Assembly: GCA_035650735.1 (NCBI GenBank)
Contig: DASRGZ010000193.1
Span: 1-56,039, forward strand
DNA length: 56,039 bases
Reading direction: 5' to 3'
Source: Chthonomonadaceae bacterium
GTDB taxonomy: Bacteria; Armatimonadota; Chthonomonadetes; Chthonomonadales; Chthonomonadaceae
Of this stretch, positions 1 to 56,039 are shown one piece after another. Each line of letters starts with the position of its first letter. Positions within the stretch are counted from its first letter, which is position 1. Both the position numbers and the translations under genes were made by a program. The notes beneath the pieces were generated by a model, which was not told the origin of the DNA, did no database searches, and was given only the letters and a program-made list of their open reading frames with translations.

Positions 1-100
1 CGCCTCCGCCGCCACCGCCTCCGCCCCCGCACCCTATCAGGCTAATCAGAAGCGCCAGGCCCATCAACAGCCAGGCCCGATAGCGAAACCATTGCTGCAT
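1..100 (-). CDS. N-terminal fragment of a lipoprotein (runs off window): MQQWFRYRAWLLMGLALLISLIGCGGGGG...
   Basis: Manual translation; ATG at 100 preceded by GGGAG; lipobox LIG-C followed by a Gly linker. Confidence 0.75.
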   Translation of the reverse strand, partial: MQQWFRYRAWLLMGLALLISLIGCGGGGGGGGG

Positions 101-127
101 CGAATTCTCCCAAAGAACCGAATGGAG

Positions 128-155
128 CCGCCCGCTGCGCTGGCACAGCGGGCGG
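128..155. terminator. Intergenic GC-rich stem-loop (CCGCCCGCTG/CAGCGGGCGG)
   Basis: 10-bp perfect stem just after the stop of the 167..3379 gene; no long U tract. Confidence 0.45.
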
Positions 156-166
156 TTTGAATGTTC

Positions 167-3100
167 TTAGCGTGTTATCAAGAGCGGCATAACGGAGCGG
201 GTTTGCTCCCCCTCCGGCGTGCGCGCCGTGATCTCCAGCGCGTAGGGGCCGGCAGGCAGAATGCGCCCCTGGTCGTCCCGCATATCCCAGACCGCCTGGT
301 TGACCCCGGACGCCGCGGCGCGTCCCGGCGCGAGATGGCGCACGATACGGCCTGCCTGGCGAATCTCCAGTCGGGTTTCAGCAGGGGCCGAAAGCTCATA
401 GGAGATGGTCAGGGTGGTCGCCGCGCGCCCGCCGACCAGCGGCGCGATGGCGGTGACGTTGCGGATGAACAGGCGTCCGGGCGCGTGCGGCTCCGCGATG
501 ATCTGGAAGCGGCGCGTGGTCGTGTTCGGGCCGACGCGGAACGCCATGCCGGAGGTGCTGTTCATCAACTGGCGTGTGCCCGTCTCCGTATCCACCACGG
601 TCAGGCGCATACCGCGCGGTAGCGCCGCCGTGTCGCTCCAGGCGAGCGTGTAGTTCTGTTCGGGCCTGGGCACGGTGACGACGACGTTCCATTCGGCGCG
701 GGCGGCGCTGCGACGGAAATCGCTCAGGAAGTCTCCGCCAACGCCCAGGCCTGTGTCCCAATCCGCATGGGGGAAGCGGACGCCGAGCGTGGAGGCGCGG
801 GTGAACGGCGGCGGGCTGGCGACATCCAGCGACGGCACGAAACCATTGGAGCCGTGCGGCGACTGACCAAACACCGCCATAGACATATTCCCGTCCGCGT
901 CGCGCACAAAGAGGGGCACGCGCCAGCTTCCCGGCTCATGGGCGGGAGTGGGGAGAACGGCGCGCGACCGGCTGGTGCCGGCGTTACGGCGGGCGGAGCG
1001 GTTGTTCGGGTTGATGTAGGTCAGCGTCACGCCCTCGGGAACGAGCACGCGCACCCAGTAGCCCTTCCAGCTCTGAAGCACGCCGCGCGGGAAGCGCGCA
1101 TCGCTGGAGTTGGTGATGTCAACATAGCCGGTATCGGACGCATAGCCCATAATGCCCGCCGCGATCCAGCCGTTATTGACCGCCTCCGCAAAGGAGACCG
1201 CTTCGTTGTCGAGATACTGCACCTGCAGGTCGGTATCCACGCTGAGCGCGGCGTCGTAGGGCGGGCCGATCTGGTTCCAGCCGTACTGCAAGGCAACGCT
1301 GATATCTTTTTGATTGTCGGTGCGCTCGCCCTGAATGTTGGTGGCATTAAGCTGGGAAGCGAAGTTGCTCCACAGGCCGTAACCGGGCTCATAGAGCGGC
1401 AGGGAGGGATAACGCATGTATTTGTCGTTGCCGGATAGCTCCTGCCGCCACTGAGCCAGCAGCGTCAGCCCCGGATCGCTGCCGAGGACGTGGGCCAGAT
1501 TGTTGGTAAAGGGACGCAGAGGCAGCGAGATCATCTGCGGGCCGGCATCGAAGCGATGGGAGAGCGTGGTGGATTGGCCGGGAGCGTACAGGACAAAGAT
1601 GGGGGCCACGCCCAGCGTGTTACTGAAGGCGGTGTTGCGCTGGTAGGTGAGGGGCTGCCCGCCTGTCGGCGTAAACGTCAAGGCAGTGCGGCTGAAGAAC
1701 TGCGGCACGCTGCCCTGCGGGCCTATCGCCCCAAACGCGCCCTGCACCACCTGCGTCGCGATGGGGCCGCTGCCTCCCTGGTAAGTCACGGTGAGCGATC
1801 CGGCGTCGGCGCCGACGACCACGCCCGAAAAGTCGTTGGGCTGGTCCTCCGTGCCCGTCTGTCCGGCCGGGAAATAGACGCGCACGTACTCTTGGTTGAC
1901 CGGTACGTCTATGGCGACGCGCATCCTATCCGCCGGGTCGCCGCCGATGTTGGTGAAGAAGGGAGCGACGCTGCCGAAGCCGTTGGTGATCGTGGCCGTC
2001 TCAAACGAGGGCAGGAACAGGCGATTGCTGAAGCTATAGTCCCAATAGACCAGGTTTGCCGTGCCGTTGCGATCCAGCTCGTCGCCGTCGGGGGTCGTCT
2101 GGTAGTAGACCAGGAAGATCGCGGCGCCGCTGTCCTCGCCCTGCGCGCCGGAGGGAAACGTGGGTTGGACGTAGGCGTAGAGCTTGCGCCCGGGCGTGAC
2201 GCTGGTATCCAGAACGTACTGCCGCTCAAGCCAATCGTCGAAGGGCAGCCCCTCCACGGTCGGCGCGGCGGCGGCAGCAAACTGGCGCAGGCGATTGGTA
2301 TCGTTGGCGACGCTGGGGTCGGCGGCGAAGGCGGCGTAGTAAGCAGCGTTAAACGCCTGGAAGAAGTTTGGATTCTCGATATAGCACTTAAGCCAGGCCG
2401 TCGAGGACATTTGCAGGCGCGGCACGAGCATTCCGGCCAGCGTCGTCAGGTTCTGGTTGAGGTCCTGGTTGCTCTTGGTGGGCGGCGTGAAGGTGTTGTT
2501 GCCGAGCGGCGGCTGGTTGAGCAGGTCATAGAAGGGCGTATAGTAGAAGCCGAGGCTGTTGGCGGCAGCGGAGACGGACTGCCCGTTCTCGGTGAAGACG
2601 GAGAACAGGTCGCGGGCGGCCACCAGCGCGGCGGCACGGGCCATGCCCTTCTCCCAGGCGTCGTAGCCCATAATCGCCGGGCCGTGGAACGCCTGCGCCA
2701 TCACCTGCGCCATCGCCAGAAACTTGGTCTGAAAGGCGCTGAAGGTAGGAAACCAGATCTGGACGTCGCTGCCGTTAACGACGAGCAGCGCCCCGATCAC
2801 CGAGTCCACTTTGCCCAGGCGCGGGTCCTTGTTGAGGATGGTGACTTCGCCGTTCCAGGCGGGCGGGCCGAGGATGTTGAGCAGCTCGGTATAGAGCGGG
2901 TCCACCAGTTGGGTCTTGAGGGCGACCGCATCCTGCGCGCTCCACGCGCCGTCGCCCTGGGTCGGGATACGGAACGTGAGGGAATTGGCGGCGCGCGTCT
3001 GTCCGCCGCCTCGCGGCAGGGCCAGCCGCCCATTCTGCCGCAGGATCACGGTATCGTTGATGTCTATGGGCTGTCCGGGCCGGAGCGCGCGCTGCCGGCG

Positions 3101-3379
3101 CAGGAAGTCAAGCTCGCGGCGCAGGCTCGAGTCGCGGGCCTGGATGTAGGCGCTAACCTGCCGCTGCACGGCCTGGCGGACGGCGGCATCATCGGCGAGG
3201 TTGTTGACATCCACGATGAGCGCCGACTGCGGCCCGTTACCGACCGCGCGAAATCGCATATTGACGATATTGCGATAGGTCTGCTGCGCGCCCGCGCGGG
3301 GCAAGCCCGGCCCGCAGAGCAGCGCTATCATCAGAACTGCGGCCATCCTAGCCGCAGGGAGCAGAAATCGGAGTTTCAA
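167..3379 (-). CDS. Large exported protein with C-terminal FlgD Ig-like domain
   Basis: TTG at 3379 follows a GGAGG SD; signal peptide (MAAVLMIALLCG...RAGA); C-terminus ISYELSAPA...GRIVRHL...VWDMRDDQGRILPAGPY is FlgD_ig-like. Confidence 0.8.
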   Translation of the reverse strand: MKLRFLLPAARMAAVLMIALLCGPGLPRAGAQQTYRNIVNMRFRAVGNGPQSALIVDVNNLADDAAVRQAVQRQVSAYIQARDSSLRRELDFLRRQRALRPGQPIDINDTVILRQNGRLALPRGGGQTRAANSLTFRIPTQGDGAWSAQDAVALKTQLVDPLYTELLNILGPPAWNGEVTILNKDPRLGKVDSVIGALLVVNGSDVQIWFPTFSAFQTKFLAMAQVMAQAFHGPAIMGYDAWEKGMARAAALVAARDLFSVFTENGQSVSAAANSLGFYYTPFYDLLNQPPLGNNTFTPPTKSNQDLNQNLTTLAGMLVPRLQMSSTAWLKCYIENPNFFQAFNAAYYAAFAADPSVANDTNRLRQFAAAAAPTVEGLPFDDWLERQYVLDTSVTPGRKLYAYVQPTFPSGAQGEDSGAAIFLVYYQTTPDGDELDRNGTANLVYWDYSFSNRLFLPSFETATITNGFGSVAPFFTNIGGDPADRMRVAIDVPVNQEYVRVYFPAGQTGTEDQPNDFSGVVVGADAGSLTVTYQGGSGPIATQVVQGAFGAIGPQGSVPQFFSRTALTFTPTGGQPLTYQRNTAFSNTLGVAPIFVLYAPGQSTTLSHRFDAGPQMISLPLRPFTNNLAHVLGSDPGLTLLAQWRQELSGNDKYMRYPSLPLYEPGYGLWSNFASQLNATNIQGERTDNQKDISVALQYGWNQIGPPYDAALSVDTDLQVQYLDNEAVSFAEAVNNGWIAAGIMGYASDTGYVDITNSSDARFPRGVLQSWKGYWVRVLVPEGVTLTYINPNNRSARRNAGTSRSRAVLPTPAHEPGSWRVPLFVRDADGNMSMAVFGQSPHGSNGFVPSLDVASPPPFTRASTLGVRFPHADWDTGLGVGGDFLSDFRRSAARAEWNVVVTVPRPEQNYTLAWSDTAALPRGMRLTVVDTETGTRQLMNSTSGMAFRVGPNTTTRRFQIIAEPHAPGRLFIRNVTAIAPLVGGRAATTLTISYELSAPAETRLEIRQAGRIVRHLAPGRAAASGVNQAVWDMRDDQGRILPAGPYALEITARTPEGEQTRSVMPLLITR

Positions 3380-3477
3380 GCGAAATTCCTCCAGGTTACT
3401 GGGCAAGTACTCCTGGCAGCCCGGCCCGTAAACGAGTAGGTTGCGGGATTGGATCGTTTCAGGAGATGGCCCTTGCC

Positions 3478-3671
3478 GCAGCCCACCCCTAAAGGGATGG
3501 GCTGCGGATAGCAAGCCCGCTCAAGCGGGCTGCCAGAGGTGGGTTAGCCTCTGCGGCAGACTCTCCAGGCGGATCGTTTGGGGGCCTTTACCCTTTAGAG
3601 GAACCGATCCACCTTACGCAGCCCCGTTCACGGGGCTTGCCGCCCACAGCCCGGTCCTTCAGGGCCGGGCG
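3478..3671. repeat. Inverted pair of double-hairpin REP-like units (family A)
   Basis: 3478-3533 and 3618-3671 are reverse-complement related; homologous pair at 12707-12858. Confidence 0.75.
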
Positions 3672-3707
3672 ATCCTCAAGCAGAGGGACCGAGGGCCAGG
3701 TATCTTC

Positions 3708-5258
3708 CTACTGGGCGACAAACGACCGGATAGGACTGATGGACACGGCAGAGTTCGCCTGGTCGAAGGCGAGCACCGTCCAGAAGTAGCGGGTGCCGGG
3801 CTGCAAGGCCGGTCCCTGATAGAGCTGCGACGTCGCCGGCGCATCCACAAGGCTGGTGCCCGGATTGTTGGCGTCCGCAGGCCAGATAGGCAGGACGGCG
3901 TTCGGATCGTTGCCCGGCTGGCTAATGTCGGCGGCCAGCGTCGGGAACCGATCATAGACGAGAATCTGGTATCTCTGGGCGCGCGGCACGGCGCTCCAGG
4001 CGAACGTCGGCGGACCGGCGCTCGTCGCACCTTCATTTGGACTGGTCAGCGCAAGAGGGCCGAGCGGCCTGGCGGCGACCGGCGGCTCGGCGGGCGGGCC
4101 TTCCGCGCCGTTGTTGGGGAAGTTGATCGTGTCCAGCCGCGCGACGCTGTAGAAGTAGGTCACGTCCGGAGTCAGCACCGCATCCAGATCGGCGAAGCGG
4201 AAGGCGAGCGGGTCGCGCAGCAGGGCGATTGGGACGAACTGGGTGTCGGTGTTGATGGAGCGCAGAACGGTGTAGCCGAACAGGTTATTGAGTTCGGTGT
4301 ATTGCCAGAACAGGTCGTTCTCAATGATGCTGCCAGTGGGCGTAGCGCGCGTTTTGACCTGATGGAGCAGGGTGATCTTGCGCGGATCGGCGGCCCGGCG
4401 CCCCAGCAGCCCGCGCCGCTTCAGGATGAACCATCGGATGGCGTTCAAGGCCAGATCGTTTTGGTTGTGGCTGGCAGCCCGCGTGGGCGTGTCCGGCAGC
4501 GTCAGCGAGAGCACGGCCAGGTCTGTGACGGCAGGCACCGTCGAGTTGCCGTTCGAGGTATTGAGGGTGAACGAGGCCGTGGTGGGGGTGGCCGAGGCCG
4601 CTACAGCGACGTTAGTCACCGTCTGGTTGAGGAAGCCGGCCAGGGAAGCGGTCAGGGTATACTGCCCGGCAGGCAGATGTGACAGGGTATAGCTGCCATT
4701 GTTGCCGGCAATCGTATAGACGGAACTGACCGCCGTAGCGGCAAAGACTTTGGCGCCCGCCAGCCCGCGGCCCTGGGCGTCGCGCACGGTGCCGGTGATC
4801 GCCCCTTGCTGATTGTCGGGCGAGAGGACGAGGTTGATGTTGGACGTGTTGCTTTCGCCGGAGATAACCTCCACGGTGTTCTGTCCGCTCCATCTCTGGC
4901 CGTTGACGGTCGCAGTGGCGGAGATGGTGCCGATCCCGGCGGGCACGTTGGGGATGACGTAGGTGCCGGCCTGCGTGGAGGTAGCCGTTTGCCCGTTGAG
5001 GTTCACGGCAGCGCCGACGATAGCCAGGCCGGTCGGATCGGTGACGGCGCCGGAGACGACGCTGCGTGTCGCGGGCGGCGGAGGATTGTTCGATCCGCCG
5101 GAAGAGCCGCTGCCTCCGCCGCACCCGTTCAGGCCGATGGCACCGGCCAGCAAGACGAGCAGGGCGACTGCCAGCAGCCAGCGGCCCCGGCGCGGGCGTT
5201 GTGATGGGTCGGTGAGGTTCTGCGCAACCGGGCGCAGAAGCAAGTTGCGTGTGTTAAT
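3708..5258 (-). CDS. Lipoprotein with carboxypeptidase-regulatory-like (Cna-B type) repeats and C-terminal Ig/FN3-like domains
   Basis: Lipobox LNG-C followed by GGGSG; two 'GxVxD..G..I/LxGAxV' repeats; start uncertain (strong SD precedes ATT at 5258; ORF open to 5348). Confidence 0.75.
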   Translation of the reverse strand: MNTRNLLLRPVAQNLTDPSQRPRRGRWLLAVALLVLLAGAIGLNGCGGGSGSSGGSNNPPPPATRSVVSGAVTDPTGLAIVGAAVNLNGQTATSTQAGTYVIPNVPAGIGTISATATVNGQRWSGQNTVEVISGESNTSNINLVLSPDNQQGAITGTVRDAQGRGLAGAKVFAATAVSSVYTIAGNNGSYTLSHLPAGQYTLTASLAGFLNQTVTNVAVAASATPTTASFTLNTSNGNSTVPAVTDLAVLSLTLPDTPTRAASHNQNDLALNAIRWFILKRRGLLGRRAADPRKITLLHQVKTRATPTGSIIENDLFWQYTELNNLFGYTVLRSINTDTQFVPIALLRDPLAFRFADLDAVLTPDVTYFYSVARLDTINFPNNGAEGPPAEPPVAARPLGPLALTSPNEGATSAGPPTFAWSAVPRAQRYQILVYDRFPTLAADISQPGNDPNAVLPIWPADANNPGTSLVDAPATSQLYQGPALQPGTRYFWTVLAFDQANSAVSISPIRSFVAQ

Positions 5259-5453
5259 GGGAATCCCTCCTCCCTGGATAGTGCGGGGGCGCAAACAGGC
5301 ATCGGTTGTGATGCAAGGAACGTCTTCCCGAGGGGGGCGTGACGTCAAACCGGGGGAAAATTGCCGACGCGCACGGCTCGGATAAATCTTCTTTCTACGC
5401 GCGTCGCCCGGATTCCTGCTTGATTTAGGAGGGACCCTGTGAGAGAAGAGCCA

Positions 5454-6518
5454 TCAGGAGGATGAGCCGAGCAGGGAGCGCAGATGACGGCGCGTGACCG
5501 GGTCCAGTTCTGTAAACTGCACGGCAATACGGTAGCGGGGCAGGGTCGTTGCCGGCGTTGTGGGGCTGGCCGAAACCGGTTGGATGCGCACAATGCGCCC
5601 CTGTCCCTCCATAGCGCGCGCTTCGCCGTGCCCGATGTCGAAGTGGACCTCCGTGCCCACGGGCAAAGCCAGGTCGCTGACGATAGCGAACCCGCCCAGG
5701 CTCAGATCGTCAGTTATGCCGGTAGCGATGGCAGGTTGAGGCGGCTGTTCGGGGGAGACCGGCTCGGAAACCGGCGTTTCCGTTTGCGGCGGGCCTGTCA
5801 ACACGGCGGCGATCTCGATGGGAACGCGCGGATGCTTGCGCCGCTGCTCACGCCGTATCAGGCGGGGCAGGCGCAGCTCCCAGCGGAAAACCGGGTGCGG
5901 CAGCGAGCGCAGCAGGCGCGAGTCGAAGCTGTAGAGAGCATCCTCGCCCTTGACCTGCACGCGCACGCGCAGGCCCGTCGTGAAGTCCGGTGGCGTCTCG
6001 ACCCGAGGGGCGCCGACGACCTCGAAGGTATCCAGAGAGCGATCCAGCACCCGGGTCATGCAGCGGCCGCCGGGGCTGATGAGGGTCAGCAGCTGGCCGG
6101 TGCGCGATAGGTTAATGGGCGCGGGATTGGGTGTCGTCACCGGATCCGCGAGGGCGCGATACAACTGGTCTACCAGGGTATCCAGTCCGAAGGGTTTGAC
6201 CAGCACGCCCGCATAGTCCAGGCGTTTGAAATCGGGGTCTGGCTGCGGGCGGTCGTCGGTAGTCATCAGGAAGAGAGCGGCCCTGGGGCATAAGGCGCGC
6301 ACGCGGGGCAGCATCTCACTTGTCCCGTGCAGGCGCAGAATTTCCCAGAGCACCACATCAAACGGCTGCTCGTAGGCAGCCTGCAGCGCCGCCTGAGCGG
6401 TTGTAGCGGTGACGACCTGAAACCGATTGTCTTTGGAGAGTTTAGCTTCCAGGACGCGACAGATGTAGTATTCCGCATCGGCGACCAGTACGGACGGTGC
6501 CGGCGAACGTGCGACCAT
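5454..6518 (-). CDS. Receiver-domain + PilZN/PilZ c-di-GMP receptor (YcgR-like)
   Basis: N-terminal REC fold (VLVAD...KPF); PilZ motifs QRRKHPR (RxxxR) and DLSLGG (DxSxxG); ATG at 6518 after GAGGAAGG. Confidence 0.85.
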   Translation of the reverse strand: MVARSPAPSVLVADAEYYICRVLEAKLSKDNRFQVVTATTAQAALQAAYEQPFDVVLWEILRLHGTSEMLPRVRALCPRAALFLMTTDDRPQPDPDFKRLDYAGVLVKPFGLDTLVDQLYRALADPVTTPNPAPINLSRTGQLLTLISPGGRCMTRVLDRSLDTFEVVGAPRVETPPDFTTGLRVRVQVKGEDALYSFDSRLLRSLPHPVFRWELRLPRLIRREQRRKHPRVPIEIAAVLTGPPQTETPVSEPVSPEQPPQPAIATGITDDLSLGGFAIVSDLALPVGTEVHFDIGHGEARAMEGQGRIVRIQPVSASPTTPATTLPRYRIAVQFTELDPVTRRHLRSLLGSSS

Positions 6519-6713
6519 GACTTTGACCTTCCTCACATGACAGCGTAACAAAGAGCAAAGGCTTCAAGTGCCGCACGGTTCGCGCCATCTGCCGCCTCTT
6601 ACCTCATTTCCGGCAGCACAGCGTACCCGCCGAGCGACAAAGGGACATCCGGACCACCAACATCGCGGGTGCGCATCCTTACAGCGAAAAATTACCAATT
6701 CAGCCCACTTTGT

Positions 6714-6730
6714 TGCAACTTTTATGCCAA
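6714..6730 (-). promoter_or_regulatory. sigma-54 (-24/-12) promoter TTGGCATAAAAGTTGCA
   Basis: GG-N10-GC spacing with TGGCA and TTGCA boxes, ~200 nt upstream of the REC-PilZ gene. Confidence 0.8.
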
Positions 6731-6811
6731 TCCTGTCCCTATTTACAGGTTGTTCCTGTGATTTTCAAAAAAAGCGGTAGGCGTTCCCTCCCTTTCTATG
6801 GGCCTATCCAT

Positions 6812-8083
6812 TTACCCACCCTGTCCGTCGGCTGGCGCCTTCTCCGGCCCTGCCGCCGACTCCGTCTGCTCCGGGGGCGGTACCGTCAGCGCGGACTGGA
6901 CCGTTAATGGCAGCAGGTCGGGGGTGAGAGTGTCGGCATCGCGCTCGCAGAGCACCACGCTGCGCTCGATGGCATTGATCAGCTCGCGCACGTTGCCCGG
7001 CCAGGTATAGGCTTTCAGCAGCGTCCAGGTCTCTGGATGAACATGCTTGATCTTACGTCCGTTTTGCTTGTTGAATCTCTCCAGGTAGTGCTCTACCAGC
7101 AGGGGAATATCTTCCGGGCGCTCGCGTAGCGGCGGCAGGAAGATAGAGACGATGTTGAGTCGATAGTAGAGGTCAGCGCGAAATTTCTCCTCGCGGACGG
7201 CCTGCTCCAGGTTTTTATTGGTGGCGGCGATAAGGCGAACGTCCACTTTGATGGTCTTGGTGCCGCCGATGCGCTCGAACTCCCACTCCTGGAGCACGCG
7301 CAGCAGCTTGATCTGGATGGCGGGGGGAATATCGCCGATTTCGTCCAGGAAGAGCGTCCCCTGGTTGGCCATCTCAAACCGGCCCGGCTTGGCGGCGGTG
7401 GCGCCGGTGAAGGCGTTCTTCTCATAGCCGAAGAGCTCGCTCTCCAACAGGGTTTCGGGCAGCGCCGCGCAGGAGACGGCGATGAACGGCTTGCTGGCGC
7501 GCGGACTGTTATAGTGGAGGGCGCGCGCTACCAGCTCCTTGCCGGTGCCGCTCTCGCCCCGGATCAGCACGGTGGCGCGGCTGTCGGCGACCCGCTCGAC
7601 GATCTTGTAGACCTCCTGCATTTTACCGCTGGTGCCCACCATGTTCTCCAGCTTGAAATTGGTCTTAAGCTGCTGCTTGAGTTCCTGGTTTTCGGCCAGC
7701 AGCGTGCGATGCTCCAGCGCCTTTTTGAGCACCAGGCGCACCTCGTCCATATCGAAGGGCTTCTGCAAGTAGGTGAACGCGCCGTAGCGCATCGCCTCCA
7801 CCGCCGATTTGATCGTGCCGTAGGCCGTGATGATGATGGCCGAGCATTGGGGATGGAGTTGCTTGATCTTCTGAAGCACCTCCACGCCCGTCATGTCCGG
7901 CATGATCAGGTCGGAGATGAGCACGTCTATCTGGTTGGCAGAGGCCAGATCGAGGGCGCGCTTGCCGTTTTCTGCGGTCAAAACCGTGTAGCCCTCTTTA
8001 GAAAACATCGCTTCCAGGACGCGCCGGATATTAGGCTCGTCGTCGGCGACTAGAATGGTATTGGCTTGTGTGGTCTGGCCCAT
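6812..8083 (-). CDS. NtrC/AtoC-family sigma-54-dependent response regulator
   Basis: REC domain; Walker [15 protein letters not shown]...[21 protein letters not shown]; no clear C-terminal Fis-type HTH. Confidence 0.95.
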
Positions 8084-8162
8084 AACCTTTCGAACACTCC
8101 TTCTCTACTTGCCCCACGCTAGGTTCCTTCCGTATTCCTCTATCTACCCTCGTCCCAGCAGA

Positions 8163-8417
8163 CCTCACCCCCGGCCCCTCTCCTTCACAAGGAGAGGGGA
8201 GAGGCCCCCACCCCCAACCCACTGCCAGGGTCGGCCCTGCAATGGTTCGGGCCTCCGCCTGGCGACCCCCAATTCTAGGGGAGGGGAGAGCAGCAGCCAG
8301 GTTCTCCCCTCCTCCCCGGCCCTTCTCCCTGCTAGGGAGAAGAGAGAGCAGAAGCCGGGTCCCCCCTTCCCTGTGAGCAAAGCGAGCGCAGTAGGGAAGG
8401 GGGACGGGGGGTTAGGT
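8163..8417. repeat. Cluster of CCTCACCCCC..CCCCTCTCC-loop-GGAGAGGGG palindromic repeats (family B) containing one 47-nt element at 8222-8268
   Basis: Similar to 42473-42513, 46200-46531 and 47690-47860. Confidence 0.7.
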
Positions 8418-8437
8418 TAACAAAGGCTGGGGAATAA

Positions 8438-11098
8438 TCACTTATCCGGGAAAGGCCCGGCAGGCTTGGCGCTGATAATCGGCAGCTCTTCTATAGTCAG
8501 GTCGGCTCCATCGTGCGGGGGACGGAGCGGCAGCAGGATGCTGAAACACGTTCCGAACCCGACACGGCTATCTACGTCCACACGTCCACCATGATAATCC
8601 ACGATCTTTTGCACGATGGATAGGCCCAATCCCGTGCCCTTCGTCTTGGTGGTAAAAAACGGCTGGAAAATCCGCTTCAGATCCGCTCTCGGAATGCCGA
8701 CGCCCGTATCCCGGAAGCGTATCGCCAGTAAGTTCGTGTCGGGATCATACTCGGCGGAGAGGGTTAGAGAGCCGCCTTCAGGCATGGCCTGCACGGCGTT
8801 CATAACAATGTTACGCACCACCTGGCCAAGCAGAATCGGGTCGCCCAGGAGCTCCGGCAAGCCCTCCGTCACGTTCCAATGCACTTCGACTCGATTTTCA
8901 TCCAGAAAGGCGGCCAGGGATTGCACGGCCCCGGTCAGAAACTCCAACACGGCCAGCGGGCGCGGGTCCAGTAGCGTAGGACGCGCAAAATCCAGCATCT
9001 CGCTGGTCAGGCGTTCGAGGTCGTCCACTTCTTTGATGATAATATCTGCCATTTCAGTGGAACTGCTCTGCGCCTCCATTTCCGCGCGGATAAGCTGCGC
9101 GGAGCCTTTCATGGGGGTAAGGGCGTTGCGAACCTCGTGGGCCATTTTGGCTGCCAGTTGGCCGATGTCGGCCAAGCGGCGCATCTTCTCCACCTCCGCC
9201 TCCAGCCGCACCTCCTGGGTCATGTCCTCAAAGCTCAACACCGCACCCGCATTATGGTCCATTAGGCGCGACATGGTCAGGTTCAGCGCCATCGGCTCCC
9301 GGCCCTGCGGGTGCAGCATCAGCTTGTGCAGGTGGATGCGCTCGCCCGTCTCGATGACCCGCCAGATCATGCGCAGCAGGTGCTCGCGCTCCGTATCCGG
9401 CAGGCCCATTTGCGTGATGAGGTCGGCGATGGAGGCATCCCGGAACGCCGCCGCCGGCTGCCGCAGCGTCTCCTCCGCCGCCGGATTGTGCCGGGTGATG
9501 CGGCCCTGCGCATCCGTAGAGACGATCCCGGCGCCGATGGAGTGGAGCACGCTATCGGTGTAGCTCTTCCGCTCCTGAACTTCCGTATGCAGGCGCGCGT
9601 TCTCGATGGCGATGCCCGCCTGGTTGACAAAAGCGCAGAGCAGGCTCTGTTGTTCTCTAGAGATGGGATCGCGCCGGCCCTTGTTATCGGCGACCACCAC
9701 GCCGAGACAGCGTTTCTGGCTCGTCAGGATGGGCACGATGATGAAGGCTTGCGTGCCCAGTGAGCGAGCAAACCCTTTATGCTGAAGATAATCGCGCTCC
9801 CGCGCCCGTTCCGGCGACACCGGCTGACGCGCATCGAAGACGATTATCTCCTTGTTCCGTGCGGCAGTCCCCACGGCGCCCTCGCCATCGCGCACGGGCT
9901 GGGGAATGGTATCCGGATAACCCCGCCAGACGCGCGGCACATAGGCGGCTCGGTGCAGATCACGCCCCTCTACCATATACAGGCAGCAACGCCCGAAGCC
10001 GACCCCGTTGCAAATATCATCGGCCACATGCGAGAGCAGCTCGTCCAGGTCGAGCGTGGAGATCAGCACGCTCGACAGCTCCGAGATAGTTTGCAGTTCG
10101 GAGGCGCTGCGCTTCAGGTCGGCATAGAGGCGCACGTTGGTCAGGGCCAGCGCCGCCTGCGTGGCAAACACCGAGAACAGCTTCAGGTCGTCGTCGGTAA
10201 AATCCGGAGCGGGACGGCGGCGGCGAATGGAGAGGACGCCCAGAACGCGGCCCTCCTGGTTCTTCATCGGCACCAGCATCGAGGAGCCGATCTCCGGGCG
10301 CAGCCTCACGCCCTCCAGGCGCGGATCGCGCGTCGCATCCAGGATCAGCATTGGCTGATCAGCTTGCGCGACCCGGCCCGCGATCCCCTCCCCGATCCGC
10401 TGCTCGTGCTCCAGAGCGTTCTCCGGCAGCCCGTGGCTGGCCGCAACCCGCAGCGTGCCCGTCTCCTCATGCACCAGCATCAGGGAGCAAGCCTGGGCGT
10501 CCATCAGCAGCGCGGCCCGGTCTGTGATCAACTGCAATAGTTGCTTGAGATCGATCTGATCTATGGCCTGACCGATCTCGTAGATGGCAGCCACCTCGCT
10601 AATACGCCGCTGGGCGCGCTTCTCCGACTCTTCCACACGCTGGATCAGCCTCTCCTGATCCAGCAGCATCGCTAGCGGCGTGATAGCGGTGGCGAGCTGC
10701 TCCTGCGTGGCGGGGGAATCGGGCCGAAGCACGAAGGTGATCTGGCCGCGCGGGCCGAATTTGCACTCCAGCGGGCAGATATGCACCTGCCACCGGTTCT
10801 CCAGCAGCCGATGCGGCACCCCGGAGTGAGCCGCCGCTGCCGCCAGCGCCTCGGCTTCGCCGCAGGACTGGTAATAGGTGGCGCCGCGCACCAGCTCAAG
10901 CGCCAGGGCTTCCACGCCCAGATAGGTATGCAGCACCCCATAGAGGGCCTGCAGGGCCTCCTCGCTGGTGTGCGCTGCTCCGACTTCGCGCACCACGCAC
11001 GACAGCGCCTGCTGGAAGCGTGTGTCCGACGTCTCTTGCGGTGAGGTGTTTTGGGTCGGTGCCAGTGGAAGGGTATTAGGTGTGGCGGCGCTGCTCAT
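8438..11098 (-). CDS. Cytoplasmic sensor histidine kinase GAF-GAF-PAS-HisKA-HATPase
   Basis: H-box MAHEVRNAL; N-box NIVMNAVQA; DTGVGI; FFTTK; GTGLGL; two GAF domains; start could be further upstream (ORF open to 11242). Confidence 0.92.
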   Translation of the reverse strand: MSSAATPNTLPLAPTQNTSPQETSDTRFQQALSCVVREVGAAHTSEEALQALYGVLHTYLGVEALALELVRGATYYQSCGEAEALAAAAAHSGVPHRLLENRWQVHICPLECKFGPRGQITFVLRPDSPATQEQLATAITPLAMLLDQERLIQRVEESEKRAQRRISEVAAIYEIGQAIDQIDLKQLLQLITDRAALLMDAQACSLMLVHEETGTLRVAASHGLPENALEHEQRIGEGIAGRVAQADQPMLILDATRDPRLEGVRLRPEIGSSMLVPMKNQEGRVLGVLSIRRRRPAPDFTDDDLKLFSVFATQAALALTNVRLYADLKRSASELQTISELSSVLISTLDLDELLSHVADDICNGVGFGRCCLYMVEGRDLHRAAYVPRVWRGYPDTIPQPVRDGEGAVGTAARNKEIIVFDARQPVSPERARERDYLQHKGFARSLGTQAFIIVPILTSQKRCLGVVVADNKGRRDPISREQQSLLCAFVNQAGIAIENARLHTEVQERKSYTDSVLHSIGAGIVSTDAQGRITRHNPAAEETLRQPAAAFRDASIADLITQMGLPDTEREHLLRMIWRVIETGERIHLHKLMLHPQGREPMALNLTMSRLMDHNAGAVLSFEDMTQEVRLEAEVEKMRRLADIGQLAAKMAHEVRNALTPMKGSAQLIRAEMEAQSSSTEMADIIIKEVDDLERLTSEMLDFARPTLLDPRPLAVLEFLTGAVQSLAAFLDENRVEVHWNVTEGLPELLGDPILLGQVVRNIVMNAVQAMPEGGSLTLSAEYDPDTNLLAIRFRDTGVGIPRADLKRIFQPFFTTKTKGTGLGLSIVQKIVDYHGGRVDVDSRVGFGTCFSILLPLRPPHDGADLTIEELPIISAKPAGPFPDK

Positions 11099-11304
11099 GG
11101 CGGATCCTGTCCCAAGCGTTTCGGATAAAAAAGCGTTCTCTCGGCTTGCCCTGTCCGCTTGCCAGGCTGCGGCGAGGGGACGACCGGGCCTCCTGCCGCA
11201 AAGGCGTCCGAGATTATAGCATACTAAGCTATCGGCAGGCAATGTATTTAGGTTTAGGGAGAGCGCAATAAATTACAACAGTTCTTGCCCAACTTCCTCT
11301 GCCC

Positions 11305-11360
11305 TTGACAGGGGGGCCTTCGTTCTCCTATAATGGCACAGAGATAGCAGCAACGTTTTC
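11305..11360 (+). promoter_or_regulatory. sigma-70 promoter TTGACA-N18-TATAAT plus a LacI-type operator-like site AGCAACGTTTTC (11349-11360)
   Basis: Consensus hexamers; imperfect AACGTT-centred palindrome just after the predicted start site. Confidence 0.7.
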
Positions 11361-11455
11361 CGCCTCGGCTGGCCGCGCCTTATGGACGCCAGGAGGGGAG
11401 GAAGGGCCGCCGCGCACGCAGGCGGCATCTAGCAGAAGAGGGTGAAAGAAAGTCT

Positions 11456-12604
<1,149 letters not shown>

Positions 12605-12612
12605 GGAACCCA

Positions 12613-12858
12613 GCCCTTCTTACCTAACCCCCGTCCCCGCCCGGCCTCGCGACGGCCTTGTCGGGCGCTTCGACAAGATCGCCCCTTCTTACCTAACCCC
12701 CGTCCCCGCCCGGCCCTAAAGGACCGGGCTGTGGGCGGCAAGCCCCCTGAAGGGGGCTAACCTTCCTTCTTATAGCTCCTATAGGGGACTAACCCACCCC
12801 TCGTAGCCCGCTTGAGCGGGCTTGCCGTCCGCAGCCCACTCGTTTACGGGTGGGGCTG
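12613..12858. repeat. ~33-bp direct repeat (CCCTTCTTACCTAACCCCCGTCCCCGCCCGGCC x2) plus inverted family A REP-like pair (12707-12759, 12804-12858)
   Basis: Direct inspection; homologous to 3478-3671. Confidence 0.7.
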
Positions 12859-12888
12859 CCAAGCGGTTATCTGCGCGGAGGAATGCGC

Positions 12889-13503
12889 ATGGAAGCCAAG
12901 GCGCAGGCAAAACCAAATCCGATCCTGTGGGAACTGCCGGAGGAGCTGGTCGGCGAGCGTGTGCTGGTGCGCCGCTACCGCCCTGGCGACGGCGCGGCGA
13001 TGTGGGAGGCTATCGAGGAGTCACGCGAGCATCTGCGCCCCTGGCTGCCCTGGGTGGGGCAGCACCAATCGCCTGCCGACTCGGAAGCCTACGTGCGCCG
13101 GGCGGGCGCGCGGTGGCAGTTGCGCGAAGACTTCTCTATGGGCCTTTGGGCGCTCGCAACGGGTCGGTTCCTCGGCGGATCGGGCCTGCACGCCAGCGAT
13201 GTTGAAGTTCCCTCGTTTGAGATCGGCTACTGGCTGCGCCCCTCGGCGGTCGGGCATGGCTACATGACGGAGGCCGTGCGGCTGCTCTGCCGCCTGGCTT
13301 TTGAGACGTTGGCCGCCAACCGCGTCTTTATCCGCTGCGATTCCCGCAACGCGCGCAGCGCCGCCATCCCACGCCGCCTCGGCTTCCTCCACGAGGGTAC
13401 TCTCCGCAACGACCACCGGGATACCTCCGGCGAATTGTTTGATACGCTCGTCTTCGCCCTTACCTCACAGGACTACGCCAACCTGCCAGAGCCCGACAAA
13501 TAA
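12889..13503 (+). CDS. GNAT N-acetyltransferase, RimJ/RimL family
   Basis: EIGYWL...GHGYMTEA; N.RS..IPRRLGF.HEG; GGAGG SD 7 nt before ATG 12889. Confidence 0.9.
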   Translation: MEAKAQAKPNPILWELPEELVGERVLVRRYRPGDGAAMWEAIEESREHLRPWLPWVGQHQSPADSEAYVRRAGARWQLREDFSMGLWALATGRFLGGSGLHASDVEVPSFEIGYWLRPSAVGHGYMTEAVRLLCRLAFETLAANRVFIRCDSRNARSAAIPRRLGFLHEGTLRNDHRDTSGELFDTLVFALTSQDYANLPEPDK

Positions 13504-13505
13504 GA

Positions 13506-13686
13506 ATCCACCGATTACGCAGATTAACACCGATTAAGGTAAAAACCTAAACACGGATGGGAGGGATTAGACGGATAACACGGATAAGCAAGCCCCATTT
13601 TCCTTTATCCGTGTCACCCATGTCATCCGTCCCATCCGTGTTTCTCTGTGTCTTTTAATCTGGGATAATCGGTGTGATCTGTGGAT
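13506..13686. repeat. Nested inverted repeat built from ~9-nt units with a C[ACG]GAT core (family D)
   Basis: Outer arms ATCCACCGATTAC.../...GTGATCTGTGGAT; inner arms 13549-13587 and 13605-13643. Confidence 0.75.
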
Positions 13687-13690
13687 CGTT

Positions 13691-13891
13691 TCATCGAGCG
13701 CGCTTGCGAGGGGTGCGCTGCTTTTCGCTGGGGCGCACCAGCCCCTCGGGGAGCAGCGCCTCCTTCGCCCTCTGTGTCAGTTGGTCGAGCGCCTCCGCCG
13801 GCTGTGTCCCCTTCGCCTCATCGGCGGAGATGCCGTAGCGACGAAAGAGGGACCGCCAGCGGCGGTCGCGGTTCTCCGGCATAATACCCAT
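13691..13891 (-). CDS. Small hypothetical protein (66 aa)
   Basis: Strong SD GGAGAGGAGG before ATG 13891. Confidence 0.6.
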   Translation of the reverse strand: MGIMPENRDRRWRSLFRRYGISADEAKGTQPAEALDQLTQRAKEALLPEGLVRPSEKQRTPRKRAR

Positions 13892-14046
13892 GATGTTTCC
13901 TCCTCTCCATCCGATGCCATGACAAACGCTTCGTGCGGGATACACTACTGGACGCCGCGACGCCAGGCCCGGTTTCGCTTTTTCCGAAGAGTGTCAGGAT
14001 AGAGCTGGCCGGGATGCGGCAGCACTGCCGGACGTGCAGGAACGCA

Positions 14047-14075
14047 TTGACAGGTCGGCTTGGACATGCTATAAT
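14047..14075 (+). promoter_or_regulatory. Consensus sigma-70 promoter of tRNA-Ser
   Basis: TTGACA-N17-TATAAT with extended -10 TG. Confidence 0.85.
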
Positions 14076-14193
14076 TTTGTGCGGAAATCAGGCTGAAATC
14101 GCCTATCTGCCGGCTCGGCCCCCAGCAAATCCCTGCCGGCGGCAATTTAGGATGAGGCTGGTTTCCACAGGACTGGATTCGGAGCCGCTACGG

Positions 14194-14283
14194 GGAGTGA
14201 TGTCCGAGTTGGTCTAAGGAGCACGACTGGAAATCGTGTAGCGGGCCAACACCCGCTCGAGGGTTCGAATCCCTCTCACTCCG
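14194..14283 (+). tRNA. tRNA-Ser (anticodon GGA), CCA not encoded
   Basis: Acceptor GGAGTGA/TCACTCC; anticodon arm CACGA-CTGGAAA-TCGTG; long variable arm; GGTTCGAATCC. Confidence 0.97.
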
Positions 14284-14317
14284 TACTCAAGCTCGTCTTC
14301 AGGCCGCGTGATCAAGC

Positions 14318-14363
14318 CGGAGGGACGGAGGCGTTCTCAAATGCGCTCCCGTCCCTCCGCTTT
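14318..14363 (+). terminator. Stem-loop after tRNA-Ser
   Basis: CGGAGGGACGG/CCGTCCCTCCG followed by CTTT. Confidence 0.55.
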
Positions 14364-14413
14364 CCCTTCGGTTTGCGGTTATTGCGGGTGCGCGCTCCCA
14401 CTGTATCTTACCC

Positions 14414-15925
14414 ATGCGCGCCAGGGAGGAGCCTTTGCCAAATCCTCTGCTCAATCGTGTGCCTGTACGTACCATCCTGCGCCTCGTTCTCCTGGCCCTT
14501 GCGCTGCCCTGCGTTTACTTCGGCGGGGCCAGCGGGGCCTTCTTCTATCGCTATCGCATTCTCAATACATCCCAATCTCTCTCGCATCTGCCGCTCATGG
14601 CGGCGCCGACACAGGCTACCCGCCTGATGATCTTTGCGCCCCACTGCGACGATGAGACGTTGGGCTGTGCCGGGCTGATCCAGCAGACGCTGGCGGCGGG
14701 CGGAGCCGTGCGCGCGGTCCTGCTGACCAATGGGGACGGCTTCCCTGCAGCCGTAGCGCATCAGGTGCGCGATGTGCGCGTCGGGCCTGGTGACTATATC
14801 CAGTTCGCCGCCCTGCGCCAGCAAGAGTCCTACCGCGCCCTGGCCTCCCTGGGCCTGCGCCGCAAGGATGTGCTGTTCCTCGGCTATCCCGATCAGGGGC
14901 TGATGTCTCTCTGGAACGACCACTGGACGCCCAACCAGCCCTATACCTCCCGCTATACGCGCTGCAGCCGCTCGCCCTATGCCGTTACCTTCGACCCGGG
15001 GGCAATCTACTGCGGGCGCGATCTGCTGGAGGATATCAAGGCAGCCCTGCGCGCGTTTCGCCCGACGCTAGTGACCGTGACGCACCCGGCCGAAGACCAT
15101 GGCGACCACGCCGCCGCCCCGGCCTTCGTGATGCGCGCCCTCCAGGAATTGCAGGCCGATCCCCACGACTCCGTCTGGGCCCGCCGCACGCAGTTGAAGC
15201 ACTATCTGATTCATCGTGGCGACTGGCCGCTGCCGCAGGGCCGAGACTTAACCGAGCGTCTGGTCCCGCCCGCCGAAATGGCGCATCTGGACACGCATTG
15301 GACGCTGCTGCCCCTCACCCCGGCCCAAACGCGGCGCAAGGTGCGCACAATCGAGCTCTATGCCAGCCAGACGGCCATGATGCGGCGGTTCCTGATGTCC
15401 TTTGCCCGCACCACCGAGCTTTACGGCGACCTGCCGCCCACACACCTGGCGACCGTGCCCGACGGCGCGATCCGCGTGGACGCCAACGTCGGAGAGTGGG
15501 AGAAGCTGCCGCCCGCACTGCTCGATCCGGTGCGGGATAACGTCCTGCGCGACCTACAGGGCGGCGGAGACATCCGCGCCCTCTACGCTTGCCGGGATAG
15601 CCGCACGCTCTATCTGCGCCTGGATACGCGTCAGCCCATCGCCGGGCGCATCGCCTATGTGCTCTACCTGCGGCCTTTCGGCCCACACGGGGAAACTGGC
15701 CCGGCAGCCTGCACCGTAACATTTCATCCCAGCGGCGTGCGGACGCGACTTGCCGACGGCGTGCGGGCCGCCGCACGAGGACGCACGCTGGAAGTCGCCG
15801 TGCCCTGGAAGAACCTTCTGCGCGATCTGCCGGGAGGAGAGATGCGAACGCTGGCGGTGAGCGCCAGCACCACCCTGGCGGGTGTCCTCATTGATAGAAC
15901 GGGCGTGCGCTTCCTGAATCTGTAA
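14414..15925 (+). CDS. PIG-L/LmbE family deacetylase with N-terminal membrane anchor and C-terminal beta-sandwich (possibly carbohydrate-binding)
   Basis: APHCDDE motif; LTNGD; FLGYPD; HxxEDHGDH. Confidence 0.85.
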   Translation: MRAREEPLPNPLLNRVPVRTILRLVLLALALPCVYFGGASGAFFYRYRILNTSQSLSHLPLMAAPTQATRLMIFAPHCDDETLGCAGLIQQTLAAGGAVRAVLLTNGDGFPAAVAHQVRDVRVGPGDYIQFAALRQQESYRALASLGLRRKDVLFLGYPDQGLMSLWNDHWTPNQPYTSRYTRCSRSPYAVTFDPGAIYCGRDLLEDIKAALRAFRPTLVTVTHPAEDHGDHAAAPAFVMRALQELQADPHDSVWARRTQLKHYLIHRGDWPLPQGRDLTERLVPPAEMAHLDTHWTLLPLTPAQTRRKVRTIELYASQTAMMRRFLMSFARTTELYGDLPPTHLATVPDGAIRVDANVGEWEKLPPALLDPVRDNVLRDLQGGGDIRALYACRDSRTLYLRLDTRQPIAGRIAYVLYLRPFGPHGETGPAACTVTFHPSGVRTRLADGVRAAARGRTLEVAVPWKNLLRDLPGGEMRTLAVSASTTLAGVLIDRTGVRFLNL

Positions 15926-16009
15926 GCGCGGCGCCTCGGAATAAATGTCCTACCTCGGCCGTCTCTCTGCAAAAGGGAAGGGAGCGGGAAGGCGGGGCAG
16001 AGATAAGTT

Positions 16010-16648
16010 ATGCGACTGGGTATCATGGGCGGGACTTTCGACCCGATCCACTACGCACATCTCTTTATTGCCGAGGAGGCGCGGGCGCGCTTTGCGCTCG
16101 ACCGCGTCCTGTTTATTCCCAACGGGGACCCGCCGCACAAGAAGGATTATGAGATCACTCCCGCCCGACATCGCTACGCGATGGCATTGATAGCCACCTA
16201 TAATAACCCGGCGTTTGATTGCTCCCCAATGGAGATACAGCGGCCCGGCCCCTCCTACACGGTAGACACGCTCCGGCTGCTGCGCCGGCAGTATCCAGAG
16301 GCGGAACTTTTTTATCTGACGGGCGTAGACGCGGTTGCGGAGATACTCACCTGGAGGCAGCCGGAAGAGGTCCTCGAAATGGCGACCTTCCTGGCGGCTC
16401 TGCGCCCCGGCTATGATCTCAAGACGCTCCAGGAGCGGCTGCCCCACGCCTACCTGAAGCGCATCCTCCTGCTGGGCTCGACGCCGCTGGGCATCTCCTC
16501 GACGGAGATACGCGAGCGCCTCCACCAGAACCTGCCCGTGCGCTACCTGCTCCCGGACGGCGTGCTGGAGTATATCTACAAGCACAACCTCTATGCGGCA
16601 GCGAGCGCGGGGCCAAACGTACCGAATGCAAGGGAGACGACAGATTGA
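16010..16648 (+). CDS. nadD: Nicotinate-nucleotide adenylyltransferase
   Basis: GGTFDPIHYAH, PPHK, SYTVDTL, ISSTEIR. Confidence 0.96.
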   Translation: MRLGIMGGTFDPIHYAHLFIAEEARARFALDRVLFIPNGDPPHKKDYEITPARHRYAMALIATYNNPAFDCSPMEIQRPGPSYTVDTLRLLRRQYPEAELFYLTGVDAVAEILTWRQPEEVLEMATFLAALRPGYDLKTLQERLPHAYLKRILLLGSTPLGISSTEIRERLHQNLPVRYLLPDGVLEYIYKHNLYAAASAGPNVPNARETTD

Positions 16649-17133
16649 CCAACGACATCGAAGAGCGGGAGCCGGACGCGACGGAGATGGAGGAGCAGGA
16701 CGCGGAGGCCGCGCCGCCGCTTGCCGGGGAGATAACCTCTGAAGAGAAGGTGCGCATTATGGCCGCCGCCGCCGATTCCGTGCGCGCTTCGGATATCGTC
16801 GTGCTGGATCTGCGCGACCTGACCATTATCACCGATTTCTTCCTGATCTGTACGGGCAACTCCAGCATCCAGATACGCGCCATCGCCGACCGGATCGAGG
16901 AGAAACTGCGCGAGCGAGGAATCCGTAAGAGTCGAATAGAGGGCTACCAGGAAGCGACCTGGATTCTGCTCGACTATGGCGACGTGGTGGCCCATGTCAT
17001 GGCGGCGGAGCAGCGCGCCTTCTATAACCTGGAAGGCTTCTGGGCCAACGCCCCGCGTCTGGAGTTGAATCTGAGGCCGGAGATGGAGATAGCGGTTCAT
17101 ACCCATCCTCCTGGCCGCTTCGAGGCTCGATAG
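16645..17133 (+). CDS. rsfS: Ribosome silencing factor (Iojap)
   Basis: DIVVLDL...DFFLICTG; WILLDYGDVVAHV; R.FYNLE; typical position after nadD. Confidence 0.95.
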   Translation: MTNDIEEREPDATEMEEQDAEAAPPLAGEITSEEKVRIMAAAADSVRASDIVVLDLRDLTIITDFFLICTGNSSIQIRAIADRIEEKLRERGIRKSRIEGYQEATWILLDYGDVVAHVMAAEQRAFYNLEGFWANAPRLELNLRPEMEIAVHTHPPGRFEAR

Positions 17134-17202
17134 TCTCACCGGGCCTTTCAACCCTGGAAAGGCATAGCGGGCGGCACGCCGTCGTCCCTGGAGGCGCTTG
17201 CG

Positions 17203-18075
17203 ATGGAAAATGCGGATACAACGCAGAGGATGAACGCAGGGAACAAACCGGACACGCCCGCTTCCACCGGCAGCGCGCCGCACGTTTCCGCGCCCGCCCC
17301 GCCTGCCACCCTCTCTGCCGACTCCCTTGCTGCCGCTGCCGCTAATCTGGCGACGTCCGCTACCCTCGCCAAAGCCCAATCTGCCGCCAGCCTCTCGCTC
17401 AACCTGCCAGAGTTCCGGGAGTCGTCGCCGCAGGAGATCCAGCGGGCCGAGCAACTGCTGCGGGAGGCGAACCTGTTGCGCCGTCGTGAAAAGTATCGCG
17501 AGGCGGAGGCGAAGTGCCGGGAGGCCCTGGCGCTGGTTCCCAAAGACGCGGCAGCCCTAGAGCTGCTGGGCGACCTGCTTCAGGGCGTGGCGCGGGTGGA
17601 CGAGGCGTTGGCGGCCTACAAACGCGCTACCGAGGCCGATCCAAAACGCGCTACCGCCGAGCGCAAGTACGCCGACCTGCTGATGCGCCAGCAAAATTGG
17701 GCCGCGATTGATCTGGAGGCGGTGCAAAAGAAGCCCTGGGTGTCCGTCCTACTGTCCCTGCTGCTGCCGGGCGCCGGGCAGATTCACAACGGGGAAACGA
17801 TCAAGGGGCTGCTGCTGATAGCGGGGACGGCCCTGTGTTTCCTGGGCTGGATACTGTTCGGCAGCCTGGGTGCACCTGTCACGTCCGGCGCAAAGCAGCC
17901 GGCCCCAGCGCCGAAAGCCTCTCGACGCGGGCAAGCCATCAATTGGGGCACGATGATCCCCCTCGTTATCGGCAGCGCGATCTATATCTACGCGCTGATA
18001 GACGCCAACGCCGGAGCCCAGCGTGCGAGCTTCCTCGGCGCCCGTGTCGGCGGCAAGACCGGATGGGAAGTCTAA
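17203..18075 (+). CDS. TPR-repeat membrane protein with TM2-like C-terminal region
   Basis: TPR helices; LSLLLPGAGQIHNG motif; C-terminal hydrophobic helices. Confidence 0.75.
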   Translation: MENADTTQRMNAGNKPDTPASTGSAPHVSAPAPPATLSADSLAAAAANLATSATLAKAQSAASLSLNLPEFRESSPQEIQRAEQLLREANLLRRREKYREAEAKCREALALVPKDAAALELLGDLLQGVARVDEALAAYKRATEADPKRATAERKYADLLMRQQNWAAIDLEAVQKKPWVSVLLSLLLPGAGQIHNGETIKGLLLIAGTALCFLGWILFGSLGAPVTSGAKQPAPAPKASRRGQAINWGTMIPLVIGSAIYIYALIDANAGAQRASFLGARVGGKTGWEV

Positions 18076-18094
18076 CCGACCCCCCGGCCCTATA

Positions 18095-18266
18095 GCGGCA
18101 GGCTGAACCCTGCCGCTCGGGAGCGCAAGGCGCTCGTCGCCCACCTACGTGGGCGAGGCTTTCTGCCCGCGTAGGTGTCGCTAGGCGGAGGAACGAGCGT
18201 GCGCAGTTCCGACCCTAGCAGAGCAGGCCGTAGGCCCCACAGCGGCAGGGTTTAGCCTGCCGCTAC
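18095..18266. repeat. Family C palindromic element carrying a 47-nt element at 18175-18221
   Basis: Arms GCGGCAGGCTGAACCCTGCCGCT / AGCGGCAGGGTTTAGCCTGCCGC; internal CGCCCACCTACGTGGGCG; homologous to 27098-27252. Confidence 0.75.
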
Positions 18267-18277
18267 AACCGGGAAGC

Positions 18278-18823
18278 TTAAAACCTGCGTTTCAGCCCGG
18301 TGAAGACGAGGTCTGCGAGAGAGTGCATCGTCCCGGCAAGGATAAAGCCGGCGAGGAGGGCCATCGTCCACTTCGGGTGGGCCTGCGCGTAACTGAAGAG
18401 AGACTGCCATTCGGCGCGCGTGGTGGCGTTGGGATTGAGAGGATGGTGCGCGTAGTGTCCATAGATCCATAGGCCGCCCCAGAGCAGCAGCGTGCAGATA
18501 AGTGCCAGGTAGAGCAGGCGGATGATGCCCCCGGCGATCAGTCCGTGTGAAACCCAGGAGCGGTGCGGCACGAGCTTCTGGTAGGGCAGCCAGAGGAACC
18601 GCAGCGGCCCCCAGCGCCGATACTCTTTCGATTTCAGATCCAGGTCACCCGCACAGGCGTACCCGGCAAACAGATAGGAGACCGTAAACAGGATAGCTAA
18701 TTTGGTATCCGGGTGCGGCGCCATCCGAAAATAGGCCACATTTGCCCCGGCTGCTGTCACCAGCGTAATCAAATCATGCGTCTGCGCGTTGGGCACGAGA
18801 GAGTGGCACCCTTTCTTTGCCAT
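18278..18823 (-). CDS. DUF2227-like putative metal-binding membrane protein
   Basis: THD near N-terminus; DLD; RWGPLRFLWLPY; HRSWVSHG; H..AD near C-terminus. Confidence 0.8.
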   Translation of the reverse strand: MAKKGCHSLVPNAQTHDLITLVTAAGANVAYFRMAPHPDTKLAILFTVSYLFAGYACAGDLDLKSKEYRRWGPLRFLWLPYQKLVPHRSWVSHGLIAGGIIRLLYLALICTLLLWGGLWIYGHYAHHPLNPNATTRAEWQSLFSYAQAHPKWTMALLAGFILAGTMHSLADLVFTGLKRRF

Positions 18824-18838
18824 TTTTAGAGAGCACAG

Positions 18839-19573
18839 TCACTTGTTGCGGATGAGCGCTACGCGGTAGAATAGACTGCGCCGCAGCTCAACCTCCCGGC
18901 CCACGCACAGGCCAATACGCTCCACCATCGCCCGGTACTCGTCCACTAGGTAGGCACGCAGGACAGAAGCCGGGCCATCGTGCCGGGTAAGGCGGTTCAT
19001 GCCCGCGACGGCGGTAATGGCCCGAATCAGATACCAGGCGGACCAGGCCCGCCGGATGTCGTTGACCAGCCAGCCGCGCCGTGCCACGCGCTCCATCTCC
19101 CGCAGCGCCGCCACGCATCCCTCAAACCCAAAATGGTGGAAGGCCAGCGAGCAGAGGACGTAATCAACGCTCGCATCGGCGCAGGGCAGGCAAAACGCAT
19201 TGCCGCGCGCCAGGCGGATAGTGGGCCGATGCCCGACCTCTTCCCGCGCCAGCCGCAGGATCGGCGCGCTGAAATCCAATCCCAGCACGCGCGCCGGAAC
19301 GCCCCTCCGCTCTGCCACCTTCAGGATCGCCTCCGGGATGTCACCGGAACCCGTCGCCACATCCAGAAACGCCACCGGCTCCTGAGAGGGCGCCGCCTGC
19401 GCCAGCCAGCGCTTTACCTGCCTGGTGACGACCGCCGTGCCCCCCAGGTAGCGGTTGGCCCGGCGCACATCCCCCATGCTGGCCCGGAAGTCCTCGTAAG
19501 GCTGGCTCGCGTCGTCAATTAGCTCCGGCTCATCAATGCGCGGCGGCGTATCGAAGGCAAGCGAGAAACGCAT
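18839..19573 (-). CDS. Class I SAM-dependent methyltransferase
   Basis: FLDVATGSGD; SLAFHHF; NDIRR; HDGPASV. Confidence 0.88.
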   Translation of the reverse strand: MRFSLAFDTPPRIDEPELIDDASQPYEDFRASMGDVRRANRYLGGTAVVTRQVKRWLAQAAPSQEPVAFLDVATGSGDIPEAILKVAERRGVPARVLGLDFSAPILRLAREEVGHRPTIRLARGNAFCLPCADASVDYVLCSLAFHHFGFEGCVAALREMERVARRGWLVNDIRRAWSAWYLIRAITAVAGMNRLTRHDGPASVLRAYLVDEYRAMVERIGLCVGREVELRRSLFYRVALIRNK

Positions 19574-19832
19574 GGCAATCCCTGCAGACCGTGATCTCCG
19601 GCCCCATTATAGCATGACGTCCCCGCTCCTGCCTACCGCAGAGGCCAACCGGCGCAGGGCAAGAGCCTATCTATTTGTTGCTTTCGGCTATGTAGAGAAT
19701 GGCACAGAGGGCAAGCGTGAGAACTTCTGGCAGCGGATATAGAGTGTGTTGCGTCCTGCTCGAAGTCGTCAGGTCAGGCAAAGTTTTGCGCAATGGCAGT
19801 CATAGGGGTATCCAGAGACCAGCCAGGAAGGA

Positions 19833-20045
19833 TTACTGGGGCCCTCCCCTGCCTGTGCTGCTGGGGGCTGCCTCCTCGGCTTTGACGCCGGCTGCCTTGC
19901 TTTTGCCCTTGAAGTCGCTGCCTTTGTAGTAGTTCGGGTCATTATCGGACTCATCTTTGCTGCCGCATCCCAGCAAGCCGAGCGGCAGCAGGCCCGCCAG
20001 GAGGGCCAGGCTCATCGCCAGAAGCTGAAAGCGTCGTTTGGGCAT
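19833..20045 (-). CDS. Small lipoprotein (70 aa) with YYKGSDFKGK motif; partner of pseudopilin C
   Basis: GGAGG SD; lipobox LLG-C; motif related to the other three partner genes. Confidence 0.8.
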   Translation of the reverse strand: MPKRRFQLLAMSLALLAGLLPLGLLGCGSKDESDNDPNYYKGSDFKGKSKAAGVKAEEAAPSSTGRGGPQ

Positions 20046-20095
20046 GACTGTTCCTCCGTAGCGTGGCTGCCGCAGGCAGCCACGCGAACCCTGCG

Positions 20096-20150
20096 CTACC
20101 CATTGCCGACCGCCTGTAGCATCCATGCACAGGCGGTCGGCAATGGGTAG
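20096..20150. other. 22-bp perfect stem-loop between pseudopilin C and its partner
   Basis: CTACCCATTGCCGACCGCCTGT / ACAGGCGGTCGGCAATGGGTAG; second hairpin at 20061-20085. Confidence 0.8.
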
Positions 20151-20188
20151 CCTTTGCGGATAACCCGTCTCAGGCGCAGGCGGCGGGG

Positions 20189-20986
20189 TTACCGGTCTGC
20201 GGTAAAGTATTTCTCGAACCAGCACCCGCCTTCGTCCCGCTCCTCGTGGCGCTCCGGGTTGTTGCTGATCCATTTGGAGTGCCCATCCAGGAAGCTGAAG
20301 TTACCGCCGCCCTTGTGGCGGTAGCGCGCCTCACAGCCGAAGGCCGTGCCGACCCTGGGCTGCGGGCTGGCTCCCGGACGCCAGATCGTCCAGGAGTCGC
20401 CGATATTGGCGGTGCGCGCCGGCTGCACGACCGCCGCCAGCGACTCATTATAGTACTGCGAGTCCGCAGAGCCGGCGCGTCCGCTGCCAGGATAGTAGGC
20501 ATACGGCGAATCTTGCGTGCAGTCGCCGAAGACGGTATGGAAGGCGATGCCGTAGTGGGCCAGGTAGAATGAGGGCGGCGGATTCTGAAGCCAGTTATCG
20601 GCTCCGCCATCGCAGTCCGGCTCGGACATGGCCCGGATCGAAGCCTGCTCATTGAACGACGGGCAGAAAAGGATCTGCTTGTTCTTGATGTAGGGCTGGA
20701 TGAGAGTCGTCCAGTTACCGGCGATCTGGACATCCTGCGGGTCTACCCAGCGGTTGGAGGTATTCCAGGGGATGATGATCTCATCGTAGTCCTGGGCGTA
20801 CATCAACTCGCCGAGCGCGATCTGCTTGGTATTGGACAGACAGGCGGTAGCGCGGGCCTGCTCGCGGGCCTGGGCGAAGACAGGGAAGAGGATGGCCGCC
20901 AGGATGGCGATAATGGCGATCACAACGAGGAGTTCAATGAGCGTGAAGCCGGGCGTTTTCCGGCTTTGCGGAGCGAAGTAGTACAT
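20189..20986 (-). CDS. DUF1559 prepilin-type N-methylation protein with H-X9-DG motif (pseudopilin C)
   Basis: [55 protein letters not shown]. Confidence 0.92.
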
Positions 20987-21069
20987 CGTAAACCCTCCCA
21001 AAAAAGTAAGCACGTACAACGTGGAAGTGTCTTAGAGAGTTGATGCAATACGGCGCATCAGCATCATCC

Positions 21070-21324
21070 TTAATCTGGTACCGCGCCTGCCGGGAGCGTA
21101 GGCTTCTTCGATTTCAGCGGCCCGGAAGGGCAGGGCATCAGTTTTCCGTCTTCCGTGTAACAGTGCTCGGGGTCCCCTTTGCTGCGGAACGGGCCGGTAT
21201 AGTAGCCGGGAGCGGCAGACTCCCGAGGCTCCGGCTGCAACAGGATCATCCGCAACACAAAGGCAGCGATGAGAGCCGCCACCAGATAAGCGATCAGTTT
21301 TCGTATTCTATGGCGAAATTCCAC
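21070..21324 (-). CDS. Small single-TM protein (84 aa) with GYYTGPFRSKGDP motif; partner of pseudopilin B
   Basis: N-terminal TM helix; paralog of 22577..22849. Confidence 0.8.
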   Translation of the reverse strand: MEFRHRIRKLIAYLVAALIAAFVLRMILLQPEPRESAAPGYYTGPFRSKGDPEHCYTEDGKLMPCPSGPLKSKKPTLPAGAVPD

Positions 21325-21422
21325 GGGTAATACTCACCAGGTTCAGGATTGCCAGATCGGAGCGAATGCGCCGGGAAGACGCCTCGGCGATCCTCCCCGG
21401 CGCATGGGACATTGCCCTCTGT

Positions 21423-22304
21423 TTACCGCGAAAAGGTGAAGTAGCGGCAGAACCAGATCCCGTCCGTGCCTTGAAGCTCATATCGGTAGGGATTCCGGTT
21501 GATATGCTTGGAGTGGCCGTCCAGGAACGTAAAGTTGCCGCCACCCTGATGCATCTCGGCGCCTTCGCAGCCCATGGCGATGACCGTATAGGGCCCGGCC
21601 GATCCGCCGCTCCACCAGGAGCCGCCATCCGAAGAGATCGCGGTTTCGGAAGGCCGCTGGATTTCGGCCAGATGGCGGGTCAGGCCACCTAACTCAGGCG
21701 GATAGGCCAGGCTGCCCGGTTCCTGATAGCAGGGATTATCGGGCGTGCCGCAATCATCGCAGGCATTGGTGGCAACGTTCTGCAGGCAGCCAGAGGGGTC
21801 GGATTGATAGGCGATGCCGTAGTGGGACCATAGCTCCTTAGCCGGGAAGTACTCGCTCAGGGAGTCGTTGTCGCAGTCTGGCTTGGCGGCGGCGGCCTCA
21901 AACCGATCTAGCGACCAGGAGGGGCAGGCCATAATCCCCTGGGGCTGCTGCTGGCCAGGGAAGGAGCCGCCGTTTTTGATATAGGGCTGTATCTTTGCCA
22001 CCCAGATGCGCTGGCTGCGCGTCACCGTGCCCCCGCCGGTGCAGGAAGGAGAGTCTAAGCTCCCGTTCCATTCGCAGGTATACCAGGGAATGATGGCTTC
22101 ATCGTAATCCTGAGCGTACATCTGAACGGCAGTGCCGATCTCTTTGCAGTTGGAGAGGCAGGAGATGGCGCGCGCTTTTTCGCGGGCTTGGGCGAAGACG
22201 GGGAAGAGAATGGCCGCCAGGATGGCGATAATGGCGATCACGACGAGGAGTTCAATGAGCGTGAAGCCGGTTAGCTTCCGGCTTCGTGAAGCGAAGCGAA
22301 TCAT
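21423..22304 (-). CDS. DUF1559 prepilin-type protein with H-X9-DG motif (pseudopilin B)
   Basis: GFTLIELL...; [23 protein letters not shown] before ATG 22304. Confidence 0.92.
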
Positions 22305-22576
22305 TGTAGACCCTCCCAAAAGAAAAAATAAAGAACCAACCTAGACCGGTACGGGAAGGAACCTATTCCCGTGCCTGAAGGCGCGGCGCCCTCGCTGTCA
22401 GGGGCATACCGCGTCGGAAACAGAAGCCGCGCAACAGGTTTCAAGCCCCATACATATTTCCATCCGGGGCAATCTGTGACGAATTCGAGGCGCGGCTTCT
22501 ATTTCTTTTCATCCCCGTGCCTTACTCCCTGCAAGGGGCAATTATGGTAACGGCGCTCCTCCGGCGCTTTGCTCCG

Positions 22577-22849
22577 CTACTGAGTCGAAGGAGACATGAT
22601 CCTGCTGTTGCCTGTCGGCCCCGGCTTTGTGACCGCAGCCGTGCTCGCCCCAGGCGGCGGAGGAACGATCTTGCCGTCGTCGGTAGCGTAGCGGTTGGGA
22701 TCGCCCTTGCTGCGGAACGGCCCGGTATAGTAGCCCGAGTCGGGAGGCGGCTTCTCCGGCTGTCGCTGCCAGTAGAACGCGACCGCAGCGACCAGCGCCA
22801 GCGCGATCAGGATGCCGGAGAGCACCTGCAATCGACGGTTTGTGCGCAT
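22577..22849 (-). CDS. Small single-TM protein (90 aa) with GYYTGPFRSKGDP motif
   Basis: TM helix; GAGAGG SD; paralog of 21070..21324. Confidence 0.8.
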   Translation of the reverse strand: MRTNRRLQVLSGILIALALVAAVAFYWQRQPEKPPPDSGYYTGPFRSKGDPNRYATDDGKIVPPPPGASTAAVTKPGPTGNSRIMSPSTQ

Positions 22850-22870
22850 GGAAATCCTCTCACCGGACGG

Positions 22871-23077
22871 CTACTGGGTGCCCGGATTGCTCGCAGGGCC
22901 CTTCTGGTTGCCTCCAGTAGGCTTGGCCTTGCCTTTGAACGGGCCTGAGTAGTAGCCCGGGGCGCTCGGCTCCGGCTCTTTATGGCCGCACCCTGCCGTC
23001 AGAAAGGCCAGCAGGCAGGGTGCGGCGATGAGGAGAGCGAGCGGCCATACCGCAGAGCGGCAACCTGCATTGCGCAT
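22871..23077 (-). CDS. Small lipoprotein (68 aa) with GYYSGPFKGK motif; partner of pseudopilin A
   Basis: Lipobox TAG-C; ATG 4 nt after the pseudopilin A stop. Confidence 0.8.
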   Translation of the reverse strand: MRNAGCRSAVWPLALLIAAPCLLAFLTAGCGHKEPEPSAPGYYSGPFKGKAKPTGGNQKGPASNPGTQ

Positions 23078-23081
23078 GGAT

Positions 23082-23969
23082 TTACTCCACAGAGAAGGTA
23101 AAGAATTTCTCATACCACTTCGGATCGTTCTGGTCCGAGGAGCGCATCAGGTAGCGCTCGGCGTTGCGGGAGATGCGCTTGGCATGGCCGTCCAGGAAGA
23201 TGAAGTTGCCGCCGCCCTGGTGCATCTCTGCCGCCTCGCAGCCGAAAGTGATGACGGTGTAGGGCCCACCCGATCCGGCACTCCACCAGGAAGCGCCATC
23301 GGAGATAAGGGCCGTCTCGGCGGGCCGCCGGATTTCGGCCAGATGGCGGGTCAGGCCACCCAAATCGGGCGGATAGGCCAGGCTGCCCGGATATTGGCGG
23401 CAGGGAACGTCCTGTGCGCCGCAGATGGGATTGCCGTTATCATCGGTGGGCTCAAGCGTTGCCATCTGAAACGCGATGCCGTAATGGGCCCAGAACTCTT
23501 TGGTCGGGAAGTAGGCTCCCAGGCCGCTGCCGGGCGTGCCGTTGCCGTCGCAGTCCGGCCGATCCGCCGCCTGGAAGAAGCGATCCTGAGACCAGGAAGG
23601 ACAGGCGAAGACGCCCTGCGGCTGCTGCTGGCCGGGGAAGGAGCCGCCGTTTTTGACGTAGGGCTGCAGCTTTGCCACCCAGATGCGCTGGGCCCGCTGT
23701 ACGGTGCCGTTGCCGGTGCAGGTAGACCCATCCCACTCGCAGGAATACCAGGGGGCAATGGCCTCATCATAGTCCTGGGCATACATGAGCACAGCGGTGC
23801 CGATGTTCTTGCAGTTGGAGAGGCAGGAGATGGCGCGCGCTTTTTCGCGCGCCTGGGCGAAGACGGGGAAGAGGATGGCGGCAAGAATCGCAATGATAGC
23901 GATGACGACGAGCAACTCAATGAGCGTGAACCCGGAGGCAATGCGCCTCCGGAGGTCGCCTGGATGCAT
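23082..23969 (-). CDS. DUF1559 prepilin-type protein with H-X9-DG motif (pseudopilin A)
   Basis: GFTLIELL...; [23 protein letters not shown] before ATG 23969; close paralog of pseudopilin B. Confidence 0.92.
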
Positions 23970-24342
23970 TTGGGTTAACCCTCCCTGAATAAAAATAAGG
24001 ACTGCCGGAAATCGGGCGCGGCGGCAGCGCCGCGGCGGCCTGATCAACTACGACCGCCGCTGCTTGCGCGCACACGACGGAGGAGTTCCTTGATGGAAAA
24101 CAACATTTTGGCACGGTTTCCTAGCAGGCGCCTGCCAGGAGAGGCTGCCCGAGGGCCGCATGGAGCAAAGGTTGGCCCTGCCTGACGACGGTACTGCTCG
24201 CTGCTGGCAATGAAAAACCACGCACAACTCCGATGTGTGCTATATCTCCACAGACAGAAGGGTAGCAGGCACAAAACAACGGGTGCGTGGCGAACGAGCG
24301 CTGCGCTTCCGGCTTCGGAAAGCCCTTATTTCCTAGAATGGG

Positions 24343-24372
24343 ATTATAAGGCACTTTCGCAGCAGATGTCAA
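24343..24372 (-). promoter_or_regulatory. sigma-70 promoter of the pseudopilin array
   Basis: TTGACA-N18-TATAAT on the minus strand, ~370 nt upstream of the first ATG. Confidence 0.75.
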
Positions 24373-24394
24373 GCATTGCACAAAAAAACTGCGC

Positions 24395-25072
24395 TCAGCC
24401 AATTAGCGGGGGCGTCAGCGTGCGCCAGCGCCACCAGACGACGCCTGCCTGCTCCAGCAGCTGCCCGACAGCGCACAACGGCAGGCCCACCACATTGAAG
24501 TAATCGCCTTCGATGCCGGCGATGAAGGGCGCGGCGTACCCCTGTGCTCCATACGCGCCAGCCTTGTCGAACGGCTCGCCGGTCGCCAGGTAGCCTGTGA
24601 TCATCTCCTCCGTCAGTGCCCGGAAGCGCACGCGCGTCTGCACGGCGACGGCGAGCGGCTCGGCCATCGCGCCGCCCCCAAGCGCAGCGATCAGGGCAAC
24701 CCCGGTATAGACGCTGTGGGTGTGGCCGGAGAGCAGGCGCAGCATTCGGCGCGCATCCTCGCTATCCGTCGGCTTGCCCAGCGGCACGCCATAGGGTCCG
24801 GTTTCCAGTGTGACGAGGGTATCCGCTCCCAGTACCAGGCAGCCCGCTTCCTGCCGCGCCGCAACCTCTCGCGCCTTGTGTATCGCCAGTTCCGTCACGA
24901 AGGAGGCCAGATCCACCGGCCCCTGCGGTGGAGGCGGCTCCTCGTAGCGGCTGGGGATCACCTCAAACGGCATACCGAACAGCGCCATCAGCTCACGGCG
25001 GCGCGGCGAGGCAGAGGCCAGCACCAGACGCGGCAGCCTATCGGTCTGGATGGGCAGCGACTCCGACGACAC
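24395..25072 (-). CDS. maf: Maf family nucleoside-triphosphate pyrophosphatase
   Basis: LASASPRR; GADT; GKP; DKAGAYG; NVVGLP. Confidence 0.95.
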   Translation of the reverse strand: MSSESLPIQTDRLPRLVLASASPRRRELMALFGMPFEVIPSRYEEPPPPQGPVDLASFVTELAIHKAREVAARQEAGCLVLGADTLVTLETGPYGVPLGKPTDSEDARRMLRLLSGHTHSVYTGVALIAALGGGAMAEPLAVAVQTRVRFRALTEEMITGYLATGEPFDKAGAYGAQGYAAPFIAGIEGDYFNVVGLPLCAVGQLLEQAGVVWWRWRTLTPPLIG

Positions 25073-25360
25073 AGCGTTCCTATTCCTTACAGCACTCCCT
25101 TACGCTGCCGGGCGGAGTCCGAGACGCGCGCCCGCGTAACAGGAGGCTATTGATGCCAAGAGGAATCGCTAACGTCCCTCTGCCTCAAAAGGAGGCGGAA
25201 GAGTTTAGCCATCCCTGTTGGGGTCAATAACTATAGAGGTTATCTATTTGCTATTTCAGACGACATGACCGGAGGCTTTTGTTCCTTCGACGTCCGACGT
25301 CGCCGAACGGGAGACCGCGTAGGCGTGCCTATCTGCTGCGCGCGCCCTGAAGAGACGGGG

Positions 25361-25939
25361 TCAGATAAGCTCGGCAGCCGTGATAATGCTTTGGGCGATC
25401 TCGCGCATCTTCTTGTTCTGGTTGCGCGCCTGGAAGTGGATGCGCTTGAACGCCTCCTCCTCGCTCATCCGATGGCGGTCCATCAGGATGCCCTTGGCCC
25501 TTTCGATGAGCTTGCGCGTCTCCAGCGTCTCCTTGAGCTCGTCAATCTGCTGGGCCTGCGCCTGAATCTGCCGGAACCGCCGCACGGCCATCTCCAGGGC
25601 CGGCGCCAGGTCCTCCTTGCGGAACGGCTTCATCAGGTAGGCCAGCGCTCCCGTTTCGCTGGCCTGTTCCACCAACTCTTGCTCGTTGAACGAGCTCAGG
25701 AACAGGATGGCGCAGGGCGTCTCCGTCATGATGACGCGTGCGGCCTCAATGCCGTCCATTTCCGGCATCTTGATATCCATGATAATGACGTCGGGCTTGT
25801 GCAGCCGTGCCGCCTCAATGGCCTGCAGGCCGTCCCCGGCCTCAGCCACCACCGTATGCCCCAGTTTCTCCAGACGTGCGCGGATGATGGTACGTGTTAG
25901 CTGCTCATCCTCAGCAATGACAGCCTTAAGTGATTCCAT
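25361..25939 (-). CDS. REC-ANTAR response regulator (PdtaR/EutV/AmiR-like)
   Basis: REC with IMDIKMP; ANTAR RKLIERAKGILM...EEEAF..I...AR. Confidence 0.93.
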   Translation of the reverse strand: MESLKAVIAEDEQLTRTIIRARLEKLGHTVVAEAGDGLQAIEAARLHKPDVIIMDIKMPEMDGIEAARVIMTETPCAILFLSSFNEQELVEQASETGALAYLMKPFRKEDLAPALEMAVRRFRQIQAQAQQIDELKETLETRKLIERAKGILMDRHRMSEEEAFKRIHFQARNQNKKMREIAQSIITAAELI

Positions 25940-26537
25940 CCGCCCCTCCCTTTTCTACAGCGGGCGTAAGCTTTTCCAACGCTCGTGCCCTGATGTGCCC
26001 ACACGGATCGATTATGGCCTACTATGCCCAGCACGGCGCTTCGGCCTTAAGAGTGTGTCTGCTTATTCTGCAAGAGTGCCGGGCCTGCAAGGTCATCGCT
26101 CAGGCCAAAACCAGGCAATACGGCGGAATTTGCGCATACACTCTAAGAGTTTTAGCTGCACTTGCGGCCCCGGCGAGGTTATCCGCTCGCACCGATAGGG
26201 ACGCAGCCACGGAACGCCCCGGAACCGGAAAGACGCTTGCAGCAAGTCTCTTTTATTTTATCAGAAGATTATTACGTTAACGATGGGGAGGATAGCGTCA
26301 TACCTATATGACGCCGTACCATCGGGGAATGATCCAGGGGTAGATTTCGCCATGAGCAGGCAGGATTCCTTCCTGGTGCCAACAGCCGCCAGGCCTCGGA
26401 CGAAAGAAGCCCACGATCGGGCTCCAGAAAGCCACGGGCTTTTCCGGTTGGCCCAGACAGGCAGACACCTTCCCTGCCACTCCATCCAGTCCGGGGAGCA
26501 GCAGGGAAGAGACAGCATATTCACATGCGCGCATGTC

Positions 26538-26846
26538 TCAGGAGGTTTCGGCGCCGCTGGCCTGCTCTTCTGGGGTTCTTTCGCCGCGCGCCTGGCCGCC
26601 CTTGCGCCCGATATCGGCCATATGCCGCCGGTCGCGGGAAACCGTCAGCCCGCCTTTGCGCCCGATACGCGCCATGTGCTCCCGGTTCTGGGAGACCGTC
26701 AGCCCGCCCTTGCGTCCGGCGGCGGCATGGCCCTCGGGATCACCGTGCCAGCCTCTTCCGGCCCGGCCGCGCTGCGCATGCTCCTGGGATCGGTTGTCTT
26801 CCATGGTCTGCGATGGATTGTTCCTATTGGTCTGCCTTTCTGCCAT
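26538..26846 (-). CDS. KGG-repeat general stress protein
   Basis: Three GRKGG repeats (HMARIGRKGG, HMADIGRKGG); AAGGAG SD. Confidence 0.85.
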   Translation of the reverse strand: MAERQTNRNNPSQTMEDNRSQEHAQRGRAGRGWHGDPEGHAAAGRKGGLTVSQNREHMARIGRKGGLTVSRDRRHMADIGRKGGQARGERTPEEQASGAETS

Positions 26847-27097
26847 TTGGCTGCTCCTTCTTGCTGCGCAACGTGCTTGCATTCCGCCCCGGCAATCTCA
26901 GCGGATGTCTGGACTTGGACCGGCAGCCACGTATGCCGGGAATATGCAGGGGATCGCGCTGGTTTGCGTTATTGGAAGAGGATCATTTTGCTGTCGGACG
27001 GGCCTAATGCGCGTCAGGTTCCTCAATTGTTAACGGCGGCCAGGAAGGAAGCTGAGGCGGTCTGATCGAACACAACCGCCAGGATCGGGCAACCCTT

Positions 27098-27252
27098 GCG
27101 GCAGGCTCAACCCTGCCGCTGTGGGGCGCTTTGCGCCCGCCGCCCACCTACGTGGGCGAAACTTCTGCCTGCAAAGGTATCGCTAGGCGGAGGGCCGAAC
27201 CGTTGAGGAACCGATCCTAGCAGAACTCCACAACGGCAGGGTTGAGGCTGCC
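27098..27252. repeat. Family C palindromic element carrying a 47-nt element at 27177-27223
   Basis: Homologous to 18095-18266. Confidence 0.75.
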
Positions 27253-27276
27253 GGGAAAGCCATCGAGGAGAAGAGG

Positions 27277-29358
27277 TTGGGGCAGGCAGAGCGCGTGGGC
27301 GTGGATGTCGGAGGGACATTCACCGATTTTGTGTTGATCGGCTCCGACGGACGCCTGGAGGTGTTCAAGCGCGCCTCCACGCCGGCAGATCCGTCCGCAA
27401 GCGTGGTCGCGGGCCTTCAGGAGGCGCTGGCGGCGGGGGCGTTGACGCCCGGTTTTGCGCTGGCGCACGGCACGACCGTGGCCACCAATGCCCTGCTGGA
27501 GCGACGTGGCGCGGTGACGGCGCTGATCACGACGGCCGGATTCCGCGACGTGCTTGAGATCGGGCGGCAGGCCCGCGAGAACCTGTACTCATTTCACCCG
27601 GCCCGGCCCCGGCCCCTGCTGCCGCGCGAGCGCCGCCTGGAGGTGCGGGAACGCCTGGATTGGCGCGGCGAAGTCCTGACGGAGTTGGATAGCGCGCAGG
27701 CGGCGTGGCTGCTGGATGCTCTTCAAGCTCAGGAAGTGGAGTCACTGGCCGTCTGTTTCCTCTTTTCCTACCTGAACCCGGCTCACGAGCGGCAGGTAGG
27801 CCAGATGGCGCGGGAGCGGGGCTTTGCCGTTTCGCTCTCCTGCGAGATCGCGCCGGAGCCGCGCGAGTACGAGCGGACCAGCACGACCGTTGCCAACGCC
27901 TTCGTCGCGCCCGTGATGGCCGGGTACCTGGGCCGATTGGAGGAACGCCTGCGAGACCTGGGCGCGGGCAGCCTGCGGATCATGCAGTCCAACGGCGGGG
28001 CGCTCTCAGCACAGGAGGCGGCGGAGCGCGCGGTGGCGACGGCGCTCTCCGGCCCGGCGGGCGGCGTGGTGGCGGCGGCGCAGATCGGCCGGGAGGCCGG
28101 GCTGGATCGCCTGCTAACCTTCGATATGGGCGGCACCAGCACCGACGTCGCCCTGATCCAGGGGGGGCGCTGCCCGGTGGTGACGACGGCAGAGCTGGCT
28201 GGGATGCCCCTGCGCACGCCCATGCTCGACATCCATACGGTGGGCGCGGGCGGCGGGTCGCTGGCGCGATTGGATGCGGCGGGCGGGCTGCGCGTGGGGC
28301 CGCAGAGCGCGGGCGCCGACCCCGGCCCGGTGGCCTACGGCAAGGGCGAGACGCTGACGGTGACGGATGCCAACGTGCTGCTGGGGCGTCTGCCGGCCGA
28401 CGTGCTGCTGGCCGGGCGCCTGCCGCTGGATGGCGCTCGCGTTCGCGCCTACTTCCAGAAGCTGGCCGCACGGCTAGGGCGCACGCCGGAGGCGGCAGCC
28501 CTGGGCATTGTGGATGTGGCAAACGCGGCGATGGCGCGCGCCCTGCGCCACATCTCCGTGGAGCGCGGCCACGATCCGGCGGACTTCACGCTGCTGAGCT
28601 TTGGGGGCGCGGGCGGGCTGCACGCCTGCGCGCTGGCCGAGGCGCTGGGGATGCCCGCAGTGCTGGTGCCGCGCTATCCCGGCGCATTCTCCGCGCTGGG
28701 GCTGGCGCTGGCCGACGTACAGCGGGAGTACGTGCAGGCGCTGCCTCTCCAGGCCGAGCGCGTGGAGTGGAGCTCGCCCGCGATCTGGGAGGCACTGCGG
28801 CAGCAGTTTGAACGCCTGGAGCATCAGGCGGCGGAAGCCATGCGGCGCGAGGGCATCGCCCCTGGAAGCTGGCATAGCCAGCGGCTGCTCGACCTGCGCT
28901 ACGTGGGGCAGTCGTTCGACCTGCGCGTGCCGGTGGCGGCTGCGGACCTGCCGGCCACCATCGCGGCCTTTCATACCGCGCACCGCGCCCGCTACGGCCA
29001 TGCCGATCCCCGTGAGCCTGTAGAGGCCGTCGCCGTGCGTATCGTCGCCGTCGCCGCTTTGGAGCGGCCCCCGCTGGCGGTGGCGCTGCCGTCGTCGCCC
29101 GGTGCGCCCATCGGGGAAACGGAGGTCCTCTTTGCGGGGGGGCCGCAGCGCACGCGCCTCTATGCCCGCGAAGCGCTGGCGCCCGAGCAGTGTATCGAGG
29201 GGCCGGCCCTCCTCCTCCAGCCAGATGCCACCACGCTCGTCGAGCCCGGCTGGAGCGCCCGCGCCGATTCCAACGGCAACCTGCTCCTCACGCCCACCCT
29301 AAAGACACAGAGAAGCCCCAAAAACCCCAGCAGGATGAACAGGATTATTCAGGATTAA
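27277..29358 (+). CDS. Hydantoinase A / 5-oxoprolinase family subunit
   Basis: VDVGGTFTD; HGTTVATN; SGPAGG; DMGGTSTDV; GAGGGS; FGGAG. Confidence 0.93.
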   Translation: MGQAERVGVDVGGTFTDFVLIGSDGRLEVFKRASTPADPSASVVAGLQEALAAGALTPGFALAHGTTVATNALLERRGAVTALITTAGFRDVLEIGRQARENLYSFHPARPRPLLPRERRLEVRERLDWRGEVLTELDSAQAAWLLDALQAQEVESLAVCFLFSYLNPAHERQVGQMARERGFAVSLSCEIAPEPREYERTSTTVANAFVAPVMAGYLGRLEERLRDLGAGSLRIMQSNGGALSAQEAAERAVATALSGPAGGVVAAAQIGREAGLDRLLTFDMGGTSTDVALIQGGRCPVVTTAELAGMPLRTPMLDIHTVGAGGGSLARLDAAGGLRVGPQSAGADPGPVAYGKGETLTVTDANVLLGRLPADVLLAGRLPLDGARVRAYFQKLAARLGRTPEAAALGIVDVANAAMARALRHISVERGHDPADFTLLSFGGAGGLHACALAEALGMPAVLVPRYPGAFSALGLALADVQREYVQALPLQAERVEWSSPAIWEALRQQFERLEHQAAEAMRREGIAPGSWHSQRLLDLRYVGQSFDLRVPVAAADLPATIAAFHTAHRARYGHADPREPVEAVAVRIVAVAALERPPLAVALPSSPGAPIGETEVLFAGGPQRTRLYAREALAPEQCIEGPALLLQPDATTLVEPGWSARADSNGNLLLTPTLKTQRSPKNPSRMNRIIQD

Positions 29359-29455
29359 CAAGATTTCTAAAAACCTACTCAAGCCCTGCTTTTGTCTCTG
29401 TCTCTTGCCTTAATCCTGTAAATCCTGCAAAATCCTGTTCATCCTTATTCATCCT
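29331..29455. repeat. Inverted repeat of ~9-nt CAGGAT units (family D)
   Basis: CAGGATGAACAGGATTATTCAGGATTAACAAGATT ... AATCCTGTAAATCCTGCAAAATCCTGTTCATCCT. Confidence 0.75.
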
Positions 29456-29466
29456 ATTGGAATGTT

Positions 29467-30510
29467 TTAAAATCGGGGCCTGGCAGACTCGATCTCGGAG
29501 GCCAGAGCGAGGAAGCTCTGGTAGCGGCGCGGAGAGATAGCGCCGCGCTCCACCGCCATTTTGAGGTTGCAGCCGGGCTCGTTCTCGTGGCGGCAGTTGC
29601 GGAAGCGGCAGGGCGTCTCCAGGTGGGGCCGGAACTCGACAAAGCAGTCGGCCAGCTCCTCGCGCGTCATAGGAAGCAGTTCCAGCTGGCGCAGACCGGG
29701 TGTATCGGCGACCCAGCCGCCGCTTTCCAGCGGAATGAGCTCACGCACGGTGGTCGTATGCCGCCCCTTGTGGGTGACCTGTCCGGTCTCGCCGGTTTCC
29801 AGTTGCAGGCCGGGCTGCACAGCGTTGAGCAAGCTGGATTTGCCGACTCCGGAGGGGCCGGTGACGGCGGAGATATGCCCGCGCAGCGCGTCCCGCAACT
29901 CTTCCCTACCGAGACCCTGCTTGACGCTGGTGGCAAGCACGCGGTAGCCGATACGCTCAAACTCTCCAAATTGCGCCTGGAACTCCTCCTCGGTGACCAG
30001 ATCGCGTTTGTTGGCGATCAGCAGCGGCTCCAGGCCGTAGCATTCGGCGGCGACCAGCCAGCGGTCTATCCGCCACAGGTCGGGATTGGGTTCGGCGCAG
30101 GCGAAGACGATGACCAGTTGATCGAGGTTGGTCACCAGGGTCTGCTCAGCGCCACGGAAGGAGGCGCGGGCAAAGCGGGTACGGCGGGGAAGCACTTCCT
30201 CGATGACGCCGTTTTCGGCATCAACAAGCGTAAAGCGCACGCGGTCGCCGACGGCGACAGTATCGGTGGTGAAGGGGCGTTTGGCGCGCTGCACGCGGCG
30301 GGGCAGGCTGCCGCTAGTGGAAAAAGTGAAGCGCTTTTTCAGGTTGCCGCGCAGGGAACAGCGAATGGGGCGCGGGTAGCTGTCCTTATCCGTATCGGGC
30401 TGAACGATATAGGTGCCGGCGATGGCGCGGAGCACAATGCCTTCGCGCAGGCCATCAGCAATTGTCTCCACTGCCGACGGCGCGGCCTTCGGCTCGGGAG
30501 CAGGGGGCAT
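29467..30510 (-). CDS. rsgA: Ribosome small subunit-dependent GTPase A
   Basis: NKRD; GPSGVGKSS; GRHTTT; DTPG; CRFRNCRHENEPGC zinc finger. Confidence 0.96.
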   Translation of the reverse strand: MPPAPEPKAAPSAVETIADGLREGIVLRAIAGTYIVQPDTDKDSYPRPIRCSLRGNLKKRFTFSTSGSLPRRVQRAKRPFTTDTVAVGDRVRFTLVDAENGVIEEVLPRRTRFARASFRGAEQTLVTNLDQLVIVFACAEPNPDLWRIDRWLVAAECYGLEPLLIANKRDLVTEEEFQAQFGEFERIGYRVLATSVKQGLGREELRDALRGHISAVTGPSGVGKSSLLNAVQPGLQLETGETGQVTHKGRHTTTVRELIPLESGGWVADTPGLRQLELLPMTREELADCFVEFRPHLETPCRFRNCRHENEPGCNLKMAVERGAISPRRYQSFLALASEIESARPRF

Positions 30511-30789
30511 ATTCCTCACGTTGGTTCGATTCTCCTTCAGTTCGCGCTGCTGCATCCGGCTATGGCAGCGGTCAAAGTGCGCCTCCAAAGCGCAAACGCC
30601 ACCGGACGAGGGGCACAGAGCCAACCGGGGGCGCAGGGAACTTTGCAATCAAACCAACTTGTCTCCATTCGCAGTATGCTGGAATATAGCCCTCCCCCGG
30701 ATCGGGCGCAAGGGCAGCAGAGATACCGCCTGGCGCCCTTCTCCTCTCTGTCGTTTTTGCCACTCGTCTTGCTAAATACAACCTTAGTG

Positions 30790-30818
30790 AGTATACAGAG
30801 GCTTTTGCGGTTTGTCAA
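30790..30818 (-). promoter_or_regulatory. sigma-70 promoter upstream of rsgA
   Basis: TTGACA-N17-TATACT. Confidence 0.65.
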
Positions 30819-30893
30819 GCCAAAATTGCCCTTTGTTACTCTGCAATTCAACCGTTAAGAAACTGCCCGATGCAAGCGTTGTGGTTGGGCCAC

Positions 30894-30941
30894 TTACCTG
30901 GCAAAAAGGTAGACATCGAAGCGTTTGACTACCACTGCCAC
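30894..30941 (-). pseudogene. Stub of a PemK/MazF toxin (MAVVVKRFDVYLFAR*)
   Basis: Overlaps the antitoxin 3' end as in mazEF pairs; VKRFDVYL resembles the PemK N-terminus; stop after 15 codons. Confidence 0.7.
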
Positions 30942-31186
30942 TTGCCGGCCTCCCCTTCGGTCGGGGACAGCGTCTCTCCACCCAGCAGGCGGTCATCGCC
31001 CGCTTCTGCCATAGCTTGAAACTGGGCGTCCCATCCCTGCCGGGCAGACCGTGCCGAACGGACGACCAACTGTCCGGATTGGGCCTCGATCTCTACCTCT
31101 TCTGCCAAGCCGACCTGCTCAAGAAGCCACTTGGGAATACGGATGCCGTGCGAATTGCCTATCTTAATGAGGCGTGTTTTTGGTAA
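30929..31186 (-). CDS. AbrB/MazE/SpoVT antitoxin; canonical start codon apparently lost
   Basis: KTRLIKIGNSHGIRIPK...RQGW...F..MA; SD GGGAGGG is followed by TTA CCA AAA with no ATG; in-frame GTG at 31246. Confidence 0.8.
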   Translation of the reverse strand, partial: LPKTRLIKIGNSHGIRIPKWLLEQVGLAEEVEIEAQSGQLVVRSARSARQGWDAQFQAMAEAGDDRLLGGETLSPTEGEAGKWQW

Positions 31187-31312
31187 TCCCTCCCAACGGT
31201 GTGGACGTATCTCCTCAGCAGCAGGCTGCGTGAGATTGATCCACACGGCTGGGAGTGTCTACCGTGTTTTTACCGACGTACTCATAAGGTATACCTGCCT
31301 TACACGCAAATG

Positions 31313-31349
31313 GTAATTACAGGGTATACCCGACAAGCGGGAATGTCAA
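31313..31349 (-). promoter_or_regulatory. TA promoter TTGACA-N17-TACCCT with GTAATTAC palindrome
   Basis: Hexamer spacing; 8-bp palindrome at the predicted start site (possible autorepression operator). Confidence 0.55.
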
Positions 31350-31507
31350 GAGGCAAGCAACCTCTTAAAACGCACACGCGGAATGTGGCCCAATACCCCC
31401 GCAGCCTCCTGCCGCTCGAATGCCTGCTCCCTACACGGGAGTGCGCTGTTTCTATCCGAAGGCATAGGGTACAATGAGAAAGGTCAAGCCGAGAAGGAGA
31501 TTTCTTT

Positions 31508-31777
31508 ATGCCACATCCACGTTTCAGCGCGCAGGAAATCGGGCGGCGCGGCAAAGCACTCTACGAGCAGAATATCCGCAAGCACGTGGAAACAGAGGAG
31601 AATATCGGCAAGATCGTCTCTATTGATATCGAGACAGGGGAGTATGAAATCGGGGATAATGTTCCAAAATCGAGTGAGCGCTTGCTGGCAAAGCGACCTG
31701 ATGCGGCGTTATCCGGAATACGTATTGGGTACAACGCCGTCTATGCCCTCGGCGGCACGCTGACGCGGACGGTGTAA
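31508..31777 (+). CDS. Small conserved hypothetical protein (DUF5678-like)
   Basis: AAGGAG SD; RRGKALYE...GKIVSIDIETGEYEI...RIG. Confidence 0.7.
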   Translation: MPHPRFSAQEIGRRGKALYEQNIRKHVETEENIGKIVSIDIETGEYEIGDNVPKSSERLLAKRPDAALSGIRIGYNAVYALGGTLTRTV

Positions 31778-31798
31778 ATGCTCCGTTGCAAGGCGAAA

Positions 31799-32387
31799 TC
31801 ATGTTGCGGCGGAATGCACTGCCTGTAGCTGCGCGACGAAGGCCATATGTTCCGGACTGGCGAGACCTTCCTGCTGAACCTGCGCGACCGGCTGCATATC
31901 GCCCCGAATGAGGGCTGCCGCATCCAGCCACAAACCGGGAAAGACTCCGCCGCGATAGATGCCGGAGGGATCGAGTGGAAGCGACTCATAGCGGCCCTCC
32001 CGCAGCGCGAACCAGTCCACCGCCTGCTCCTGCACACGCCATACTACCTAACTCAAGTTGCTACCTTGCCTCTTCGAGAAGGCAAACGGTGATGCAAAAG
32101 CCGGTTTCCAGAGCGATTCTCTCTCAAACGTGTTCCTAGGTAGCAACTTGGGTTACATATTCGCGCACGCCGTTCCGACGATAGACGTTCCACTTCCCGT
32201 TTAGGTCGTAGCTGACGCTGCTGGCCGTCACTTCAAAGATAAGCTCCAGCGCATCCTCCACATAACCGTCCGCTTTCTTCAGGTTGGGCGTAGCGTCGTA
32301 ACGGCGTTTAAACTCGGCACGAGTTAGCCGGTCGCCATTCTGTAGAGGCGGAGTCCGTGTCGAGGGAGTAGGACGTGCGGTCGTCAT
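31799..32387 (-). pseudogene. Uma2 (DUF820) endonuclease pseudogene with internal deletion and insertion
   Basis: PPLQNGDRLTRAEF..RY...KKA joined directly to DGYVE; YRRNGVREY and VVWRVQ...FPGLWLD separated by an insert. Confidence 0.85.
32049..32155. mobile_element. ~107-bp MITE-like element with 18-bp terminal inverted repeats
   Basis: TAACTCAAGTTGCTACCT ... AGGTAGCAACTTGGGTTA (17/18 match) interrupting the Uma2 frame. Confidence 0.8.
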
Positions 32388-32425
32388 AGTTCTCTCCTTC
32401 TTTCCTGATAAACGCCCAAGAAACG

Positions 32426-33079
32426 CTATAAAATGCAGCCGCTCCTCGCGTTTTCGGCATAAGCCAGCAATTCCCTCTGCTGCTTTTGGTTCTCGTGCAG
32501 GAATCGGTCTATTATCTGCTCGACTTGTTTCGGGACATAGGCGTGAAGATGTCCCAGGCCGTGCAGGGCGCTTTCGATGCAGGCAATATTCGGTGAACTG
32601 AGGGCAAATTCCATGACATCCAGAACGGTATCATAAAAGAACGCTTGATACGGGCGGCCCTCCCAATACCCGAGCGGAGTCACGTCCCACAGCATGTAAC
32701 AGAAGTCATTGAGCGGCGTCGCGCCCGGCTCATCACGATGCGACAGAACGGGGCGGCAACGGACGGCGAGGCAATCGGAATAGAGATGCTTGATGGACAG
32801 CAGCGCGGCAGCTTTAATCTCTTTTGGCAGATCGGCATCTATCAATTGGAAGACATAGTTGGAGCAGGAGTTATTGAAAATATAGTGGAGGCCGCTGTTG
32901 ACTTGTACATCGTCGAAGCGCGTCAGATCAGTTCCAGCGCGCTGCATGGTCTCCATAAATAGCGCGACGAACTCTGCATCGCTCACCGGGAACAGGACAT
33001 CCGTGTGAAAGTACCAATCCGGGTCTTGCGGCGGGTGGTCGAAAACGTGGGCAATCCATCGGGTGTACAGATCGTCCAT
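32426..33079 (-). CDS. Hypothetical helical protein (217 aa)
   Basis: WIAHVFDH...CYMLWD...ESALHGLGH; own promoter at 33135-33163; alternative start 33109. Confidence 0.75.
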   Translation of the reverse strand: MDDLYTRWIAHVFDHPPQDPDWYFHTDVLFPVSDAEFVALFMETMQRAGTDLTRFDDVQVNSGLHYIFNNSCSNYVFQLIDADLPKEIKAAALLSIKHLYSDCLAVRCRPVLSHRDEPGATPLNDFCYMLWDVTPLGYWEGRPYQAFFYDTVLDVMEFALSSPNIACIESALHGLGHLHAYVPKQVEQIIDRFLHENQKQQRELLAYAENARSGCIL

Positions 33080-33134
33080 AGCAGCTTGTTCCTGTCCCTT
33101 CTCTTCCATTCTTCCGGTCTGCCGGGAGTGCGGC

Positions 33135-33163
33135 ATTGTAGCGAAAACAAAGCCGAGTGTCAA
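33135..33163 (-). promoter_or_regulatory. sigma-70 promoter TTGACA-N17-TACAAT
   Basis: Near-consensus; divergent from the liu operon. Confidence 0.7.
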
Positions 33164-33331
33164 CAGGGCCTGGCAATCTGTCATGTCGTCGCGGAACTGG
33201 TAGAGCCGAAAGCGATATGTTATACTGTAGCGGGCGCGCCCGCGCTTGCCGTTGCACTCCACAGCAAAAGTAGTTACGGCTCTGCCGCCGAGCGCGTTCC
33301 GTTGCCAATCTATTCCGAATAGGAAAGAGCC

Positions 33332-34939
33332 GTGGAAATCCTCGCAACGCGCATAGATACGAACGCACCTCATTATAGAGAGAACGCCGCGCACTATCGC
33401 GCGCTGGTGGCCGAGTTGCGCGAGCGGCTGGCGGCGGTCAAGCAGGGCGGCGGCGAAGAGGCGATCCAGAAGCATAAAGGGCGCGGCAAGATGCTGGCCC
33501 GCGAGCGCATTGACGCCCTCCTCGATCCCGGCGCGCCCTTTCTGGAGTTCAGCGCGCTGGCCGCTTATGGCATGTATGACGACGAGGCTCCCGGCGCGGG
33601 CATCGTCACCGGCATCGGGCCGATTCACGGGCAGGAGTGCGTCCTGGTCGCCAACGACGCCACCGTCAAAGGCGGCACCTACTTCCCCATCACCGTCAAG
33701 AAGCACCTGCGCGCCCAGGAGATCGCCCAGGAGAACCGCCTGCCCTGCATCTACCTGGTGGATTCGGGCGGCGCGTTCCTGCCGTTGCAGGCGGAGGTCT
33801 TTCCCGACCGCGAACATTTCGGGCGCATCTTCTACAACCAGGCGCGCATGTCCGCGCAGGGTATTCCGCAGATCGCCGCCGTGATGGGAAGCTGTACGGC
33901 GGGCGGGGCCTACGTCCCGGCCATGTCCGATCAGGCGGTCATCGTCAAGGGGACAGGGACGATCTTCCTGGGCGGGCCGCCGCTGGTGAAGGCCGCGACC
34001 GGCGAGGTGGTGACGGCGGAGGAGTTGGGCGGCGCGGACGTGCATACCCGATTGAGCGGCGTTGCCGACTACTTGGCCGAGGACGACCCGGACGCCCTGC
34101 GGATCGTGCGCGAGATCGTGGCGGGCCTCAACCGCCGCAAGCAGGTTCCCGCCGACCTCGCCCCGCCGGAAGACCCGCTCTACGACCCCGCCGAAATCTA
34201 TGGCCTCCTGCCCCGCGACCTCCGCCAGCCCTTCGAGGTGCGCGAGGTCATCGCCCGGCTGGTAGACGGCAGCAAGTTCCACGAGTTCAAGCCCCTCTAC
34301 GGCCCGACGCTGGTATGCGGGTTCGCGCGCTGGATGGGCTATCCGGTCGGGATTCTTGCCAACAACGGCGTTCTCTTCTCCGAAAGCGCGCTCAAAGGCA
34401 CGCACTTCATCGAGCTTTGCTGTCAGCGGCGCATCCCGCTCGTCTTCTTGCAGAACATTACCGGCTTCATGGTAGGCAAGAAGTACGAAGAGGAAGGGAT
34501 CGCCAAGCACGGCGCCAAGATGGTGATGGCGGTCTCCGATGCCGAGGTTCCCAAGTTCACGGTGATTATCGGCGGGTCGTTCGGCGCGGGCAACTACGGC
34601 ATGTGCGGGCGGGCGTTCGGCCCCCGACAGTTGTGGATGTGGCCCAGCGCGCGCATCTCCGTCATGGGCGGCGAGCAGGCCGCCAACGTCCTGCTGACCG
34701 TCAAGCTTGACCAACTTGCCGCGCGCGGCCAGACCCTGACCCCGGAGGAGCAGGCCGAGTTCAAGCGTCCCACCCTGGAGACCTACGAGCAGGAGGGCAG
34801 CCCTTACTATAGCACGGCCCGCCTCTGGGACGACGGCATCCTCGACCCGGTAGATACGCGCATGGCTATCGCGCTCGGCCTCTCCGCCGCCTACAACGCC
34901 CCCATCCCGGAGACCAAATTCGGCGTCTTTCGTATGTGA
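33332..34939 (+). CDS. liuB: 3-methylcrotonyl-CoA carboxylase carboxyltransferase (beta) subunit
   Basis: [46 protein letters not shown]-terminus. Confidence 0.93.
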
Positions 34940-34956
34940 TAACGGGAGAGCGCAGC

Positions 34957-35451
34957 ATGGCAATCACGGAAAAACTCAGGAATATGGCCGAGGAAGTGGG
35001 CATACGGTTGGAGCGGGTCGGCGGCATCCCGGTCTGGGAAGCGCAGCCGGTATACCGCCATCAAACCGTTATTTTTCGCATTCAAACCTCCATTCGGAGA
35101 ACAGAAGGAGGGAGTAACCAGTGCGGATGCGTTCATGTTTCCGATGTCTGTATCCGCTTCCCTGATGGCTCGCAAAAGCGCCCGGACATCGCCATCTTCT
35201 GCCGTGAGCCGGACGAGCAGGATGAAGAGATCACGCTTCTCCCCGAAGCCGTTATCGAAATCCTGAGCAAGGGCTACGAGGCCAAAGACCTCCAGATCGG
35301 CGTGCCCTTTTATCTGGCGCAGGGCATCCGGGATGTGATTGTGTTCGACCCCTACACCCTCAAGGTGCTCCATTTCCGGCAGAAGGAGACACGCGAGATG
35401 ACCTCGCCGGTCGAGATCGCGCTGGAATGCGGCTGCCTCTGTACGGTGTAG
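34957..35451 (+). CDS. Uma2 (DUF820) family endonuclease-like protein
   Basis: RPDIAI; PEAVIEILS; KD...FY. Confidence 0.8.
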   Translation: MAITEKLRNMAEEVGIRLERVGGIPVWEAQPVYRHQTVIFRIQTSIRRTEGGSNQCGCVHVSDVCIRFPDGSQKRPDIAIFCREPDEQDEEITLLPEAVIEILSKGYEAKDLQIGVPFYLAQGIRDVIVFDPYTLKVLHFRQKETREMTSPVEIALECGCLCTV

Positions 35452-35491
35452 CGCCCTAGAGACTGTGCGGTTGTCAGGAATAACGGCTGCG

Positions 35492-36274
35492 ATGAACTAT
35501 ACACGCTTACAAATAAGCCAGCAAGGAGCCGTGGCGGAGGTCACGCTGAACCGGCCCGACCTTCACAACGCTTTCGATGAGGCGCTGATCGCCGAGTTGA
35601 CGGAAGGCTTTACGCGCCTGAGCGACGATCCGAACGTGCGGGTGGTCGTGCTGAAGGGCGCAGGGAAGTCGTTCTGCGCGGGCGCGGACCTGACCTATAT
35701 GGGCAAGATGGCCGGGTACTCGCGGGAGGAGAACCTGGAGGATGCCCGGGCGCTCCAGCGAATGTTCGCGGCCATCGCGCACTGCCCGAAAGTCACCCTC
35801 GCGCGGGTGCATGGCGCGGCCATCGGTGGCGGTGCGGGGCTGGTGGCCGTCTGTGATCTCGCCATCGCCGCCGAAGAAGCCACGTTTGCCCTGAGCGAAG
35901 TACGGCTCGGCCTGGTTCCGGCGATTATCGGCCCCTATGTGCTGGAAAAGATTGGGATGGGCGCGGCCCGCGCCCTCTTTGTCACCGGGGAGCGCATTTC
36001 GGCGCAGGAGGCGCTGCGGATCGGCCTGGTGCAGCAGGTCACGCCCGCCGCAGACCTGGATGCGGCGCTAGAGAAGAAAGTGGAGCTTGCCCGTAAGGCT
36101 GGGCCGGAGGCGGTAGCGGCGGCAAAGCGTCTGCTGCGCGCTATTGCGGGCAAAACGCCGGAGGAGGCTGCCGAAACGACCGTCGAATGCATCGCGGCTC
36201 TACGCGTCAGCCCGGAGGGGCAGGAGGGCATCCGCGCCTTTTTGGAGAAGCGGAAACCCAACTTTGCCGAATGA
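35492..36274 (+). CDS. liuC: Methylglutaconyl-CoA hydratase (crotonase family)
   Basis: FCAGADL; GGGAGL..VCD; SEVRLGL; operon context. Confidence 0.88.
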   Translation: MNYTRLQISQQGAVAEVTLNRPDLHNAFDEALIAELTEGFTRLSDDPNVRVVVLKGAGKSFCAGADLTYMGKMAGYSREENLEDARALQRMFAAIAHCPKVTLARVHGAAIGGGAGLVAVCDLAIAAEEATFALSEVRLGLVPAIIGPYVLEKIGMGAARALFVTGERISAQEALRIGLVQQVTPAADLDAALEKKVELARKAGPEAVAAAKRLLRAIAGKTPEEAAETTVECIAALRVSPEGQEGIRAFLEKRKPNFAE

Positions 36275-36332
36275 AGCGCCCCAAAACCGATCCCAATTCT
36301 CATTAGGGGTAGCGTGCCATAACAAAGGAATT

Positions 36333-37838
36333 ATGCAACGTCTCTTGATCGCCAATCGCGGCGAGATCGCCGTCCGTATCCTACGCGCCTGCCGGGAGGC
36401 CGGAATCTCTCCCATCGCGGTCTACTCAGAAGCCGACCGCGAGGCCCTGCATGTCGCCCTGGCGGATGCGGCCTACCCTATCGGCCCGGCCCCGGCGACA
36501 GAGAGCTACCTGCGCATAGAAAATCTCCTGCATGCGGCGCAGCAGGCCGGAGCGGATGCCCTCCACCCCGGCTACGGCTTCCTGTCCGAGAACGCCGATT
36601 TCGCGCAGGCGTGCGCCGAGGCCGGTATCACATTCGTCGGCCCGCCTGCGGAGGTCATCCGGCTGCTGGGGGATAAGATCGCGGCCAAGAAGCGTATGGA
36701 GGCGGCGGGCGTGCCCATCGTGCCGGGCTACAATGACGACGACCAATCCAACCGGCGGCTGCGTCAGGAAGCAAAGCAGATCGGAACACCTCTGCTCATC
36801 AAGGCAGCGGCGGGCGGCGGCGGGCGCGGAATGCGCGTTGTAGACGCTATAGAGGAGTTCGACACGGCGCTGGATGCGGCCCGGCGCGAAGCGCTGGCCG
36901 CCTTTGGCGACGACCGCGTGCTGCTGGAACGCTATATCTCCCGGCCCCGCCATATCGAGTTCCAGATTTTCGGAGATACGCAGGGGCACGTCGTCCACCT
37001 GTTCGAACGGGAATGCTCCATCCAGCGGCGGCACCAGAAGATCATCGAGGAAAGCCCCTCGCCCATCCTGACGCCGGAACTGCGGGCGCGCATGGCGCAG
37101 GCGGCGGTGCAGGCGGGCCTGGCGGCGGGCTACGTGAACGCCGGCACGGTCGAGTTCCTGCTGGAAGAGCGGCCTGACGGGGATCACCGCTTCTATTTCC
37201 TGGAGGTCAACACGCGCCTGCAAGTCGAGCACCCGGTCACGGAAGCCATCACCAACCGCGACCTAGTGCGCCTGCAATTTCACATTGCTGCCGGGGAACC
37301 GCTGCCCTTTACGCAGGAGCAGATCGCCGCTACCGGTCACGCGATGGAGGTGCGTCTCTATGCCGAGAACGCCGCTGCCGGTTTCCTGCCCTCGGTCGGG
37401 CGGCTGGCGCAGTGGATCGCGCCGGAGGGGCCGGGCGTGCGCGTGGATTCCGGCGTGGAGCGCGGCAGCGAGGTCACGCCCTACTACGACCCCATGCTGG
37501 CGAAGCTGATCGTTCACGGCGCGACGCGGGCGGAAACCCTGGCGCGCATGGAGCAGGCTCTACAAAACTTCCACGTTCTAGGCGTTCAGACCAATATTCC
37601 CTACCTGCTGGCGATCCTGCGTCATCCGGCATTTCAGACAGGCCAACTCTCGACCCGCTTCTTGCAGGAGCATTTCCAGAGTTGGAAGCCGCCACAGGCC
37701 ATTCCCACCGAAGTGCTGCTGGCGCTGGCGGCAGAAGCCGTCACCGCGACCGAAGCGCGCTCAAATCTGCCCGCTGCGGCGCTCGATGGTGATCCTTACA
37801 CTCCCTGGCGTGCGGGCAATGCCTGGCGCAATACCTGA
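36333..37838 (+). CDS. liuD: Biotin carboxylase subunit of methylcrotonyl-CoA carboxylase
   Basis: LIANRGEIA; HPGYGFLSEN; GGGGRGMR; ECSIQRRHQK; EVNTRLQVEH. Confidence 0.9.
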   Translation: MQRLLIANRGEIAVRILRACREAGISPIAVYSEADREALHVALADAAYPIGPAPATESYLRIENLLHAAQQAGADALHPGYGFLSENADFAQACAEAGITFVGPPAEVIRLLGDKIAAKKRMEAAGVPIVPGYNDDDQSNRRLRQEAKQIGTPLLIKAAAGGGGRGMRVVDAIEEFDTALDAARREALAAFGDDRVLLERYISRPRHIEFQIFGDTQGHVVHLFERECSIQRRHQKIIEESPSPILTPELRARMAQAAVQAGLAAGYVNAGTVEFLLEERPDGDHRFYFLEVNTRLQVEHPVTEAITNRDLVRLQFHIAAGEPLPFTQEQIAATGHAMEVRLYAENAAAGFLPSVGRLAQWIAPEGPGVRVDSGVERGSEVTPYYDPMLAKLIVHGATRAETLARMEQALQNFHVLGVQTNIPYLLAILRHPAFQTGQLSTRFLQEHFQSWKPPQAIPTEVLLALAAEAVTATEARSNLPAAALDGDPYTPWRAGNAWRNT

Positions 37839-37854
37839 AGAGCGTGAAGAGCGA

Positions 37855-38376
37855 ATGCAACTTCAATTCCAGCATAAAGATAACCTGATCGTTCTCGATG
37901 TCGAAAAGGACGGCGAAGGATGGCGCGTGCGTCTGCCGGACGGCACAGAGCGCCGCATTGTCCTCTGCCGCCGCCCTGACGATGTCCTCCAGATCGCCGA
38001 GATAGAGACAGATCGCTCGGGGGAGCGCGCATTTCGCATGCCGTTTGCGCGCACCGAGAACGGCCTGGAGTTTTCCTTTGCGGGCGCGTCCTATACCTTT
38101 ACGCCGGCAACGCGACAGGCAGGCGGCAGGCGTCGGTCCGCTTCGGGCGCGCTGACGGCCCCGATGGTCGGCACGGTCGCCGATGTTTTGGTGCAGGAAG
38201 GGCAGCGGGTCGAAGCCTACCAGCCTCTGGTGATTATCGAGGCGATGAAGGTCATGACGGCGGTGGAGGCGCCCTTTGCCGGTATCGTGAAGGCCATCCA
38301 TGTGCAGCCCAACCAGCGCGTTACGCACGGCGAAGCGGTCGCAGAGGTCTCCCCGCTGATGGAGGCAGAGGAGTAG
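37855..38376 (+). CDS. Biotin carboxyl carrier protein (separate C-terminal part of MCC alpha)
   Basis: APMVG...EAMKV biotinylation motif. Confidence 0.9.
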   Translation: MQLQFQHKDNLIVLDVEKDGEGWRVRLPDGTERRIVLCRRPDDVLQIAEIETDRSGERAFRMPFARTENGLEFSFAGASYTFTPATRQAGGRRRSASGALTAPMVGTVADVLVQEGQRVEAYQPLVIIEAMKVMTAVEAPFAGIVKAIHVQPNQRVTHGEAVAEVSPLMEAEE

Positions 38377-38380
38377 CGCA

Positions 38381-39298
38381 ATGGCAGCAGATTTTCTGGC
38401 GCAGGTTCCCGCGCGTGTACGCGTGGTGGAGGTCGGGCCGCGCGATGGGCTGCAAAACGAGGCCGCGCTTGTGCCGACCGAGGACAAGGTGCGGTTCGTG
38501 GAGATGCTGGCGGAGTCCGGGCTATCGGATATCGAGGTCACTTCGTTCGTCAGTCCGAAGCGCGTGCCGCAGTTGGCCGATGCCGAGGAGGTCTTTGCCC
38601 GCCTTACCCCGCGTCCCGGCGTGCGCTACTCCGCGCTGGTGCCCAACGCAAAGGGATTGGAGCGCGCCCTGGCCGCCGGCGTGCGCGCCATCGCGCTCTT
38701 CACCGCCGCCAGCGAAACCTTCAACCAGCGCAATATCGGCATGACCATCGCCGAGTCCCTGGAAGGCTTCCGCGCGCTGCTGCCCACCGCCCGCGCGCAC
38801 GGACTCTGGGTGCGCGCCTACGTCTCCACCGCCTTCGTCTGCCCCTACGAGGGCCAGATAGCGCCGGAGCAGGTCGTGGCTGTCGTGCAAGAGCTGGTCG
38901 CGATGGGCGTAGATGAGGTCTCCATCGGCGACACCATCGGTCACGCCACGCCGAACGCCGTCGCGCGGCTAACAGAGGCACTGCGGCCCGTGCTGCCCCT
39001 GGAGCGCACCGCCTACCATTTTCATGATACGCGCGGCACGGCGCTCGCCAACGTCCTGATGGCCCTCCAGTACGGCGTTGCCATCTTGGATTCGGCGGCG
39101 GGCGGCGCGGGCGGATGTCCTTTCGCTCCCGGCGCGGCGGGCAACCTGGCGACCGAAGACCTCCTCTACCTGCTGCATGGCATGGGCATTGAGACGGGCG
39201 TGAGTCTAGAGCAGGTCGTCGCCGCCTCGCGCTTCCTGGAAACCCGGCTCGGCCATCCCCTGCCCGGCAAATACCTGCAAGGGGCTAAGAGAATCTAG
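38381..39298 (+). CDS. liuE: Hydroxymethylglutaryl-CoA lyase
   Basis: EVGPRDGLQNE; GDTIG; HFHDTRG; GGCPFAPGAAGN. Confidence 0.95.
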   Translation: MAADFLAQVPARVRVVEVGPRDGLQNEAALVPTEDKVRFVEMLAESGLSDIEVTSFVSPKRVPQLADAEEVFARLTPRPGVRYSALVPNAKGLERALAAGVRAIALFTAASETFNQRNIGMTIAESLEGFRALLPTARAHGLWVRAYVSTAFVCPYEGQIAPEQVVAVVQELVAMGVDEVSIGDTIGHATPNAVARLTEALRPVLPLERTAYHFHDTRGTALANVLMALQYGVAILDSAAGGAGGCPFAPGAAGNLATEDLLYLLHGMGIETGVSLEQVVAASRFLETRLGHPLPGKYLQGAKRI

Positions 39299-40827
39299 AG
39301 CCGCAGCCCGACGATCTTGAGCGCGTAGGCATGGTCACAGGGCTTCCGGTCGGGCAGCGTGACGGTCAGGCCGTCGGCATTGCGCGACCACTCCAGCCTG
39401 CCCACCTGCCCGAGCAGGCGGATCTCGCTGACCTCGCCGGCTGCCAGGGGCGAGTTCGTGCCGAGCGACTTGAGGGTAAGCTGCCTGCCGGGCCAGGCCA
39501 GGGCGATGGCATAGAGCGTATTGCCCTTAACGGTAAATCGAAGGTCCTCCCCGGTGAACTCCGGCCGCTTGGTGTCGTTGAAAGAGCCCTCGACGATCTG
39601 GGTCGGCCCCTCGCCAAACACCTTCCAGGGCCGGGCGCCATAGATGGCTTCGCCGTTGACCGCCAGCCACCGCCCAATCTCCCGCAGGATCTGCTCCTCC
39701 GGTTCGGGGATGGTCCCGTCCGGGCGGGGCCCGATATTTAAGAGCAGCGCGCCGTTCTTGCTGACGATGTCTACCAGATCGCCGATAATCGCGCCCGCCG
39801 TCTTGTAGTCCTGTTCCTTGACATAGCCCCAGGAGTTTTTCGAGACAGAGGTATCCGTCTGCCAGAAGAGCGGGCGAATACCGCCCAACTGCCCGCGCTC
39901 GATGTCCAGCACAGCGGCCCGCTCGGGGAATGCCTGGTGCTTATAGTTGATGGCCACGCCCCGTCCCCACTGCGCGCCCCGGTTGTAGTAGTACGCGGCG
40001 AACTTCTGAAGGTAAGGCTTGAAGGCAGGCTGCTCGATCCACCAATCAAACCAGACCAGTTGCGGCTGATACTTATCCACCAGCTCGCAAGTGCGGGCCA
40101 GCCAGTCATCGAGAAACGCCTGGTTCGGCTGTGTGTTCTCCGGCTCAGCCGGGCCATAGAGTCCGGCATAGTGTGGATCCTGCACATCCGAGGGGAACTT
40201 CCTGCCGCCGTCAAAGAACCACCAGTGCTCGGCCCGATGCGAGGAGAGGCCGAACACCAGTCCCCGCTTCCGCACAGCGGCGGCCAGCTCGCCGACGATA
40301 TCGCGCTTCGGACCCATCTTCGCCGCGCACCACTCGGAAAGCCCACAATCGTACATGGCAAAGCCGTCATGGTGCTCCGCCACCGGCACGACAAACTTCG
40401 CGCCCGCCGCCTCAAAGAGCGCAGCCCAGTGATCCGGGTCGAATTTCTCCGCCCTGAACGCCGGGATAAAGTCCTTGTATCCGAACTTATCCTGTGGGCC
40501 GTAGGTCGCAACGTGATGCTGGAACTCCTTCGAGCCCTGCTGGTACATATTGCGCGGATACCATTCGTTTCCAAAGGCCGGAACGGAGTAGACGCCCCAG
40601 TGGATGAAGATGCCGAACTTGGCATTCTGATACCACTCAGGCGTCGTGTGCGTTTCCAGAGATTCCCAGGCGGCGTTGTAAGGCCCCCCGGCAATGACAT
40701 GGGCGATAGCCTGCATCGCTTTCTCCTCTTTGTTGTCGCCGGCCCACGCCGAGCCGCTCGACTGCGCTGCCAGCGCCAGCAGCATCAGCAAACCGAGCCG
40801 ACCCAGAGTTTGCCTTCCATCGCGCAT
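39295..40827 (-). CDS. Secreted alpha-L-fucosidase (GH29)
   Basis: Signal peptide; KFGIFIHWG; EHHDGF; VWFDW; LLLNIGP. Confidence 0.93.
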   Translation of the reverse strand: MRDGRQTLGRLGLLMLLALAAQSSGSAWAGDNKEEKAMQAIAHVIAGGPYNAAWESLETHTTPEWYQNAKFGIFIHWGVYSVPAFGNEWYPRNMYQQGSKEFQHHVATYGPQDKFGYKDFIPAFRAEKFDPDHWAALFEAAGAKFVVPVAEHHDGFAMYDCGLSEWCAAKMGPKRDIVGELAAAVRKRGLVFGLSSHRAEHWWFFDGGRKFPSDVQDPHYAGLYGPAEPENTQPNQAFLDDWLARTCELVDKYQPQLVWFDWWIEQPAFKPYLQKFAAYYYNRGAQWGRGVAINYKHQAFPERAAVLDIERGQLGGIRPLFWQTDTSVSKNSWGYVKEQDYKTAGAIIGDLVDIVSKNGALLLNIGPRPDGTIPEPEEQILREIGRWLAVNGEAIYGARPWKVFGEGPTQIVEGSFNDTKRPEFTGEDLRFTVKGNTLYAIALAWPGRQLTLKSLGTNSPLAAGEVSEIRLLGQVGRLEWSRNADGLTVTLPDRKPCDHAYALKIVGLRL

Positions 40828-40881
40828 CTTGGCTCCTGCCTCGTTTGTTCTAGGCTATCGGGAGGACTTTGTTGGACGCTC

Positions 40882-42381
40882 TTAACCTGCCGCCAGCACC
40901 GCCGTCTGCACCGCGCAGGGAGGAACCTGGAATGTGAAGGTGGCGCCATCGGCAGAGAGCGCCGTCTCCGTGATCCGCACGCGCTCCGGCGCTTCGACGG
41001 AGTTGACCGCGTTGGGCGCGTCGCCGGTGAGCGTCAGCAGCGTACCCGCGCCCAGCCGGAGGCCGCGCACCGAGATAGCCACCTCCAGAGGCTGGTTGTA
41101 ATGGCGGTTGCTCAGGCTCACCGCGACCTGTCCGTCCTTGCGCGAGGCGGAAGCCGAGAGCAGCGGCAGCGGCGGGGCCGCCGAATGCGGCGCTTCCCAG
41201 AGCGTGCCCAGCGCGGGCGCCTCGACCGTCGGGCACTCCAGATCCACCCGCAGCGCCTCCGCCCCCCGGTGTGCCCGGTACAGAGCAAAAAGATGGTAGG
41301 TCGGAGTGAGCCACATAGCTTCCCCCTCGGTCTGGATCAGGCATTGGAGCACATTGATGATCTGGGCGAGGTTGGCCATGGTCACGCGATGGCACCAGCG
41401 ATGGAACACGTCGAGCACGCCGGCAGCGGCGACCGCATCCCGGAGGGTGTTGGGGGCTTCGTAGCCGCAGCCGAGCGCCGCCTCCGGGTGCCAGACGCCC
41501 CACTCGTCGAAGGCGATGCCCACAAAGCGCCGGCCCGCCGTAAAGAAGCGCAGTATCTCGTCCGTGAAGCGGATGTCCTCCTCGACCAGCGCGCCGGCCC
41601 GCATGATCTGGTAGTACTGGCTTTCCGTAAACTCGGCGGCGGGCCCCGCCGTGTAGTATTGATGCACCGAGAGGTGGTCCAGATAGCTCAGATGGTGGCG
41701 CAGCGTCTCCACCACCTTGAGGTTCCAATCGCGGGTGTTGTGCCCACAGGCGATTAACTCGATGGTCGGGTCGGCCATCCTCAGGAAGGTGGCGAAGCGG
41801 CGGAACTCTTTGGCGTAGTCGGTCGGCTCGTAGTGGCCGCCACAGCCCCAGTTCTCGTTGCCCACGCCCCAGTAGCGCACGTTCATGGGTTCCGGGTGAC
41901 CGTTGGCCGCACGCTCCCGCACCAGGGAGGTATCCAGCTCGCCGTTGCAGTAGTGGACCCAGTCCATCATCTCCTGGGGCGAGCCAGAGCCGAGATTGCC
42001 CGCCAGATAGGGCGCGGCGCCGATCTGGCGGCATAGCTGGATGAACTCATGGGTTCCCAGGCCGTTGTCCTCAACCACCCGCAGGCCGCAGCTCTCGCCC
42101 AGCGTGCGCGGGCGCGATGGGAGCGGGCCGATGCCGTCCCGCCAGTGATAGCTATCGGCATAGCAGCCGCCCGGCCAGCGCAGGATCGGGATGCCGAGCG
42201 CTTTGAGCGCGGCCAACGCATCGGATCGGAAGCCGCCTATGTTGGGGAGGGAAGAGTCGGGGCCGACCCACAGCCCCTCGTTGCAGCAGCGGCCAATGTG
42301 CTCGGCAAAGTGCCCGTGCAGCAGAGGCGAAATGGTGCCGATGGGCTCGTCGGCCATCAGGGTCAGTCGGGCATCAGGCAT
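40882..42381 (-). CDS. alpha-L-arabinofuranosidase (GH51)
   Basis: RWPGGC; WGVGNENWGCGG; FDEWG; MANLAQ..NVLQ. Confidence 0.93.
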   Translation of the reverse strand: MPDARLTLMADEPIGTISPLLHGHFAEHIGRCCNEGLWVGPDSSLPNIGGFRSDALAALKALGIPILRWPGGCYADSYHWRDGIGPLPSRPRTLGESCGLRVVEDNGLGTHEFIQLCRQIGAAPYLAGNLGSGSPQEMMDWVHYCNGELDTSLVRERAANGHPEPMNVRYWGVGNENWGCGGHYEPTDYAKEFRRFATFLRMADPTIELIACGHNTRDWNLKVVETLRHHLSYLDHLSVHQYYTAGPAAEFTESQYYQIMRAGALVEEDIRFTDEILRFFTAGRRFVGIAFDEWGVWHPEAALGCGYEAPNTLRDAVAAAGVLDVFHRWCHRVTMANLAQIINVLQCLIQTEGEAMWLTPTYHLFALYRAHRGAEALRVDLECPTVEAPALGTLWEAPHSAAPPLPLLSASASRKDGQVAVSLSNRHYNQPLEVAISVRGLRLGAGTLLTLTGDAPNAVNSVEAPERVRITETALSADGATFTFQVPPCAVQTAVLAAG

Positions 42382-42472
42382 GGTGATTCGCAGATCCTCC
42401 TATGAGTTTAAGGATAAGCAGGTTTCCCCTCAATCCTCCCTGCGCGGGGCGCGCCACCGAGCATGAAAACGC

Positions 42473-42513
42473 CTCTCCCCTCTCCTTGCGAAGGAGAGGG
42501 GGCGGGGGTGAGG
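42473..42513. repeat. Family B palindromic repeat
   Basis: CTCTCCCCTCTCCTTGCGAAGGAGAGGGGGCGGGGGTGAGG. Confidence 0.7.
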
Positions 42514-42526
42514 TTTTATTTTCACG

Positions 42527-45013
42527 TCAGGCAGGAATGCTCTCCGTAATAGCGGGCATCGTAACCATCACCTGCCCGCCCCCGCCGGGCCGATTGCCAA
42601 AGCAGACCTCCGCATTCAGATCCCAGCGGGCGATATGGTCAACAAGCGCCAGGCCCGTATTCTGGGCAATCCGCGGGTCGAAGTCTTCGGAGAAGCCGGG
42701 GCCGTTGTCCATGACCTCCAGGACGGCCCTGTCGGCGACGATGTGAAACCGTATCTGCACCTCACCCTGCCCATATTTGAGCGCGTTCGTGATCAATTCG
42801 TTGACGACAATGGCCAGCGAGGAGGCCTGCCGCGCCGACAGGCGAAACTCCTCAATATCAGCCTGAATGTGGGCTCCCGGTGCGGTCTGGCGGAGTAGCT
42901 CCATAAGTTGACTCAATATCTCATGAGCCGAGACGTAGTTGGCCTCCCCGCCCTCACTGGCCTGCTGAGTCAGGATGCCATGCACGGCAGCCAGGGCGCG
43001 TACCTGGCTGCCCAATCGCCTGAGCTCTTCGACGGGCACCATTTCCATCCCTTCCGGCGCAGGCATATCCGCCAGGGCCGCGATCAGTTGGAGGCTATTG
43101 CGTACCCGGTGGTGGGTCTCCCGCATGGCGCGGCGCAGGCGCTCATTAAGAGCGGCGATCTCCTGCAGATGTTCCTGCCGCTCGCGCAGCATCAGGGCGT
43201 TTCCCAGCGCAATGCCGGCGCTGGCCGCTAATCCCTGCAGCAGCGCCAGGTCGTTCTGGTCAAACGGCTGGCGACCCGCCTTGTTATGCAGCGCAAAGCA
43301 GCCCAGGAGGCTGCCCTTGCCGTCAAAGAGAGGGACAGCGATCACGTTATAATATCCGTACTGGCGCTGCAGGTGCGGCAGGACATGAGCGTCATGGGCA
43401 GCATCATTGGCAATATAAGGCGACTTCGTGGCCAGGACCCAGCCCGGCACGCCTATGCCCGGCTCAAAGGCATAGTCCAGCGGTCGGCTCTGGCCCTCTG
43501 CGATATACTCCCGGAAGACCATCCGGCCGTTTTCGACCAGGGCCCAGGCGCCAACCTGGGCCTCCACCAACTCCAGCGACGCGTCTATGAGCGCGCGCAT
43601 GATGACCGGGACTTCCAGGACGGCATTGATCTTCTGGCTGGCCTGGGAGAGGATCTGGAGCTTGCGGTTCTGCTGCTGAGCGGCCTGGTAGAGGCGCGCA
43701 TTATCCACGGCCAGCGCGGCCTTGTGGGCCAGGTCTTCGGCGATGGCGAGATCGGCTGTCGTGTAGTGACGCCCGGACTCCGCCGCAATGAAGGTGATAG
43801 CGCCTAAGGTACGTCCCCGCGCCTTCATGGGGGCGATGATCACCGAGGTGAAGCCGACCTCCCGCAGGATACGCAGATGTTCCTCATCTTCAGCGGTAAG
43901 GACGAGCAGCTCATCGGAAATCTCCGGATAGAGCTCTGATCGTCCCGTGCGCAGGACGTTGTACACACCCCGAGGCACCTCGGGATCCGGGGGATAGCGC
44001 CGCTGCAATTCCTCTGCCCATTTGAGTTTCTCCGGAATACTGTGGGCTATGGTCAACTGGCGTACTGTGCCGTCCTCCTGCACCACATGCACGATACACC
44101 AATCCGCCAGATGCGGGACGGCGAGATGGGCGATGTTGATCAGGGTGGTCTCATAATCGAGCGAGGAGGCCAGCAAGGCGCTGGCCTCGGCGAGAAAACG
44201 CTGGGCTGCCTCTTCCCGCTTCCGCTGGGTAATGTCACGGGCAATCGTGGAGGCGCCGATGATCTGGCCGTTAGCGTCCCGAACCGGAGAGACGCTGATG
44301 AGGATATCAATCCGGGTGCCATCCTTGCACCGCCGCGCCGTCTCATAGCGTTCAATTCGCTCGCCGTGCCTGATCCTTTCCAGGATCGAGGGCAGTTCAT
44401 TGGCCATATCGGGCGAAATGACCAGCGTTTTTGATCTGCCAATCATCTCTTCGGCTGTATAGCCATAGAGCCGCTCGGCTCCCCGGTTCCAGTCCGTAAC
44501 GATACCGTTCAGATCCGTAGCCAGGATCGCATCCTCCGAGGACTCCACGATAGCCGCCAACCGCTGCTGTGTCTCTGCTGCCTTCCCACGTTCCGTAATA
44601 TCCATTAACACGCCTACGACGCGGACCGCCTTGCCAGCGTTATCGCTGAAGACCTTGCCATAGGCGGCGATCCATCGGGAACTGCCCTCCGGCGGGAGCA
44701 CGCGGAATTCGATACTGTAGTCTGCTCTGTCCTGGACGGCCTTCTCGATCTCCTGGCGGACGCGATCCCGGTCCTCCGGATGGAGGATGCGCAGGAAGCC
44801 CTCAAAGGTGCCGCCGAATGCGCCTGGAGACATGCCAAGGACGGCCTCCAGGTTCTCCGACCAGGTGATCTGCCCGGTCTGGATGTTCCGCTCCCAGATG
44901 CCGATATGGGCGGCCTCCAGGGCCATCCACAGCCACGACTCCCTCTGCTGCGGCCCGGCGGGTTCCGGGGTGCTGCCAGGTTCGCCCTTCGCAGGCGCGC
45001 TGCGTTTCCCCAT
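42527..45013 (-). CDS. Cytoplasmic PAS-PAS-GAF-GAF sensor kinase, HisKA_2 (PdtaS/EutW-type)
   Basis: H-box ETHHRVRNSLQ; NELITNALKY; DNGPG; TGL. Confidence 0.9.
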   Translation of the reverse strand: MGKRSAPAKGEPGSTPEPAGPQQRESWLWMALEAAHIGIWERNIQTGQITWSENLEAVLGMSPGAFGGTFEGFLRILHPEDRDRVRQEIEKAVQDRADYSIEFRVLPPEGSSRWIAAYGKVFSDNAGKAVRVVGVLMDITERGKAAETQQRLAAIVESSEDAILATDLNGIVTDWNRGAERLYGYTAEEMIGRSKTLVISPDMANELPSILERIRHGERIERYETARRCKDGTRIDILISVSPVRDANGQIIGASTIARDITQRKREEAAQRFLAEASALLASSLDYETTLINIAHLAVPHLADWCIVHVVQEDGTVRQLTIAHSIPEKLKWAEELQRRYPPDPEVPRGVYNVLRTGRSELYPEISDELLVLTAEDEEHLRILREVGFTSVIIAPMKARGRTLGAITFIAAESGRHYTTADLAIAEDLAHKAALAVDNARLYQAAQQQNRKLQILSQASQKINAVLEVPVIMRALIDASLELVEAQVGAWALVENGRMVFREYIAEGQSRPLDYAFEPGIGVPGWVLATKSPYIANDAAHDAHVLPHLQRQYGYYNVIAVPLFDGKGSLLGCFALHNKAGRQPFDQNDLALLQGLAASAGIALGNALMLRERQEHLQEIAALNERLRRAMRETHHRVRNSLQLIAALADMPAPEGMEMVPVEELRRLGSQVRALAAVHGILTQQASEGGEANYVSAHEILSQLMELLRQTAPGAHIQADIEEFRLSARQASSLAIVVNELITNALKYGQGEVQIRFHIVADRAVLEVMDNGPGFSEDFDPRIAQNTGLALVDHIARWDLNAEVCFGNRPGGGGQVMVTMPAITESIPA

Positions 45014-45190
45014 AGGACTCTCTTCCGACAAGGTGACTACTGCTCCTATAACCGTTCTCTAGTACGATGGTTTGATACGATTCACTGCGGAGAGGAAGTT
45101 TCGAAGGAGAAGCTTCCTTGCGTGGGGTACACCTTCGTCACACTATCGCGTTTTTCCTCTTGGGCAGCAACACAATCGGCCAGTTTCCGC

Positions 45191-45219
45191 TTGCATTTCG
45201 CCTGCACCTATGCTATAAT
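45191..45219 (+). promoter_or_regulatory. sigma-70 promoter of tRNA-Arg
   Basis: TTGCAT-N17-TATAAT with extended -10 TG. Confidence 0.75.
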
Positions 45220-45336
45220 TCGTAGGGAAAGGGTCCCACCCGGCAAGGTTAGTGTTCCCGATCTGTGGCCTTGCGCCGCAGGAACAGGGGTTATATCCCG
45301 CCCAAAGCCCTCACGCGAAGGTTGGCTTCGTTTTCT

Positions 45337-45409
45337 GCGCCTGTAGCTCAGTGGATAGAGCGTTTGCCTCCGGAGCAAAAGGTCGTGCGTTCGAATCGCG
45401 CCAGGCGCG
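45337..45409 (+). tRNA. tRNA-Arg (anticodon CCG), CCA not encoded
   Basis: Acceptor GCGCCTG/CAGGCGC; TAGCTCAGTGGATAGAGC; TTTGC-CTCCGGA-GCAAA; GTTCGAATC. Confidence 0.97.
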
Positions 45410-45455
45410 TTTTTGACCTTGAGTCGCCACTACGAGGCGAATCTCTTAGGGTGTG

Positions 45456-45494
45456 AAGCAGGGGGTTAGAGCATCCGTTCTAGCCCCCTGCTTT
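45456..45494 (+). terminator. Intrinsic terminator after tRNA-Arg
   Basis: AAGCAGGGGGTTAGA / TCTAGCCCCCTGCTTT. Confidence 0.7.
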
Positions 45495-45629
45495 GTATCT
45501 ATAGAGGAACCTCTTCGAGCGTCCAAAGCGGGGAAGACGGCGGGATGACCCAGACCTTGTCTTATGCTGCCTGAGCGCTGATGCCTGGATCAAGTCTAGC
45601 GTAGCGTGTGGCTAACGGCCAATGGTCTC

Positions 45630-45962
45630 TCAGAACGCCTTGGCGCGCAGGGAGGGCAGGGAAGTGCATAGACGCGCCAGCATAGCGCGGCGCTGCGCCT
45701 GGCACTGCGCTTGCCGCTCCAGAGTGCAGGCGCTCAGGCCAATCTCCTTGCCGTCCGGGCCCTGAAGACGGCCTGGGTTTAGCAGGCACCGATGCTGTAG
45801 TCCGCTCGATCCAGGCCCATTTTCGGCGGAGCCGGAAGGGGACGCAGGCAGCAGGGCGGCCTGATAAAACGCGCAACGGGAAGCAGGGGCGTTTTCCGCG
45901 ATGCGCTCCTGCGGGACGTCTGGCTCGGATGGCATAGCTTCGTCTTCTTTCGTCTTTTCCAT
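45630..45962 (-). CDS. Small Cys-containing hypothetical protein (110 aa)
   Basis: CAGGAG SD; five Cys (CAFY, HRC, ACT, QCQ, LCT). Confidence 0.55.
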   Translation of the reverse strand: MEKTKEDEAMPSEPDVPQERIAENAPASRCAFYQAALLPASPSGSAENGPGSSGLQHRCLLNPGRLQGPDGKEIGLSACTLERQAQCQAQRRAMLARLCTSLPSLRAKAF

Positions 45963-46199
45963 GAATTGGCGCTCCTGAAACCTGCCCGTTGGCGCAGCGT
46001 GGAGAGCCCATCTGCAAACGCTCAAAAAGAGCGCCCGCTATGATAGATACGCAAAAATCGGACCCTCCTGTATCCTTCTTTCCATTATTTTCCCCAAAAT
46101 TGCGGAAGTTGTTGCTACTGGCTGCAATAGCCACGAACCGTACCGGGGCCATCGGGCTGCCTCCCTTGCCACTCGTCGCTCGTTGCTGGGGGCTTCGGT

Positions 46200-46531
46200 T
46201 TTCTCCATGCGGCCCTCACCTCAGAGTACCTCACCCCTTCCCCTCTCCTTATGAAGGAGAGGGGAGAGCAGAAGCCGGGCCGCCCCTTCCCTCGTAGGGT
46301 CGCTAGGTGTCACAAGGCGGAGGGCTGTGGCCAGGTGTGGCTAGGCGGAGGCACGGGCCTCGCAAGGCAGAGGGCCCAACCATGGCAGGCCCGTTCCTTG
46401 CAGCACCTTGCCGACCCGAGCAGGGGCCCAACCATTGTAGGCGCGACCCTGGCAGTCCGTTGTAGGCCCGACCTTAGCAGTGGCGCGAACCGTTGAGCGC
46501 CGACCCCAGCAGTGGGGGACGGGGGGTTAGG
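46200..46531. repeat. Family B composite repeat containing five nested copies of the 47-nt element (46297-46512)
   Basis: Four left halves, one complete copy, four right halves each ending GCAG. Confidence 0.75.
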
Positions 46532-46687
46532 TCCACCGGGAGAAGGAAGTCGCGCCGCGCGGAGCGAATAGAACCGCGATACTGGCGAGCCCGTGGCAGA
46601 AGGCAAACGGTGGGTAGGCGCTCCCTCAAGATACCCCAAGAGGGGATGAGGCCGTACCAGGAGCGGGAAGGAAGGAAAGCTGCGCGT

Positions 46688-47683
46688 ATGGCAGAAAACC
46701 TCGGCAAAGCCTTTGGCGTCGTGCCGTTATTCGATCCGGCGGAAGGCATGGTGGTGCGCCAGCCGCCTGGCGAAGGGCCGGGCTGGTGGGCCGGAGCCCC
46801 ATGCGCCACCTTCGACACCGCCGCCAACACCTTTTACCTGACGTATCGCCAGCGTTACCCGCGTGATGAGGGACGGGGCATAGAGTGCCGCATCGCCTAC
46901 AGCGACAACGGCATCTCCTTTACCGACATCTGGGCGCTGCCCAAAGGGTCGTTGAACGCGCTCTCGGTGGAACGGGCCGCGCTGCTGCGCGGCCTGGATG
47001 GGCGCTGGCGGCTCTATATCGGCTATGTTGGCGCAGACGACCACCTCTGGCGCATCGCCCTGCTTGAAGCCGACGAGCCCGATGCCTTCGATATAGCTAC
47101 GCTGACGCCCCTGCTGACCGCCGCCCAGATCGGCGGAGAGGGAGTCAAGGATCCCAACGTCTTCCTCATCGGGCGCATGTACTATCTACTGGCCAGCTAC
47201 GCCACCGCCGAGCCCAACCTGCCGCCGGAAGCGCAGGCGCGCAAGCACGAGACGGCTGACATCTATAGCACCGGCCTGACTCGCTCACGCACCTGTGCCG
47301 CCATCAGCGGGGATGGCCGCCACTTTCAGTACCTCGGGGATGTCTCGCCTATCTCCCACGCTCCCACTCCGGCCTGGGATGCCTATTGCGCCCGCATCGG
47401 CGCGCTGGCGCCTCTGGAAACGGGAGGCTTCCTCGCCTTCTACGATGGCAGCGCCTCCGTGGCCGAAAACTATGAGGAGAAGACCGGGCTGGCCATCACC
47501 TTCGACCTGCGCACCTACTACTCCCTCTCGCCGCAGGGCCCGGCGCTGGTCTCGCCCTACAGCAGCGGCAGCCTGCGCTACCTGGATATCCTGCCGGTCG
47601 GCCACGAGCTCTTCTACTACTATGAGATGGCCCGCCCGGACGGCGCGCATGAGCTGCGGGTCAGCGTGGTCGAGCGCAGCTAG
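46688..47683 (+). CDS. Putative five-bladed beta-propeller glycosidase-like protein
   Basis: WAGAP; YRQRYP...GRG; KDP; ENYEE.TG; GSLRY; YYE...DGAHELR. Confidence 0.65.
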   Translation: MAENLGKAFGVVPLFDPAEGMVVRQPPGEGPGWWAGAPCATFDTAANTFYLTYRQRYPRDEGRGIECRIAYSDNGISFTDIWALPKGSLNALSVERAALLRGLDGRWRLYIGYVGADDHLWRIALLEADEPDAFDIATLTPLLTAAQIGGEGVKDPNVFLIGRMYYLLASYATAEPNLPPEAQARKHETADIYSTGLTRSRTCAAISGDGRHFQYLGDVSPISHAPTPAWDAYCARIGALAPLETGGFLAFYDGSASVAENYEEKTGLAITFDLRTYYSLSPQGPALVSPYSSGSLRYLDILPVGHELFYYYEMARPDGAHELRVSVVERS

Positions 47684-47689
47684 AGAGGC

Positions 47690-47860
47690 CCCGGCTTCTG
47701 CCCTCCTTTTAACCTAACCCCCCGCCCCCCACTGCAAGGGTCGGCCCTCAACGGTTCGGGCCTCCGCCTCGCGACCCTGGGAGGGAAGGGAGGGACCCAG
47801 CTTCTCCTCTCCCCTCTCCTTCTAAAGGAGAGGGGAAGGGGGTGAGGGCCGCATGGGAAA
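47690..47860. repeat. Inverted copy of the 46200-46531 composite repeat with a single 47-nt element (47732-47777)
   Basis: Reverse complement reads TTTCCCATGCGGCCCTCACC...GGAGAGGGGAGAG.AGAAGC.GGG...CCCTTCCCT...[element]TGGGGG.CGGGGGGTTAGG. Confidence 0.8.
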
Positions 47861-48008
47861 ACGAAAGAGCCCTGCCTGAAAACAGCGCCGGAAAGTACCG
47901 ATAGGGTATACTATGCGGTAGGTTCTATGCGGCGCGCGTTGCCAGCCGCGCAGTCCCAATCAACCGTAGAAAGCCGCGCCCTCGGCAGAGCGCGGTGTAA
48001 GGAGCCTT

Positions 48009-48839
48009 ATGATGTCTGTTCGACCCGTCGCTGCTTCTGGCGCGGCGCTTTCTAATGCAACACGCGGCGGTATTCTCGTTCCGCTTGGCCTATCGGCGCT
48101 GCTGCTTGCCGGAATGCCCTGCGCCTCGCGCGCTGCCGGTAACCAGGCGCAAAGCGTCCTCCAGAAGATGAGCGCGCTCTACCGCACAGCCCGAACCTAT
48201 CAGGGCAGCATGGTCGCCCATCAGACGCTTTCCGGCCAGAACGGCAAAACCCTCAACCTGACCCAGACCCAGCAGATTAAGTTCAAGAGCCCCAACAAGC
48301 TCTATACACAGACGAGCGTTTCGGCCACCGGGGCGCTAGCCGCCCGAGTCCCTAAGGATACCACAATTCGAGTCACCGACGGCAGGACCTTCTGGGCCTA
48401 CAGCAGCGCCAAAAAGCTCTATGTCAAGCAGGCGGTTCCGCCGCAGAGCAAAGGGTTCTCCGTTTATCAAATCTTGCAGCTGCCCGCGCCCGAGGCGGCC
48501 TCGGTCAAATTGCTGCCCTCGTCCTCGGTGCAGGGCCACGCCGCCTATGTCGTCGAAATGATGCCCCATTTGCCGCAGATTCCCAATCTGCGCCCGGAAG
48601 ATCGCGCCAAACTCCTGAAGGCGCGCCAGCCGGCCCGCTTCTACATTGACAGGCAGAATTACCAGTTGCTGAAAGTGACGGTAGGCGGCAAGAACCATGC
48701 GGAGATCGACTTCGGCCCACAGGTCATCAATGGAGCCATTGCCGATAGCGCCTTCACGTTTACGCCTCCCCCCGGAGCCAAACAGTTCACGCCTTCGCCA
48801 GGCGGAGCGCCGGGCACGCCGCGCGGCAGGAAGCGGTAG
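48009..48839 (+). CDS. Exported LolA-like (DUF2092-type) protein
   Basis: Signal peptide; FKSPNK; VTDGRTFWAY; F.FTPPPGAK C-terminus. Confidence 0.75.
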   Translation: MMSVRPVAASGAALSNATRGGILVPLGLSALLLAGMPCASRAAGNQAQSVLQKMSALYRTARTYQGSMVAHQTLSGQNGKTLNLTQTQQIKFKSPNKLYTQTSVSATGALAARVPKDTTIRVTDGRTFWAYSSAKKLYVKQAVPPQSKGFSVYQILQLPAPEAASVKLLPSSSVQGHAAYVVEMMPHLPQIPNLRPEDRAKLLKARQPARFYIDRQNYQLLKVTVGGKNHAEIDFGPQVINGAIADSAFTFTPPPGAKQFTPSPGGAPGTPRGRKR

Positions 48840-48841
48840 GG

Positions 48842-49486
48842 ATGTCGAGCGACTCGCTGCGCCTCTATCTGGTTCGGCATGGCGTGACGGCGTGGAACCG
48901 CCAGATGCGAATGCAGGGGCACACCGATGTTCCGCTGGACGAAGAAGGACTGGAGCAGGCGCGGCGCATCGCCCGGCGATTGGCCTCGGAGGCCCGACCC
49001 CCGCAGGCAGTCTGGTCGAGCGACCTGCTGCGCGCCCGCCAGACTGCCGAGGCTATCGCTGCCCCGCTTGGCCTGACCGTCCAGACCACCCCGCTGCTGC
49101 GGGAGACGATGCTGGGCGAGTGGGAAGGGCTGACTCGCGCCGAGATCGAGGCGCGTGGGGATGGGGAGCACCTCGCCCGCTATATCCTCGACTCGCACAA
49201 GTACCGCCCGCCCGGCGGCGAGACTCTGGAGGCGGCCTGGGAGCGGATGGTGCGCGCGGCGGCAGAGATCCGCGCGCAGCACCCGAGGGGACAGGTCGCG
49301 ATTGTCGGGCACGGCGGCAGCCTGCGCGTGCTGCTCTGCGAGGCGCTGGACGCCCCCATCGCCTCCCTGCGCCGCCTCTGGCTGGATAATGCCTCGCTTA
49401 GCGTCATCGAGCAGTACGGCGACCCCTGCAATCCCATTCGCCGCGTCACGCTCCTCAACGACACCAGCCACCTGCGATGTGAATAG
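48842..49486 (+). CDS. Histidine phosphatase (phosphoglycerate mutase family)
   Basis: LVRHG; SSDLLRARQT; GEWEG; GHGG; NDTSHL. Confidence 0.93.
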   Translation: MSSDSLRLYLVRHGVTAWNRQMRMQGHTDVPLDEEGLEQARRIARRLASEARPPQAVWSSDLLRARQTAEAIAAPLGLTVQTTPLLRETMLGEWEGLTRAEIEARGDGEHLARYILDSHKYRPPGGETLEAAWERMVRAAAEIRAQHPRGQVAIVGHGGSLRVLLCEALDAPIASLRRLWLDNASLSVIEQYGDPCNPIRRVTLLNDTSHLRCE

Positions 49487-49583
49487 GGGAATCCGGAAGC
49501 GATTCCCCTATTCTCCCCGCAAGAACATCTCCGACATGCCGTCGGGGCCGCGTTCTGCGTATACTCCCGCGCGTATCCCCCGT

Positions 49584-50780
49584 TTAATACCAGACCTCGA
49601 CGGTCGTCCCGCCCGCCGGGCAGTCAGGCAGGTTCAGCAGGTTGTCGCCCGGAACCTGGTCTGCCGGTGTTTGCAGGAAATACCAGGGCTGCCCGTGAAC
49701 GAATCCGCCCTGCACGGCAGCAATATCCAGTTGGCTATTGCCGGGGCCGACCACGTAAAAGGACTTCTGACCGGTGCGAATGAGCTCCGCCGCTTCACCG
49801 CGGCTATAGCCCCAGAACGCGCCGTTGTCCGTGCCGCCGATGCCGGAAATCCGTTTCCCCCCCGACATCATGTGCCTCTTGGTCGTGCAGGAGACCTGCA
49901 GCCGGGAAGAGGACGGGGGCGCCGCGCGATCAAACCTGTGGTGGGCATACGCCTCGCCATGCAGGGTGTAGGCCCACTCGGGCATGTTCCACATCTTGGA
50001 GTTGATATCGATTCGGTTGCCCTTGGAAAACCCCGGCGCGCTGTAAAAGGTGTCGGCAAGATCCCCCTGGCTAAACGACTGGAAGAAGACCCCCATCGGC
50101 TTGTCCGCATCAATGGCCGTTCCCAGGAACCCACCCAGGTTCAGGTTTTGAAGGATAGTGACAACCATGTTGCCGGGCGCGGCCACCGTAAACAGATCCT
50201 GGATGGGCTTGAGCCGACGGTTCAGTATTCGCTGGGCCGCCGTGGCGAGGGTGATGATGTTGCCCTGGCTCGCCTGTAGAGCCACCTCCGCCGCGGTGTC
50301 TGCTGCCAGGCCGGCCAGGCCCAGGCTCGCGATAGTGTTGGCTACCGTTGTCTTGACCAGGTTGTTGAGCGACTGGTGGGCGGCCTCGACAGCAGAATCC
50401 GGGGTAAGGTTCTCTTCCATCAGCACGGCACAGCAGAGGATGACACCCGGAATCTGGGTCAGCTGCTGCCCGGCTACCGAGATGGGGATGGGCTTGAGCG
50501 AGGTCTCCCATGTGCCGACGGCGGCAGGAATGTTCCGGGTCTGGCCGCTGCCCATCGAGCCGCCGATGTTGCCGTGGCTGCCCGGAGAGAAGAAATACTT
50601 TGCCTCACCGGCCAGGAAGTTGCCGTCCTGATGCAGACCCTCGCCATCAATCTTGACCATGATGACCCATAGGTACGGCTCGGAATCTTCGTCGAAGACA
50701 TCATCAATGTCGTCGCCCTGAAAGCAGAATACAGAGTTCAGGGCGATGGTTGCGTTGAAGTTGTTGGGTCCGAGTGCCAT
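49584..50780 (-). CDS. Hypothetical protein with C-terminal DUF3892-like domain
   Basis: AAGGAGG SD; C-terminal I.GIGG...W...EA...I..G...FYV...FLQT.AD....DNLL.LP. Confidence 0.75.
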   Translation of the reverse strand: MALGPNNFNATIALNSVFCFQGDDIDDVFDEDSEPYLWVIMVKIDGEGLHQDGNFLAGEAKYFFSPGSHGNIGGSMGSGQTRNIPAAVGTWETSLKPIPISVAGQQLTQIPGVILCCAVLMEENLTPDSAVEAAHQSLNNLVKTTVANTIASLGLAGLAADTAAEVALQASQGNIITLATAAQRILNRRLKPIQDLFTVAAPGNMVVTILQNLNLGGFLGTAIDADKPMGVFFQSFSQGDLADTFYSAPGFSKGNRIDINSKMWNMPEWAYTLHGEAYAHHRFDRAAPPSSSRLQVSCTTKRHMMSGGKRISGIGGTDNGAFWGYSRGEAAELIRTGQKSFYVVGPGNSQLDIAAVQGGFVHGQPWYFLQTPADQVPGDNLLNLPDCPAGGTTVEVWY

Positions 50781-50838
50781 GGCTGCCTCCTTAAGGCCAG
50801 AAGAAACCCAATCGAGCGCCCAGGTATCCGCTTGGCGC

Positions 50839-50867
50839 ATTATAACAGGGCAAGGCTCCCCTGTCAA
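50839..50867 (-). promoter_or_regulatory. Consensus sigma-70 promoter
   Basis: TTGACA-N17-TATAAT ~60 nt upstream of ATG 50780. Confidence 0.8.
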
Positions 50868-51012
50868 ATAGCCCCCTTTTGGAAAGGTTCTGTTGCGCAC
50901 GTCAATAGGTTTACGCTACATTGGAGGGCAGGAGCCATCCTTGGATTTTCCAGTTTTGCACGTTCGCCTGAAGTGAGAGAGTGTAGGACGATGGAAAGGA
51001 CACAGCCAGCAA

Positions 51013-51363
51013 ATGGGACTCTCATTCAAAGAGCAAGCTCCCTTCGCCAGAGTGCGGGAAGAACTGTTCGGGGATGATGAGGGGTTTCGCGCTTTCCAGA
51101 ACGCGCTGATGGCCCATCCTCGGTTCGGAGATGTCATTCAGGGAACCGGCGGCGGAGCGCGCAAAATTCGCTGGAGCGACCCCCAGCGCGGCAAGGGCAA
51201 ACGCAGCGGCATCCACGTCATCTATTACTTACATGAGCCCAGCCGCGAAGTTCTCTTGCTCTTTGCCTACGACAAGAACACCCCCGACCTCACCTCGGAA
51301 GAGAAGAAGGCGATTCGCACGCAAATCGAGGCGTATCGCCAGGAAAAGGAAGCGCAAGCATGA
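51013..51363 (+). CDS. RelE/HigB-2-type toxin
   Basis: GDVIQGTGG.ARKIRW...GKGKRSG..VIYY...LLFAY.KN..DLT..EK. Confidence 0.85.
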   Translation: MGLSFKEQAPFARVREELFGDDEGFRAFQNALMAHPRFGDVIQGTGGGARKIRWSDPQRGKGKRSGIHVIYYLHEPSREVLLLFAYDKNTPDLTSEEKKAIRTQIEAYRQEKEAQA

Positions 51364-51704
51364 TCGAACACAAGCATTCAACGGCCCATTATGTGCTAGA
51401 AAAGGACGAGTTTGTCGAGGGCGAGGAGACCCTCGACTCGACAGAACTGACCCGCAAGGTTGTCGAAGCGTTGCAGGAGGCGACACGGCAGGCGCGGCAG
51501 GAGAAACACAAAGGGCAGCGGCTCGTCTACGACGCGCAAGACGACACCCTGCTCATTCGTCTTGCCGAGGGAGAGACGGTTCGTACTGAGGAAGTGGAAC
51601 CGGGTGTGCTGTTCTATTATGATGCTGTCGGGCGGGTACTCAGCATTGACCTGCTCCACGCCTCCACGCGGATACCCAGGCAAGAGGAGAAGTCAGCGGC
51701 ATGA
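51360..51704 (+). CDS. DUF2283 domain protein
   Basis: YDAQDDTLLIRL...EVEPGV...YD..GRV..ID; ATGA overlap with the toxin. Confidence 0.75.
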   Translation: MIEHKHSTAHYVLEKDEFVEGEETLDSTELTRKVVEALQEATRQARQEKHKGQRLVYDAQDDTLLIRLAEGETVRTEEVEPGVLFYYDAVGRVLSIDLLHASTRIPRQEEKSAA

Positions 51705-51922
51705 AAAGGAATTCGCATAGGAGTCAGACCACACCCGAGCGCCCACCCTTTGCCGAGCGGGTACGAGCCGGTTTACAGGAGGCCCTGGAATGGACCCAGG
51801 GGGCACGCCGCCTGCGTGGTTCCGAGAAGGTAGACGGGGAGTGGGTAGGGGCCGAGGATACCGGAATGGGAGTGCCTCGCTTTGCATCTGGCTCTGAGAA
51901 CCAACCTTCGGGCCATGAATAG
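51701..51922 (+). pseudogene. Probable truncated HigA-type antitoxin (N-terminal helix only, no HTH)
   Basis: F.ERV..GLQEALEW..G...LR resembles the N-terminus of HigA-2-type antitoxins; ATGA overlap. Confidence 0.45.
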
Positions 51923-51953
51923 TCGCCTACGAGACGGGGCATTCATGGCTCGG

Positions 51954-53303
51954 TCATCTGCGATGGAGGGGGCGCGGGGCCGGCTCGTGGGTGACATGGA
52001 ACCCGGCGCACTGGAGGGCGCGCGGCGTGGAGGGATGTGAGGCCAGCAGCCGCCAGATCAGACCGGTCCTGTGGTCTTCGATGGCGATCAGGGCCATGCC
52101 CAGGTCAATACCGATCACGTCCGGGTCCACCCAGTCGCGGTCCAGATTGAAGGCGTTGGCAAAGCCGTACTGCCCCCACAGCTTCTCCCCAAAGCGCGTG
52201 TAGAGGGTCTGAGCAACGGCGGTGGAGAGTTTGGGCGTGAAAATTACGGAGGCGATGGCTCCGGTAGGCGAGACCGTGCCGTCCTCCTCTTCGAGAACGC
52301 CGTAGGCGCGGTAGCCGTCCGGGCCGTCGGAGGCGTTCAATCCCCAGACGTTCGGGCCGTAGGTCTTGCGGGTGCCCGCGCGATCCAGGCAGTACTGCCG
52401 GTTCATTAAGGTCGCCTCGACGGAGCTGACCCAGTAATCCCAGCCCAGGTTGTCGCGCCGGTCTCTGAAATTGTAGTAGCCGTGCGCCATCTGGTGCATG
52501 AAGATCGGCCCGCCGGCCAGCGTAGTACGCCCCCCATAACTCACCACGTTTCGCTCCCAGGCCGTCCAGGACTCCGCCGGCAGCGGGTCGCGCCTGGAGC
52601 CGAGGCCAAGCAGATAGAGGAACATCAGCTCGCAGTAGTGGTCCCAATTATTAGTCAGGAACCCTTTTTCGGGCGTCCAGCCGTGGGAGAGCACGCGCTT
52701 CTGCGGCTGTGCGCCGCCGTTGGTAAGCATCCAGGTCCAGTCCACGCGATCATAGAGGGCGTTGGCCAGCCGCTGAACTTCGGTGCCGGGCCAGTACTGG
52801 CCGCAGGTGAGCGCGCCGATCAGGAGCAGGGCCGTGTCAATGGAGGAGAGCTCGCAGTTCCAGACGCGCTGCCCGGTGCGCCAATCCACGAAATGGAAGA
52901 ACCAGCCGTGGTGATGAGGCATTTTGTCGTGCAGGAACCGGAGCGTCAGGAGGGCGCGGCGGTAGGCGTCCTGGCGCGGTATCCAGCCGTGCTCCACGCC
53001 AATCGGCAGCGCGGCCAGCGCATACCCCGTGCTGGCGATGCTGGCGACGGTATAGGTATCCTTCTGGGTGAAGTTGCGGGCGCGATCTTTGGTCAGGCCC
53101 GTCTTCGGATGGGATTGCTCCCAGAAAAAGCGGACGGCACGGCGCTGGATCTCCGTAAGCAGGCGGGAGCCGTGGAGCGGCGGCAGCCGATGGGACTGCT
53201 GGGAATGGCCGATGGCGCCTGGCAGCATGGCGAGAGAAAGGATCAAGCTGACGAGGGCGGCTCGCCGCCGGGAGAAACGAAATCCTGACGGTCTGGCTGA
53301 CAT
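51954..53303 (-). CDS. Exported glycoamylase/DUF3131-type glycoside hydrolase (GH144-like, possible beta-1,2-glucanase)
   Basis: RFFWE..HP.TGL..DR; SIASTG; SSIDTA; GPIFMHQ; WGL.A.DGP.GY; IGIDLG; N-terminal SRRR plus hydrophobic segment. Confidence 0.8.
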   Translation of the reverse strand: MSARPSGFRFSRRRAALVSLILSLAMLPGAIGHSQQSHRLPPLHGSRLLTEIQRRAVRFFWEQSHPKTGLTKDRARNFTQKDTYTVASIASTGYALAALPIGVEHGWIPRQDAYRRALLTLRFLHDKMPHHHGWFFHFVDWRTGQRVWNCELSSIDTALLLIGALTCGQYWPGTEVQRLANALYDRVDWTWMLTNGGAQPQKRVLSHGWTPEKGFLTNNWDHYCELMFLYLLGLGSRRDPLPAESWTAWERNVVSYGGRTTLAGGPIFMHQMAHGYYNFRDRRDNLGWDYWVSSVEATLMNRQYCLDRAGTRKTYGPNVWGLNASDGPDGYRAYGVLEEEDGTVSPTGAIASVIFTPKLSTAVAQTLYTRFGEKLWGQYGFANAFNLDRDWVDPDVIGIDLGMALIAIEDHRTGLIWRLLASHPSTPRALQCAGFHVTHEPAPRPLHRR

Positions 53304-53314
53304 AGCGGAACTGA

Positions 53315-53357
53315 CTAAAAACAGGGGCCATCCCGGCTTGCCGAACCGGGATAGCCC
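53315..53357 (-). terminator. Terminator-like hairpin between pseudopilin D and the glycosidase
   Basis: GGGCTATCCCGG/CCGGGATGGCCC followed by CTGTTTTT. Confidence 0.65.
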
Positions 53358-53376
53358 ATGTACTTGCTCTGCCGGA

Positions 53377-54186
53377 TTAGGGAACTTTGCCGTTACGCTC
53401 GGCATCCTGGAGCGTCTGGCAGAAGGTGTTGAGCCAGGAGAGATCCATACCCCCGAAATTCATGTTGGCCGGGTCGTAGGCCCACATATTGGTGTGGTCG
53501 GGGTTGCTGGGCGTACAGGTCTGGTCCCAGGAAGTGAACTTCACGTGGCCGTCTATAAAGGCGATGGTGCTGAAGCGGTCGCTGCCTTTATGCTTGGCTC
53601 CAAAGTTGGCGCCGGAGGGTCCCCAGTTGGGATCGAAGGCGATCCAGGGACCGTAGTCCACCCAGATATCCTTGTCCTCGGCCACCAGGAGCGAGTTGGC
53701 GGGATACTCAAAGTTGGCCTCGCGATAGTTGAAGCCGCTCCACCAATCTCCCGATCCTATGGCAGCAGACGACTTAAAGAAGGCATGGTAGAAGAAGTAG
53801 CCGCGATAGGTCTTGGTGATATCCGGGACGTATTTTACCGTGCCGTCGGTCTCATCAAGCACCTGGGAGGCCGGGTTGCTGGGGCAGCGGAAGATCTGGT
53901 AGTTCTTGATGTAGGGCTGGAGCAGATGCTTCCAGGAGGCTTCACAGGCGTTGGGGTCACAGACGCGGCGCAGCGGAAAGTTCTCGTCGTAGTCCTGGCT
54001 ATACATGCGGAAGCCCAGCGAGATCTGGCGCATGTTGGAGGCGCAGGAGGTCTGACGCGCGGCCTCACGGGCCTGGGCAAACACCGGGAACAGAATGGCG
54101 GCCAGGATGGCGATGATGGCTATCACGACGAGCAGCTCGATGAGCGTGAAGCCGGAGCGCGAACGAAGGTTGCGGTTCGGGTGCAT
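53377..54186 (-). CDS. DUF1559 prepilin-type protein (pseudopilin D)
   Basis: GFTLIELL...[42 protein letters not shown]. Confidence 0.92.
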
Positions 54187-54337
54187 GGGTAGTTCACTCC
54201 TCTGTACGAGAAAAATTACAGACTTTTGTTTGCCTTACGTTTTTTGGTAGCTCTGCTCTAAACCGTGGCTGCCTCTTGCAGGCTCTCTTAAACCACGGCT
54301 GGGTCGGGCGCTATCCATTTTCCTTCACGGGCCGAGA

Positions 54338-54541
54338 TCACCGCGTTCCGGTCGGCGGCGTGAGAGGGGACTGCCCGGGAATGGCGGGGTGCATCGGTTT
54401 GCCGAGCCCGGCTTGCTCGGCGGTAACCGGACCGCCGCCAGCGGGGTTATGCCCGAAGCTCCGCCAGGCCGCGATGCCGATGACAATCACGACGATGGCG
54501 ATAATGACGATAATGACGGGAGTGCTCAATTGCTGTTTCAT
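54338..54541 (-). CDS. Small single-TM protein (67 aa)
   Basis: MKQQLSTPVIIVIIAIVVIVIGIAAW; ATGA overlap with the LacI stop. Confidence 0.75.
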   Translation of the reverse strand: MKQQLSTPVIIVIIAIVVIVIGIAAWRSFGHNPAGGGPVTAEQAGLGKPMHPAIPGQSPLTPPTGTR

Positions 54542-55650
54542 CGCGGTTGGTCTCCATCGTTCCTGCGCTGGCCGTGCGCTCCGCCGGAGCGGAACGTCTC
54601 CATCGTTCCTGCTCCACAGGAGCGGCGCACGACAAGCTCGGGCGCAACACAGACATGGGTCGCCTCCGGGGTCTCGCCCCCTATGCGCTGCGTGAGCAGT
54701 TGCAGCGCCTGCTTTGCCATCGCGTAGATAGGCTGGCGTATGCTGGTCAGGGGTGGGTCGGTATGGTCGCAGAGCGTCGTCGAATCGAAGCCGACCACGG
54801 CCACATCCTCCGGCACGCGTAGCCCCTTCTCCTTAAGCACGCGCATCATTTTAATGGCGACCTCATCGCTCCAGGCGAACACAGCGGTGGGCCGATCTGA
54901 GGATAGGGAATCAAACAACTGCGCCGCGGTGTGAAAATCCGCGCCCGCATAGGTGATCTCGACGATCCACTCCGGCACAAGCGGAATTCCGGCCCGCTCC
55001 AAGGCCATACGATAGCCCAGGCAGCGGTCGCGTGCAGCCCCGGAGTGCGAGGAGCCTGCCAGGTGCACGATGCGCCGGTGGCCCAGAGCGATCAGATGCT
55101 CCATCGCCAGGAGCGCGCCGCGCACGTTGTCGCAATCCACAAACCACTGTTGCGGGTCGCTGCTGGTGGTGAACATCAGGACCGTTGGGAAGCCGCGCTG
55201 GAGCAAGCGGGCGGCCAGTGGATCGTCCACATCCCGTAGGAGGAGCGCGCCGTCCACACGCCCATCGGTCAAGGTGGCCACTTCCGCCGCGAGCAGGTCC
55301 GTTTCGTCAGCCTGGAGGCCGGTTCCCGGCCGCCGCGTATGGAGCAGCACATCGTAGCCCAGTTCCACGGCGGCGTCGGTGATGCCGTGCATCATCTCAT
55401 TCGTGAAGCCGGACGCGCCGGAGAATACGGACGGATATTGCATCACGACGGCGACGGTATCCGTGCGTCTGTGCGCCAGGCTGCGGGCCAGGGCATTGGG
55501 ATGATAGCCAAGCGCGCTGACCGCCTCCAGGATACGCCGCTTTGTTTCCTCCGGGATGCGCATGGAGGCGTCGCGTCCGTTGAGGACGTAGGAGACGGTG
55601 GCTTTGGAGACACCGGCGCGTTTGGCGACATCACGGATGGTGGCTGCCAT
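54538..55650 (-). CDS. LacI/GalR family transcriptional regulator
   Basis: TIRDVAKRAGVSKATVS; YHPNALARSL; VPEDVAVVGFD; PPLTSIRQP. Confidence 0.96.
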   Translation of the reverse strand: MAATIRDVAKRAGVSKATVSYVLNGRDASMRIPEETKRRILEAVSALGYHPNALARSLAHRRTDTVAVVMQYPSVFSGASGFTNEMMHGITDAAVELGYDVLLHTRRPGTGLQADETDLLAAEVATLTDGRVDGALLLRDVDDPLAARLLQRGFPTVLMFTTSSDPQQWFVDCDNVRGALLAMEHLIALGHRRIVHLAGSSHSGAARDRCLGYRMALERAGIPLVPEWIVEITYAGADFHTAAQLFDSLSSDRPTAVFAWSDEVAIKMMRVLKEKGLRVPEDVAVVGFDSTTLCDHTDPPLTSIRQPIYAMAKQALQLLTQRIGGETPEATHVCVAPELVVRRSCGAGTMETFRSGGAHGQRRNDGDQPR

Positions 55651-55676
55651 GGGAAATAAGACTTTCTCTGTGTCTG

Positions 55677-55731
55677 CTTAACCGGTTAAGTGGATGCCTA
55701 TAGAGTACACATAGACGGCGTAGTTTGTCAA
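55677..55731 (-). promoter_or_regulatory. Promoter TTGACA-N18-TACTCT with perfect 14-bp operator CTTAACCGGTTAAG (55677-55690)
   Basis: CG-centred palindrome between the -10 box and the LacI start, typical of LacI-family operators. Confidence 0.75.
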
Positions 55732-55852
55732 GAGCCGTTATAAAAATTTCGTCGAAACCGGTATTCCTTGGGGAAGAGGGATGCCTATTATTCGCGGAGG
55801 AATTCAAGAGGAAGTGCTACAGAAAGCAAATGCGATGCGAAGGCTCACATAA

Positions 55853-55886
55853 ACAAAAGAGACCTCCTGAGCGCGCCAGGAGGTCT
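55853..55886 (-). terminator. Probable intrinsic terminator of an upstream minus-strand transcript
   Basis: AGACCTCCTG/CAGGAGGTCT stem followed by CTTTTGTT on the minus strand. Confidence 0.6.
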
Positions 55887-56039
55887 TCCTTGTGTTGCAC
55901 CTCTTTCAGTTACAGAGAAAGGTTTTGTGTGGACCCTGCCTCACTTAGCCCTGCTTGCCTGCCTGCCTCTTGCTCACCCAACCTATCGACCTGGGATGCT
56001 GCCTTAAGTCCCACAGGCATCCAGAAAAACCCTGCGGTC

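Follow-up and report, generated by a model that had tools for sequence, protein, structure and literature searches.

Results

An array of three DUF1559 pilins and four small anchored proteins

The window, i.e. the whole 56,039-nucleotide stretch of Chthonomonadaceae DNA that was analyzed, contains an array of seven ORFs on the minus strand, in the order that the original prediction had listed: pilin A, a lipoprotein, a transmembrane (TM) protein, pilin B, a TM protein, pilin C, and a lipoprotein. Pilin A (295 aa, 23082..23969) was assigned to the DUF1559/H-X9-DG prepilins by Pfam and NCBIfam profiles; its head is predicted to be type IV pilin-like and bears a subfamily-specific C-terminal extension. 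Lipoprotein partner 1 (68 aa, 22871..23077, predicted lipid-Cys30) starts 4 bases past the pilin A stop codon and carries YYSGPFKGK (22954-22928), and the single-helix TM partner 1 (90 aa, 22577..22849) carries YYTGPFRSK (22732-22706) together with a conserved extension. Pilin B (293 aa, 21423..22304, Pfam match) is a sister paralogue of pilin A, with 73% identity across the mature part, and is followed by the single-helix TM partner 2 (84 aa, GTG start, 21070..21324; YYTGPFRSK at 21204-21178). Pilin C (265 aa, 20189..20986, Pfam match) is 49% identical to pilin A; its branch of the subfamily is divergent, and most members there lack a partner. Lipoprotein partner 2 (70 aa, 19833..20045, predicted lipid-Cys27) has the variant motif YYKGSDFKGK (19931-19902); this one-residue-longer form also occurs after pilin-C-like genes in loci L062 and L126. 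All four motif strings were found exactly as first written, and every pilin has at least one partner, although in no strict one-to-one arrangement: pilin A has two partners, B one TM protein, and C one lipoprotein. The array thus represents a cassette, conserved across Armatimonadota, that has been triplicated locally.

A promoter-like site (TTGACA-18-TATAAT, 24343..24372, minus strand) lies ~370 bases upstream of pilin A and likely drives the array. Three sigma-70-type sites were detected, where shuffled sequences gave a mean of 1.3, and this is the only one that matches the consensus at 12/12 positions. The 371-base leader folds slightly better than shuffled sequences (z -1.8) and had no match in an Rfam search, which returned only two tRNAs from the window; hence we do not claim a riboswitch here.

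The array pilins are prepilins with a large head that is predicted to fold alone

All three pilins passed the cut-offs for the prepilin cleavage/methylation motif (PF07963, TIGR02532), for DUF1559/SBP_bac_10 (PF07596, 36.8-43.9 bits versus a cut-off of 23.3, over profile positions 2-64 of 268 only) and for H-X9-DG (TIGR04294; 21.5, 19.0, and 26.4 bits for A, B, and C versus a cut-off of 19). The predicted GFTLIELL-type N-terminus and family membership are hence borne out, while no equivalog cut-off was reached. The N-terminal prepilin helix is invariant in 18 aligned members, and across 143 sequences D223 and H225 are invariant and H213 is present in 99%.

The 258-residue head of pilin A, modeled alone, reached a pLDDT of 95.3 and a pTM of 0.92. 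In a structure search (VIA) with this deep model the top 20 rows were all pilins or pseudopilins, with a best Z of only 4.9, which is middling (6xxd: Z 4.9, rmsd 3.2, 96 aligned; 4lw9: Z 4.8, rmsd 3.2, 91 aligned), and no solute-binding fold was among the structural matches of the head. A Foldseek search of the PDB with a first, shallow model (pLDDT 68) gave no match at E 0.001 or better. The array pilins share the cleavage/methylation motif and a predicted helix-plus-sheet core with type IV pilins and the major pseudopilins of type II secretion systems (PilA4, EpsG, PulG), but their head is about twice as large.

The 6.5 Mb genome encodes 67 DUF1559-type pilins, six secretins, and one prepilin peptidase, and several of its loci match PF00482 or PF00437. 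It also encodes Lgt. A LolA-like gene is present too, so that a lipoprotein partner could go to the outer membrane. The available passages on Planctopirus describe DUF1559 as its largest paralogue group, with 68 copies of which two are essential (PMC10632474), and those on Fimbriimonas count 79 PulG-like genes (PMC4072686); the expansion seen here resembles the former and probably the latter. Compared with other DUF1559 proteins, the array pilins form a distinct subfamily, set apart by the extension at their C-terminus and by a partner gene of their own.

The small ORFs are genes under purifying selection and match no characterized family

Pooled dN/dS was 0.16 for TM partners (five pairs) and 0.27 for lipoprotein partners (five pairs), synonymous codons vary freely beneath invariant residues, and the homologues form 250 clusters at 50% identity. 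These results support the partners as real genes under purifying selection. The ORFs are short, and one, with a GTG start, has no clear ribosome-binding site; given the selection on their codons and the breadth of the family, it is nevertheless extremely improbable that they are open by chance or are left over, untranslated, from DNA duplication.

The partners match no characterized family: no Pfam or NCBIfam model matched above cut-off, none of 46 mature partners matched any NCBIfam model at E 0.1, and none of 51 homologues carried a precomputed Pfam domain. A partner profile had no match among solved structures at E <0.1, and the best ESM Atlas feature score was 0.81, with no family. No description of the partners was found in the mostly open-access literature searched, although gene tables elsewhere could bear on the question; the available passages that name DUF1559 mention no partner.

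Six-frame translation of the genome gave 121,241 segments, of which just four, the array ORFs, contain YYxG(1-2)F[KR]xK, and only the three window pilins among the 67 have such a motif ≤700 bases downstream. The form first put forward, YYxGPF[RK]xK, needs widening: the family consensus is YYxGPM[KR]xK (position 6 is Met in 134 and Phe in 19 of 181 motif-bearing homologues), and the last lipoprotein departs from it. Nor are the TM partners otherwise low-complexity; they carry a second conserved element, ~TEDG..VxPP, beyond the motif. The suggested spacing of 8-11 residues from the anchor is close for lipoproteins (Cys to YY, median 11, range 9-17, n = 52) but too short for TM forms (median 15, counted from where a 17-residue hydrophobic window ends). 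A Gly-Cys that follows a hydrophobic stretch is invariant in 16/16 lipoproteins, as in a signal peptide II lipobox, and the partners at 22871-23077 and 19833-20045 are accordingly predicted to be lipoproteins. For the TM partners we infer the topology; net charge favored N-in for 99 of 164, was equal for 40, and reversed for 25. Lipid and helix anchors replace each other: cassettes are lipoprotein-only, short-TM-only, long-TM-only, or two-partner in either order.

The partner is co-inherited with one pilin subfamily

A pilin-driven scan yielded 45 subfamily loci, with a partner directly downstream in 44 and the remaining one cut by a contig end; loci L066-L069 were left out as weak (25-41 bits). 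Among core members with heads <90% identical to the training set, 62/65 were partnered. The motif was found in 33 of 301 genomes, 32 of which also hold a subfamily pilin (present in 57/301); in the other, a broken pilin adjoins a partner remnant. The expected enrichment of motif homologues next to DUF1559 genes hence held for one subfamily.

Some pilins stand alone: no downstream partner follows 18 of 24 peripheral heads and 3 of 87 assessable core heads, 21 of the 111 assessable relatives altogether. A genome-wide search for partners returned none in 9 of the 10 genomes tested; it missed a real variant in genome G016 and is therefore not fully sensitive. One locus, L081, has an intact TM partner and no pilin within 2.9 kb upstream. 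In genus g46, four motif matches without a full pilin are what remains of partner genes that have lost their 5' ends, at a syntenic position from which the pilin is missing; of the others, one adjoins a broken pilin, two adjoin frameshifted pilins, and one lies at a contig end. A further candidate, L018 (the match in genome G015), was discarded because it lacked both the motif and a pilin. In the branch of pilin C, three of four partnered members have YYKGxxFxG[KR].

Wider synteny across the 45 loci showed no recurrent flanking gene outside groups of close relatives, and the cassette has no conserved synteny with assembly genes. The largest flanking cluster was an antisense frame of the pilin.

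A predicted docking site for the YYxG motif on the pilin head

A complex model of the pilin A head with TM partner 1 scored 0.73 (runs 0.44, 0.73, and 0.78), with at least 45% of contacts in common between runs and a partner pLDDT of at least 55. The best of three controls scored 0.01; these were unrelated proteins rather than another DUF1559 pilin, and close cousins can pass. The mark used for this score is reached by 116/157 solved and 2/215 mismatched pairs. In the model, partner Tyr40, Tyr41, Gly43, and Phe45 contact R272-Y273-L274 and loops 137-144 and 185-189 of the pilin, next to its invariant Cys140 and Cys244. Sequence searches turned up no solved structure of a DUF1559 head or of a partner, and the model is therefore unlikely to reproduce a complex already solved.

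The lowest-error contacts are those of R272-Y273-L274 (codons at 23148..23156, minus strand; head numbering 235-237), which are conserved at 99/94/80% in partnered versus 43/48/19% in partner-less pilins. R235 and Y236 (head numbering) had been flagged by sequence before the complex model was available. Arg at 235 is kept in 16/17 partnered versus 9/21 partner-less peripheral heads, and the four members of one partner-less branch (L119, L120, L122, and L124) have Ser. Partner-linked conservation was enriched at the 11 best-contact positions (permutation p 0.016) and weakly so over all 29 interface columns (p 0.083), in both cases among kin that are not independent. The motif is thus predicted to dock on the pilin head, with its tyrosines on R272-Y273; the proposed docking peptide now has a confident modeled interface through YY, and binding itself stands as a prediction of that model.

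Operon neighbors need not bind, and the partners, real and co-inherited, might instead have another target, be it a second partner protein, a secretin, an alignment subunit, or a substrate, which would make the modeled interface spurious. The intact orphan partner, the 21 partner-less pilins, and controls limited to unrelated proteins fit such a reading. Single-partner cassettes, however, exclude obligatory partner-partner pairing, the modeled interface involves residues that are poorly kept in pilins lacking a partner, and the motif varies with the pilin branch. Hence, we regard a different target as distinctly unlikely.

The part of the original prediction in which the peptide completes the globular domain was not supported, as the head models well alone and 21 of 111 relatives lack a partner. 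In Geobacter sulfurreducens, PilA-N and PilA-C are encoded by adjacent genes, and PilA-C supplies the missing globular domain. The available passages give the two chains of the G. sulfurreducens pilin as 61 and 104 aa (PMC11046646) and treat the physiological status of the hybrid filament as disputed (PMC9207759). In the array, by contrast, the modeled pilin head is complete, with 258 residues, and its partner is a peptide on a membrane anchor, which speaks against a split pilin of this kind. Given that precedent for a heterodimeric pilin from adjacent genes (PMC11046646, in the part available) and the predicted head contact, a partner freed from its anchor might still enter the filament as a second chain. 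We consider this very unlikely: the head folds alone, a lipobox or helix anchor is kept only 11-15 residues from the motif, the partner has no globular domain, and no fused form occurs among the best 150 of 250 representatives (56-133 aa). Fused pilin-partner forms were also absent among 8,000 long candidates, which is weak evidence.

Discussion

On balance, we lean toward a conserved cassette in which a DUF1559 pilin is served by one or two anchored YYxG partners that dock on its head, likely as an accessory tether. Since the head folds alone, the partner is likely such a tether rather than a missing piece, and would brace the head for as long as the pilin remains in the inner membrane. The pilins would be cut by the single prepilin peptidase and may supply one of the roughly six machines of the secretin type. 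The partner would stay in the inner membrane, may stabilize or mature the C-terminal extension, perhaps through a Cys140-Cys244 disulfide, much as LptM rivets LptD, and would let go or be left behind once the pilin is used.

LptM (YifL) is a tiny lipid-anchored protein whose motif near the anchor, C-GLKGPLYF, binds and stabilizes LptD, according to the available text of the report (10.1101/2025.01.03.631273). The likeness, i.e. a small lipid-anchored protein with a short motif by the anchor and a large folded partner, suggests a functional analogue. The LptM target is an outer-membrane barrel, whereas here it would be a pilin head, and a helix can replace the lipid anchor; only 2 of 16 full-length lipoproteins matched the LptM family (NF047847), weakly (best E 0.0076).

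The same binding evidence, the complex model and the conservation at its contacts, would also suit a permanent co-subunit, in which a non-polymerizing DUF1559 protein and its partner(s) make up a periplasmic unit with two anchors that acts as a receptor or binds solutes. The Pfam name SBP_bac_10, the term solute-binding in the available part of PMC2754498, the 67 paralogues, and the lack of conserved synteny with assembly genes are consistent with this. An invariant prepilin helix, a head that resembles pilins and no solute-binding fold, and about six secretin systems in the genome argue against it, and we judge it unlikely, albeit deserving of serious attention.

Beyond the tether cassette, a second DUF1559 subfamily has its own peptide motif, PGMYD[FL]RxE, in 19/19 loci. 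In this genome a small anchored ORF lies next downstream of 27/66 DUF1559 genes versus 62/3,359 control genes, hence the pairing rule may be family-wide. We therefore put forward, tentatively and at somewhat less than an even chance, that DUF1559 pilins work in cognate pairs that follow a peptide code. The extension of each subfamily would read the motif on its own microprotein, and with dozens of paralogous pilins in one cell, the partners would serve to tether them, to mature them, or to direct each to the correct one of several type IV filament machines.

To our knowledge, DUF1559 has no established function. It now gains a first testable candidate for a binding partner and a residue-level predicted interface (Y40/Y41/G43/F45 versus R272/Y273/L274). 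The second subfamily, with its different motif, is a natural negative control, such that binding and specificity are testable with two short constructs. If true, the peptide code would be an undescribed accessory layer for the orphan family that is the largest in Armatimonadota and Planctomycetota.

Gene content of the array

The original prediction described an array of seven genes, and all seven were found on the minus strand in the order claimed: pilin A (23082–23969), a lipoprotein partner behind it (22871–23077), a 90-aa transmembrane (TM) partner between this lipoprotein and pilin B (22577–22849), pilin B (21423–22304), a TM partner between pilins B and C (21070–21324), pilin C (20189–20986), and a lipoprotein partner behind pilin C (19833–20045). 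The three pilins, all DUF1559 prepilins, passed the cut-offs of PF07963, PF07596 and TIGR04294, and the four small proteins reached no cut-off in Pfam or NCBIfam. Their motif pattern occurred in 4 of 121,241 six-frame segments of the 6.5 Mb genome, these being the four small ORFs themselves; among the 67 DUF1559-type pilins of this genome, only those three have the motif downstream. The array is flanked by a Maf gene and a methyltransferase gene, and a promoter-like 12/12 match to the sigma-70 consensus lies at 24372–24343 (minus strand). Pilins A and B are sister paralogues. We noted that a T-rich tract with a GGGAGGG ribosome-binding site is common to pilins A, B and C (23970–24000, 22305–22335 and 20987–21015, minus strand), which fits an origin of the repeated cassettes by tandem duplication.

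Elsewhere in the window, a further DUF1559 prepilin, the fourth, lies at 53377–54186 (minus strand) beside a Glycoamylase (PF10091) gene; it does not belong to the subfamily of pilins A, B and C, and no small anchored ORF was found downstream of it. Two tRNA genes lie at 14194–14283 and 45337–45409 (plus strand). A 114-aa ORF (26538–26882, minus strand) carries three repeated GRKGG blocks; it resembles stress-induced KGG-repeat proteins and had no Pfam match at E 0.001.

The small partners are real genes

The small partner proteins are encoded by real genes under purifying selection: pooled dN/dS was 0.16 in the TM form and 0.27 in the lipoprotein form (five pairs each), and 0.05 in the pilins. 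The core motif [YF][YF]xG was present in 181 of 185 database homologues, usually with Pro, Met and Lys as fifth, sixth and ninth residues, and lay 11–15 residues from the membrane anchor. Homologues formed 250 clusters at 50% identity, the best 150 of which were all 56–133 aa long; all 51 homologues inspected lacked a Pfam domain and were named simply "hypothetical". The lipoprotein and TM forms are homologous (HHalign probability 98.6). Some cassettes have just a lipoprotein, others just a short or just a long TM partner, and others again a pair of partners in either order, so the anchors are interchangeable and it is the motif that stays constant.

Partner and pilin are linked across genomes

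With the 90-aa TM partner as query, matches were obtained in 17 of 40 relatives. One match (locus L018) was spurious and was dropped; at all 16 remaining loci the partner follows a pilin of one and the same subfamily, in most cases together with a lipoprotein. At L009 the pilin was identified through the genome-set search described below. We then used a profile of the C-terminal half of this subfamily, against which the window's pilins, themselves part of the profile, score 202–233 bits and no other pilin of the genome exceeds 30 bits. A scan driven by the pilin only returned 49 loci, namely 45 subfamily members and four weak matches without a partner. The predicted adjacency was borne out, with a partner directly downstream in 44 of the 45 subfamily loci and the remaining one ending at a contig edge. 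By record label, 36 of the 45 belong to Armatimonadota groups, seven are only "bacterium" and two are Actinomycetota; the pilins of the latter two nest among the remaining subfamily pilins. Conversely, scanning metagenomes with the partner returned 29 loci: the subfamily pilin lay upstream in 23 (one identical to the query, hence not independent), five were cut at the contig start, and one was a true orphan. Across a single set of 301 genomes from the phylum, searches found the pilin in 57 genomes and the motif in 33 genomes; 32 of the latter also have the pilin, and the other one carries a broken copy. No flanking gene was common across loci beyond close kin.

The orphan partner is an intact 94-aa TM protein (L081:2923–3207), and the 2.9 kb upstream of it contain no pilin gene. 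Repeated cassette decay was observed in one genus (g46; loci L160, L168, L173, L174 and L179), where the loci have lost the pilin or retain a disrupted copy; the 3' half of the partner gene, which encodes the motif, is still in frame, and the 5' breakpoints differ.

Locus-level examination covered 60 of 80 pilin matches from the genome set. All loci together gave 113 distinct heads at 100 bits or more, of which 90 had a partner, 21 had none and two were truncated. Partners accompanied 73/73 heads at 190 bits or more, 11/14 at 155–190 bits and 6/24 at 100–155 bits. For core (high-scoring) heads less than 90% identical to the training set the figure was 62/65, and at 65% identity the core formed 22 partnered clusters, one mixed and two partner-less. 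Pilin C falls in a peripheral, mostly partner-less branch, where three of four partnered members, the window's included, have a longer variant, YYKGxxFxG[KR]. The core subfamily is therefore tightly linked to the partner, and the partner is not obligatory for every relative.

A predicted interface between motif and pilin head

The pilin A head (precursor residues 38–295; 143 sequences), modeled without a partner, reached a pLDDT of 95.3 and a pTM of 0.92. The 20 nearest solved folds were all type IV pilins or pseudopilins (Z ≤4.9), consistent with a predicted pilin-like fold. These alignments mostly reach about residue 230 of 258, and the extension specific to the subfamily makes up the final 30 residues. 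Five positions do not vary, namely C103, C207, G216, D223 and H225 in head numbering (37 higher in the precursor). That the partner supplies a missing domain, as in PilA-C, is unlikely, because the head model folds alone.

Sequence searches for solved structures found no DUF1559 head and no partner. The complex prediction called for by the original prediction was run on one pairing, the pilin A head with residues 29–69 of the 90-aa TM partner, and returned an interface via the YY motif with a score of 0.73 (runs 0.44, 0.73 and 0.78), against 0.01 for the best of three controls, none of them a non-cognate DUF1559 pilin. Among solved pairs 116 of 157 reach the score mark, as do 2 of 215 mismatched ones; for our own alignments these counts apply only roughly. 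Runs shared at least 45% of contacts, with a partner pLDDT of at least 55. The best predicted contacts pair Y40, Y41, G43 and F45 of the partner with residues 235–237, 149–152 and 101–103 of the head; the YY motif is predicted to dock on the C-terminal extension. Before the complex model was available, R235 and Y236 had been found in 99% and 94% of the 90 partnered heads versus 43% and 48% of the 21 partner-less ones. In this contrast, in which kin are not independent, the 11 best-contact columns were enriched (p = 0.016) and all 29 interface columns only weakly so (p = 0.083). The model supports a predicted binding of the partner to the pilin head.

We suggest that the pilins are prepilin-peptidase substrates that would serve one of about six secretin systems. 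The anchored partner would bind the head while the latter is still in the inner membrane, bracing the C-terminal extension beside C103 and C207, a likely disulfide pair. The genome is unusually rich in type IV filament machines, with six secretins, many platform and ATPase loci, and one prepilin peptidase. In mode of action the nearest parallel is LptM, in which a short motif adjoining the lipid anchor rivets LptD (10.1101/2025.01.03.631273); by sequence the partners are not members of that family. We consider it less likely that the partner is a lasting co-subunit of a receptor that does not polymerise, and favor a partner that braces the head while it sits in the membrane.

A second partner family and the generality of the module

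Genome-wide, a small single-anchor ORF lies behind 27 of 66 DUF1559 genes versus 62 of 3,359 genes in a loosely defined control set; several of the 62 sit just upstream of DUF1559 genes. A second family of small TM partners, with the motif PGMYD[FL]RxE, is encoded in the same genome at C198:66720–66938 (plus strand; loci L195 and L197) and at C220:11319–11492 (minus strand), behind another DUF1559 subfamily. The paired pilins have the tail WG[IV]P[YF]KxxDGxWGL. Matches to this family were found in 25 of 61 genomes; that pilin was directly upstream in 19/19 examined loci at E 3e-7 or better, and six weak matches had no such pilin upstream. At another locus (L136, G251:C9:67070–68980), two small anchored proteins downstream of a peripheral pilin share the motif SPFAxGGP rather than YYxG.

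In the literature covered by our search, no description of the YYxG partners was found. The pilin and peptide module is real, conserved and undescribed in the sources searched, and the position of the PGMYD[FL]RxE family behind a different pilin subfamily in all 19 strong loci suggests that each pilin subfamily may have a motif of its own.
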